64,000 nt of DNA, from NCBI GenBank assembly GCA_002269645.1, contig NIVC01002463.1:62001-126000 (forward strand), in the 5' to 3' direction. The translations under genes were made by a program, and so were the position numbers. Numbering within the stretch: the first letter of the stretch is position 1; each line of letters begins with the position of its first letter. Below, one piece after another: positions 1-64,000 of the stretch. The DNA is from Macrostomum lignano. Its lineage: Eukaryota. The notes beneath the pieces are model-generated. The model saw only the letters and a list, made by a program, of their open reading frames with translations, was not told the DNA's origin and did not search any database.

Positions 1-1900
1 GCTGCCAGTCGTCTGCGGACAACGCTCGCCAGTACTCCGGCCTCCGCCTGCGGCAGTGTCGTCGCGCCGCCGGCCACTTCGTCCGCGGCCTCGTTGCCTT
101 CCAGACCGCAGTGGGCCGGCGTCCAGCAGAGCGCAATCACTCGTCCGGTCTGGCAGGTCCTCGATAGCAGCTGGCGGATCTTTGTCGCGATCGGATTGCG
201 GCCTCGGCCCTGCACTGCGAGGAGCCCACTCTTGCTGTCGGAAGCTATTAGCGCAGTTCTCCACGCCGGCTGCTCGCTGAGCCATTCCACCGCTAGCTCT
301 AGGGCGGTGAGCTCGGCTTGCAGCGAGGAGGCCGGCTGCCCGGCTGCCCTCCGGAGGCTGATCTGATCTCCGACCTGCTCTCCTGTTAGACGCCCGCTCC
401 GATAGATGACCGCACCGCTGCCGCCGCCCTCCCTCCGCACCGATCCGTCCGTGAAGATAGTGATGTCCGGGTCTGAGCTGGCCTGGTTGATCTTCGCTTG
501 GGCCATCTCAAGGTTTCCGGCGCGCGACTCTTTCCTGGCATCGTCGGTGGATACGAAGAAGCTGATGTTATCTCTCCAACTCTGCCACGGGGGGAGGTCC
601 GACATGTCCTCTAGCCTAGCCACCTCGGCTAGACCGGTGTTGGCGAGACCCTTCCTGGCCTGGGCTCTCCAACCCAGCCTCTTCAGCCTTTGCCGGGTCT
701 GCTGGGTGCCGAGGCGGTATCTTGGCGAGCTGTGCTCGAGCCTGAGCCATCGGTCCAGTTTTGCGCTCCATATCACCTCGCTCTGCTCCCGGATCGACAT
801 CATCCCGCTTTCGCAGCGTAGGGCCTCAACCGGGGTGGTGGCGACCGCGCCGGTAATGATGCGTTCCGCGCTGTGCTGCACCACTTCGAGCTTACGCCAG
901 GCCACGCAAGTGAGCCACGGCATCCAGGCGCAGGCCCCATACAGCATCTTGCTCCGGATGAGGGCAACGTAGGTGTTGCGGATCAGCTCGGCCTGCCAGC
1001 CCCAAGAGCTGCCTGCGAGGCGCCGCATTAGGTTGAGGCGGTTCCGGCAGCTGTGGATCACATTGTCAGCGTGCGCTGTGAACCTCAGCTGTCTGTCAAA
1101 CGTAAGCCCGAGGAACTTGGGCTGCTCAACCCATTGCATCGTCTGCCCTTGAAGCACGACGTTCGTGGCACCGGCCCTCTGCGGGGTCATCGCCGGGTCA
1201 CTGGAGAAGAGGGTGAGCGAGCATTTCCCCGTGGCAACCGGTAGCAGCCATGCTTTGCTCCAAGCCTCCAGGGTGTCAACCGCCTTCTGCTGGGTGGACA
1301 AGGCCTCCGCTACTCTTCTGCTGCTGGTCCAGGTGGCTAGATCGTCCGCATAGCCGCTCACCTGCAGGTCCGGGATAGCGTCAAGTTGCCTGAGAAGGTC
1401 ATCGATGAAGACGATGAAGAGCAGCGGCGAAAGCACGGATCCCTGCGGCAGCCCTTGCCGGAAAAGTTCCCGCTTGCTGTCCACGTCGCCGACCCGGACG
1501 CACGCCAGCCTGTTCGCTAGCCAGCTCTGTATCCATCTGACCGTTTTTGGGCCAATGCCAGCTTTAAGCAGCTTGATCAGCAGCCCGTCACGCCAAACCT
1601 TGTCGAACGCGCGCGCAAAGTTGAACAGCGCCAGAACCGTTAGTTTTCGCTCTTGGAAGGCGTCGTCAATCGATTGGGACAGCCGGAGCAGTTGATCCTC
1701 CGTGGACCTGCCCCCTCTGAACCCCGCTTGCGCTTCGCTGAGACCGCCGGTGGACTCCAGAACATGCTTGATTCGGTTCGCAAGCACCCGTTCCATCCAC
1801 TTACCTAAGCTGGAGGTTAGGCTAACCGGGCGGTAGGATCCTATGTCCTTGACGGGCTTTCCGCTCTTAAGAAGAGGTATGATGCGGGCCGTGCGCCAGT
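1..1900 (-). mobile_element. 5'-truncated non-LTR retrotransposon (LINE) ORF2: reverse transcriptase followed by RNase H (I-group-like); runs off the window edge
   Basis: Motifs read manually on the minus strand, all in one frame: YRPVSL (1835), FNFARAFDKVW (~1625), PQGSVLSPLLF (1448), YADD (1352), RNase H IFTDGS (458) and HCGLEGNEAADEVA (~115). Homology stops at ~1900 (NWRTARIIPLLK). Confidence 0.93.
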
Positions 1901-2989
1901 TGTTGCTGTTGCTGTTTCAGTTCTTTCAGTGCACTTCCCTATTAAAAAATAAATATATATTTGGTGCGACATAGACAACTACGATGTCGAAGATACCGAA
2001 GATGTCGATGACTTGATCAAGGCGTGTGAGGAAGTCGAGCGGCAGCCAGAAGAGAGCATCTTTGCTAGTGACCGACTCGCAGCGACCCGGCTCTATTGGC
2101 CCGGCGGCGGCCGACGACGACAATGATGTTATGATCACTGCGAGCGTGGTCCCGGACAGTGACGAAGAAACACCAGGCCAGCCGATTAGCAGCAGCAGAA
2201 CTAAACGAGAACTATTCGGCGACGACGACGACGACTTCCAACCCCGATTGTCGTCACCAAGGACACCGCCGAGGGCCAAACGCGCCCACGAGCAGCAGCT
2301 GGCACTGCCATCGTCGCCGCTCAATGTTGTCATATCACAAAAGCCGGCCCTGGAGCGTCAACCGCGGATCTGGACGTCCTCGACTAAGAATTCGGCGACG
2401 AATTGGACTTGGACGCCACCGATGATGTCGTCGCCTGCTAAGTCGTCTTTCTTCCTGTTTCTGCTACCTTTCCACTTTGCAATTTTGTCTCTTTTGACGT
2501 TTTTTTCTTGTTTATTTTGACAATAACATCAGCAATTTTAGATGATTGTTTTAGTATATAGGACTGTACTGTTGACAAGTATTTTGAAGTGTTTCAAGTC
2601 CGAATTGTTCAACTTATTGATGTCTTACTCGTAAATGAAAGGGCGTATGTTACTGCCTATTCTGCGCAAAAATAAGCATCTTACAATCAATAGCGTACAC
2701 AGGAGATACATTAAAAAATCGGCCATCAATGAAATTTTCGCCAATTCTGAGTCTTGCATCCTTCTACTTAAGTAGTCCTTGAGTCAAGAATGTACACTGT
2801 AGAAGATTGTGCATATGGTTGAAAACTCCCGATCGATTTCATTTTAGTCACTGATAAAAATGTTTCTTATAATTTGCATTTACACTACTGTCCTAAGAGA
2901 GTATCATTTTTGATCCCCACAGCGAGATAGGGAGTGACCTATCTAGTTATATAGTATCTGTGGTTTAGGGTGTCTAGATCTGACAGTCA

Positions 2990-5900
2990 AAATCGACAGT
3001 GTCCGCAGAGTTCGAGCCAAAAGCCTGTGTCTTTGTGTCTCTGCAGCAGCCGCCTCCAAAATTTCTGAAAGGCCGAAAAGCTGCTAGAAGACCACTTCGC
3101 CACCCGAGTCAATGTATGGTCGCAGAGCGGTACCAATTTCGCCAACGGGCACAGCGACCTGGAGAATCGGTAGCCAACTACGTAGCTGCCCTGCAAGCTC
3201 TGTCCACACACTTGCGAGTTCGGCAGCTTCAAGGACGAGATACAAGGGAGATCTCGGACAAGGGCGAGACCAGTTGGGTTGAGAAGGTGCACAGTGACAG
3301 AATCAGAGAACGGCTGCTCATCGAGAAAGAACTGGCGTTCGAAATCGCTGTGGAGCTGGCAAAAGCAGCTGGAAACTGGAATGCGAGAGGCCAGCTCACT
3401 GCGCACCACTGTGACGACCGGAAACTCCATCGGAGTTGGCCAGGTGATGTACCAGTCAGCTGCAAAATCTGCAGCCAAAAGCTACGCCAAGCCAAAGCGA
3501 CAGTCCATGCAAATAGCCAGTGCTTGTGGCAAATGTGGACAGTCCAGCCACGCACCAGGGGTCAAGTGTCCAGCGCAAGAACAGAAATTCCGAGGTTGTG
3601 GAAGCTCATCCATTTCGAGCGAGTCTGAAGATCTACCGGCAAGGTTTGAGGTTTCCAAGACAAGGTCACCCTGTCGACCATCCAGTCTAACAAAGGCCTC
3701 AAGACCTTCTGTCAAGTGAAGCTTGCGGAAAAGCCCCTGAGACTGTTGTTGGATACTGGTTCAAAAGTCACCATCATCTTGAAAGTAGCGTGCAAACGGC
3801 TCTTCAGCGGAATTAAGCTGCAACCTTCGTCGAAGCGGCTGAAGGCCTTCAAACGGCGGCGACATCTCCGTAATCGGCGAGATGCAGGTTCCCGTTGAGT
3901 ACAATGAGCTTCGAGTTCACGACGCTAACTACGATTATGCTGGTGAAGCACGGCTCTGAAATCATGGGCGACGATCTCACGGCGAAGCTGCATTCAGAGT
4001 GGTGAGCCAGGAGGGTGAGCCGGTGCGCAAGGAGGCCTCTGACGGCATGCCCAGCTGGGTGCCAGGAAAGTTCCAATACTTGGGTAAGGGCCTCGGCAAG
4101 ATCACAGCAGGATTTGTGCACAAGCCGAAGGTTAATCCAGCTGTTCCACCAGTAGCTCAACCACTGCGGAAAGTGACCCTCAGTCTCAAAGAGCCAGCTG
4201 TCAAGGAGGAAATCTAGAAGCTGTTGTCAGAAGGTGTCATCGAGGAGGTGCACGCATCGGAGTGGGTGTCGAACCTGGTGATGGTTCCCAAGCTGAACGG
4301 CAAACTGAATCTGCAACGATCGCAGAAACCCGAACAAGGCGATCGTGCTCGACAAACACCCACTGCCGACATTCGAGCAGCTGTCTGCGGAGTTTCTTTA
4401 CGTTCAAGAATCTTTACGAAGCTTGATCTGAATTCATCCTACCTACAGTTGGAGCTGGCTGAAGACTCGCGCAATCTGACAACGTTCATCACCGACGAAG
4501 GCCTATTCAGATACACATGAGTCTGCTTCGGGATGAATAGTGCGCCGATTGAATTTCAAAAAGTTCTATCGAAGGTGCTGGAGAAGATCACTTTATCGAT
4601 GACATCGTGGTCCACTCAAAGACGAGAGGTGAGCACGAGAAGGCTGTCCTGGCAGTCCTTGAGCGTCTCAAGAAGCACAACATCACACTGAAACTAGAGA
4701 AATGCCAATGGGCCAGAGTACCTTGGCTACTATGTTTTCATTAGTGAGGACCTCAGACCGATCACATCCAACGTGGACGCCATCACAAACATAAAGAGTC
4801 CAAAGTGTCAGAAGGAATTCGCCTCGTTTCTCGGAATGGTGAATTTTATGGCCACTTCTTGGACAACCTGTCGACTGTGGCGGAGCCTTTGCTGCAGCTA
4901 CTGCGGAAGAGAGTGCGGTGGCAATGGACGACGAAGCAGCAGCAAGCATATGAGGCTCTGAAGTCGATGATCGTATCGCCCCCATACTTGAAGTTCTTCA
5001 ACACAGACTGTGCACTTGTGATTGTACAATTGTGCACCGCACGATCGTCGCCTGTGACAGCTCAGCTACTGCAATTGGCGCAGTCCTCGCCCAACAAGAC
5101 AAGCAAGGCAACTGCCGCCTTGTTGCTTCAAGAACGCTGAACGCGGCAGAACGCAAGTATTCTGCTCCGAGTGCAATGCTCTGGTGTGCATTGTCGCGTG
5201 CGAACGATGAAATTTCTTGAGGTAAGGTAGCACGCTTTAGAAGGCAAAGAAATATAAAAGTGAAAGTCAACATAGATTAATATTCTTTCGATGCTTTTCG
5301 GTCCAACAAGGACCATCTTTAGGGTCTGGTATATTTTTTACTCACACAACAACTTTTACGTCTTTACGTCTTACGTCTTTCGTCCTACGTCTTTCGTCCT
5401 ACGTCTTTCGTCCTACGTCTTTACGTCCTAACTCTTAACGTCTTTCTATTCGGCCGAAATTTCGAGCTGCAGACGGAACACCCTGCGTTGACTACCCTTC
5501 TGAGCATGCACCCCGGCCTGCACCGGGCACAGGCCTCTACATGTACGACTCCATCGCTGGGCAAACAGTCTGATCTGTTCTACGGCTTCAGCAGCAAGTG
5601 CATCGCTGTGAAAATTGTGACATCGCCCAGACTTTCCGTCTCGATGCCAGCACGATGGAGCTGAAGCTGAAGACAACAGCCTTTGCGGCGATCGTGCAGG
5701 CTGTCAATGCGATCCTCTTGTATGGAGCACTTAACCTGGTGTCCGTGGAACAGCTAGCGCCGCAACTCGGGAAGACACCGTTCTGCAGTAGGTGATGCAG
5801 ATGAGTGGCTGGTCAGAATCAAGTAAGCAACTGGAAGCAAAGCTGCTAACTTTCTAAAAAGGTCCTCGGTGAGCCTTCGAGGTCCTCGAAAGGCTCCAAA

Positions 5901-6900
5901 GCAGTCATTCCACCGGCGCTGTAGGAGAAACTACTGAAAATGGCTCACTTTGGTCATCTCGGGATCAGCCGGACAAAGCAGCACTGTCGAGAAACTGTCT
6001 GGTGGCCAACTTCGATCGAGACGTCGAGGACTTTATCAAGAATTGCGAGCCGTGCGAAGTCAGTGAAAAATTATTCAAGCCTCCAAGAGTGCTGTTAAAA
6101 CCGACTAGATGGCCGTCTTAGCCGTGGAGTGACCATAGTGGCCAAAGTTTGCCTGTCTATCATCAGTGACGTAATTTCGATTGTTATCAGCGCATCATAT
6201 ATCCTAAAATCGCTCTTCGCCAGATGGGGACTCCCGAAAGTCATCAATACGGACGGTGGGCCCCAGTTCACGTTCGCCGAATTCGAGGAATTCCTCAAAG
6301 ACCATGGCATCGAGCACCGCAGGTCGCCAGCCTATTATCGTCAGGGAAATTCCGGCGTTGAACGTCTTAACAGGTTCCTCAAAGAGGGGCTGAAGAGCCA
6401 CTTGGATGACGGCTACGAGTTCAAGGACGCCATCTGGATGCTCCTGTGGCCTAGTACAGGGCGACTCCGCACGCACTCACTGGCGTCTCTCCAGCCGAGC
6501 TGATGCTGGGGCGAAAGATGACGACCTCGCTCTCAATGCTGAAGCCGAGCCGGCCGAGAGTTCATCCAGCGGCCGCAGGCATTCGAGATCGGCAGAAGCG
6601 GAACTCGAAACCAAGGCCGATTGCCACCGCCGCAGTTCGCAACTAGTGAGAGAGTGCGCGTTCGACGCCCGCAGGCTTGCGGCAAGCTGGCTAGTCGGAT
6701 GTCTGAGCCAAGGACACGGTCGCTTCGATGTGCAGCCTCACAATCATCAAACTCGACGACGACGGCATGTGTCACAGCACTATAGGATATATGCGCATGC
6801 GGCGACGTCGGCGAAGGCGACGTTGATTCGTCAGTGTTTGCCAGTACGATGCACGGGCAAATAACGGCCAGAGCACCGAACCATCCAATCAATGAAAAGC
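2990..6900 (+). mobile_element. Degenerate Ty3/Gypsy LTR retrotransposon internal region (gag, protease, RT, RNase H, integrase) with many frameshifts and stops
   Basis: Fragments in Gypsy order: gag ERYQFRQRAQRPGESVANYVAAL; Zn-knuckle CGKCGQSSHAPGVKC; protease LLDTGSKVTI; RT EWVSNLVMVPK, FTKLDLNSSYLQLEL and FIDDIVV; RNase H CDSSATAIGAVL and SRTLNAAERKYS; integrase HFGHLG and TDGGPQFT...GVERLNRFLK. No LTR pair identified. Confidence 0.92.
5225..5448. other. ~220-bp foreign insertion splitting the Gypsy RNase H, ending in an (ACGTCTTT/CGTCCT)n tail
   Basis: The RNase H reading stops at ttcttgaggta (5224) and resumes at ttcggccgaaatttcgag (FGRNFELQT). TA is present at both junctions. Short tandem repeat at ~5357-5446. 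Confidence 0.6.
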
Positions 6901-8634
6901 CGGAACCTGTTATGTCCGGTGAGAATTTAGGAGGGCCCCAAGGGCAGGAAATAAAACAGTATATTACATGTATGCTTTGTTCCTGAATGGGAACAAGTGT
7001 TGTTTTTTGGAGACACAGCCAAGAAGACCTGCCTCTCTTCCGAGTTCCGAGTCCTAAATTTGTGCCCGAGCACAGCTAGAACAGCATGCATGTACACAAA
7101 ATGGACAGCAATGGAGAGCAAAAACATCCACATAATAATGCTCCTGATGAGATCGGTAGTCATGACAAATCCTCTAGTATGTGAGTTTTCTGTGCATTCA
7201 AGGTAGTAGTACATGTACCTTAAAAATAGCAACTCTGCTGATTGCCAACAATATATTTCAAGTTATTAGTTTCGGTGCACTGCCTCTGAGGACCAGGCAT
7301 ATCTCATTACAGGGAAAACGAAACACCGTCAACACCTGAAGGAGCATTGGCTAAAAGATCAGCCACCCAAGAACACCTGCTCACGTGTGATTTATTTTTC
7401 AACAGCAACCCTCTCGACTTGTTCAAGATAAGTGATTCCTGCCGTAATTTAGATAACCGCGTCCGCCAGGAATCACGGCATTAACATTTAAATACCTTAA
7501 GTTAAGTCTTAACCACTTGCGTAATATAACAAAATCAGCAAGCATAATATAACCGAAAGGATAGGGGCCTAAATACTTTTTTAGGCATCGAAAAATATTT
7601 TGTAAAACTAAGATCTGACACGCCTTGTGAACTTAAGGGAACTTATTTGTGTAGCTCTTAAATTTAACTTAAGTTAAATGGTAAATGGTATATCTTATTC
7701 TTTAGGTCACCTAGTATAAAAGAAGGAAGCCAAGCTACTAAAGTATTTTTCTAGGTAAAATCAGTATAAAAAGCTCAACTTATTAAATAATTAAGATAAG
7801 AATCAAAAAAGTTATAATTGGTACCATGGCCCATGCTGGCCATAGAACTTTGTATTTATATGCACCTAAATGCCATTGGTAATGTTTTGTATGCACAATT
7901 ATAGGTCATTCAAATCAAAGAATGCAGATAACATATAATATGATAGCTGCAACTTGGTAAGAAGTAAATATATAATTGTAGTCAATGTAGTGCAAGGTAA
8001 TCTAAGCCATGATTTATATTATAAATAAAGAAAAATGGCTAAACATAATTTAATGCAGGAAGCTAAGTCCTAAGACATTGCCACTATTTAAATTGAAATC
8101 ATTTATTAAAAAAAAGATCATTGTTTGACTGGTTAAATGGTTTGATCTTATTTAATTGCAATATATAATAGATCAATATATTATTATTAGTAATAGAAAT
8201 TTAATAGAAATTTCAATTTAACTTTTTTTGTAGAAACAAGGTAAATATTCTGTATTTAATCTTTGTTAATATAATAAGAGTATCCTCTTAAGAGTAAGAG
8301 TGTAGTCTCATTAAAGCCAAATTACTCTAACATAGAAATATACTTTGAGATGATGGCAACTCTCCAATTTATAGAATCTGATTTTTATAATTGATTTAGA
8401 AATGAAATTTCAGCTTTAATTATAGAAACAAATTTTATACCTATAATTTTTGTATTCCATTATCATTTCTATAATCTATATATTAGTCACTAATTTCTAA
8501 TTTTCCATTGATGTTCCACAATTTCTTGTCTAAAATCTTCTGCAACAAAAATCCAGAAAAAACTTGAGTTCAGCTTGGCAGCTGCGCTAACCAAAGCTGC
8601 CAATGCTTTGTGTGCAGGCCAGCCACCGCTGCCA

Positions 8635-10254
8635 ATGTTTAAGCGACAATCCATGGGCAAGTCGCTGGCTAATGGCAAGCAGCAGCAGCAGGCTCTGCCA
8701 AACCCTCAGGACCGGCCCATGTCAATGATCAGCAGTGGCGGCGGTTTCAGCGGCCTGTTCCGCTCAAAGCAGTTTAAATTGTCTCAGTCTACAGCTTCTC
8801 TGGCTTCATCTTCTTCTGGAGCATCTGGCATTGATTACATTGGCAACGAGACCAGCGCTGCCAGGCCGCAGTCTTATCAGCAGCTGCAGCAGTACCAGAA
8901 CCAGTACCGCCCGCATCAGCAGCAGCATCGGTCTGTTGAAAATCTATCAGATCATCGCCTGTTTGTAGCTAACTCTTCTGCGCCATCATCTGCTCAGCTT
9001 CGCCCGGCGCAGTCATCAGCTTGGCAGCAGCAGAGGGAAGCCAAATCTGCCAGTTTGCCACCGCAGCCACCGCGGCTGCAGCAGCAGCATCAGCGCGAAG
9101 CTTCCAGCGGTTCGATTGCACATCAAAGCGGCAGTCGTCAGTTGCGCCAGGCCGCCACAGCCCTGTGCGTTCATTGTGCCGTTGGCGCCTGCAGCCTCCG
9201 CCTAGCGGCTGAGCGCCTCATCCTCACCTGGGACGTCTGGCCCACGGCCTCCGCCTCCGAGGAAGACGAAAGCGTGAGCGGAGACGGGCAGTCCGCCCTT
9301 AACGAGGCCGACACAGAGGCGCGCCTACGTCGCGAGCTGGACAGTGTCCGGCTGCTGTCCGAGCTTCTCAGAGCCCGCCTACTGTCCGTCTCGGCCGATC
9401 CGACCGCCGAAGCCGACAGCGAAGCGGCCGAATGCGTTCAGCGTCTTCAGGGCGCCGTGTTGGCAGCCGCTGCCGCCGGCAACGCGCTGGCGTCTCTGCC
9501 TGCGATTGCTCGGTGGCGTCAGGACCAGCAGCTGACGGAGCAGTCGCAGCATCTGCAACCGCAGCGATTGAATTTCCATCAAGTCCGCCTGCACTGCGAC
9601 CGCATCGAAGCGGCCCTTGTCGGTCTGCAGGTGGCCGTGTCCGTGGAGATTGGCAGCGTCAGCTTCGTTGGCAACGGCGTCAGTGGCAGCGGCGGCGGCT
9701 CTGGTAGCGGCACTGACAGCGGCGGCGCCTGCCTGGTGCTGCAATGCGAGCGGCTGTCGCGGTCCCTCAGCGACTTGGCCGCCGCCTGCCGGCCCCAGGC
9801 GCTGCCAGCCGCCTGCCAGCCAGCTGACCGGGAGGCCCTGCAGCTCTGCCTGCGATCCGTCACGGCCGGTGCCACCCTGCTGCTGCACGCCGTCCGCACC
9901 GCGCACAACCGGCCGGCCGATGCCGACTGTCGCGGCCGGGTTGAACTCGCCATTAGCGGCTTGCGGCCGGCGCTGCGCGCCCTACTTGGCGCCGCGTCTG
10001 AGGCGCGTTTCTCTGGCCGGCCGTTGGCACTGACGGAGTCGGAGCGGGCGCGCCGAGTTCGAGTCCTGTGCCGCCTGCTGCCAGTCGTGTCGGCCGCCGG
10101 CAGCCTGCTGGCCTGCCTTGCCGACAGGCCGCCGTCGCCTGCCGCTGCCCGACGTTGGCAGCAGCGAGCCGGCGCCTGCATCGACGAGGTTAGACGAGTC
10201 AGCGCCGACTGTTTGACAGCGCTGGAGTCGGGCTTCTCTGTGAGGCGGGACTGA
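8635..10254 (+). CDS. TLNRD1: Talin rod domain-containing protein 1 (TLNRD1/MESDC1)-like, single exon, 539 aa, with a Q/S-rich N-terminal extension
   Basis: Intact ORF from the first ATG at 8635. The C-terminal ~350 aa follow recalled TLNRD1 helices (LCVHC..SLRLAAERLILT; ERLSRSLSDLAAAC; ALLGAASEARFSGRPLALT). AATAAA at 10313. Confidence 0.75.
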   Translation: MFKRQSMGKSLANGKQQQQALPNPQDRPMSMISSGGGFSGLFRSKQFKLSQSTASLASSSSGASGIDYIGNETSAARPQSYQQLQQYQNQYRPHQQQHRSVENLSDHRLFVANSSAPSSAQLRPAQSSAWQQQREAKSASLPPQPPRLQQQHQREASSGSIAHQSGSRQLRQAATALCVHCAVGACSLRLAAERLILTWDVWPTASASEEDESVSGDGQSALNEADTEARLRRELDSVRLLSELLRARLLSVSADPTAEADSEAAECVQRLQGAVLAAAAAGNALASLPAIARWRQDQQLTEQSQHLQPQRLNFHQVRLHCDRIEAALVGLQVAVSVEIGSVSFVGNGVSGSGGGSGSGTDSGGACLVLQCERLSRSLSDLAAACRPQALPAACQPADREALQLCLRSVTAGATLLLHAVRTAHNRPADADCRGRVELAISGLRPALRALLGAASEARFSGRPLALTESERARRVRVLCRLLPVVSAAGSLLACLADRPPSPAAARRWQQRAGACIDEVRRVSADCLTALESGFSVRRD

Positions 10255-10454
10255 GGTATCAGTGTGCTCTGTCTCTGTACTGGCAGCGTCTATCAGTCCG
10301 TAATTTCTGGTCAATAAAAGTCTAAGAAGCCATTTGGAGCTTTAATAATCATTTATCGCTTACTACGCTTAGTCTGCTGAGGCTAATAAATTATTATCAT
10401 TTATCTGCTTATGCTCGTGTACCAAAGCCGGCAGACTAACCCTAGTGTACCAAA

Positions 10455-10960
10455 GCCTCTCAGATCCTCAGTTGTTGGGCCAGCCTCCCAGATCCTCAGT
10501 TGCTGGGCCAGCCTCCCAAATCCTCAGTTGCTAGGGCCAGCCTCCCAGATCCCCAATTGCTGGGCCAGCCTCCCAGATCCTTAGTTATTGGGCCAGCCTC
10601 CCAGATCCTCAGTTACTGGGCCAGCCTCCCAGATCCTCAGTTACTGGGCCAGCCTCCCAGATCCTCAGTTGCTGGGCCAGCCTCCCAGATCCTCAGTTAC
10701 TGGGCCAGCCTCCCAGATCCTCAGTTGCTGGGCCAGCCTCCCAGATCCTCAGTTACTGGGCCAGCCTCCCAGATCCTCAGTTACTGGGCCAGCCTCCCAG
10801 ATCCTCAGTTGCTGGGCCAGCCTCCCAGATCCTCAGTTACTGGGCCAGCCTCCCAGATCCTCAGTTGCTGGGTCAGCCTCTCAGTTACTGGGCCAGCCTC
10901 CCAGATCCTCAGTTACTGGGCCAGCCTCCCAGATCCTCAGTTGCTGGGCCACCGCCAGTC
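10455..10960. repeat. 28-bp minisatellite (ctgggccagcctcccagatcctcagttR), ~17 copies
   Basis: Period of 28 read directly at 10621-10648. Accounts for the ORFs at 10500 and 10588. Confidence 0.95.
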
Positions 10961-11609
10961 TCCCTAGATCTTTAACATCATTAAAAACCGTACAATTGAA
11001 TTAGTTACATTTTCATATTCCAAAGCCTGTTACTGTATTTTGCTGCAAAGCTGGTTCATTGTGAATTCAGCAAATTTTTAATTGCCAATTATCGCATTCG
11101 TGTTGGCAGGTGAAATCGAATTTTATTGAATACTCCTTGCTTACTTCAGGCCCGAAGGCTTGCTATCATTTTCTTCATATGTCCAGCGCTCAAAGCTTCG
11201 AGGCTATTGTGGCCGACTGTGATTTCGGGAATGATTTTGTTTACTCACAGAAAATTTATTGCAAGCTTATCTACATTTACTCAATGTTTCCATTATCGAG
11301 TTATAACTATTATTTATTCTCGGTTTCTACTATTCGTTCGTCGGCTGTGAGATTTTCGTTTTGCGTCTTTTATCTGTTTCTCGCTTTAATCAGGATCTTG
11401 GGGAAGTCCCAGGGCGGCCAGCTAGTCAATATTTGAAGCCTGCTAATTCATAAATCAAGTAAATGCCGCCATGCAGTCTCCCTGTCATCAGAAGCTTGTC
11501 GAGCGTGACTCTAAGCACATTTGTTACCGGCTACTCTCTGTATGAGTCGTTTATCATCTCCATCATCTTTTAGGGTTAGACACATCAAGAGTAATGTTAG
11601 TGGGCGTTA

Positions 11610-11740
11610 TGAATTGGAATCTCGGCTTGGCTCTGCTCGTGCTGTTAACGCCACGGCCCTGAGGGCCAACCCCCAAGGCACAGGGAAGAAGTTGTACATG
11701 CCTAACAATAAATCAAGTTAGGGCCACTGCACAGCCTATG
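11610..11740 (+). mobile_element. Partial copy (body only) of the SINE family also found at 57298 and 61445
   Basis: gaattggaatctcggcttggctctgctcgtgc...gccaacccccaaggc...gtacatgcctaac...gttagggcc is shared with both full copies. Confidence 0.8.
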
Positions 11741-12359
11741 TCTAATCCTGTGTCATTATCAATGAGTTGTCGGTATTGCCTTTATTAACAAAAAATCGCA
11801 TTGACTGTAATTTATGAATGTTTCAATTAAAGATTATATAAATATATAAGCGATTTAATTGGCCATCGATTCAGCAATCTACGGTTTTAAATTTGGAATT
11901 ATATTTATTGCATGCCTTCTTCAGTTGAAATTATCTTGTCAATTGGGTGTTGCATTAGCTCAGCAGGTTTATTAACTTTCTTGAATTTGTTACTATTTTT
12001 AGACATTAAAATTAGAGTCCCGTTTAGGCATATTTATGTATATATTGTAATAAAAAAACTATTTCAGTGCGAGTGCCTTACTAGCAGGTTTACTTTAGTG
12101 AAGTGTAGTCGGTGTGGGCCCAACTAATTTTGTTGCCCAGGCTAAACTCGGCCACACCCTTTATGCAACCATCTTTTAGCTCTGGTTATTTGAGCTTTAC
12201 TATTTAGTCTGTGTGAACATCTCTAGTAGGGCGATGTGCAAGAACTCTTGTTGAGTTTCTAGCTCTATTGTTTGGACTGTTAACTCACCGTATAGCTTAG
12301 CCTGGCTGAGTACAGTATGTCCTTGTTGCTACTAGCTCTTGTGACATCTCTCATACTAC

Positions 12360-12990
12360 TAGCTCCCTCTCTTGTCTGCTTCTCACACTCTACTGTCTCC
12401 CTCTCTTGTCTGCCTCTCACACTCTACTGTCTCCCTCTCCTGTCTGCCTCACACTCTACTGTCTCCCTCTCTTGTCTGCCTCTCACTCTACTGTCTCCTT
12501 CTCCTGTCTGCCTCACACTCTACTGTCTCCCTCTCTTGTCTGCCTCTCACTCTACTGTCTCCCTCTCCTGTCTGCCTCACACTCTACTGTCTCCCTCTCT
12601 TGTCTGCCTCTCACTCTACTGTCTCCCTCTCTTGTCTGCCTCTCACACTCTACTGTCTCCCTCTCTTGTCTGTCTCTCACACTCTAGTGTCTCCCTCTCT
12701 TGTCTGTCTCTCTCACTCTACTGCCTCCCTCTCTTGTCTGCCTCTCACTCTACTGTCTCCCTCTCTTGTCTGCCTCTCACTCTACTGTCTCCCTCTCTTG
12801 TCTGCCTCTCACACTCTACTGTCTCCCTCTCTTGTCTGTCTCTCACACTCTAGTGTCTCCCTCTCTTGTCTGTCTCTCTCACTCTACTGCCTCCCTCTCT
12901 TGTCTGCCTCTCACTCTACTGTCTCCCTCTCTTGTCTGCTTCTCACACTCTACTGTCTCCCTCTCTTGTCTGCCTCTCACACTCTACTCT
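12360..12990. repeat. 32-34-bp CT-rich minisatellite (ctctcttgtctgcctctcacactctactgtctcc)
   Basis: Direct tandem repetition, ~19 copies. Confidence 0.95.
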
Positions 12991-14355
12991 CACTATTTTA
13001 CCCCCCTCACACTACTCTGTCCCTCTCCTATCCCTTTCTATTGTACTTTACCTTTCCTCAATTTTCACGAGAACAATCTTTCATTCAACTTTAGTTTTCA
13101 AACAGAAATGTTTATAACTTTTGACAGAATTTCATGCATTGTCCTCTGATTACGGCTTATACATACGATGTTTTAGCTCATTATCTAGCTGAATCTAGCG
13201 CTGTACTCATTTTTCATTATCTATAATTATTTGCCCTCTTGCATTGTGAGTTAGTCGCTATCGTTAATAATGTATTGGAGAAATTCAACATAGTTTTCTT
13301 GCTATTTACTGTATACTTGATGATTAGTTTGGACACGCCTCACTTATGCTCCGTGCTTTTTCTCTGCTTCTTCCACCCCTAGCCGGTTTCTGGTGAATGA
13401 CGACTTGACTGATTTGTACTTGCTGGAGCAGTGCTGCGGGCCCTCCCTTTCCAATGCTCTCTTCCCTCTCCATAGCTACAAGTCAGGGGGGGGGGCGAAT
13501 GCAAAGCACAATGGGCCGTAGCAATAGTCCTTGCTTGGTGTGTTTCTATTTTTAGCATCACGCACTATATTATTATTTTTATTTTTATTACCAATCATTA
13601 TATGCTTGTAAGCGTATGACTGCGTTTAATATTAACTGTGTACAAGCTGCATAAAATGTCACTGACTATATAAGGCGTCACCGAAGCAGAATATTTAAAT
13701 ATGTAATTGTATCGTATAGAAGAAGGAATGTAGCGATTGCAGTGCCAGGTGTATCGAATATCCGGCTCTGTTGTGTGCTCTGTGTGAGTGCAGGGTGCCG
13801 GACCCAGCGAGCTTTGCGAGTTTATAAACTCGATTTCCGGTCCGTTAGTGTGTGTTGCCGGATCAATTTCACTGAATCCAAATCCAATGCGGTTCCCTTG
13901 TAGTCTTAATCCAAGCTTTGGTCCTTGCTTGTTTTCTAAACCTTATATTATGAAGTGCTTCTCTTTCTATAGAAACTTCTCTTTTCCTGTGAGTTTTCTT
14001 ATACTCTTGAACGAAAAGATTTTCAACAATTGCGGTTTAGTTGAGCCTGCATTATATTATTACTCTCTGATTTTAGTACTTAAAAGTAGTGCGTAATGAA
14101 ATTTGGCTAGAATTTTTTTCCGAGGCCAACTCGCACGCATCCAAAGTAGCCGATGAATTATTGTTATAAAACCACAAAATTGCAGACACGGCGGCGGCTG
14201 GTGGTCAGTTCCGCAGCTGCTAATCCACGATTCCAGGTGCCAAATCTCCAGGCGTCATCGCCGGGCTAATCGCGTTCGCTGTATCGGTTGGCTTAGCAAC
14301 TCTCTTGACTGTTTGGCCGGCTGTTAGCCAGTGCTCAACTGGGGCTAATCATAGT

Positions 14356-16469
14356 ATGCTGAAGGGTGAGTCTGCTTTTGTCACCATGTGGCCGAGTGAA
14401 TGACAAGTTATGACTCATGTTATAGAGGTGGTATGACTTATTTCCAAAAACTTTTTTGCATAGTCATAGGACATAAAGTCATAGACAAGTAATGAGTCAT
14501 TAGCCCTGACCCAGACAGGTAATGAGTCATTAGCCCTGACCCAGACAGGTGATGAGTCATTAGCCCTGACCCAGACAGGTAATGAGTCATTAGCCCTGAC
14601 CCAGACAGGTGATGAGTCATTAGCCCTGACCCAGACAGGTGATGAGTCATTAGCCCTGACCCAGACAGGTGATGAGTCATTAGCCCTGACCCAGACAGGT
14701 GATGAGTCATTAGCCCTGACCCAGAAAGGTGATGAGTCATTAGCCCTAACCCAGATAAGTGATGAGTCATTAGCCCTGACCCAGACAGGTGATGAGTCAT
14801 TAGCCCTGACCCAGACAGGTGATGAGTCATTAGCCCTGACCCAGACAGGTGATGAGTCATTAGCCCTGACCCAGACAGGTGATGAGTCATTAGCCCTGAC
14901 CCAGAAAGGTGATGAGTCATTAGCCCTAACCCAGATAAGTGATGAGTCATTAGCCCTGACCCAGACAGGTGATGAGTCATTAGCCCTAGCCCAGATAAGT
15001 GATGAGTCATTAGCCCTGACCCAGACAGGTGATGAGTCATTAGCCCTGACCCAGACAGGTAATGAGTCATTAGCCCTGACCCAGACAGGTGATGAGTCAT
15101 TAGCCCTGACCCAGACAGGTGATGAGTCATTAGCCCTGACCCAGACAGGTGATGAGTCATTAGCCCTGACCCAGACAGGTGATGAGTCATTAGCCCTGAC
15201 CCAGAAAGGTGATGAGTCATTAGCCCTAACCCAGATAAGTGATGAGTCATTAGCCCTGACCCAGACAGGTGATGAGTCATTAGCCCTGACCCAGACAGGT
15301 GATGAGTCATTAGCCCTGACCCAGACAGGTGATGAGTCATTAGCCCTGACCCAGACAGGTGATGAGTCATTAGCCCTGACCCAGAAAGGTGATGAGTCAT
15401 TAGCCCTAACCCAGATAAGTGATGAGTCATTAGCCCTGACCCAGACAGGTGATGAGTCATTAGCCCTAGCCCAGATAAGTGATGAGTCATTAGCCCTGAC
15501 CCAGACAGGTGATGAGTCATTAGCCCTGACCCAGACAGGTGGTGAGTCATTAGCGCTGACCCAGACAGGTGATGAGTCATTAGCCCTGACCCAGAAAGGT
15601 GATGAGCCATTAGCGCTGACCCAGACAGGTGATGAGTCATTAGCCCTGACCCAGAAAGGTGATGAGTCATTAGCCCTAACCCAGATAAGTGATGAGTCAT
15701 TAGCCCTGACCCAGACAGGTGATGAGTCATTAGCCCTAGCCCAGATAAGTGATGAGTCATTAGCCCTGACCCAGACAGGTGATGAGTCATTAGCCCTGAC
15801 CCAGACAGGTGGTGAGTCATTAGCGCTGACCCAGACAGGTGATGAGTCATTAGCCCTGACCCAGAAAGGTGATGAGTCATTAGCCCTGACCCAGACAGGT
15901 GATGAGTCATTAGCCCTGACCCAGACAGGTGATGAGTCATTAGCAAATACTCAGACAGGTGATGAGTCATTAGCACATACTCAGACAGGTGATGAGTCAT
16001 TAGCAAACACTTAGACAGGTGATGAGTCATCAGCAAATACTCAGACAGGCAATGAGTCATTAGCCCTGACCCAGATAGGTGATGAGTCATTAGCCCATAC
16101 TCAGACAGGTGATGAGTCATCAGCAAATACTCAGACAGGTGGTGAGTAATCGCCACAGAATTGTGTCAAGTGCTAATGCTGTAGTCATTAACAGAACTTC
16201 TCTAAAAGCCACTCATCCAACCCTCGCTTATTCAGGCCATCGGTTCCGCAGCTCCTGGGCCAGGGCCGCCTACCACAAGATGCAGTTCGATACCGAGCAC
16301 CTGTCTGAGAACAGCCGCCATCTTGAATGGTATCGGTTAGAACAGCCGCAGCTGCTGCCGAAGGAATTGGCTGATGCTTTTGTACAGTTGGAACAAGTGC
16401 GTTTGTAATGTGTAGTAGAAGTAGTGTAGTGGCAGATTAGTAGTAGTAGCAGTAGTAGTACGAGTAATG

Positions 16470-16541
<72 letters not shown>

Positions 16542-18028
16542 ATAGTAGAAGTAGTAGTAGTAGTAGCAGTAGTAGTAATGGTGGTAGTAGTAGTAGTACT
16601 AGTAGTAGTAAGTGGTAGTAGTAGTAGTAGTAGTAACAATAGTGGTAGAAGTAGTAGTAGTAGTAGTGTAGTTTAATCAGAAATATAAAGCTTAACAAGG
16701 AGTGAGACCCAGGTCTCCATGTCAATAGTCAGTCCAGATAGTTCGCATTCGATCCGGTAGTTGCCTACCCTTATCAATCTATACCAGGACGCAGAGACGG
16801 AGGCCTTCCTAGAGAACAGCTACGCCAAGTCTGAGCGTCTGCTAACCCAGCTGTACCATCGCGTTGCCAAGCCCCTGCTCTGCATGTTCATGTCCGTCAC
16901 TAGCGCCAATGGCTTCTTGCGACGCGGCTCAATGTTTGTCCTGTTCGGGGAACAGTTCCGACGACTCATCGTTGGGAGCGACTCTGGAGATCACCAGCAG
17001 CAGCAGGAGCCGCTGTTCGATTCGCTGCTTGACTTGGGCGCCGGCGATGGCAACGTGACCAGCCACTATGCCGGCTACTTTAGGCGAGTGTTCGCCACCG
17101 AGATGGCTACGGTGAGGGACTATCTGTCTGCTATCCTAGTGTCTGAGGGGGTGTTTAGCTACCCGTATCATGTTCGGGGAGAGTGTGACTGTCATTCTGT
17201 GAGACGGTGTGTCTACCTGTACAATGTCCGCGGAGGGTGTAGCCTCTACCGTGATGTCCTGAGAGGGTTTAACTGCCACCACAATGTCTGCGGAGGGTTT
17301 AGCCCCTATCGTGATGTCCTGAGAGGGTTTAACTGCCACCACATGTCTGCGGAGGGTTTAGCCCCTATCGTGATGTCCTGAGAGGGTTTAACTGCCACCA
17401 CATGTCTGCGGAGGTTGTAGCCTCTATCGTGATGTCCTGAGAGGGTTTAACTGCCACCACAATGTCTGCGGAGGTTGTTGCCCCTATCGTGATGTCCTGA
17501 GAGGGTTTAACTGCCACCACAATGTCCACCAATGGCACATTCAGTGTTATATCGATCAAATCCATATCGCAGGTGATGACATGGCGCTTAGCCGAGCGCG
17601 GCTACACGGTAGTGGATCCAATCACCTGGTTGCCAACGCAACCGGCCATAGATGCCGAGCCGGAGCTGGACGCTCACTACGACTTGATCGGGTGCTTCAA
17701 CCTGCTGGACAGGTGCGAGGCCCCCCTGGACCTGCTGGCGCAGGCAAAGCGCCGTCTCCGGCCCGGCAGCGGCCGCCTCCTGCTAGCCGTCGTGGTGCCG
17801 TTGCGTCAGTTCTGCGAGTTCGCGCCCGGCAACCGGCCCGCGCAGGTTCTTGCGGTCAGCGGGCCGACATTCGAGGAGCAGTTGGCCAGCCTAGTCAGCA
17901 ATGTGCTCCGGCCGCAGGGCTGGGCAGTGGTGCGATGGGCCAAGGCGCCTTACCTGTGCGAAGGCGATCTGTATCAGAGTTTCTATCACCTGACTGATGC
18001 CGTGCTGCTGTTACGGCCTACGGATTGA
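14356..18028 (+). CDS. METTL9: Protein-histidine N1-methyltransferase METTL9 (DREV1); exons 14356-14365, 16236-16396, 16788-17111, 17573-18028; ~316 aa
   Basis: All junctions are GT-AG and phase-compatible. Motifs NGFLRRGSMFV, LLDLGAGDGNVT, FATEM, CFNLLDRC and PYLCEGDLY match recalled METTL9. The true start may lie further upstream. Confidence 0.9.
14480..16145. repeat. 30-bp minisatellite (gatgagtcattagccctgacccagacaggt), ~55 copies, in a METTL9 intron
   Basis: Period of 30 is visible line by line. Source of the spurious 572-aa ORF. Confidence 0.97.
16415..16675. repeat. (GTA)n microsatellite in a METTL9 intron
   Basis: Direct reading; gives the poly-V, poly-L and poly-T ORFs. Confidence 0.97.
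17221..17530. repeat. ~60-bp minisatellite, ~5 copies, in a METTL9 intron
   Basis: acaatgtctgcggagggtttagcccctatcgtgatgtcctgagagggtttaactgccacc is repeated. Confidence 0.92.
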
Positions 18029-18039
18029 CTGGGAGTGAT

Positions 18040-19088
18040 ATGTGAGATCATGGGATGAGATCTGAGATCATGGGATGAGATCTGAGATCATTGGATGAGA
18101 TCTGAGATCATTAGATGAGATCTGAGATCATTAGATGAGATCTGAGATCATTGGATGAGATCTGAGATCATTAGATGAGATCTGAGATCATTGGATGAGA
18201 TCTGAGATCATTAGATGAGATTTGAGATCATTGTATGAGATCTGAGATCATTAGATGAGATGGAGATCATTGGATGAGACCTAAGATCTTTATATGAGAT
18301 CTGAGATAATTGGATGAGATCTGAGATCATTAGATGAGATTTGAGATCATTGTATGAGATCTGAGATCTTTGGATGAGATCTGAGATCATTAGATGAGAT
18401 GGAGATCATTGGATGAGACCTAAGATCATTATATGAGATCTGAGATAATTGGATGAGATCTGAGATCATTAGATGAGATTTGAGATCATTGTATGAGATC
18501 TGAGATCATGGGATGAGATCTGAGATCATTGGATGAGATCTGAGATCATTAGATGAGATTTGAGATCATTGTATGAGATCTGAGATCATTAGATGAGATT
18601 TGAGATCATTGTATGAGATCTGAGATCATTAGATGAGATGGAGATCATTGGATGAGACCTAAGATCATTATATGAGATCTGAGATTATTGGATGAGATCT
18701 GAGATCATTAGATGAGATTTGAGATCATTGTATGAGATCTGAGATCATTGGATGAGATCTGAGATCATTATATGAGATCTGAGATCATTAGATGAGATCT
18801 GAGATCATTATATGAGATCTAAGATAATTGGATGAGATCTGAGATCATTAGATGAGATTTGAGATCATTGTATGAGATCTGAGATCATTGGATGAGATCT
18901 GAGATCATTATATGAGATCTGAGATCATTGGATGAGATCTGAGATCATTAGATGAGATTTGAGATCATTGGATGAGATCTGAGATCATTGGATGAGATCT
19001 GAGATCATTAGATGAGATCTAAGATAATGGGATGAGATCTGAGATCATTAGATGAGATTTGAGATCATTGTATGAGATCTGAGATCAT
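18040..19088. repeat. 20-bp minisatellite (gagatctgagatcattRgat), ~50 copies, starting just after the METTL9 stop
   Basis: Direct tandem repetition. Confidence 0.96.
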
Positions 19089-19689
19089 AGTTGCTTATTT
19101 AAATTGCATTACTGAATTATTGATTGCTACCCACTGCTCCACTGAGCTGCATGCTTTTATTGTTTCTGTTACTTCAATTGATGTCTCCTCTTTAATTTCC
19201 TCTGTTGCTTCTTTAAACAAGCCGGGAGTTGAGCTGATAAACAGCAAAGTTCCATGCCATACTGGTACGCGCGGGCTCATGATTGCAAAATCACATGGCT
19301 ATTGTAATCATTATTTGTCACCTACAGTCATTACTTTCATAGAATTTATTAAAATCTAGGCGCTGTTTTTTATAACGAATATTCTTTCTAGGTTTGTTAA
19401 ATTGTTTTATGCTTTTAAACCGTTTTGCACGCGTTATAAAATTCTGTGTTTTGTCACACTGGTTTCGGCTAAACTGTTCTGTGAATTTTTTTGCGCATGA
19501 GTGACTCAGTTAATAAACATTGTCAGAGTTTGTAAACCTTCATTGACTTATTTGTTGACTCGTCTGTGGTTATCATAAAGCTTTAGATAAGGATCCTATT
19601 AAAGTGGGTATGAATTATGAAACTTAAATTGCATGACAACACGGATTTTCCTTCTGATACTAATTTTTATATAACACGTCCTCAATCAC

Positions 19690-20635
19690 AGTATCATGCT
19701 CAACATCATGCTCAAATGGCACACAGCATCATGCTCAGCCTCAACTAGAACACGGCATCATGCTCAAATGGCACACAGCATCATGCTCAAATGAAATGGC
19801 ACACAGCATCATGCTCAAATGGCACACATTATCATGCTCAACTAGAACACGGCATCATGCTCAAATGGCACACAGCATCATGCTCAAATGGTACAGCATC
19901 ATCATGCTCAACTAGAACACGGCATCATGCTCAAATGGCAACACAGCATCATGCTCAAATGGCACACATTATCATGCTCAACTAGAACACGGCATCATGC
20001 TCAAATGACACAGCATCATGCTCAAATGGCACACATTATCATGCTCAACTAGAACACAGCATCATGCTCAAATGGCAACACAGCATCATGCTCAAATGAC
20101 ACACATTATCATGCTCAACTAGAACACAGCATCATGCTCAAATGGCACACAGCATCATGCTCAAATGGCAACACAGCATCATGCTCAAATGGCACAGCAT
20201 CATGCTCAAATGGCAACACAGCATCATGCTCAAATGGCACACATTATCATGCTCAACTAGAACACGGCATCATGCTCAAATGGCCCACAGCATCATGCTC
20301 CAATGGCACACAGCATCATGCTCAAATGGCACACAGCATCATGCTCAAATGGCACACATTATCATGCTCAACTAGAATACGGCATCATGCTCAAATGGCA
20401 CACAACATCATGCTCAAATGGCACACATTATCATGCTCAACTAGAACACGGCATCATTCTCAAATGGCACACAGCATCATGCTCAAATGGCACACATTAT
20501 CATGCTCAACTAGAACACGGCATCATGCTCAAATGGCACACAGCATCATGCTCAAATGGCACAGCATCATCATGCTCAAATGGCACACATTATCATGTTC
20601 AACTAGAACACGGCATCATGCTAAAATGGCATGAC
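19690..20635. repeat. 21-24-bp composite minisatellite (catcatgctcaaatggcacacag / catgctcaactagaacacgg)
   Basis: Direct tandem repetition, ending ~30 bp before the ALKBH2 acceptor. Confidence 0.95.
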
Positions 20636-20668
20636 TAGAACGTTACACTTTACACTTTACATTGACAG

Positions 20669-21279
20669 CAATCTATAACTTTGCTGTCTTCTACAAAGAA
20701 GCGTAAAGCGGATAGCGACACGGAGGATGACAAAGCAAAAGCGTCGCCTCCGCCTAGCAAAGCCATAGCAACCAGTTGCCATAGCAACGATCCAATGCCT
20801 GTGAGAGACGCCGAAGAGGCCGAGCTGGTCAGCGAGCTTCGGAATTTGGCCCAGTCGGTCAGCAGCAGCCGCAGCATCGAGCGGCGCCAGCTGCGGCTGA
20901 CCTACTATCCGGCCTACCTGCCCAGCAAGATGGCTGGCCGGCTGTTTCGCCTACTCGAACGCCAGGTGACCTATTATGGACCGGACATTGCCAAGGTGTT
21001 CGTGTTCGGCAAATGGCACCCAATGCCTAGGCAGCTGTGCGCTTATGGAGATGCCGGGGTTGCCAGGTGGGTATGATGGGGGACTTGATAGCTGAGGTCC
21101 TGATTTACTAACTTCCTGACGCTGTCAATGGTCAATTTTTGGGCATTGGTTATATGTATCGCCTACTGAAGAGTAGCGAGAGAAGAATGTGATAAGAGTT
21201 TCTAATACGAGTATATGAAAACTATGAAATTGCCAAGTGCAGTGCAAAATGGCACACAGCATCTGACTGACAAGTGAAT

Positions 21280-21355
<76 letters not shown>

Positions 21356-21356
21356 A

Positions 21357-21430
<74 letters not shown>

Positions 21431-22494
21431 GCTAACTAACTAACAGACTAACTAACTAACTAACTAACTCACTAACTAACTAACTAACTAACTAACTAAA
21501 TAACTATACTAACTCATTCATTCACTCATTCACCCTCTCATTCACTTACCTACTCAGTCACTCACTCACCCACTCACTCACCGACTCACCCACTCAATCA
21601 CCAACTCACTTACTCACCCACCCACTCACTTACACACTCACTCACTCACTCACTCACTCAACCACTCACTCACCAACTCACTCACTCACTCACTCAACCA
21701 CTCACTCACCAACTCACTCACTCACTCACCCACTCACTCACCAACTCACCCACTCACTCACCCACTCACTCACTCACTCACTCACTCACTCACCCACTCA
21801 CTCACTCACTCACTCACTCACCCACTCACTCACCGACTCACCCACTCAATCACCAACTCACTTACTCACCCACCCACTCACTTACACACTCACTCACTCA
21901 CTCACTCACTCAACCACTCACTCACCAACTCACTCACTCACTCACTCAACCACTCACTCACCAACTCACTCACTCACTCACCCACTCACTCACCAACTCT
22001 CCCACTCACTCACCCACTCACTCACTCACTCACTCACTTACCCACTCACTCACTCACTCACTCACTCACTCACTCACTCACTCACTCACCCACTCACCCC
22101 GCAGGCACCAGAGTACCGGCCAAGCCCTGGCTGCCCAGCCTCGCCGCCATTCGCGACGTCCTCGCCGCCGACGCCAAACTTGGCCACGTCCGCTTCAACT
22201 TCGCCCTGGTTAACCGGTATGCCACCGGTGATAATTACATCGGCGAGCACCGGGACAGCGAGCCGGACCTCGACCCTCTGCGCCATAGTCAGCCTGTCTC
22301 TGGGCGCCCAGCGGGATTTCTATTTCCGTCAGCCGCTGATGGGCGAGAAGGTGCAGCTGGCGCTGGCCGGCGGCAGCCTGCTGGCGATGCAACCGCCAAC
22401 CAACAGTCACTGGCTGCACTCCCTGCCCAAGCGGAAGCGGGTCCAGCAGCCTAGGATTAACATTACCTTCAGGCGGATTGTTACTAGCGGCTGA
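20669..22494 (+). CDS. ALKBH2: AlkB-family 2OG-Fe(II) DNA demethylase ALKBH2; exons ~20669-21067 and 22105-22494; no ATG, an unresolved junction and an apparent frameshift at ~22275
   Basis: KVFVFGKWHPMPRQLCAYGDAG; AKPW; FNFALVNRYATGDNYIGEHRD (HxD); then, in a shifted frame, IVSLSLGAQRDFYF, LAGGSLLAMQPPTNSHWLHSLP and RINITFRRI. Confidence 0.85.
21285..22100. repeat. (CTAA)n followed by (CACT)n microsatellites filling the ALKBH2 intron
   Basis: Direct reading; the switch between the two is at ~21510. Confidence 0.96.
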
Positions 22495-22569
22495 ACTGCT
22501 GCACTTTCTGAACTGCCATTGAGTTATTTATTCATCTTTCTATTACCCTTAATCTCTGCTAATCTCTGC

Positions 22570-23145
22570 CATCTCTCCCCCGCCTCCGCCTCTCCCCTCT
22601 GTCCCCTCACCTCTCTCCCCTCTCCTCTCTGCCCTCACCTCTCTCCCCTCTCCTCTCTCCCCTCTCCTCTCTCCCTTCTCCTCTCTCCCCTCTCCTCTCT
22701 CCCTTCTCCTCTCTCCCCTCACCTCTCTCCCCTCTCCTCTCTCCCCTCACCTCTCTCCCTTCTCCTCTCTCCCCTCACCTCTCTCCCCTCTCCTCTCTGC
22801 CCTCACCTCTCTCCCCTCTCCTCTCTCCCCTCTCCTCTCTCCCTTCTCCTCTCTCCCCTCTCCTCTCTCCCTTCTCCTCTCTCCCCTCACCTCTCTCCCC
22901 TCTCCTCTCTCCGACTCTCCCCTCACCTCTCTCCCCTCACCTCTCTCCCCTCTCCTCTCTCCCTTCTCCTCTCTCCCTTCTCTCTCTCCCTTCTCCTCTC
23001 TCCCTTCTCCTCTCTCCCTTCTCCTGTCTCCCTTCTCCTCTCTCCCCTCTCCTCTCTCCCTTCTCCTCTTTCCCCTCTCCCCTCGCCTCTCCACTTCTGT
23101 CCTCTTTTCTGTCCTCTAATCTAATCTAATCTAATCTAATCTAAT
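22570..23145. repeat. Polypyrimidine CT-rich tract followed by (TAATC)n, between ALKBH2 and CHD1L
   Basis: Almost pure C/T from 22570 to 23100. Confidence 0.93.
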
Positions 23146-23457
23146 CGACAGTCTCCAAATTTGCCCAGTCACGTTCATTCATCCATGCGTGCTAAAAAAG
23201 GTGAAAATTGATTATGCTAAAAATATTTTTAGGATTTTTTTGATGGTCCTTGGTTATTAATTGACAAATAAATTGTAGTTTCGTAGATTTAAAGTACTTT
23301 TTTCTTTTCTTTTACCTTATAGCTAGGATTAGTTTATTAGTTTATTGATTTTTAAAAGAATCAGTATACTATCCTAACATAATACTCCAGATTTTTACGG
23401 CCAGATTGAACTACTCATATCAGTAGTACCAATTGTCAGCCGAATATTAACGTTGCT

Positions 23458-26400
23458 ATGGACGCTGTGAAGTCGGCTATCGCTAGAATTCCCGAGGCGC
23501 CGGAACCGCTTGGCGAAGAGTTCTATGCTAAGCATATCAAGGGTTAGTAGTGCCTTTTGTTTCATTTGTGACCGGAAGTGAGAGGGTAGATGATTTTATT
23601 GACCGGAGTTTAGGTGGTTAGCGGTATAACTAAAAGTGAAATGCTTAGCATGACTCAATGACCGGAAGTGGAATGCTTTTCGGGATTCAATAACCGGAAG
23701 TGGAATGCTTAGCATGACTCAATGACCGGAAGTGGAATGCTTAGCGGGATTCAATAACCGGAAGTGGAATGCTTAGCGGGATTCAATGACCGGAAGTGGA
23801 ATGCTTAGCGGGATTCAATGACCGGAAGTGGAATGCTTAGCGGGATTCAATGACCGGAAGTGGAATGCTTAGTGGGATTCAATGACCGGAAGTGGAATAC
23901 TTAGCGGGATTCAATAACCGGAAGTGGAATGCTTAGCGTGACTCAATGACCGGAAGTGGAATGCTTAGCGGGATTCAATGCCGGAAGTGGAATGCTTAGT
24001 GGGATTCAATGACCGGAAGTGGAATGCTTAGCGGGATTCAATGACCGGAAGTGGAATGCTTAGCGGGATTCAATGACCGGAAGTGAAATGCTTAGCGAGA
24101 TTCAATGACCGGAAGTGAAATGCTTAGTGGGATTCAATGACCGGAAGTGAAATGCTTAGCGAGATTCAATGACCGGAAGTGAAATGCTTAGTGGGATTCA
24201 ATGACCGGAAGTGAAATGCTTAGCGAGATTCAATGACCGGAAGTGAAATGCTTAGTGGGATTCAATGACCGGAAGTGGAATGCTTAGCGTGACTCAATGA
24301 CTGGAAGTGGAATGCTTAGTGGGATTCAATGACCGGAAGTGGAATGCTTAGCGGGATTCAATGACCGGAAGTGGAATGCTTAGCGGGATTCAATGACCGG
24401 AAGTGAAATGCTTAGCGAGATTCAATGACCGGAAGTGGAATGCTTAGCGGGATTCAATGACCGGAAGTGGAATGCTTAGCGGGATTCAATACCGGAAGTG
24501 GAATGCTTAGCGTGACTCAATGACCGGAAGTGGAATGCTTAGCGGGATTCAATGACCGGAAGTGGAATGCTTAGCGGGATTCAATGACCGGAAGTGGAAT
24601 GCTTAGCGGGATTCAATGACCGGAAGTGGAATGCTTAGCGGGATTCAATGACCGGAAGTGGAATGCTTAGCGGGATTCAATGACCGGAAGCAGGAGTTGA
24701 TTCCTGGAAGAGGATTTGAGTTTTTAACCCGGCGAAGTAAAAAAAATCTCCCAACCCGAACGGATTCTCTCAGGCGGCACCCTTCGCGACTACCAGGTGT
24801 TCGGCGCCGACTGGCTTGGCGCCAAGTTTTCCTCCGGCCACGGCGCCATCCTGGCCGACGAGATGGGCCTGGGCAAAACTCTGCAGACGGTGGCGTTCCT
24901 GCTAGGCCTGCACGGCGGGCGGCGGCGAGGCGGCGTCAGCGGCCGCTCCCTGATCGTGTGTCCGCTGTCCGTGTTGAACAACTGGCGCGACGAGCTGGCC
25001 AAGTTTGCGCCGCAGCTCACCGTGCGGGTGTACACCGGCGACAAGGCCGAGAGGGAGTGCCTGCGGGCAGAGCTGCGGCGGGAGGACTGGACCCTGCTGC
25101 TGTCCACCTATGAGGTGGCCCGTTCGTTTTGGTGCTCTGCGGCCGGGTAGTTTTGTAGGATTTGGGGTAGTTTTGTAGGATCTGCGGTAGTTTTGTTTGA
25201 TCTGGAGTAGTTTTGTGGGATGTGGGGTACTTCTGTAGGATCTGGTGTAGTTTTATAGGATCTGGGGTAGTTCTGTAGGATCTGGGGTAGTTCTGTAGGA
25301 TCTGGGGTAGTTCTGTAGGATCTGGTGTAGTTTTATAGGATCTGGGGTAGTTCTGTAGGATCTGGGGTAGTTCTGTAGGATCTGGTGTAGTTTTATAGGA
25401 TCTGGGGTAGTTCTGTAGGATCTGGGGTAGTTCTGTAGGATCTGGGGTAGTTCTGTAGGATCTGGGGTAGTTTTGTAGGATCTGGTGTAGTTTTATAGGA
25501 TCTGGGGTAGTTCTGTAGGATCTGGTGTAGTTTTGTAGGATCTGGGGTAGTTTCGTAGGATCTGGTGTAGTTTTGTAGGATCTGGTGTAGTTTTGTGGGA
25601 TCTGGGGTAGTTCTGTAGGATCTGGGGTAGTTTTTTAGGATCTGGTGTAGTTTTGTAGGATCTGGGGTAGTTTGGTAGGATCTGGTGTAGTTTTGTAGGA
25701 TCTGGGGTAGTTTTTTTAGGATAGTTTTATGGGATGTGGGGTACTTCTGTAGGATCTGGGGTAGTTTTTTAGGATCTGGTGTAGTTTTGTAGGATCTGGT
25801 GTAGTTTTGTAGGATCTGGTGTAGTTTTGTAGAATCTGGTGTAGTTTTGTAGGATCTAAGGATATTTTTTGTAGGATCTGGTGTAGTTTTGTAGGATTTG
25901 GGGTAGTGTTTTAGGATCTGGGGTAGTTTTGTGGGATCTGGGGTAGTTTTGTGGGATCTGGGGTAGTTTTGTAGAATCTGGGGTAGTTTTGTAGGATCTG
26001 GGGTAGTTTTGTGGGATCTGGGGTAGTTCTGTAGGATCTGGTGTAGTTTTATAGGATCTGGGGTAGTTTTGTAGGATCTGGGGTAGTTTTGTGGGATCTG
26101 GTGTAGTTTTGTGGGATCTGGGTAGCTCATGAACTGAGTTTTGGGAAGCTGACCCACCAACTAAAGATATGGAAATTGGTGGTGATGAGGAACTGGGAGG
26201 CTGGCGGTGATGAGGATCGATAACGCCAGTCTCGCCCTCAAACCAAATGTTTCAGCTGTGCCTCAAGGACGAAGAGTTTTTCGCCAAATTTTCATTCGAC
26301 GCCATGGTTGTAGACGAGGGTCATCGATTAAAGAATTCGAACTCGCAGCTGCACCAGGCACTGCGGGCTGTGAGTGACTCTTCAGTGTCATTTATCAACT

Positions 26401-29400
26401 AGCGTTTTGTAGCCTTCCTAAACTCCCTGCCACCCCCGGGAAAACCCCGCCATTTCCAGCTCAATGTCAGCTGCCGCTTCATCCTGACCGGCACGCCGAT
26501 TCAGAACAACCTGGACGAGCTGTTCACCTTGTTGAGCTTCGTTGCGCCCAAGGTTTTTCGGCTCAAGTTGAAGGACCAGTTCATTGCCGAGCTCACCGAT
26601 TTGGTGTCCTCTAATGATAGTAAGAACTTCCTATGGAGTTGACCTTGATAGACAGGTTGTTACCTGTGTGTGTGGCCTGAGCTCCTTCAAGCCAGGTGTG
26701 GAAATGGCAGGTTGTTACCTGTGTGTGTGGCCTGAGCTCCTTCAAGCCAGGTGTGGAAATGGCAGGTTGTTACCTGTGTGTGTGGCCTGAGCTCCTTCAA
26801 GCCAGGTGTGAAAATGGCAGGTTGTTACCTGTGTGTGTGGCCTGAGCTCCTTCAAGCCAGGTGTGAAAATGGCAGGTTGTTACCTGTGTGTGGCCTGAGC
26901 TCCTTCAAGCCAGGTGTGGAAATGGCAGCTTGTGCCTGTGTGTGGCCTGAGCTCCTTCAAGCCAGGTGTGGAAATGGCAGGTTGTTACCTGTGTGTGGCC
27001 TGAGCTCCTTCAAGCCAGGTGTGGAAATGGCAGGTTGTTACCTGTGTGTGTGGCCTGAGCTCCTTCAAGCCAGGTGTGGAAATGGCAGGTTGTTACCTGT
27101 GTGTGTGGCCTGAGCTCCTTCAAGCCAGGTGTGAAAATGGCAGGTTGTTACCTGTGTGTGTGGCCTGAGCTCCTTCAAGCCAGGTGTGGAAATGGCAGGT
27201 TGTTACCTGTGTGTGTGGCCTGAGCTCCTTCAAGCCAGGTGTGGAAATGGCAGGTTGTTACCTGTGTGTGTGGCCTGAGCTCCTTCAAGCCAGGTGTGAA
27301 AATGGCAGGTTGTTACCTGTGTGTGTGGCCTGAGCTCCTTCAAGCCAGGTGTGAAAATGGCAGGTTGTTACCTGTGTGTGGCCTGAGCTCCTTCAAGCCA
27401 GGTGTGGAAATGGCAGCTTGTGCCTGTGTGTGGCCTGAGCTCCTTCAAGCCAGGTGTGGAAATGGCAGGTTGTTACCTGTGTGTGGCCTGAGCTCCTTCA
27501 AGCCAGGTGTGGAAATGGCAGGTTGTTACCTGTGTGTGGCCTGAGCTCCTTCAAGCCAGGTGTGGAAATGGCAGGTTGTTACCTGTGTGTGTGGCCTGAG
27601 CTCCTTCAAGCCAGGTGTGGAAATGGCAGGTTGTTACCTGTGTGTGTGGCCTGAGCTCCTTCAAGCCAGGTGTGAAAATGGCAGGTTGTTACCTGTGTGT
27701 GTGGCCTGAGCTCCTTCAAGCCAGGTGTGAAAATGGCAGGTTGTTACCTGTGTGTGGCCTGAGCTCCTTCAAGCCAGGTGTGGAAATGGCAGCTTGTGCC
27801 TGTGTGTGGCCTGAGCTCCTTCAAGCCAGGTGTGGAAATGGCAGGTTGTTACCTGTGTGTGGCCTGAGCTCCTTCAAGCCAGGTGTGGAAATGGCAGCTT
27901 GTGCCTGTGTGTGGCCTGAGCTCCTTCAAGCCAGGTGTGGAAATGGCAGGTTGTTACCTGTGTGTGGCCTGAGCTCCTTCAAGCCAGGTGTGGAAATGGC
28001 AGCTTGTGCCTGTGTGTGGCCTGAGCTCCTTCAAGCCAGGTGTGGAAATGGCAGGTTGTTACCTGTGTGTGGCCTGAGCTCCTTCAAGCCAGGTGTGGAA
28101 ATGGCAGGTTGTTACCTGTGTGTGGCCTGAGCTCCTTCAAGCCAGGTGTGGAAATGGCAGCTTGTGCCTGTGTGTGGCCTGAGCTCCTTCAAGCCAGGTG
28201 TGGAAATGGCAGGTTGTTAACAGTTTACACGCAACCTACCGCAGATTCCGGGGCTCTCTACGAGATTCTGAAACCGTTCCTGCTGCGCCGCATCAAAGAG
28301 GACGTGCTGAAAAGTTTGCCAAAAAAAGTTGAGGTCATTTTGTATCACGGACTTACCGCTCTGCAGAAGAAATACTACAAGGCTATCTTGACTAAAAACA
28401 TTGGTAATACTTGACCTGAGACTTTGACCCGAGTTGACTTTAGCTGGTCTGTTTGACCCGAGTTGACCTTAGTTAGTTTATTTGACCAGAGTTGCACTTA
28501 GCTTGTTTATTTGACCCCAGCTGACCTTACATCTTTCTTTGACCTTACAGGGTTTCTTTAACCCCAGCTGACCTTACAGGGTTTCTTTGACCCCAACTGA
28601 CCTTACAGGGTTTCTTTGACCCCAACTGACCTTACAGGGTTTCTTTGACCCCAACTGACCTTACAGGGTTTCTTTGACCCCAACTGATCTTACAGGGTTT
28701 CTTTGACCCCAGCTGACCTTACAGGGTTTCTTTGACCCGAGCTGACCTTAGAGAGGTTCATTTATTGAACTCAGCGACCTTCATTCGCCTTGCAGACGCA
28801 TTCGACACTGCAACCGGCAACAAGACCCGCCTGCTGAATATTCAGATGCAGCTGCGCAAGTGCATCAATCATCCCTACCTGTTCGATGGTGAGCTGAGCT
28901 TGCCTGCTGTAACTTTTCTGTTTGTAGACTGACTTTAGCACTGGGGCTAGGAAGTCTGAAAGTTGCATTCCCAGATCCCCAGGCTGAGTCCCTACTGTCC
29001 CAGATCCCCAGGCTGAGCCCCTACTGTCCCAGATCCTCAGGCTGAGTCCCTACTGTCCCAGATCCTCAGGCTGAGTCCCTACTGTCCCAGATCCCCAGGC
29101 TGAGTCCCTAATGTCCCAGATCCTCAGGCTGAGCCCCTACTGTCCCAGATCCCCAGGCTGAGCCCCTACTGTCCCAGATCCTCAGGCTGAGTCCTTACTG
29201 TCCCAGATCCCCAGGCTGAGTCCCTACTGTCCCAGATCTCCAGGCTGAGTCCCTACTGTCCCAGATCTCCAGGCTGAGCCCCTACTGTCCCAGATCCTCA
29301 GGCTGAGTCCCTAATGTCCCAGATCCTCAGGCTGAGTCCCTACTGTCCCAGATCTCCAGGCTGAGCCCCTACTGTCCCAGATCCTCAGGCTGAGTCCCTA

Positions 29401-32400
29401 ATGTCCCAGATCCTCAGGCTGAGTCCCTACTGTCCCAGATCCTCAGGATGAGCCCCTACTGTCCCAGCTCCCACAATCCCCGCCCCGCAGGTGTCGAGCC
29501 GGAGCCATTCCAGCCAGGCGAGCACCTGGTAACTGCCAGCGCCAAGCTGATCCTGATTGATCGCCTGCTGAAATACCTGAAGGCCAACGGGCACAAGGTG
29601 CTGATGTTCTCGCAGATGACTCACATGCTGGACATTCTGCAGGACTATCTCACTTACAGAGGTTTGTCATTTGCTGCGTTTTGGATGGCTTGTGGTTGAT
29701 ACGATCTCCCATTCTGCTGACTCCTGAGCAGAGTGCACACGCTCACACGGAGTGTACAGGGGCCCTGACTTTCTAACCGTCAGGCATGTACATCTCTGTG
29801 CTTCGGGGCTGGCCCGCATCGCTGTGAATCGCATGGCAGCCCCCCCCCCCAGCCAATTAACTTTATCGGGTAGCAACAATTTCCATGAATCTGTCACCGC
29901 ACACCCAGGCTTCACGTACGAACGGCTTGACGGCTCCGTCAGAGGCGAGGAGCGCTTCCTGGCCGTGAAGAACTTCAACCAGACCGCCGAGACGTTCGTG
30001 TTCCTGCTCAGCACCCGGGCCGGCGGGGTCGGCCTGAATCTGGTCAGCGCGGACACCGTGATCTTCGTTGACAGCGACTTCAATCCGCAGAATGACCTGC
30101 AGGCCGCCGCGAGGGTGCACCGCATTGGCCAGACCAGGTGCACAGTTGGTTGTGGATTGGCTCTTTTAATAATCCTTTGTTGCTGGGGGAACCTTTGCCG
30201 CGTCACACTAAGTGTTTGATAAATGCTTAGTATCTGTATATTAGCCCTTAGTATCTTGCTTGTTGCTGAGGTCTTCGTTACTATGGATTTGATTGGAGTC
30301 GTTGCTAAGGGCTTGGTTGCTATGTGATGCATTGTGGGTTGTTTCTAGGGCTTTGGTTGCTATGCGATTCATTGTGGGTTGTAGCTAGGGCCTTGGTTGC
30401 TATGCGATTCATTGTGGGTTGTAGCTAAGGGCTTGGTTGCTATGCGATTGATTGTGGGTTGTAGCTAGGGCCTTGGTTGCTATGCGATTCATTGTGAATT
30501 GTTGCTAGGGCCTTGGTTGCTATGCGATTCATTGTGGGTTGTAGCTAGGGCCTTGGTTGCTATGCGATTCATTGTGGGTTGTAGCTAGGGCCTTGGTTGC
30601 TATGCGATTCATTGTGGGTTGTAGCTAGGGCCTTGGTTGCTATGCGATTAATTGTGGGTTGTAGCTAGGGCCTTGGTTGCTATGCGATTCATTGTGGGTT
30701 GTAGCTAAGGCCTTGGTTGCTATGCGATTTATTGTAGGTTGTAGCTAGGGCCTTGGTTGCTATGCGATTCATTGTGGGTTGTAGCTAGGGCCTTGGTTGC
30801 TATGCGATTCATTGTGGGTTGTAGCTAGGGCCTTGGTTGCTATGCGATTCATTGTGGGTTGTAGCTAGGGCCTTGGTTGCTATGCGATTCATTGTGGGTT
30901 GTAGCTAGGGCCTTGGTTGCTATGCGATTCATTGTGGGTTGTAGCTAGGGCCTTGGTTGCTATGCGATTCATTGTGGGTTGTAGCTAAGGGCTTGGTTGC
31001 TATGCGATTTATTGTGGGTTGTAGCTAGGGCCTTGGTTGCTATGCGATTCATTGTGGGTTGTAGCTAGGGCCTTGGTTGCTATGCGATTCATTGTGGGTT
31101 GTAGCTAAGGGCTTGGTTGCTATGCGATTTATTGTGGGTTGTAGCTAGGGCCTTGGTTGCTATGCGATTCATTGTGGGTTGTAGCTAGGGCCTTAGTTGC
31201 TAAATGAGATTCATTGTGGGTCGTTGCTAGGGCCTTAGTTGCTAAATGCGATTCATTGTAGGTTGTTGCTAGGGGCTGGGTTGCTATGCGATTCATTGTG
31301 GGTTGTTGCTAAGGGGGTTAGTTGCTATGCGATTCAATGCAAGCTGTTGCCAAGGGCTTTTTGCTATGCAATCAACTATGTAATCAGGCCTGGCGCATTC
31401 GCACCTGCAGGAACGTGAAGATAATCCGGCTGGCCGGCAAGAACACCATCGAGGAGATCATCCTGCGGCGCGCGGAGACCAAGCTGGCCCTCACTAAGCA
31501 GGTCATCGGGCACGGCAAATTCTCCTTGGGATTTGACGATGCCGACAAGGCTAAAGAGGCTGATGCGTCGAAGCAGGTGGGAAAGCTGCATCTTCACTGA
31601 AGGAACAAGTCATTCTTCACTGATTCAGCGTCCTGGAATTTACAGAATACTAATTTTATCCTTTCCCTCAAATCCCCATTCCTCACGGAACTTATCTTTT
31701 GCAGGTCCAAATCCCCTATGATTCGAAACTTCCAATCCAAATTGATCACAGATCCCAACTGATCACAGATTCCAACTGATCACAGATCCCAATTGATCAC
31801 GGATCCCAACTGATCACAGATCCCAACTGATCACAGATCCCAATTGATCACAGATCCCAACTGATCACAGATCCCAACTGATCACAGATCCCAATTGATC
31901 ACGGATCCCCAATTGATCATAGATCCCAATTGATCACAGGTCCCAATTGATCACAGATCCCAATTGATCACAGATCCCAATCGATCCCAGATCCCAATAC
32001 CATAATTAACCAAGCGCTCCCGAATCCCCCGAACATGCCGCAGCTTCGCGAGATCATCAAATTCGGCCTATCAAAGCTGATGGACGACATCGAGGACGCG
32101 GACGCGGTGAGCAGCGTGGACTTTGGCGCCGTGCTCGGGCCAACAGAGCAACCGGGAGGTCGCTGGGTCTGGTCTGAGCCCACGGAACCGCCTGCGGCTG
32201 GTAAATCGGTCTCCGCATCGAATGCGGTGGCGTCAGCTACATCAGCAGCTGCTGCTGAAGAGGAGGCCGCGGCCACGCACATGTACATGTGGGAGGGCAA
32301 GGACTACAGCAGCGGCGCCGCCAACATCGACCAGCTGGAGGCCAAGGACGAGACGGCGCTGCAGGCTCTGCTGACCGACCTGCGGGTGAAGGAGACGGCA

Positions 32401-35124
32401 GAGGCGGGTGCTGGACGGGGGCTGCGGGGACAGGTGGGTCACGTGAAGGTCATAGGTTTGCTCACTTTGTATCGTACTCGTACAAGGTACCATTTATCAA
32501 TCACTCCATTTGTCACGAATCCCATTTCATCACAGTTTCCGTTTCTTCACAGATCCCATTTCATCACAGATCCCATTTCATCACAGATCCCCATTTCATC
32601 ACAGATCCCATTTCATCATAGATCCCATTTCATCACAGATCCCATTTCATCATAGATCCCATTTCATCATAGATCCCATTTCATCACAGATCCCATTTCA
32701 TCACAGATCCCATTTCATCATAGATCCCATTTCATCACAGATCCCATTTCATCACAGATCCCATTTCATCATAGATCCCATTTCATCACAGATCCCATTT
32801 CATCACAGATCCCAATTTCATCACAGATCCCATTTCATCAAAGATCCCATTTCATCACAGGTCCCGTTTCTTCACAGATCCCATTTCATCAAAGATCCCA
32901 TTTCATCACAGGTCCCGTTTCTTCACCGATCCCATTTTTCACCGATCCCATTTTTCACCGATCCCATTTTTCACCGATCCCATTTCATCACAGATCCCAT
33001 TTCATTACAGATCCCATTTCATCACAGATCCCATTTCATCACAGATCCCATTTCATCAAAGATCCCATTTCATCACGGATCCCATTTCATCACAGATCCC
33101 ATTTCATCACAGATCCCATTTCATCACAGATCCCATTTCATCACAGATCCCATTTCATCACGGATCCCATTTCATCACAGATCCCATTTCATCACAGATC
33201 CCATTTCATCACAGATCCCATTTCTTCACAGATCCCATTTTCACCGATCCCATTTTTCACCGATCCCATTTTGTCACAGATCCCATTTACAAAGCCAGCC
33301 GTTTTACAGCTCATGAACAGCTCTACTACTCTTAGTCAGTAGTTGGTGTCGCTCCCATTCATTCTCCAGCAGGCCAGCGGCGCCCTGACGCAGCTGCCAG
33401 ACGCCGCTTCATCGCGTCGGCAGGCGCGGCGCCCGCTGACGGAGGCCGAGAAAGTGGAGCGTCGGGCCAAACGAGAGGCGGCTGCCGCGGCCCGCGCCGC
33501 CGAGGCGGAGGCGGCGGTGCGACGCCGGGAGGAGCGCCGTGCGGCGGAGTGGCGCGCGGCCGGCTACACGTCGCATTCGGTTGCCATGGCAACGGACAGC
33601 AGCGACGAAGAGGCGGCCGACGATGAACCGAGAGGCGTCGGCGACATCGGCGAGGACAACGGTCTCGGGCTGAACTACGTCATCGGGGACGTCGCCGAGC
33701 CGCAGGAGGGCCTGGAGGCCGGCGCCGCCATCGTCTGCCAGTCGGTCGACGACGCCGGGCGCTGGGGCTCCGGCGGCGTCTTCGCCGCGCTGGACGCCGC
33801 CTGGCCGAAGTCGGGCGTCGGCGCCGCCTACGAAGCGGCCAGCCGGTTGGGCGACCTGCGGCTGGGCGATTTACACCTGCTGCCGCTGGGCAAGCGGCAC
33901 GGTGGCGAGATCTACTGCGGCCTGCTGGTGTGCCAGGTGAGCCCGCCGCTGATATACACTCAGCGACATTGAAAAGTGTCCACGTCTGCACACAAGGCTA
34001 CACTAGCTGAACGATTAGGCATTGAAAGGTTTCAACTATGTTTGGGCCATAGACAATCAAAACAAGGCAACAAAGAATGAACAGCGAAACAAGTCCATGC
34101 CCATTTCCACGATGTGTACATGTCTGAAGCACAGTCAGTTACAGGTATAGATGGCAACCACGAGCGTCTAACAGACCGCTCACTCGTCGAGGTATTCCCG
34201 AGCAAGGCGCCGCAGAAAGTCTTGTGTAAGCTGTTGCCACGCGACTGAAAGCGCATTGCGCAGCTGGACAATGTTCTGGGGGGGATAGAGATTGTTACAA
34301 CTAATCGTGCGCTTCAGGAAATCCCACACGTGCTCAATCGGGTTCATATCCGGTGATCTGGACGGCCAACGCAAAGTGCGCCAATCAGTCATTTGGCGGA
34401 CTATCATTGTCGCCTGCATCCAGATGCCTCCAGTAAACTCCTGTACACTTATTACTGTAACGCTTTTCCCTGTGACACCAGATATCGGTCTTTACTTTCC
34501 TGCTCTTTTTTGCTCATTTGTCTATGGCCCAAAACCAATTGGCGAAACCATCGATCGTGCTGCCCATGGACCCTTGGCGCAAGGGCGGGCACTTTCAAAT
34601 GTTGCTGAGTGTACGTGCAGTTTTTTATAACGGGTATCCCAAAAAAAAGGTAACACTTTGTGCGCTCACTGTGAGTGAGCAGTTAGGCCTATAGCACAGT
34701 AATTTAACAGGTCCACAGTAAACATTTGTAAGTTTTTCCCACAAACATTTGGTTGCGAAAAATTGCTCCAGAGGCGAGCGAGTTATTAAGCACAGAAGTG
34801 TACGCTAGCTTTTCTGCCAAGCTTTGCCATACACAGCTGCCATAGACAATCTTCATGAGACCCGTACCCTTTGCCACAGGTGGCTGAAGCTGGCCTTCCT
34901 CATCCAGCTTCGTCTGGTCATGACTGAGCAGACTTGGCCTAGACAGCAAAATTATAAGTGATATTTTTCCGCGGGCAAAATTGATTGCAGTTTTGGCAAA
35001 CTACGAGGAAAACTCGTAATGTATAAATAATCCTAGGAATATGAAAAAAAAATAAATTATTTAAGATTTTTGTTCCTGGGTAGTATATATTATATTAGTA
35101 GTAGTAATAGTATTAGTAGTAGTG

Positions 35125-35167
<43 letters not shown>

Positions 35168-35965
35168 GTAGTATTAGTAGTAGTAGTAGTAGTATTAGTA
35201 GTAGTAGTAGTATATTCCACTTGTGATACTAATGATAACTACACATTCCTACTACTTGCAGTGGTAGCTAATATTAATAATGTTATTAATTGCTCCACTG
35301 CCCAGGACTCCAGCCAGCCCGGCCGGCCAATCCAGCTGCGCGCTCTCCAGCAGTGCCTGGAGAAGCTGCGGCTCAGCGCCCGTCGGCTGCCTCGCCGAAT
35401 CGCCGCCTCGTCGGCCGCCCGGGACGCCGTGGCCAGCGTCCACCTGCCGCGGCTCGGCCACGGCCTGAGCGCCGGCCTGGGCTGGTACGGCGTGGAGCGC
35501 AACCTGCAGAAGCTGCTGGCCAGGCGCGGCGTGCCGGCCTTCGTGTACTATTTTCCTAGAAAGCGGCGCCAGCAGCGGCAGCCGGAGATCAACGACGAAT
35601 CGGCCGAGGAGTCCGAAGCTGAGGTGGCGGCGGCTGCGCCGGAGCCGAAGCGACCGCGCCTCGCCTTGGCCGACATTTTCACCGGCTGCCGGGTCGGCCT
35701 GGCCGCCGACCTGCCGGAGGCGGACGCCGACCAGCTGGCGCGCTACCTGCTCGCCTACGATGCCGACGTGCAGCTGACGGTGCCGGCCGGGGCGGCGGCG
35801 GCCGCGCCCCAGGGCCAGCTGGACTTCCTGGTGACGCTCCTGGACACTGGCGACGGCCGAGGGCCTGGCGGCGCGATTGCCGTCACCCCGGAGTGGGTGC
35901 ACGCCTCCGTGGCGGCCGGGCGCTGCCTTCCTGCGGGGGATTTTTCTCCCAAAGCGGCTGCTTGA
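23458..35965 (+). CDS. CHD1L: CHD1L/ALC1 SNF2-family remodeler with macro domain and C-terminal BRCT; 12 exons: 23458-23542, 24774-25114, 26256-26369, 26460-26619, 28245-28403, 28796-28888, 29491-29661, 29909-30137, 31411-31576, 32044-32433, 33370-33936, 35306-35965; ~1044 aa
   Basis: All phases are compatible (3135 nt in total). Motifs: [82 protein letters not shown]; macro domain YVIGDV...[12 protein letters not shown] and VHLPRLG...WYGVERNL. Confidence 0.95.
23570..24690. repeat. 32-bp minisatellite (accggaagtggaatgcttagcgggattcaatg), ~34 copies, CHD1L intron 1
   Basis: Period of 32 read at 24541-24573. Confidence 0.96.
25150..26125. repeat. 20-bp minisatellite (gtaggatctggggtagtttt), CHD1L intron 2
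   Basis: Direct tandem repetition. Confidence 0.95.
26650..28220. repeat. 53-55-bp minisatellite (caggttgttacctgtgtgtgtggcctgagctccttcaagccaggtgtggaaatgg), CHD1L intron 4
   Basis: Period of 55 read at 26701-26756, ~29 copies. Confidence 0.96.
28415..28750. repeat. 29-bp minisatellite (accccaactgaccttacagggtttctttg), CHD1L intron 5
   Basis: Direct tandem repetition, degenerate at the 5' side. Confidence 0.9.
28965..29470. repeat. 29-bp minisatellite (aggctgagtccctactgtcccagatcctc), CHD1L intron 6
   Basis: Period of 29 read at 28981-29010. Confidence 0.95.
30330..31340. repeat. 40-bp minisatellite (gtagctagggccttggttgctatgcgattcattgtgggtt), CHD1L intron 8
   Basis: Period of 40 read at 30541-30581. 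Confidence 0.96.
31735..31995. repeat. 17-bp minisatellite (cagatcccaaYtgatca), CHD1L intron 9
   Basis: Direct tandem repetition. Confidence 0.93.
32545..33290. repeat. 17-bp minisatellite (cagatcccatttcatca), CHD1L intron 10
   Basis: Direct tandem repetition. Confidence 0.95.
33957..34470 (-). mobile_element. Tc1/mariner transposase 3' fragment with a probable terminal inverted repeat, in CHD1L intron 11
   Basis: [19 protein letters not shown] (Tc1 DD34E C-terminal motif) in ORF 34180-34419. The left end is TA|CACTCAGCG at 33955-57. No partner TIR was found. Confidence 0.8.
35095..35215. repeat. (GTA)n microsatellite in CHD1L intron 11
   Basis: Direct reading. Confidence 0.93.
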
Positions 35966-36719
35966 GACTCTATTTTTGAGCATTTTTCTACTAGCATAAA
36001 TCTCAATTTACATTTCAATTTCAATTTCAATGGGTACTATAAGTAGCACAGCGATGCCTTAAGTCCTTATTTTATTCAGGTCGTGAAGACTGCAGATCGA
36101 ATCCGTCCGTCCATGAGTGATTTTACAGTACCGGTCGGTATGCACCGGGTTTTGTTGTGCTCTCTAAAATCCAACTTTATTTCCACTTAAATATTATGCA
36201 TCCAATCTAGCCTTCAAATAAACTTACAAATCGAATACTAGACACAAGTTTTCATATAATTATTTCTCACTGCAGCAGTCTCTGGGCAGTGCTGAAAAAT
36301 TGCTGAATATATTCGAATACTCGCAATGTCTAATGCAGTTTATAATTTGCAATTAGAAATCTTCAGAAAAATTATAGCGCACGTGGTAAACAAAAACTCA
36401 AAAAGTACTCTACAGTACACAAGGCATGCACCAAAGCTGGAATATGGTGTGCTGTAATTGAGCATTTCAAGTCTAGAATATAAGCTCTATGCATATTGCT
36501 GATTAACTTGAACAAAGACCACTTGGAATTCTCAGCGCCAGATTGCAACCGCGGCTAAAAATCAATCAAATATCAACAATACAAAATGTCGAAACAAGCA
36601 AATTAGAAAGACATCTTCTAAAGTAGTCATAAAAATCTGTACTGTCAAATCATTAATGCATTAAAGTGACATCTAAAATCTTACATGTACATGCGAAAAT
36701 ACTGACAGCTCCGCCTGAC

Positions 36720-37310
36720 AGCTCTAGTCACCCACCCCACCTCCACCTCTTCAAACCCCTAGTCACCCACCCCACCTCCACCTCTTCAAACCCCTAGTCA
36801 CCCACCCCACCTCCACCTCTTCGAACCCCTAGTCACCCACCCCACCTCCACCTCTTCAAACCCCTAGTCACCCACCCCACCTCCACCTCTTCAAACCCCT
36901 AGTCACCCACCCCACCTCCACCTCTTCAAACCCCTAGTCACCCACCCCACCTCCACCTCTTCAAACCCCTAGTCACCCACCCCACCTCCACCTCTTCAAA
37001 CCCCTAGTCACCCACCCCACCTCCACCTCTTCAAACCCCTAGTCACCCACCCCACCTCCACCTCTTCAAACCCCTAGTCACCCACCCCATCTCCACCTCT
37101 CCAAACCCCTAGTCACCCACCCCACCTCCACCTCTTCAAACCCTCAGTCACCCACCCCACCTCCGCCTCTCCAAGCCCCCAGTCACCCACCCACCTCCGC
37201 CTCTCCAAGTCATCGGCCACCCACCCCACCTCCGCCTCTCCAAGCCCCCAGCCACCCACCCACCTCCGCCTTTCCAAACCCCCAGTCACCCACCCACCCC
37301 CGCCTCTAAA
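36720..37310. repeat. 35-bp C-rich minisatellite between the convergent 3' ends of CHD1L and TMEM116
   Basis: Unit cctcttcaaacccctagtcacccaccccacctcca, period 35. Confidence 0.95.
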
Positions 37311-37392
37311 CCCCGCAGTCCGCCTATATGCAGTATACGAGCTAAAATCAATATGGTCAATCATCGCCCGTCAGTCAATCAATACTGGCGGG

Positions 37393-39706
37393 CTAAGTAG
37401 AATAAGCGAATGTTTTATAAGATGCGTATCTGCTATTGTCGCCGCCAAAGCCAGCGGCTATTGACACCCGGCGCGGCAGCTGCTGCAGCAGGGAGCGCAG
37501 AAAGGCGCGCCTCTGCCAGCCGTAGACTACGGTGTTCAGCAGGCCCTGCAGCGGCGCCGTGGCCGCCTGAAGGATGTACAGCCAGAAGAACTTGTCGGCT
37601 GTCTCCTCCGACAGCACCAGACTCAGACTGCCCAGCACGAAGGTCGGGCCCCAGCTGACAAAGAAGACGCCAATGAAGAGGGCGACTCGGCGACGCATCT
37701 GACGCCTGGCGTCGGCCTGGGCGGCGGTCAGGCTGCCCAGTCGGCGGTCACGGAGGTCGCGGTGCCGCACGGCCAGCCAGTACAGGCCGCAGCAGCCCAG
37801 CAGGACGCAGAGCAGAGGGATGAGGAAGGCCAGCTTCAGCCACCTGTGGCAAAGGGTGCGGGTTTCGTGCTCTACTAGGCCAGAGGTGTCGGACTCGATT
37901 CCTGTGTTTGACCGCATTCACCCGTATCCAAGTTCAAGCTTTTATGCATCATTTTAGGCTAATGTGGGAGGCTGAGAGATGCCATAGATCAGTGAGAGAT
38001 GCCATAGATCAGTGAGAGATGCCATAGATCAGTGAGAGATGCCATAGATCATTGAGATGCCATAGATTAGTGAGAGATGCCATAGATTAGTGAGAGATGC
38101 CATAGATTAGTGAAAGATGCCATAGATTAGTGAAAGATGCCATAGATTAGTGAGAGATGCCACAGGTCAGTGAGAGATGCAATAGATTAGTGAGATGCAA
38201 TGGATTAGTGAGATATACCATAGATTAGTGAGAGATGCCATAGATTAGTGAGAGATGCCACAAGTCAGTGAGAGATGCCACAGGTCAGTGAGAGATACCA
38301 CAGGTTAGTGAGAGATGCCATAGATTAGTGAGAGATGCCATAGATTAGTGAAAGATGCCATAGATTAGTGAAAGATGCCATAGATTAGTGAGAGATGCCA
38401 CAGATCAATGAGGATGCCATAGATTAGTGAGAGATGCCACAAGTCAGTGAGAGATGCCACAGGTCAGTGAGAGATACCACAGGTTAGTGAGAGATGCCAT
38501 AGATTAGTGAGATGCCATGGATTAGTGAGAGATGCCACAGATCAATGAGGATGCCATAGATTAAGATTAGTGTCTGCCTCTGTCTGCCTTTAACGCGCAC
38601 CAACCGCGGCCATTGTAGCTCCAACTTGCTGGTTTATCAAATCAAACAAACGAACTCACATTCGAGGCGACGCGCTTTCGGAGTCGGCCGGCCAGCAGGG
38701 ATCCTGGTCGAACCGGAATATCGGCAGGCAGCTGCTGCAGATGATGCCGTCACCGCTGCCGCCCCCCGTGTGGGCGTGGCCGGCGCTGGACCAGTGCGCT
38801 GTGGCAGCGGCCAAGAGTCCGGCCTCCGCTAGCAGTGGTGCAGCCCAGGCCACTCCGATGGCCGCGAGTGCCTTCCAGTGGCCTTTGTCGCTGTCACAGC
38901 CGCCGCCTGACCCGCCGCTGCCGTCGCTATCGCTCATGCCGCCGCCCGTGTCGCCTTCAAAGGCCATGCGCGAGGCGGTTCGCTGGCGCAGATACACCTG
39001 GGAGTGTCAGTTTGGGGGCCGGTTTAGACTTTAGAGGATTCTCTGGACCAGTTTAGAGGAACCTCAGGACCGGTTTAGAGGATCTTTAGGACTGGTTTTA
39101 GAGGATCTTTAGGACTGGTTTTAGAGGATCTTTAGGACTGGTTTTAGAGGATCTTCAGGACTGGTTTTAGAGGATCTTCAGGACTGGTTTTAGAGGATCC
39201 TCAGGGCCGGTTTGAAGGATCTTTAGGGCCGAGTTTAGCAGATTTTTTGAGGAGATTTTAGACGCCATTTCCAATAGGGTATTTAAATAGGATTTGCCAA
39301 GGCGGCCCACTCCAAAAAGCAGCACCACAACGCAGACCTGATAGGCGTAGGCCAGCGTCAGGCCGAAGCTGCACACGAACAGTGCCGTGGTGGCCCCAGT
39401 CGCGTAGGCACACAGCAGAGACGGCTGGCTGTCATTGTGGCCAGTCAGGTGCAGTCCGGCGCTGACAATCAAGCAGGTGGTGGCCAGCAGGTCGGCCATA
39501 GACAGGTGCACCACCGGGTAAACCTCCGGGTGGCGCAGTCGGCCGCGCGCAATAGCGGCGCCAATTATAGCGGCGCAGGCCAGCACAGAGAGGGCGCCGA
39601 ATCCGCAGTCCAGATAGGAGAGCACGCGCAGCTGCTGCTCGGACAGGGAGCGATAGACTGTGCCGTTGATTGGCTGCGGAGGCGCCGGCTGGTGGCTTGT
39701 TGGCAT
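37393..39706 (-). CDS. TMEM116: TMEM116-like multi-pass (GPCR-like) membrane protein; exons 39706-39338, 38997-38660, 37843-37393; ~385 aa
   Basis: Phase-compatible GT-AG junctions. HPEVYPVVHLSMADLL, FFVSWGPTFVL and LYILQAATAPLQGLLNTVVYGW match recalled TMEM116 motifs. Confidence 0.78.
37975..38570. repeat. 20-bp minisatellite (gagatgccatagattagtga), TMEM116 intron 2
   Basis: Direct tandem repetition. Confidence 0.94.
39050..39230. repeat. 23-bp minisatellite (gaggatctttaggactggtttta), TMEM116 intron 1
   Basis: Period of 23 read at 39078-39101. Confidence 0.9.
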
Positions 39707-39747
39707 TGTGCTGGCTCGCGCTGAGCATGGGACCAGTGGGTGGGTGC

Positions 39748-39761
39748 GTTGCTATGGCAAC
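39748..39761. promoter_or_regulatory. RFX X-box GTTGCTATGGCAAC, 42 bp upstream of the TMEM116 ATG
   Basis: Matches the established RFX consensus in a promoter-proximal position; function not shown. Confidence 0.6.
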
Positions 39762-39814
39762 AATGCTTAAATCATACAGCCTACGCTTTTGACTAGCGAT
39801 TACTAAGCCAAGAG

Positions 39815-40115
39815 AATCTCACGGGATATTTTCGGGGTAGATACTGCAGAACCTCAGGGGAGATTTTCGGGGTGGATACTGCAGAATCTCACGGGAGATT
39901 TTCGGGGTAGATACTGCAGAATCTCACGGGATATTTTCGGGGTAGATACTGCAGAATCTCAGGGGAGATTTTCGGGGTGGATACTGCAGAATCTCACGGG
40001 AGATTTTCGGGGTAGATACTGCAGAATCTCAGGGGAGATTTTCGGGGTGGATACTGCAGAATCTCACGGGAGATTTTCGGGGTAGATACTGCAGAATCTC
40101 ACGGGAGATTTTCGA
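39815..40115. repeat. 35-bp minisatellite (ttcggggtagatactgcagaatctcacgggagatt) between NSUN5 and TMEM116
   Basis: Period of 35, ~8 copies. Confidence 0.93.
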
Positions 40116-40441
40116 AGTGGACATTATTCATACATGAATTCTGAGACATTAACTAATGTAAGTGCGCCGTATTAAAGAAGAATCAAAACAATATTTTGTC
40201 ACAGCGCTGCTCGATTGAACAGCCAAGTAAGCGGCAGTTGCCGGAGAAGTATGTATATTAATGCAATGAAATATTAAATTACTGGCATTTTCCACAACTC
40301 AGTCTACATACAACTTCATTCACTTTAAAACTCAAATAATGCTGCTTACTCTCTGAGCAATTGTATTGTCAGTGAAAGCTTCTATGTAAGAATTATCTGC
40401 TTCACTTCGAGGATACTTCAGCATCCCAATTCCCTCCACAC

Positions 40442-43400
40442 TCAGCGCTTTCTGTTCCGCCGTCTCCCCGAACTCTTCCGCATCCCAAAGGCGGCAGTCC
40501 TGGCAGCCGCCCCGCTGCCGCCTGGGTCCCGCTTAAAGCAGGCCACAAAGAAGCCGCAGGTGCGGTCAGTGCCGGGCCCAGCCCGCAGGCACATGGGCCC
40601 GCAGTCGAATGCTGACAAGCCTCTGGTTGGCCAGCTGGACTTCATCAACCTGGCCAATCGCCAGCCTTTATCGGCGAACGAATTGGCGAGCTCCTGGACT
40701 ACGGCTTCGTTCTCTTCCGAGTGCACCGAGCAGGTTGAGTAGACAACTCGCCTGGCGCTGGGGTAGTCGGTCAGAGCTGAGCGAAGCACCATTGCCTGCA
40801 CAGTGGAATAGCGAGCACAATCCTTGAATCACTATTTTATATTTATTAAAAGCACAGTTTTTCTTACCTGGAAATTTGCCAGAGAAGCCAGGCGCTGCTG
40901 CTCCTTGGCTGCCGCCGATTCGGCATCCGAGGCACCGGCGCCGGCGCCCCCGTCAAGCGCTTGGCGCTCAACGCTGCGAGCGGTCAGACCGGAACCGGAA
41001 CAGCTCGGATCCACCTGGTAATTTTTTTAGTAAAATGTTTTTTTTAGAAACTGATTCAGTCAACTGATAGAAACATAATAGTTCTGTTAGAGTGAGCTGT
41101 TAAAATACCTGCCTACTAAAGACAATAGAGCTAACTGTTAGCCGTGAAATCTATTAGACATGAGATCCAGCTGTTAGACATGAGATCTAGCTGTTATACA
41201 TGAGATCCAGCTGTTAGACATGAGATCCAGCTGTTAGACATGAGATCCAGCTGTTAGACATGAGATCCTGCTGTTAGACATGAGATCCAGCTGTTAGACA
41301 TGAGATCCAACTGTTAGACATGAGATCCAACTGTTAGACATGAGATCCAGCTGTTAGACATGAGATCCAACTGTTAGACATGAAATCCAGCTGTTAGACA
41401 TGAGATTCAGCTGTTAGACATGAGATCTAGCTGTTAGACATAAGATCCAGCTGTTAGACATGAGATCCAGCTGTTAGACATGAGATCTAGCTGTTAGACA
41501 TAAGATCCAGCTGTTAGACATGAGATCCAGCTGTTAGACATGAGATCCAGCTGTTAGACATGAGATCCAGCTGTTAGACATGAGATTCAGCTGTTAGACA
41601 TGAGATCTAGCTGTTAAACATAAGATCCAGCTGTTAGACATGAGATCCAGCTGTTAGACATGAGATCCAGCTGTTAGACATGAGATCTAGCTGTTAGACA
41701 TGAGATCCAGCTGTTAGACATGAGATCTAGCTGTTAAACATAAGATCCAGCTGTTAGACATGAGATCCAGCTGTTAGACATGAGATCTAGCTGTTAGACA
41801 TGAGATCCAACTGTTAGACATGAGATCTAGCTGTTAGACATGAGATCCAACTGTTAGACATGAGATACAGCTGTTAGACATGAGATCTAGCTGTTAGACA
41901 TGAGATCTAGCTGTTAGACATGAGATCTAGCTGTTAGACATTAAATCCAGCTGTTAGACATGAGATCCAGCTGTTAGACATGAGATCTAGCTGTTAGACA
42001 TGAGATCCAGCTGTTAGGCAGGAGGGCAGCAGGTCAAACAGCCCCCAGCACGCACCAGAATGTGGGTGATTCGGTCTCTGCACCGCTGGCTCAGCCGGTC
42101 GCCCAGCTGCAGGCAGTCGCAGCGCAGGCACCGCACCCGATCGCCGGCTCCCATAGCAACCAGTCGGCGTCTCAATTCACAGAATCGTTGGGCGTCGCGA
42201 TCGACGGCCAGAACCCGGCCGGCCGGGCCGACCATAGCGGCCAGCTGGAGGGTTTTGTTGCCGGGCGCGGCGCAGGTGTCCAGCACCCAGGCGCCTGGCG
42301 GAGGCTGCAGGCAGACAGGCGGCAGGCAGCTGGCCTTGTCCACCAGGCAGAGGGCTCCGCCGGTGACCAGCGGGTGAACAGCCAGGCGAGCGGAGTCAGC
42401 CGCAGGGAAGGTGAGCAGATCCGGGATGTGAGCATCGGCGGCCAGGTAGGTGCCGGGTCGCAGGCTGTCCACGTCGCCGCCTTCGGCGTCATCGATGGCG
42501 ACAAAGCCGTCGGCAGACAGTCGGGCTCGAACTTCGGCCGGCTGCGCCAGCAGGCGGTTGATCCGAGCGTACCTGGGCAGCTGATGTGGCTGGGCCTGGC
42601 TACTGTCAGTAGTATCCGAGTCCAGCCGGACCCCGCGAAGCCGCTCAGCAAGATGCGGATGAACACCTGTTGAGTTGGGGAGGCTTCGGCACTGCAGGAC
42701 ATTGCGCAAGGCTGAGCCTGGACCACTGGATCATGATCCACCCCAACTAGTCATGAGAATGATGACCCAATCTAGTCATGAGAATGATGACCCAATCTAG
42801 TCATTAGAATGATGACCCAATCTAGTCATGAGAATGATGACCCAATCGAGTCATGAGAATGACCCAATCTAGTCATGAGAATGACCCAATCTAGTCATGA
42901 GAATGATGACCCAATCTAGTCATGAGAATGACCCAATCTAGTCATGAGAATGATGACCCAATCTAGTCATGAGAATGACCCAATCTAGTCATGAGAATGA
43001 TGACCCAATCTAGTCATGAGAATGACCCAATCTAGTCTGAGAATGATGACCCAATATAGTCATGAGAATGACCCAATCTAGTCACGAGAATGATGACCCA
43101 ATATAGTCATGAGAATGACCCAATCTAGTCACGAGAATGACCCAGTCTAGCCACGAGAATGACCCAATCTAGTCATGAGAATGATGACCCAATCTAGTCA
43201 TGAGAATGATGACCCAATCTAGTCATGAGAATGATGACCCAATCTAGTCATGAGAATGACCCCAACTAGTCATGAGAATGATGACCCAATCTAGCCACGA
43301 GAATGACCCAATCTAGTCACGAGAATGACCCAATCTAGCCACGAGAATGACCCAATCTAGTCATGAGAATGACCCAATCTAGTCATGAGAATGACCCAAT

Positions 43401-43856
43401 CTAGTCACGAGAATGACCCAATCTAGCCACGAGAATGACCCAATCTAGTCATGAGAATGACCCAATCTAGTCACGAGAATGACCCAATCTAGTCATGAGA
43501 AAAGTCGCACCTGGGGGTCGATGCGAGGACGTCGCCGGCCGGAGCAGCAGGTCGCAGGCCTGGACCAGGCATTCAAAGCGGCTGGCAGGCAGACTGCCGT
43601 CGGCAACAACAGGCCGGCCAGTTGCAGCGTCCAGCACGCCAGCGTTGATCAGCGCAGACTCGAGCTGGTTTAGCGAGCGGAGGGCGCGGCAGACTAGCGC
43701 GCAGAGCATTCGGCGCCGGCTGTTGTTGGCGCCGGCAGTGCTCGGCGACCCGGTGGCGGCTTTGTAAAGCGCGGATTTCAAGCCGCTACGGCCGGTGGCA
43801 ACCAGCTCGAGCAGGCGGCCGGCCTGGCGATAGTCCAGACGGCGCAGTAATTTCAT
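40442..43856 (-). CDS. NSUN5: rRNA cytosine-C5 methyltransferase NSUN5; exons 43856-43511, 42666-42056, 41014-40868, 40795-40442; ~485 aa
   Basis: Phase-compatible junctions. Motifs LPRYARIN, DKASCLPP, LDTCAAPGNKT, ILVDPSCSGSG (motif IV), VVYSTCSVHSEENE (motif VI), GFFVACF. Confidence 0.92.
41150..42015. repeat. 20-bp minisatellite (ctgttagacatgagatccag), NSUN5 intron 2
   Basis: Direct tandem repetition, ~43 copies. Confidence 0.96.
42750..43500. repeat. 20/23-bp minisatellite (gagaatga[tga]cccaatctagtcat), NSUN5 intron 1
   Basis: Direct tandem repetition that nearly abuts the exon-1 donor. Confidence 0.95.
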
Positions 43857-43924
43857 ATTCGAAAGTATATAAGTTTGTACAGTAGTATTTTCAGAGGATT
43901 ATGTATGCGAGTCAAGCAATCGGA

Positions 43925-44810
43925 ACAGGTGTTTCTAGGTGACCCGGTATGAGCAACAGGTGTGTTCTGGGTGACCCGGTATGAGCAACAGGTGTGTTCT
44001 GGGTGACCCGGTATGAGCAACAGGTGTGTTCTGGGTGACCCGGTATGAGCAACAGGTGTGGGTTCTGGGTGACCCAGTATGAGCAACAGGTGTGTTTTGG
44101 GTGAACCGGTATGAGCAACAGGTTGTGTGTTCTGAGTGACCCGGTATGAACAACAGGTGTGTATTATGGGTGACCTGGTTTGAGCAACAGGTGTGTGTTA
44201 TGGGTGACCTGGTATGAGCAACAGGTGTGTGTTCTGAGTGACCCGGTATGAACAACAGGTGTGTATTATGGGTGACCTGGTTTGAGCAACAGGTGTGTGT
44301 TATGGGTGACCTGGTATGAGCAACAGGTGTGTATTATGGGTGACCTGGTTTGAGCAACAGGTGTGTGTTATGGGTGACCTGGTATGAGCAACAGGTGTGT
44401 GTTATGGGTGACCCGGTATGAGCAACAGGTGTGTGTTCTGGGTGAACCGGTATGAGGAACAGGTGTGGGTTCTGGGTGACCCGGTATGAGCAACAGGTGT
44501 GTGTTATGGGTGACCTGGTATGAGCAACAGGTGTGTGTTCTGGGTGACCCGGTATGACGAACAGGTGTGTGTTATGGGTGCCCCGGTATGAGCAACAGGT
44601 GTGGGTATGTGTGACCCGGTATGAGCAACAGGTGTGTGTTATGGGTGACCTGGTATGAGCAACAGGTGTGTGTTCTGGGTGACCCGGTATGAGGAACAGG
44701 TGTGGGTTCTGGGTGACCCGGTATGAGCAACAGGTGTATGTTATTGGTGACCTGGTATGAGCAACAGGTGTGTGTTCTGGGTGACCCGGTATGAGGAACA
44801 GGTGTAAGTC
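43925..44810. repeat. 32-34-bp minisatellite (gggtgacccggtatgagcaacaggtgtgtgttct) starting ~70 bp upstream of the NSUN5 ATG
   Basis: Direct tandem repetition. Confidence 0.94.
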
Positions 44811-45462
44811 AAGTGACCCAATGAAACTTAGCGAGCCAGTGAATTAATGACCAAGTCTCCAAACAAACGGTTATTTAAAAAGAAAAAATATATAATTTGT
44901 GCCAAGTATATGTAATTAATTAAGGCAAAAAACTTAACAGAAAAAAATCACATTCGAAATGACCGCATGCGCTCGCGAAAGAAACTCTGCGTTTGAATAA
45001 ACAGGCCACGCGGTTTAGAAAAACGAAAACGCATTCTGACTACTGTAAGTAGCAGAATATTTAGACGAAAAGCGTACAAGTTTGCCACAGACTCTGAAAT
45101 GACTTTGATATAAATAAATAAACGGAATGTTTAAAACAGAAAAGGCGAAATGGTCTGTCAGCTGTCAGAGTGTTGGTGGAATTTTATCGATCCACTGAAA
45201 AAGGAAAATCACAGGAAGTTCAACCAGCCGCAAGGACTGTAGAAGCACGCTAGTAAAAATAAATATTAATAGAAAAATATTAAGCATGAAGACATTGTCT
45301 GGATTGGTTTGTTTTTTAAATAATTAGGAAAAAAAGTACTCTGCAAAACTGAAGTTAGTGTATAAAAATTTAAGGTACATCAGCTGATTGTATATGTGTT
45401 ATGAAAGCAAAGCACACCTTGAGCAAAATGCTTTGTGCACCTGTCACCACAGATTATTAGAA

Positions 45463-45885
45463 TAACTAGATGGGCCACTCAGCACATTTGCGTGTAAGCT
45501 ACTTTCAGTTCAGTAGTAAGTTAAACTGAAGCATTTTAATGTATTTTTAAAGCCAAGGCTGATTTATTGGCTCCTACCCCCCCGCTTACACCCTCGACCC
45601 GCGCCTTTCCACACTACCCCCCGCGTCGCCCCAATTTTTATTGCCTTTCTTGGAATTCCAGCCTAAAGCTGCCATGTACATTTCAGTGGACTGGCCAATG
45701 TACAATACTGCTGAACCAATTAGCAAGTTGTTTACGCCTGCAAGCTTGTTAGGCTTCTAAACTTATCAAAGTCATTTCAGCTGGCTTTACTTTTATAAAA
45801 TAGCTTATGTATTCTTCTTTGCTACTGAACTGAAAGTAGAAAGCTGTTTTACTAATGATAGACGCCTGAGTGGCCCATCTAGTTA
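45463..45885. mobile_element. MITE-like element with 20-bp perfect inverted ends (TAACTAGATGGGCCACTCAG), consistent with 18-bp TIRs plus a TA target duplication
   Basis: 45463-45482 is the exact reverse complement of 45866-45885. No coding capacity. Confidence 0.7.
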
Positions 45886-46681
45886 ATTTAGAATCTGCGC
45901 TTCCAGCAGCAGCTCAGTGTGTGTATGAGTGTGGATTATGAATGAAGATCAGAACTGCATCGTTATTGATTTAAATTTTAATGTTTTTTAAAGGAAAAGG
46001 CACAGCCTAGTTAGAAAATAAACTAAACTGGAAATAAGTGACTCTAGAGGACTCTAAAATGAGATGTCATGGAAAAGGGCCCCCCAAAGTTCGTCAAAGA
46101 GTTGTCTAAGAGTCAGTTTGAGACGTTTAGATAGTCTGCGACTCGGGGGCGGTTCTGTAATGACCCCGGGGCCGTAATGTGAGGCGTGCTGGAGACGCTA
46201 TGGAGTCACTGAGTTGCGTTTAAGGCGCAACTGCGTCACTTTGCAACTCACGTGATGCGCTCGTGACTCAAAAGTCGTATTTAAGTCGCTAAAAAGTCAC
46301 ACGAGTCGCCCCAGAGTCACGGTAACGTTTTCAATGGGTTATGAATATAGATCAGAACTACATCGTTGATGATATAAATTCAGATTTCTCTAAGAAACAA
46401 AGGCACAGCCCAGTTAACTGAAATGGTTATCAGCCGCACTCATTTATGCAATTGTGGATTAGCGATAGTGGAACATGCAGGCATACATAGAGACTAAAAA
46501 AAGACAGATTGTCCGGCAGAAGACCTGAAGACTCGCTTACATCATCATCATCAGCCCTCTAAAAAATAAAATTCGGAACACAAATAAACATAGAAAAAAT
46601 GCCAGAATTTGAATTAATTTACAGCAGGTAAAAATAGCCCTAGCAACAAGCGCCCCAGCTACATAGCAACAACCAAGGAGT

Positions 46682-49600
46682 CTAGAACGGTCGCTTACGG
46701 AGCAGCATTGACAGCAGTGGAATTCCAACTACAGCGGAGCCGCACACCGCAGCGGCTGCCAGCATCAACGGCGACAAGCCAGCGGCTCCGCCCTGATTGG
46801 CCACCGCCGTCTCCCTGCTGGCCAGCTGCTCAGCGAATTCTTGTCTCTGCCGCTCCAGCTGCTCAGCCATCTCCAGCTCGTGCTCGCGAACTAGACTGAC
46901 CCGTTCCAGCTGCCACTGCTCAGCACCATCAGGCCCAGACTGGTCAGCGAGCTCCCGCCGTTCCAGCCGCTCCTGTTCAAGCTGCATCTCCGTCTGCATC
47001 AGCTGAGTACGAAGCTGCTGCTGCTCAACCTGCAGCTGCTCGATCTGCTGCTCGGTATTTTCCTGCGACTCCTCAACTTTATGCTGGCTTTGAAGTTGAC
47101 GCTCCAGTTTAAGCATTTGCTCTTCGTGCAACTTTTGCAGTCTTTCAACTTCTACTTTATGACTTTGCTGCTGCTGCTCCAGCTGCTTCTGCAGCTCCTC
47201 TTGCTGTACTTGCTTTAGCTGCTCTAGCTGATCTTGGTAATCGATCTCCTGACTTTGCCGTTGCTGCTGCTGCAACTCTTTGCGGAGGTCTTGCCGTTGC
47301 TGCTCCAGCTGAATTTGATAGTCTTGTTGACGCACTTTCAACTTCTGTTGAAGCTCTTGCACCCTGTGCTGGTGCTGCAACTCAACTTCTTCCCGCTGCT
47401 TTAGGCTTTCCTCTTCATGTTTATGGTGCTGCAGCTCCAACAGCTTTCGGTACTCTTCCCGCTTCTGCTCCAGTTGTTGTTTGTAGTACTCTAGCTGCTC
47501 AAGCACCTGCTCCTCAATATGTTGGTCATTTACTTTATTTCGGTATTCTTCTTGAAGCTTGCTACGCTGCTCTTCGAGCTTTCGCTGATGCTCTTCTTGC
47601 AATACTTTCTGCTGCTCCTCCAGTTGTTGCTGATGCTCTTCACTGAGCTTCTTCTGCTGCTCCTCCAGCTGTTGCTGATGATCTTCACTGAGCTTCTTCT
47701 GCTGCTCCTCCAGCTGTTGCTGATGCTCTTCACTGAGCTTCTTCTGCTGCTCCTCCAGCTGTTGCTGATGCTCTTCACTGAGCTTCTTCTGCTGCTCCTC
47801 CAGCTGTTGCTGATGATCTTCACTGAGCTTCTTCTGCTGCTCCTCCAGCTGTTGCTGATGCTCTTCACTGAGCTTCTTCTGCTGCTCCTCCAGCTGTTGC
47901 TGATGCTCTTCACTGAGCTTCTTCTGTTGCTCCTCCAGCTGTTGCTGATGCTCTTCACTGAGCTTCTTCTGTTGCTCCTCCAGCTGTTGCTGATGCTCTT
48001 CACTGAGCTTCTTCTGTTGCTCCTCCAGCTGTTGCTGATGCTCTTCACTGAGCTTCTTCTGTTGCTCCTCCAGCTGTTGCTGATGATCTTCACTGAGCTT
48101 CTTCTGTTGCTCCTCCAGCTGTTGCTGATGCTCTTCACTGAGCTTCTTCTGTTGCTCCTCCAGCTGTTGCTGATGATCTTCACTGAGCTTCTTCTGTTGC
48201 TCCTCCAGCTGTTGCTGATGCTCTTCACTGAGCTTCTTCTGCTGCTCCTCCAGCTGTTGGTTAAGTTCTTGACGTAGAATTTTCTTTTGTTCTTCTAAAC
48301 TTTGCCGATGTTCTTCAGTCAGAATTTGCAGCTGCTGCTCATTTGCAATATGATTTTGTTCATCTTGGTGCACAGAAGTTTGGACACGAGATGGTCCTCT
48401 CGGTTGGTTCTGAAGCATGACCTGCTCGCCTCGCCGTTTTCCCTGCATATTATTTTGCTGCTGATCCAACTGCTGCTGAGGCTGCTTCTGTCGCAGCTCT
48501 ACTTGCTCTTCGTACCGCTCTTGAAGCTTCTTTAGCTGCTTCTCGAGCTGCTCATATTCATACTGCAAGTTTTGATACTTCTGCCGATGCTGCTCTTCTT
48601 GCTGAGCCTGCATCGCCTCCTGCTTCTTGCGCTGCTGTTTGCGCGTCACAATCTCTAGCGCCTGCAGCTCTTGACGGTATTGGTCTCGCAGCTGTTGCAG
48701 CTGCTCCCGCAAATCATCCTGGTGCTTCTCTTTCATAGCCTTCTCCTGTTGCTTTAATTGCATTTGGTGCTGCTCTTCTAGCTCCTGTTGTTGCCGCAGT
48801 AACTGCTGCTTCAGCTGTTCTTGGTTCTGCAACGGCTCTACAGCCTGGTCTTGAGCTTGCTGCTCCTGCATCGGCAGCTCCTGCTGCTGAGACAGAGACA
48901 ACAAATCTTTTTTTAGCTTAGCTTGCTCCTCTAGCAATGCATTCTCCCGTTCTTTCTGCTCAAACAACTGCAACTGCAATTCTTTGTCCTTCCGCGATAA
49001 CTGCTGGTAATCTTCCTCAAGTGCTTTCTGTTCCTGGCGGTGCTTTTCCTGCAGCTCCGCTAGTTGCTGCTTCAGCTGATTCTCATGCTGCTCCTGCAGC
49101 GCCTGCCGCTGCTCATCCAGCTGTGCCTGATAGTTTTGCAGAAGTGAGCTATCGAGAAGCTGCATCTGCTCTTTGCCTGACTCAGACTTCTGTGCATCCG
49201 ACTCTTCATACAGCCGAGTAGGCTGCTCATTATCCGAGCTAATATCTTGAAAGTACACTTCGTTAAACACATTCAACAGCTCCGCCGGCTGCTCTGAGTC
49301 TGAATGCTCATCCTGTCTCTGGCATTGGATGGGAAGAAACAGCATCCGCTGCTCAACAGGCTTGGATTTGTCCTGCTCCTGAAATTGTAGCAGATCAATA
49401 AGTTAGCGGAATGAGAAAATTCAGTTTTATAACTTAATAACTGTCAAGCATGTAAAGTCTCAGTGCTTTGGGGCTGGCTCTCATGGGTGTGAACCGAACG
49501 AAAAATCTCAAATGTCAATTTTCGTTTAAACTAGCAATCTACGCCCCCGTTGGGGAGCCAAAGAAATGCAATACACGTTTTTTAATAAGCTACATGTATC

Positions 49601-52600
49601 CTTGAAATCTTAAAAAATCTCCTGTCAAACCTTGTAAGCCTTGACATGTCAGTAATCCCCCCACAAGCTTTAACATATCAACTTCCCCCCTTGACATCTC
49701 AGCAATGCCCCCAATAAGCCTTTGGAAATCTAAAAATATCTGTCAACCTTCTAACCCTAACCCTAGCCTAACCCTAACCCTAGCCTAACCCTAACCCTAA
49801 CCTAACCCTAACCCTAACCCTAACCCTAAAGCATTGAAATTTCAGTAATTCTCTCTAAGAGTCATTATAGCACTACTACAGCATTATAGTGATTCCCTGC
49901 AAGCCTCGACCTCGTAGGGATTCCCAAATTAATCTCTTAACTTCGACATGAAGCTTCTTTTATTTTTTACATTACGCTTTTTTATCAGCGATCCCTCCCC
50001 TGAGGAGGCATCAAATAATGTAATAAAAAGTTTTCAATAAACTACATGTAGCTTCTGACTTTAGCCTTGAAATCTCATTTATACCCCCGTGAGCCTTGAC
50101 ATCTCAGCTATTCCCCCCGTAAGCCTTGACATGTCAGCGATGGCCCTCATAAACCTTGAAATCTAAAAAATCCCCTGTTAACCTTGAAACCCGATAAAAT
50201 CTAACCCTCAACCCACACCTGACCTAAACCTAACTTTAACCCAACCTAAAGCCTTGAAATCTCAGCAATTCTTCTCCCTTAAGCCTTGACATTTTAGTGA
50301 TTCCTTCTTTAAGAATCACAGCACTATAACGATTTCCACCAAGCTTTGACATCGTAGCAATTCCCAAATGAATCTTTTAACTTCGACATGACTTTTCTTT
50401 TATGTATACATAGTGCTACTTTTATTTTTTACATGACTCTTCTTCTATCAGCGCCCCCCGTGGCGAGCCAACAAAGAATGTAATAAAAAAATTGAGTAAA
50501 GTACATGCACTTTGAAGTAGCTTCTGACTTTTGCTTTGACATCTCAGAATCCCCCCCCGTAATCTCAGTTATTCTTTGAGAGCCTTTACGTCTCAGTTTT
50601 TCTCCCCAGCACAGCATTATAGCTGCATTTAATTTTTACATGACACCCTTCATGTCTGACATGAGAAGTGACTCTATGACGACTCTAAGGCCACGAGATG
50701 TCGCGGTAAAAATTAGCACTAAAAAGTCGTCAACTCTAACAACTCTATTTAGTCTACCGTCGCATTGCAGTCGGTTGAGTTGCTAAAAAGTCACAAGAGA
50801 GTCGCCCCAGACTCGCTAGACTCGCTAGTAAGTTATTTGCGATCAGATTTATTGTCTATTACAAGATGCAAAATTGCCTTTTGCGATTGGCAGGTACCAT
50901 GCAGTTCAGGAACTACTGTTCAGGAAGATCAGCGCTCACCCCAACCAATCCTGTCACAGAGCCCTCGGCCATGGAACCCCTGCTAGATCCGTGCAGCGAG
51001 CCTTCCGCCGTGAACGCAACGCCTGCAGAGGTGTCAGCGTCCTGGCTGAAATCTTCCGGATTCGAGTCCGCTTTGCTTTGCCTGCCGTCTGAGGCATCCA
51101 GCGTAGACCTCTGAGAACTTATTGACTGATTGGACAGCCTGACAGCCTGTGTGAAGCGGTATTTGTATCAGACATGCAATCGCACCTTGGTAACAAATGA
51201 ATTTCAAGAATAAAAACTGAATTCTAATTGAATCAGAATTCCAACCTTGACTAGCAGTACAAGCTAGCTATTAGACACTACCGTGACCAAAAACACTGCA
51301 GACATGGAAGTGGCAAGTCACCAGAGCTTACGTGGCATCCTTAGTAAATGTGATATTTGAATCTACCGCCTCACTAATCAAAACACAAAAAACAAACTCA
51401 CCTGCTCAATATAGTACTCCAACTGTTGAGCCAGCGGCCCGTCTGTCTGAGTCTGCTGCTGCTGCTGCCCAGGCTGCTCGGGCTCCTGCACCTGGTCCAA
51501 CAGACGCTCGAGCCGGCTTAGCATGGCCTCGTCGCAGACCACCGGAGCATCCAGGCTGACGCCCGCAACCGTGGATGACAGGTCGGAGAACACCCGGTTG
51601 AGCTCGCTGAGTCGCTCGTCTAATCGACGCTCCCGTCGAAGCGATTCGGCGAGGCACTGCGCGATGGCGGCGGTTGCACCGGCGTTGGCGACCTCGGAGG
51701 CTGGCGAATCGGTCACGGAGGTGTCCTCGGAGCTGGCGGTGCTGCACACAGAGCCTGGTGCGGACGGCTGCTCCGGCGGTCGAACCGCTTCGGTGCCGTC
51801 CGGATGGAACAGCTGGACGCGGGCAACGATGCTGTTGTGCGTCACCTGCGGCAAAATGCGTCACCTGCGGGTTGTGCTACTTATAGTAGCCTATGGCTTT
51901 AGGTAATAAATAACTAGATTGGGCAAGAACTGCTAAAGGAAGGAGGCAGAAATCTCTATTGGCCGTAATATTTAGCACGGCAGGTGAGAATTTTAGTGAA
52001 CATGACCCCCGATTTTTCAATAGAGGGCAGCTGACACCCTTGACCTCCCCTGGGTGGTTTCTTTATCGCAGTTAAACAATAATTGCAAATACCAGGGGGA
52101 GACAGCGACATCTGAATGTCAGGGGCACCCATTTCGATTTGGGGCACCACTTTCGGTGAGGGGGGCACCACTTTCGGTAGGGGGCATCACTTTCGGTAGG
52201 GGGGGGGGGGGGGGGGCACCACTTTCGGTAGGGGGGCATCACTTTCGGTGGAGGGCACCACTTTCGGTAGGGGGGCATCACTTTCGGTGGGGGGCACCAC
52301 TTTCGGTAGGGGGCATCACTTTCGGCGGGGGGCACCACTTTCGGTAGGGGGCATCACTTTCGGTGGGGGGGGCATCACTTTCGGTAGGGGGCATCACTTT
52401 CGGTGGGGGGGCATCACTTTCGGTAGGGGGCATCACTTTCGGTAGGGGGGGGGGGGCACCACTTTCGGTAGGGGGGGGGGGGCATCACTTTCGGTGGGGG
52501 GGCACCACTTTCGGTAGGGGGGGGCACCACTTTCGGTAGGGGGGCATCACTTTCGGTGGGGGGGCACCACTTTCGGTAGGGGGGCATCACTTTCGGTAGG

Positions 52601-53273
52601 GGGGGGGGGCACCACTTTCGGTAGGGGGGCACCACTTTCGGTAGGGGGGCATCACTTTCAGTAGGGGGGCACCACTTTCGGTAGGGGGGCACCACTTTCG
52701 GTAGGGGGGCATCACTTTCAGTAGGGGGGCACCACTTTCGGTAGGGGGCACCACTTTCGGTAGGGGGGCATCACTTTCAGTAGGGGGGCAACACTTTCGG
52801 TGGGGGGGGCACCACTTTCGGTGGGGGGGCACCACTTTCGGTGACCGGGGAGCGATCTATAAAAGCATTCCCAATTTCCCATGACGCACCTGTTTAGTCG
52901 AGTCGACTACTTCAACGCCGAGCTGCAGGAGGTCGCCGCTGTACAGTGGCTCCGGCTTGCTGGCCTGGGTGCTGGGGCTGAGGCGGCGCCCATTAACAAA
53001 TGTGCCATTAGCGCTACCAGCGTCAACAATAAAAAACCCGGCATCTTTATAATAGATGCTGCCATGATCCCGGCTGAGGACTCGACAGTCGAATATTGCG
53101 TTGCCAGGCTCGGCGCGTTGCTTAGCAACTGCTCGGCCAATTTTAACAGTTAACGAATCGTCATCTAGTGTCAACCGGCGAGGCTCAAACAGTGACGATT
53201 TTGTACTCGGACAGAGGAGGATGACCGGATGTCCGGACGGCTGCTCGGACAGCTCACCAGAGGTGACGCTCAT
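46682..53273 (-). CDS. SLMAP: Sarcolemmal membrane-associated protein SLMAP-like (FHA, long coiled coil, C-terminal tail anchor); exons 53273-52890, 51845-51402, 51146-50940, 49378-46682; ~1243 aa
   Basis: FHA motifs KIGRAVA, NAIFDCRVLSRDH, SANGTFVN and SGDLLQLGVEV, continuing into VTHNSIVARVQLFHPDG. All junctions are phase 0. C-terminal hydrophobic helix followed by RKRPF. Exon 3 is the least certain. Confidence 0.85.
47610..48270 (-). repeat. Coding 45-bp tandem repeat (SEEHQQQLEEQQKKL, ~14 copies) within SLMAP
   Basis: Seen in both the DNA and the translation. Confidence 0.95.
49751..49829. repeat. Interstitial telomere-like (CCCTAA)n tract in SLMAP intron 3
   Basis: About a dozen CCCTAA/CCTAG/CCTAA units; a more degenerate echo lies near 50200-50250. 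Confidence 0.85.
52135..52845. repeat. G-run minisatellite (Gn-caYcactttcggt, ~21 bp), SLMAP intron 1
   Basis: Direct tandem repetition with variable G-runs. Confidence 0.94.
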
Positions 53274-53583
53274 ATTGCTGTGCTGCTGGCTGGCTGAGCT
53301 CACCACAGTAGCCGCAGGCTCATTTGCAGCAAAGAGGAACCAGAACAGGATTCTGATCCAATTGAATACTAAATAGGCACTATTCCCAGAATTTGGTGAA
53401 TTCCCAGAAAAACAATTAGATGTCACAGTACGAGTCGCTAAAAAGTTGTCAAAGAGTTGTCTAAAAGTCAATTTGAGGCGTTTCATTGTCTGTGACTCTG
53501 AACAACTCTGGTGTGACACAAGTGACTCAGGGGTGTCTCTATAATGACTCTGAGGCCATAGAGTTCTATTTAGAACTATTTTT

Positions 53584-53800
53584 TGTGTCCTTAAGCAAGA
53601 CACTTAACTCTGCATTGCTTCAGTTCACCCAGCTGTAAAATGGGTGCCAGCATTAGCTGGGGTAATTGAGAGTGCATGTGGTAACCCCTGAGTCCTTGGA
53701 CTGAACAGCCATATATAGCCTTCAGATGTGGCGCACAATAGCTGTGGCTAAGTTATCGGTTGCACATCTGGCCCAATTGGGGCACATACATGTAATCAAT
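53584..53800 (+). mobile_element. SINE fragment with a CORE/Meta-like central domain
   Basis: tgtgtccttaagcaagacacttaactc...cacccagctgtaaaatgggtgcc resembles the recalled conserved SINE central domains; the family cannot be assigned without a search. Confidence 0.6.
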
Positions 53801-56800
53801 TATTTTTTATTATTATTCATATCTAGATATTGTTAGTAGAAAGCTAAGCATTAAAAAAGCAACTTTTAACAAATTTTTACAACTTTTTTAAAATTCTGAA
53901 ACTCACATGATGAGCTTGTGACTCAATAGTCACCTCTGTTGCATTGTAGTTGTTTGAGTCACTAAAAGTCATGAGGTCATCCTAGAATCACTAGTAAATT
54001 GTTTGGAATTACTCTACCAATGCTTGTCCTAATGATATTTTAACAGAACCTTCTTCATGCAAAAAATTTATATCTTACTGACAAAACCTGATTTAGCAAA
54101 TAAAAAGGCCAGAATGGACAAAGCTAAAAAGTTAAACTCAAACTCTACTCAAAACCTATACAGAAACAAGTATGACCTAGATAAATGACTTTTAATTTAA
54201 TTATATTAATTAAGTATATTAATTATTTCTATAATCTTAAGTTCTATAACTTTGCTAATATATAGAGATATTCTTTAGGCTAGCCACAAATAAAGCTTTA
54301 CTTGAATGCCTAAGTTTCAATTTACTATGCAAATAAAATTTTATGTGGTTATAAAGGTTTCTATGCTCTATATGAATATATAAATAAATTCTCATTAATC
54401 TAACTAGCCACTATAACTGCATCATGAATAGACTAAACAGTTAGTTCTATTATAAAAAAAGCTATTTTCAAAGATAATAGACCTTATATCTTGAGTATGT
54501 TTAAAAGAATATTGTATACTTTAGTGCCAGACACTTTATAATATCAAGTCAATATTGATAAGGACAAATTCAAGAGAGGATTTAGAGAGGGGCAGCTACA
54601 CATTTTTTTACCCTTAAGCTAAGGCAAAGCTTTATTTTTCATCTCCTATTAAATGCATTTTTGCACCCTTAGCTTAAAAATTGATGCTTCTTATACTCAC
54701 GTTGGTGCCTCAGACTTAGAATACCCCCCTCTCAAAATGAATTTTTAGATCTGCCACTGGAATAATGTGCATATATTGAACTTTATATTGTTATCTAAAT
54801 CAAAGCTTATAGCTTAGGCCTATAATAATTGATTTGCCTAAAGTTTTATTTTGAATCTTTAGTCAATAATCTTATCTATGTGATTATCCTGTGTCTGTGT
54901 GATAGTCCTATTGTAAGTTGTAGTCCTATATATGCAACATGTCCAACAAGTTTCTACTAATATAGTATTATAGTAATAAATATTAGATATAAAAATCAGC
55001 CTATATTAAAATTTTAGGCCCTAATAGAGAAAATTAGTATATTATTTCTTTTTATTAGCACTTTTTTGCTAGTATATTAATGGATTTTTATTGAAATGTT
55101 AACACTGCATTTTCGATGAAACAGATTTAAATACAAGCTTTATTGACTGGTATTTTTCAAATGGAAAATTATTAATTTTTGTATTTTTCCAAAAAGTTGA
55201 AATATGGTATAAGCAAACTTTTTTGCTAGGAATAGTTTTGGCGCATGGCGCAAGCAATTTTTTTGGATAGGATTGTTGTGGCACATGGCATGCCATGATC
55301 CTGACTATGGCTATTATCAGACTATCAACAATGTTTTAAAATATGTTATTTGCTATATAAAATTAGGCAACTTTGCTCAAAAGAATCCAATCTACAAAAC
55401 AAAACCAAGACAAAATCAAGAGACGGTAACTAACCAGCTGTATGTAGCTAGCAGCTAGCTATGGAGTATGGTATCACTCTAATACTTCATTTAATTAAAT
55501 TGTAAAGTTTTATTAACATAGGCCTAGCCCTAATATAAGTGAATAATAATCCTGTGGATTTTTGCAACTTAAATAGATCAGAGACGACAGAGATACTCGG
55601 CAAATGTAACATCTCAAGTGTAACGTTTTAGCTCTAGTTATTACAGGGGTATGCTTAGACAGACACCCAAGTTCCAATCCAAATTAAATATCCATCCAAT
55701 CCAAGTCACATATTTTCCCAAAAGTTTAAGACATATCGTACAGTGGCCGCAACATAGCAAAACCTATGCAACACTTAGCAATACTTGCTTAATATAACAA
55801 TGTATAGAAGTACCAAATTAAATCAGAAAAATAAGTGCAAAAGTAAAAAAATTTAGCCAAAAGGCCCAAAACCGTGAAAACTGAACTCGCCAAGGTAAAG
55901 GTTCGTTATTTCATAGAATTTTATCAGTTTAAATATTGTAGTAAAAGTTTTTTCCTTAAAATCGAAAATAGCTTTTTATAAATATTGTTTTACAAAACAC
56001 TTTTTAGTTTGTGAAGCAAAAATAATTTTTTGGTTTTAAAATTGTTATAATATTATAAAAGCACGATATGCAGTTTGAATTAACTTTTTTCTGAGAAACA
56101 TAGCCGACCAAAATTTTGCGAAAATCCAATTTGATATCAATCTAGGCAGGCTTAATTTAGTATTGTAAAGTACATTTAGATAATTATCAGTCACATACCC
56201 GATGACCTACTCAGAATAGTCTTATTTTTTAACATATTAGAGATTTTTAAAGCAGTTTCTTATATTTTTGACTTGCAAAAAATATTCTTACACAAGTGGC
56301 ATTTCTAGGGACTAGGGTGTCAGGGACTAGGGGTACAGCCGTTACAGGACGTTTTGCCTTAAGTCATTTGGCGGCTGCCTATGACGCATGGCTTTGGGCC
56401 TTATAAGACACTTAGCCCGAATATTCAAATAAGTCTAAGTCCTACGATTGGGTTTTATTTCGCTTGACTGTACTGTACTTAAAATCGTTTTGTCTATTCT
56501 CTTTTTCCTATTTTGCTATTTACTGTTTTACTTCAGCTTCAGTGATGGATCCTGATTTGGTCCTAATGCCCCAATGAGGCCATGCCCCTCCCTCAGCTAG
56601 ATATAATGGCTATAATTTATATGATATTCATTTGGAGAGGATCAATATAGATTACATTACTGTCATTAGCAAAATTTATCATGGGAAATTAGAGTAAGCT
56701 TTTTTCTAAGAATTTTCTTTAATATAACAGAAAGGTATATATATAGTGTCCCTGATATATATACTTGTTATTTAACTTGAGTTAAGATTGGTAATCAGTG

Positions 56801-57297
56801 CTTTTAATTTTAATTCTAGTGGTAGACCTTGCTTGGAAATATGAATATATAACTATACTACCTCTGCTAGGTTTCTGCTATTTGATAATATTAATAACTA
56901 TATATAATATATAGCTAAGATAAATTATGGAGGTCTATATATTAAAATTCAGTCTTCTTGGGTCTTAATAATATTTTGACTATTTTAAGCTAAACTTGAT
57001 ATTTTAAATTTCTCAAATATTTGTGCATTAAAAATTGAATAATGATTTTTATGTCTAGATATATCTTTAAGAATATGCTTGTTTTATGATTTTATGAGCA
57101 ATAAACCAAATCTTCTTTCTCTGATCCTATGTAAAATACATTTTTATGCCTAACAATTGGCAACCTAAAAATTATGCCAATTGACACTTTTTATTCTGCT
57201 AGCACCTAGGTTTTAAACAAAATGTGTTAAATAACATATGACAAAAAGATTACTAAGGAGCAAGACACAATGTAAAAGAAGAAAGAAAAGATGAGAG

Positions 57298-57580
57298 GGG
57301 GGCCGTAGCCCAGCGGTAGTGTAGCTGCTCTGGTGTGCCAGTGACCCAGGCTTGATTCCAAGTGCAGTCACATTAATTTGGGGCTGAATTGGAATCTTGG
57401 CTTGGCTCTGCTCGTGCAATTAACGGCCTTGAGAGCCAACCCCCCAAGGCGCAGTGAAGTGTACATGCCTAACGATAATATAAAGTTAGGGCCGCTGTAC
57501 ACTCCTGTGTGAGTGCATGCCTGCGTATGTATCCGCGCGCTTGTATGCCTGCTCACGGGAGTTGGCAGAATGGGCAGTAA
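57298..57580 (+). mobile_element. tRNA-derived SINE, near-full copy
   Basis: Head with A-box-like TAGCCCAGCGG and B-box-like GGCTTGATTCC; body shared with the 11610 and 61445 copies. Confidence 0.8.
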
Positions 57581-57734
57581 TGCCTCTCGCTGTTTGTGTG
57601 CCTATGTCGCTTAAAGTGCGCCAGTGTGCACACAACCCCCTGTCTCTAATACAAAAAGAGGCACAGAAATAGGAAAAGATGAGAAAGGAAATACCAACAG
57701 AAGAGGCAACAAAAAAGCAGAGAACATACATGCA

Positions 57735-57884
57735 CAACCTTGGGAATCACTCGGCTGTTTCTATTGGCAACACACACATGTAAGTCACTATTGGCTGAGA
57801 ATAGTCTCGTGACTACTATTCTGTCCAATAGCAATTTACATGTGTGTGTTGCCAATGGAAACGGCCGGGTGAATCCCTAGGTTG
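57735..57884. repeat. ~150-bp imperfect palindrome (foldback, arms ~70 bp)
   Basis: caaccttgggaatcactcggctgtttctattggcaacacacacatgtaa pairs with ttacatgtgtgtgttgccaatggaaacggccgggtgaatccctaggttg; the inner ctattgg/agaatagt arms also pair. Confidence 0.85.
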
Positions 57885-58699
57885 CACCCAAGCATGGCAG
57901 AGAAGGAGAGCAAAAAGGAAGTCGCAACTAGACTACTGGACTAAGCTTAGTTGCAGCAAAAATTATGCAGTTCTGTTATCACAGAGAGTGGGTTTCTCTG
58001 CCATGGTTTATATAGTCAAAGCTTTTTCACCAAATAACCATTATTTCTCTATATTTAGCTTGAAGAACAGTTTCTGCTCTGTACGAACTCGCTACAGAAG
58101 TCTTCAGGAAAATCTTGAAGCCATCATATTACTGTATTTGTAGTTATAAGTTTTCTGTAGGTATATCTAGCTGCCATAGGTCCCCATTATACTGATAGTT
58201 GACATAGCAACCTTTAGCATAGTCTATTGGTATCAAGTAGTTAAATTCTGCTCAAACAGCTGGTGAAGCAGCTCTGCTGTTGGCACTGGATAGCGCCGCC
58301 TCCGATGCCTCATCAATTGCTGCTGGCTGCACAGTCCCCCTCAGCCGCAGGTAGCCAGCTTTCCCAGCCTCTGCCAGCTGCCGCTGCAGCTCCTGCTCAC
58401 TGTTGATGATGCGCACCACTTTGTAGGCCTCCTCGCTGGATTCCAGCACGCTTTTCTTCCAGCTTAGGCTGAAGCTGCCAATCTGTGCAGTTATTTAAGG
58501 GGTATCGATATTTTTGTTTGGACTCGGGATGATGGTATGGGTTTTGAAATTTGTGTCAGATCAAATTTAGGCACAGATCTACATTTCACTGACATGATTG
58601 TGTGTAAATTTTAACCTGATAGCTGTCACATTGGATCATAAGCATGCCGCTTTGTTAGTCTTTAATGGTTGGACGAGCCTCTTGCTTTCCAAAATTCCT

Positions 58700-59360
58700 C
58701 ATTTCAGCATGTCGATCCTCATTCTTGGCATGTAGATCCTCATTCTTGGCATGAAGATAATCATTCTTGGCATGTAGATCCTCATTCTTGCATGTAGATA
58801 ATTCATTCTTGGCATGTAGATCATCATTCTTTGCATGTAGATCCTCATTCTTGGCATGAAGATCCTCATTCTTGGCATGTAGATCCTCATTCTTGCATGT
58901 AGATCCTCATTCTTGGCATGTAGATCCTCATTCTTGCATGTAGATCATCATTCTTTGCCTGTAGATCCTCATTCTTGGCATGTAGATCCTCATTCTTGGC
59001 ATGTAGATAATTCATTCTTGGCATGTAGATCATCATTCTTTGCATGTAGATCCTCATTCTTGGCATGTAGATAATTCATTCTTGGCATGTAGATCATCAT
59101 TCTTTGCATGTAGATCCTCATTCTTGGCATGTAGATCCTCATTCTTGGCATTTAGATCCTCATTCTTGCATGTAGATCACCATTCTCGCATGTAGATCCT
59201 CATTCTTGGCATGTAGATCATCATTCTTGGCATTTAGATCACCATTCTTGCATGTAGATCATCATTCTTGTCATTTAGATCCTCATTCTTGGCATGTAGA
59301 TCCTCATTCTTGCATGTAGATCACCATTCTCGCATGTAGATCCTCATTCTTGGCATATGA
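58700..59360. repeat. 20-21-bp minisatellite (gtagatcctcattcttggcat), intronic
   Basis: Direct tandem repetition. Confidence 0.94.
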
Positions 59361-60094
59361 ATCCTCACCTTACCAAATCTGCAATTATTCATTCTTTACA
59401 TATCTTGACTTTGATATGTCACTCTTGAACTCCTGATATGTAACTTCCTGCTTGCTAACTAGCATGTAAACCTACATCCCGGATTGAAGTCGACTCTAAA
59501 GAAAACACGCACCTGACTCCTCAGAGGCCTGGCTTTTACCGGCGCTCCGAACATGGCCGCAGTCTGGCGCATCAGCGTGTTGGGATGATTTGCAGTCAGG
59601 GTGGCCATTCGTTTAGCGAACTCTTGCCGCGTCTTTGCCAGCTCTTCGCCTTTGCTGTCCTTCGGCTTCGAATTCGCTTTGCCTTCCTTTCTTGTTTGTT
59701 CTTCGACGTAGTCGGCTTCCTCATCCTCTTCTTCCAGTTCCTCCTCTTCGTCGTCTTTGTCTGGCTGTGGCGAGCGCACCTCCTTGCCGCGCACGTGCTC
59801 AATCAGAAAGCTAATAAAAGACTGTCTGGCTCGAGCTGCTTCCCGGAATCGGCGCAGTCGCTCCTCCTCGGCGCGGTCCTGCTCGGCGCGCTGGCCAAGC
59901 TCTCGTCTCCGGCTTTCGTTCGCTTGTAGGCGTCGCCGCATCTGGTCCTGAGGTGTTTTGTGTTTGGCGGTTGGCGGTTTTATAAAGCAGTCAGAGCGAG
60001 CCACAATAGCTATTGATGCACTTCTAAACACCCACAGTCTCGAGGCTTGCGCAGCGCCTCAAGATTCTGTTTTTTTGTAACAGCGTGAATACCA

Positions 60095-60665
60095 AGGTCT
60101 CGAGGGGAATACCAAAGTCTCGAGAGGAATACCAAGGTCTCGAGAGGGATTCTAAAGTCTCGAGAGGAATTCCAAGGTCTTGAGAGGAATTCCAAGGTCT
60201 CGAGATGGATTCCAAGGTCTCGAGAGGGATTCCAAGGTCTCGAGAGGGATTCCAAGGTCTCGAGAGGAATTCCAAGGTCTCGAGAGGGATTCCAAGGTCT
60301 CGAGAGGAATTCCAAGGTCTCGAGAGGGATTCCAAGGTCTCGAGAGGAATTCCAAGGTCTCGAGAGGGATTCCAAGGTCTCGAGAGGGATTCCAAGGTCT
60401 CGAGAGGAATTCCAAGGTCTCGAGAGGGATTCCAAGGTCTCGAGAGGAATTCCAAGGTCTCGAGAGGGATTCCAAGGTCTCGAGAGGAATTCCAAGGTCT
60501 CGAGAGGGATTCCAAGGTCTCGAGAGGAATTCCAAGGTCTCGAGATGGATTCCAAGGTCTCGAGAGGAATTCCAAGGTCTCGAGAGGAATTCCAAGGTCT
60601 CGAGAGGGATGCCAAGGTCTCGAGAGGGATTCCAAGGTCTCGAGAGGGATGCCAAGGTCTCAATT
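60095..60665. repeat. 20-bp minisatellite (tccaaggtctcgagaggRat), intronic
   Basis: Direct tandem repetition; source of five overlapping spurious ORFs. Confidence 0.96.
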
Positions 60666-61444
60666 ATGATTTCGAGAGTGACGCCAAGGTTGCAAGAGGC
60701 GTTTGAAGTCTTTAAAGGTGCAAGGGTCTTTATAAGAAATCTAAGGTCTGAAGACGGGCGTGCTCAAGTCTTAGGAGAGGTGCTAGTTTTCTTCAGAGTC
60801 TCAAAATGGTCTCAAAAAGCGTTTTTTCGTTTTATCTTCGACTCGCCCCACCTCAGCCCGCTGCATGGTGCGCAATTCGTACTGTCGATGCTTCTCAATG
60901 TGACCGTCAAGCAACGCTTTGAGTCGTTCGCTCTCCATTCTATTCCGAGTACCAGCTCCATGGTGCGATAGAACGAATTGTGCACGTCCGTCTCGTTTCT
61001 TAGGCGATTTCTCTGCATGGCTGCTGGACGTTGTTAAGAATTTTTGGCTATGTCGTTTTTAGCAAGCCTGCACGGTCTTGTCCTTATATCTGTAATATAA
61101 TAAAGATCCCGGTTCTCAGCTGGTATGTGAAATCATCAGAGTTAATTATTCATTGCTTTAGCTCTAGATGTATGGTCTGATGACAATAAATTATTGAGTA
61201 TATAACTCTTGAGTCCGATCTGGTGGTCTTTGAGCTGTGCTTACTCGCTGAAGCCTCTATCAAACCAGATTTTTTTCATTGCTGCAAGTTCCTAATTCAA
61301 GTTGTGCATTCAGATCGAAATACGAGTTTCTGGCCGCTTTCGTACTGTCGGATGACAACAAATTGAACGAGTATAGTTTAGAAAGATGTTTCAAAGATAA
61401 ATATTAGCATGCTTTTTATATTAGAGGCAGGGGCTGCGTGCTGC

Positions 61445-61737
61445 GTGCCCTTCTGCCGACTCTTCTGAGCAGGCACACAAGCGCGCGGATACGTACGCAG
61501 TCATACTCACAGGCACACACTCACACAGGAGTGCACAGCGGCCCTGACTTTATTTATTGTTAGGCATGCATGTACAGTTCATTGCTCCTTAGGGGTTGGC
61601 CCTCAATAGCGTTAATTGCACGAGCAGAGCCAAGCCGAGATTCCAATTCAGCCCCAAATTAATGTGACTGCACTTGGAATCGAGCCTGGGCCGCTGGCAC
61701 ACCAGAGCGCCGCGACAGACCACTGGGCTACGCCTCC
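61445..61737 (-). mobile_element. tRNA-derived SINE, near-full copy
   Basis: Reverse complement reads ggaggcgtagcccagtggtc...ctctggtgtgccagcggcccaggctcgattcc (A and B boxes), followed by the body shared with the 57298 copy. Confidence 0.82.
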
Positions 61738-62224
61738 GTCCTCCTCCCCAACATTAGCAGGTTACAGCCTGGATGAAATGAATGAAAGGAAAGGACTAAG
61801 ACAACTAGAAAATCTGTCTGCGAAAGTTCATAAAGTACTAAGGATTGGTAGTAAATTAATTGTGGAAGATTTAGACACGATAAGTATAACTGCTTCTTAA
61901 CGCGTAATTTCCAGGAAAAGTAATGATATTTTTGTGAAATTTTTCATTCTATTTAATTTATTATCCTACAAAGTTGTTATAATAAATATTTATCCAGAAA
62001 CTACTCGTATTTAGAGCGAAGTTCAAATTTCAAAGGGCAATTACAATATCGTATGAAACATGTTTTTCTACTATCAAAAGTACATATTGGTTTAGACACT
62101 TTTTTTCTGCGGGGTTTTATCATTTTATCTGTTTCCGTAGTAGACAGATAGTAGGCTGCAAGTTGTGTTGCTATGGCTATCATTATTCGTCTAGAGAGGA
62201 ATAAAAAATTCTCAACATCAACAG

Positions 62225-63730
62225 TCCGCAGCGACGGCCGAAACAGCGTGCTATGTGCACTGCTCCCTGCGCCAGCCCGGACAGCCGGACTTGACCAGCC
62301 GGCCGGAGCCGCTGAGCGCTACCGATAGCGCCAGTTGCCAGGTGCAGAGCGGCGGCGTCGACGGCGAGTCGCGCTGGCTGCTCACCCTGACCGGCTTGCC
62401 TCGGCGCCGGGTTCCGTCGGTCAAAGCGTGTCGTCGAGCGTCTCGACGTTGCGACAGCGTCATCGTCAGCGGCTTCACTCGACCGCGGCGTCCCGAGGCC
62501 GATGACAATGACGACGGCTTATCCGTCGATGATGAGGTCGGTTCGACAATCGCAGTGAGCCTGGCTGCGGTTGCCAAGTCGCTGGGCCTGCCAGACTCGG
62601 CTGCCGAAGACGTCGCCGCCAATAAACCGACAGTCTTCGTCACGAACGTCTGGGCCTACGCTGTGCTGCGCCTTCGCCAGCCAAGCCAGCGCCTCCTGCT
62701 GATTGGCCTTCGTCGGGATCGGCGTTGTCGAGTTCTTGTCAACGGCAAGCGTCGATCGCAGCGTTCGGTGCTCTACTACGACTGGGCTGGCGGGCAGGAC
62801 GACAACGACGGATTCCAGCCGCCGCGGCTCACCTTCAGCGAGAACTGGCCGCCGCTTGTGGACTACCCGGCCGGCGAATCCGCACTGCTGCTGGCCGAGC
62901 CGCCGGACAGCCTGATCCGCCAGCTCATGCTCGGCGACGCCGTGGCAACAGCCGACCGGCTCTGCGCTTTGAACGGCTGGAGCAGCCGCGGCTGCCTGGT
63001 GCCGCTGGTCAGCCTGGAGGCGGCGCTCCGCCAGCGTCAGCTGGACACCGTGGCATTCTTTCTTAACAGCCACGAGCAGGCGCCGTTGGCCAGCCTCCGA
63101 CCGGCCCTGGACCTCATGCTGAGCTACCTGGCCAGCCTGGCCGACAGTCCGGCCGGCAGGCAGTACGCTGACCAGCTGGCCGCCAGGATCAACAGGTTCC
63201 TCTGTCGCCAGCTCCTGCTCGCTGACCAAGCCGACAGTAGCCAAGCCGAGCTGTCGCTCTACCTCAGCCGAGTTCGACGCTACTGCCGTCGCCCGGTGCC
63301 GCAGCCGCCGCCAACGCCGCTGTTGAAGGCGTCGTCAGCGTCGTTGATATCTTCGTCGGCTTCGGTCGGTGATGCTTCGTCAGCGTCGACTTCGGCCGCT
63401 GCCGCCGCTGCCTCCGCCTGGTCGCAACTGGCCGATACGGACGTCCTTGTTGACGCCTGTCTGTCGAACTGCGTCACCAGGGCGCTGGAGTACTTCTCGA
63501 ATAGCTCGGCCTCGCGTAGCTGCACAGCCGCCCACTGTCTAACCGTGTGCAGGTCGCGAGTTCGATACCTGGTCGGCCGGCGCCAGCTAGTGGAAGCGCG
63601 TGTCCTACTTGATGCCAGTGGCGCCGACACCGAGCGAGAGCTGCGCGACCTCCTGCTGGACTGCGCCGATGCCGGCCTGAGGAGCTGGCTGTACCTGCAG
63701 CTGGCTGCCGACCTACCCGCCGAAGTTCAG
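62225..63730 (+). CDS. SPG11: Spatacsin (SPG11) first visible exon, 502 codons; the gene continues beyond the window
   Basis: LCALNGW...LEAALRQRQLDTVAFFL and WSQL..DVLVDACLSN...ERELRDLLLDCADAGLRSWL match recalled spatacsin segments. Acceptor caacag at 62224, donor gtgcgt at 63731. Confidence 0.8.
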
Positions 63731-63759
63731 GTGCGTCCCTTCTTGAGTCTAAGTTTCAC

Positions 63760-63900
63760 TGGGTGCCAAGCATATGCCTCACCTGTTCTCCCAGCCCTAT
63801 GCCTCACCTGTTCTCCCAGCCCTATGCCTCACCTGTTCTCCCAGCCCTATGCCTCACCTGTCAGTCCAGGCCTATGTCTCGCCTGTCAGCCCAGGCCTGT
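63760..63900. repeat. 25-bp minisatellite (acctgttctcccagccctatgcctc) in an SPG11 intron
   Basis: Period of 25 read at 63781-63806. Confidence 0.88.
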
Positions 63901-64000
63901 GTCACCTGTACATGCATTTTTTGTTTGACCAATATTCGAGCCAATCTCAAACGACACAGCTACTATCGATATAAATTGTTGATTCACCCAAAGGCGGCCA

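What the first reader, a model, noticed from the sequence alone, without database searches (positions are those of the whole stretch)
20660..20800. ALKBH2 lacks an ATG but starts at a phase-0 acceptor: candidate for a spliced-leader-donated AUG
Seen: attgacag|CAA TCT ATA ACT TTG...KKRK (AG at 20667-68) is in frame, and the first in-frame Met (~20795) would drop the KKRK NLS-like motif. I found no convincing upstream coding exon; a weak ATG GCT ATT|gtaatc at ~19295 is the alternative. Established: flatworm spliced leaders end in AUG, which can serve as the initiator. Inference: translation of full-length nuclear ALKBH2 would depend on trans-splicing.
Basis: partly seen in the sequence, partly recalled or inferred. 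Interest (0 to 1): 0.7.

Follow-up and report, generated by a model that had tools for sequence, protein, structure and literature searches.

The report
Broken flatworm ALKBH2 copy lacking ATG
This is the 5' end of a damaged extra copy of the Macrostomum lignano DNA-repair gene ALKBH2, whose intact sister copy probably takes its start codon from the trans-spliced leader, a mechanism known in flatworms since 2006, so the case is plausible but ordinary.

Summary
The sequence observation holds. There is an AG at 20667-68 and an in-frame TGA at 20663-65. The frame is open from 20669, KKRK is at 20696-20707, and the first in-frame ATG is at 20795.

The organism is Macrostomum lignano. Its single 35-nt spliced leader ends in ATG.

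Two further genomic copies change the picture:
- The only intact copy (L003) and a second copy (L002) carry a consensus trans-splice acceptor (TTTCAG / TTGCAG).
- The window copy has lost that AG (TTGCTG).
- The window copy also has an 11-nt deletion at the end of exon 1 and two 1-nt deletions in exon 2. As assembled it encodes only a truncated product with no dioxygenase domain.
- A basic N-terminal motif, T[KR]KRKS[DE], recurs at the N-termini of ALKBH2 orthologues. This supports coding upstream of the ATG.

An SL-donated AUG is therefore the best explanation for the gene family (about 0.5). The exact junction in the window is uncertain, and no RNA evidence was reachable. The mechanism is already established (Cheng et al. 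2006).

The parts
19704..20631 (+). 23-nt tandem array (CATCATGCTCAAATGGCACACAG, about 40 copies, two ATGs per unit) just upstream of exon 1. Presumed outron material that must be removed from any mRNA initiated further upstream.
   Evidence: TRF. There are 71 ATGs in 19690-20640 and 141 in 18029-20668. The same array has 73 copies in L002 and 169 in L003.
20663..20665 (+). In-frame TGA that closes the reading frame immediately upstream of the first candidate acceptor.
   Evidence: Conserved in all three copies.
20667..20668 (+). It differs from the published motif [T/C]TNCAG at one of the five specified positions.
   Evidence: Motif from PMC8629364. Present in all three copies.
20681..20686 (+). 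TTGCTG: remnant of the consensus trans-splice acceptor. It reads TTGCAG in L002 and TTTCAG in L003, with the junction before TCTTCT at 20687, phase 0. The AG is lost in the window through T at 20685.
   Evidence: Three-copy alignment. UniRef model P0001 (L003-type) begins SSTKKRK, exactly after this site.
20697..20698 (+). Candidate acceptor (b): AAG|AAG, phase 0. It is the first AG downstream of the pyrimidine tract ctttgctgtcttct once the consensus AG is lost. It is the junction implied by the public model's CDS start at 20702, if that model carries the same +3 offset seen in two neighbouring models.
20700..20701 (+). Candidate acceptor (c): AAG|CGT, phase 0, directly before the annotated 5'-partial CDS start at 20702.
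20669..20794 (+). Open reading frame without an ATG (QSITLLSSTKKRKADSDTEDDKAKASPPPSKAIATSCHSNDP). It contains KKRK at 20696-20707 and is the putative SL-AUG-dependent N-terminal tail.
   Evidence: Similarity to orthologue N-termini is above composition-matched shuffles and visible in alignment A1.
20795..20797 (+). First genomic in-frame ATG (MPVRDAEE...), conserved in all three copies. It is the rival start site and lies upstream of the whole catalytic core.
20669..21066 (+). Exon 1 as far as the GT donor at 21067. An 11-nt deletion (tacacctattc, codons YTYS) at 21063/21064, relative to L002 and L003, shifts the frame across the splice.
   Evidence: The public model P0004 reads ...GVAR|HQSTGQ.
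21067..22104 (+). Single intron (GTGGGT...CGCAG), filled with (CTAA)n and (CACT)n-type simple repeats.
22105..22494 (+). Exon 2, holding the codons for the 2OG/Fe(II) dioxygenase core. The ancestral stop is TGA 22492-94. Two 1-nt deletions lie in C runs (22274-76 CCC instead of CCCC; 22283-84 CC instead of CCC). The frame actually reached from exon 1 stops at TAA 22211-13.
19295..19303 (+). It is present in the window and L002. In the intact copy L003 the ATG is deleted and the donor is mutated.

Best explanation
The window holds one of three Macrostomum lignano copies of ALKBH2, the 2OG/Fe(II) DNA demethylase.

In this gene family the exon-1 reading frame stays open upstream of the first genomic ATG, up to a spliced-leader acceptor. 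The 35-nt SL ends in AUG. Joining it to the consensus acceptor (TTTCAG|TCT in the intact copy L003) puts that AUG in frame and gives M-SSTKKRKSDSD..., a short basic NLS-like tail ahead of the catalytic core.

The window copy is a decaying duplicate. The consensus AG is mutated (TTGCTG). The SL would therefore have to join at 20668|69, 20698|99 or 20701|02, all of which are in phase 0. In addition, an 11-nt and two 1-nt deletions break the frame. The best product of this locus is about 160-170 residues long and has no dioxygenase domain.

Shown: the anatomy, the three-copy comparison, the SL sequence, and the domain content.
Inferred: that the gene is trans-spliced, which junction is used, and that the SL AUG is the initiator.
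For: - Identity: exon 1 is 100% identical to BOX15_Mlig011029g1 on NIVC01002463.1.
- The SL ends in ATG, 30-39% of M. lignano genes are trans-spliced, and the acceptor motif is [T/C]TNCAG (PMC8629364; PMC5730564).
- L003 carries an intact 260-codon ORF with TTTCAG immediately before TCTTCT, and L002 has TTGCAG. Both are in phase 0.
- Independent gene model P0001 starts at SSTKKRK, and P0004 starts at RKADS just after AAGAAG.
- Two neighbouring 5'-partial models start 3 nt after perfect YTNCAG sites.
- No conserved upstream ATG exon exists.
- There are 141 ATGs in the 2.6 kb upstream, so that stretch cannot serve as a 5'UTR.
- The repeat-adjusted distance to the upstream same-strand gene is about 670 nt, below the published 1-kb operon criterion (my arithmetic, criterion).
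- Orthologue N-termini carry T[KR]KRKS[DE] near their Met. None of 2000 shuffles reached the summed score; per-target p was 0.007-0.08.
- The L003 protein matches human ALKBH2 structures at E = 4e-53 and Pfam 2OG-FeII_Oxy_2 at 6e-33. The window product P0004 hits no family.
- The SL AUG is established as an initiator in flatworms: Cheng et al. 2006, as cited in PMC9851317 and PMC12582326.
Against: - No SL-containing read, cDNA or peptide for this gene was available. The supplements searched do not list it.
- The open frame alone arises by chance in 7-12% of trials.
- The extension lacks the gene's codon bias (GC3 0.45 against 0.76).
- The few substitutions among copies within it are mostly non-synonymous: A/S and C/F, against one synonymous change.
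- ATG 20795 is conserved and is sufficient for a complete catalytic domain.
- The orthologue motif is short and of low complexity, and the orthologues used are related to one another.
- The window's lesions could in part be errors of a PacBio assembly polished in duplicated sequence, the homopolymer ones above all.
Confidence: 0.5

Rival explanations
1. Ordinary initiation at the genomic ATG 20795. On this reading, 20669-20794 is 5'UTR that is open by chance. The mRNA either starts at a promoter in the last about 160 nt before the ATG, or it is trans-spliced but the ribosome skips the SL AUG. The protein begins MPVRDAEE and lacks KKRK.
For: - ATG 20795 is conserved in all three copies.
- It lies upstream of the entire Pfam domain and structural core.
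- The open frame has a 7-12% chance expectation, and GC3 of the extension (0.45) is unlike the coding part (0.76).
- Only one out-of-frame ATG lies in 20634-20794.
Against: - If the mRNA is trans-spliced at any of the four candidate AGs, the SL AUG is the first AUG and is in frame with no stop. Scanning ribosomes would then translate the extension anyway.
- TKKRKSDS resembles the N-terminal motif of the orthologues.
- Two independent gene models are open-ended at AG junctions rather than starting at this ATG.
- Consensus YTNCAG acceptors are kept in phase 0 in the copies that retain them.
Confidence: 0.28
2. A cis-spliced upstream exon supplies the ATG. This could be the reader's ATGGCTATT|GTAATC at 19295, or another exon further upstream, joined to one of the phase-0 acceptors.
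For: - A phase-0 ATG...|GT string exists at 19295-19303 in the window and in L002.
- Flatworm acceptors are often shared between cis- and trans-splicing (PMC12582326).
Against: - In the intact copy L003 a 64-nt deletion removes that ATG, and the donor reads ATAATC.
- None of the 27 phase-0 ATG...GT candidates between the upstream gene's stop and the acceptor has the GT[G/A]AG donor motif.
- Only two of those candidates are conserved in L003, and both have poor donors.
- Neither public model includes an upstream exon.
Confidence: 0.07
3. Near-cognate (non-AUG) initiation within the extension, for example at TTG 20681 or CTG 20684, on an mRNA that is not trans-spliced.
For: TTG CTG lies in frame just before SSTKKRK in the window.
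Against: These codons vary among the copies (TTG CAG, TTT CAG). They coincide with the acceptor motif itself. Nothing points to a specialised context.
Confidence: 0.03

Closest known systems
SL-AUG-dependent mRNAs of Schistosoma mansoni (Cheng, Cohen, Ndegwa & Davis 2006, J Biol Chem 281:733), called 'slORFs' in the slORFfinder paper (PMC9851317)
   Same: A flatworm SL ending in AUG is joined at a phase-0 acceptor to an ORF that has no genomic AUG for its conserved N-terminus. The SL supplies the initiator methionine. [quoted passage not shown]
   Different: Here trans-splicing of the gene is inferred, not observed. A downstream genomic ATG could still yield an active enzyme. The held M. lignano papers do not discuss use of the SL AUG as an initiator.
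Human ALKBH2 (PDB 3BTX, 3RZG and others)
   Same: Same catalytic core: E = 4e-53 for the intact copy, with HxD...H and the C-terminal RxNxTFR conserved. Both proteins carry a short, probably disordered N-terminal tail, which the crystallised human constructs leave out.
   Different: From my own knowledge, the human tail starts with its own Met and an APIM PCNA-binding motif (MDRFLVK). Marine orthologues start MDKFVTRKRK. The M. lignano tail has the basic patch but no aromatic APIM-like residue and no genomic Met. The window copy is also frameshifted.
M. lignano SL trans-splicing and operons (Ustyantsev & Berezikov 2021, PMC8629364; Wudarski et al. 2017, PMC5730564)
   Same: The acceptor motif [T/C]TNCAG is present in the sister copies. 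Neighbouring genes lie on the same strand at repeat-adjusted distances under 1 kb. Repeat-rich intergenic DNA matches what was described for operons.
   Different: The trans-splicing status of this particular gene was not retrievable. The window copy's consensus acceptor is mutated.

Membership tests
SL-AUG-initiated ORF (flatworm type, Cheng et al. 2006) | The organism has a spliced leader whose last three bases are AUG. | tested here: met
   The organism was identified as M. lignano. The SL is CGGTCTCTTACTGCGAAGACTCAATTTATTGCATG (PMC8629364).
SL-AUG-initiated ORF (flatworm type, Cheng et al. 2006) | The mRNA is actually trans-spliced to the SL at a defined acceptor. | not testable with these tools
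   No RNA reads were reachable. Indirect evidence only: consensus YTNCAG in L002/L003, gene models that begin at AG junctions, and operon-like spacing.
SL-AUG-initiated ORF (flatworm type, Cheng et al. 2006) | The SL AUG is in frame with the main ORF, with no stop between them. | tested here: met
   The junctions at 20668|69, (20686|87 in the sister copies), 20698|99 and 20701|02 are all phase 0 in an open frame.
SL-AUG-initiated ORF (flatworm type, Cheng et al. 2006) | No genomic AUG is available for a conserved N-terminal segment. | tested here: inconclusive
   There is no in-frame ATG between TGA 20663 and ATG 20795, and no conserved upstream ATG exon. Conservation of the segment rests on a short basic motif shared with orthologues. 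Codon bias does not support it.
ALKBH2 (AlkB-type 2OG/Fe(II) DNA dioxygenase) | A complete 2OG-FeII_Oxy_2 domain with the HxD...H iron ligands in one reading frame. | tested here: not met
   The window copy's spliced frame ends at TAA 22211-13. Its product P0004 hits no Pfam family, and three deletions separate the pieces. The feature is met by the sister copy L003 (Pfam 5.9e-33; H180, D182 and H237 are invariant in alignment A1).
ALKBH2 (AlkB-type 2OG/Fe(II) DNA dioxygenase) | Closer to ALKBH2 than to other AlkB homologues. | tested here: met
   Human ALKBH2 chains score E = 4e-53, against ALKBH3 at 6e-17. Named hits are ALKBH2.
M. lignano operon (Ustyantsev & Berezikov criterion) | Same-strand neighbours with a repeat-adjusted intergenic distance under 1 kb, with the downstream gene trans-spliced. 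| tested here: inconclusive
   METTL9 stop at 18028 to the acceptor at 20669 is 2640 nt. Subtracting 1046 and 928 nt of tandem repeats leaves about 670 nt. Trans-splicing status is unknown. Gene names (Mlig004158.g2 against Mlig011029.g1) do not place the two in one transcriptional unit.

The most novel reading that the evidence does not exclude
In M. lignano the only functional ALKBH2 copy can obtain its nuclear-targeting N-terminus solely from the SL AUG. Trans-splicing would then decide whether the repair enzyme carries its basic tail: SL-initiated with KKRK, against ATG-38-initiated without it. Duplicated copies would decay partly by losing the SL acceptor. More broadly, trimming the SL before ORF calling would have mis-annotated many M. 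lignano N-termini as 'partial' or truncated, possibly including the neighbouring METTL9.
Probability: 0.35. Interest if true: 0.4.

Novelty: new member of a known kind. Interest (0 to 1): 0.25.

Why it matters
If confirmed, it adds a free-living model flatworm and a DNA-repair enzyme to the list of genes whose initiator methionine comes from the spliced leader.

It also points to a practical annotation problem. The public M. lignano models trim the SL before ORF calling. ALKBH2 therefore appears as a 5'-partial fragment (P0004), as a model truncated at an internal Met inside the catalytic domain (P0002), or not at all (the intact L003 copy).

It does not open a new mechanism. SL-AUG initiation in flatworms has been established since 2006. 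With 30-39% of genes trans-spliced, in-frame SL AUGs are expected in many genes.

Tried and rejected
- I searched the supplements of PMC8629364, PMC5730564, PMC5816591 and PMC5173321 for Mlig011029, Mlig011487 or ALKBH2. There were no hits; only ALKBH3 is listed.
- Wasik et al. 2015 (PMC4603488) is not held.
- I searched the window for the SL sequence with up to 3 mismatches and found none, so there is no SL RNA gene here.
- I first read 'Mlig011487.g8' as the eighth gene of a polycistronic unit. I rejected this. The prefix names a cd-hit cluster, and the METTL9 neighbours carry unrelated prefixes.
- P0006 starts MSSLTKEN..., which resembles (M)SSTKK. Its contig shows no SL-like sequence upstream and its organism is unknown, so I do not use it as evidence.
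- I considered alternative donors in the window that might restore the frame after the 11-nt deletion. None has GT in the required phase (reading).
- An early script included base 21067 in exon 1 and produced a spurious in-frame read-through. I corrected it: the donor GT is at 21067-68.
- Substitutions between copies are too few to test selection on the extension.

Full report
**What is in the window.**
- Around 20660-20800 the sequence reads ...cattgacAG|CAA TCT ATA ACT TTG CTG TCT TCT ACA AAG AAG CGT AAA GCG....
- The AG is at 20667-68, and an in-frame TGA lies at 20663-65.
- The frame is open from 20669. KKRK is at 20696-20707, and the first in-frame ATG is at 20795-97.
- The other two frames of 20669-20794 are closed.
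- The open frame alone is weak evidence. 12% of shuffles of the region, and 7% with the local non-coding composition, are equally open.

**Organism and gene.**
- A protein search identifies the gene as Macrostomum lignano ALKBH2. Exon 1 is 100% identical to BOX15_Mlig011029g1 (P0004, a 5'-partial model) on scaffold NIVC01002463.1.
- The gene has two exons (20669-21066 and 22105-22494). They are separated by an intron full of (CTAA)n and (CACT)n repeats.
- M. lignano has a single 35-nt SL, CGGTCTCTTACTGCGAAGACTCAATTTATTGCATG. 30-39% of its genes are trans-spliced, and the enriched trans-acceptor motif is [T/C]TNCAG (PMC8629364; PMC5730564).
- That flatworm SLs end in AUG, and that this AUG can be the initiator, is established. 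Cheng et al. 2006 is cited in PMC9851317 and PMC12582326. In Schistosoma mansoni the SL AUG is in frame in 28% of trans-spliced transcripts, and more than 40 cDNAs need it.

**Three genomic copies.**
- Besides the window (= L001), I recovered a near-identical copy, L002 (NIVC01000089.1, model P0002).
- Through the upstream METTL9/DREV gene I recovered a third, more diverged copy, L003 (NIVC01000019.1). The window and L003 differ by 16 substitutions in 770 exonic bases.
- All three share the same gene order: METTL9, ALKBH2, SNF2-type helicase.
- L003 has no ALKBH2 gene model, yet it holds the only intact copy. It has 783 exonic bases, giving 260 codons from TCT to TGA.
- The L003 protein matches human ALKBH2 structures at E = 4e-53 (ALKBH3 scores only 6e-17). 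It matches Pfam 2OG-FeII_Oxy_2 at 5.9e-33 over residues 72-255.

**The window copy is damaged.**
- Relative to both sisters it lacks 11 nt (tacacctattc, codons YTYS) at 21063/21064.
- It also lacks one C in each of two C runs (22274-76 and 22283-84).
- After splicing (donor GT at 21067, acceptor AG at 22103-04), the frame runs ...GVAR|HQSTGQ... to TAA 22211-13. This is exactly what the public model P0004 shows. The product hits no Pfam family.
- L002 is damaged differently. A 16-nt shorter, rearranged patch at the equivalent of about 20830-20856 puts the N-terminal part out of frame. Its model therefore starts at an internal Met (MAGRLF) inside the conserved domain, and that Met is a Leu in L003.
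- The homopolymer deletions could be errors of a PacBio assembly polished in duplicated sequence. The 11-nt and 16-nt changes, and the substitution at 20685, look more like real mutations. This was not testable here.

**The acceptor.**
- Eighteen nt downstream, L003 reads acTTTCAG|TCT TCT ACA AAG AAG and L002 reads cTTGCAG|TCT TCT. Both are perfect [T/C]TNCAG sites and both are in phase 0. The window reads TTGCTG, so its AG is lost.
- The older, independent gene model P0001 (L003-type, with KRKSDSD and VRNAEE) begins exactly at SSTKKRK.
The variable positions among the copies sit in the acceptor hexamer. Both fit a pyrimidine tract and acceptor rather than coding sequence.
- In the window, the first AG after the mutated site is AAG at 20696-98, which is again phase 0.
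- The public CDS starts at 20702. Two neighbouring 5'-partial models in the same annotation begin at the first in-frame codon 3 nt after perfect consensus acceptors. These are METTL9 on L003 (TTGCAG|, CDS at +3) and the helicase on L003 (CTCCAG|).
- By the same rule, the annotated junction in the window would be 20698|20699. A junction at 20701|20702 without an offset cannot be excluded.
- Whichever of these AGs is used, the SL AUG is in frame.

**Is the tail coding?**

For:
- ALKBH2 orthologues from marine metatranscriptomes begin MDKFVTRKRKSED..., and another carries ...VTKKRKDSQ. MAFFT aligns these with M. lignano SSTKKRKSDSD.
- Local alignment scores of the 36-residue tail against six orthologue N-termini exceed composition-matched shuffles. 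Per-target p was 0.007-0.08, and none of 2000 shuffles reached the summed score.
- The targets are related to one another and the motif is of low complexity, so I treat this as moderate support.

Against:
- GC3 of the tail is 0.45, against 0.76 downstream.
- Differences between copies in the tail are mostly non-synonymous.
- ATG 20795 is conserved and lies upstream of the whole catalytic core.

**Alternatives for the missing ATG.**
In the intact L003 a 64-nt deletion removes its ATG, and the donor reads AT.
- A scan of 18029-20668 found 27 phase-0 ATG...|GT strings. None has the GT[G/A]AG donor motif, and only two are conserved in L003, both with poor donors.
- The 2.6 kb upstream consists of a 20-nt array (18043-19088), 615 nt of unique DNA, and a 23-nt array (19704-20631) with two ATGs per unit. 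That makes 141 ATGs in all, so it cannot be a working 5'UTR.
- Either transcription starts within the last about 160 nt before ATG 20795, or the upstream RNA is discarded as an outron.
- The repeat-adjusted distance from the METTL9 stop to the acceptor is about 670 nt. This is below the 1-kb criterion used to call M. lignano operons.

**Verdict.**
- The most likely account (about 0.5) is that M. lignano ALKBH2 is SL trans-spliced at a phase-0 acceptor, and that the SL AUG initiates a short basic N-terminal tail.
- The window holds a decaying duplicate. It has lost the consensus acceptor and its reading frame.
- The main rival (about 0.28) is ordinary initiation at ATG 20795.
The mechanism is plausible and the organism qualifies. 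However, the junction is probably not the one named, the locus cannot make a full-length enzyme as assembled, and the SL AUG is not needed for catalytic competence.
- Because SL-AUG initiation is textbook for flatworms, this is a new member of a known kind and of modest interest. Its practical value lies in flagging systematic N-terminal mis-annotation.

**Dead ends.** Supplements of four M. lignano papers did not list the gene. The original genome paper is not held. The SL sequence is absent from the window. Gene-name suffixes do not indicate operon position.

Noticed in passing
window 14184-14358 (acceptor AG 14184-85, GGG run 14263-65, TAA 14267-69, ATG 14356); L003 9992-10175: The upstream METTL9/DREV gene shows the same pattern. 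A perfect TTGCAG acceptor in phase 0 is followed in L003 by a 56-codon open frame with no ATG (P0058, 5'-partial, with the hydrophobic stretch GLIAFAVSVGLATLLTVWPAV) running up to the annotated Met (MLKG). In the window and L002, one G fewer in a G run puts a TAA in that frame. Invertebrate orthologues mostly start at the MLKG-equivalent Met, whereas lamprey has a signal peptide. Whether the extension is real remains open.
   Followed up: partly
L003 17792-19380: An intact ALKBH2 copy (260 codons, one intron) lies between METTL9 and the SNF2 helicase on NIVC01000019.1. No gene is called there in GCA_002269645.1. The two annotated copies (window and L002) are both frame-broken.
   Followed up: yes
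L003 9997|9998 and 20107|20108; window 20698|20699: 5'-partial CDS models of the public annotation begin at the first in-frame codon 3 nt after consensus YTNCAG acceptors. This suggests a systematic 3-nt offset of trans-splice-defined 5' ends. It also suggests that 'partial' often means an ORF open to the SL junction.
   Followed up: partly
window 19704-20631; L002 8036-9730; L003 13895-17748: The 23-nt tandem array CATCATGCTCAAATGGCACACAG directly upstream of ALKBH2 varies from 40 to 73 to 169 copies among the three loci. A relic of the unit (aaatggcacacagcat) also sits in the intron at about 21249-21265.
   Followed up: partly
window 18043-19088: A second tandem array (20-nt unit TGAGATCATTGGATGAGATC, about 52 copies) starts 15 nt after the METTL9 stop codon. 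It has about 24 copies in L002 and L003.
   Followed up: no
L006-L008 (Tara Oceans metatranscriptome contigs): The closest marine ALKBH2 orthologues (N-terminus MDKFV[TI]RKRKS, an APIM-like motif plus a basic patch) sit on transcript-sized contigs. A Pcc1-family ORF lies about 60 nt upstream on the same strand, so the transcripts are apparently bicistronic. The source organism is unknown.
   Followed up: no
window 23458 onward; L003 20108-20200: The downstream SNF2/helicase gene starts with ATG (MDAVKS) in the window and L002. In L003 it is modelled as 5'-partial and open to a CTCCAG acceptor. There the SL AUG would be out of frame with the annotated CDS.
   Followed up: no
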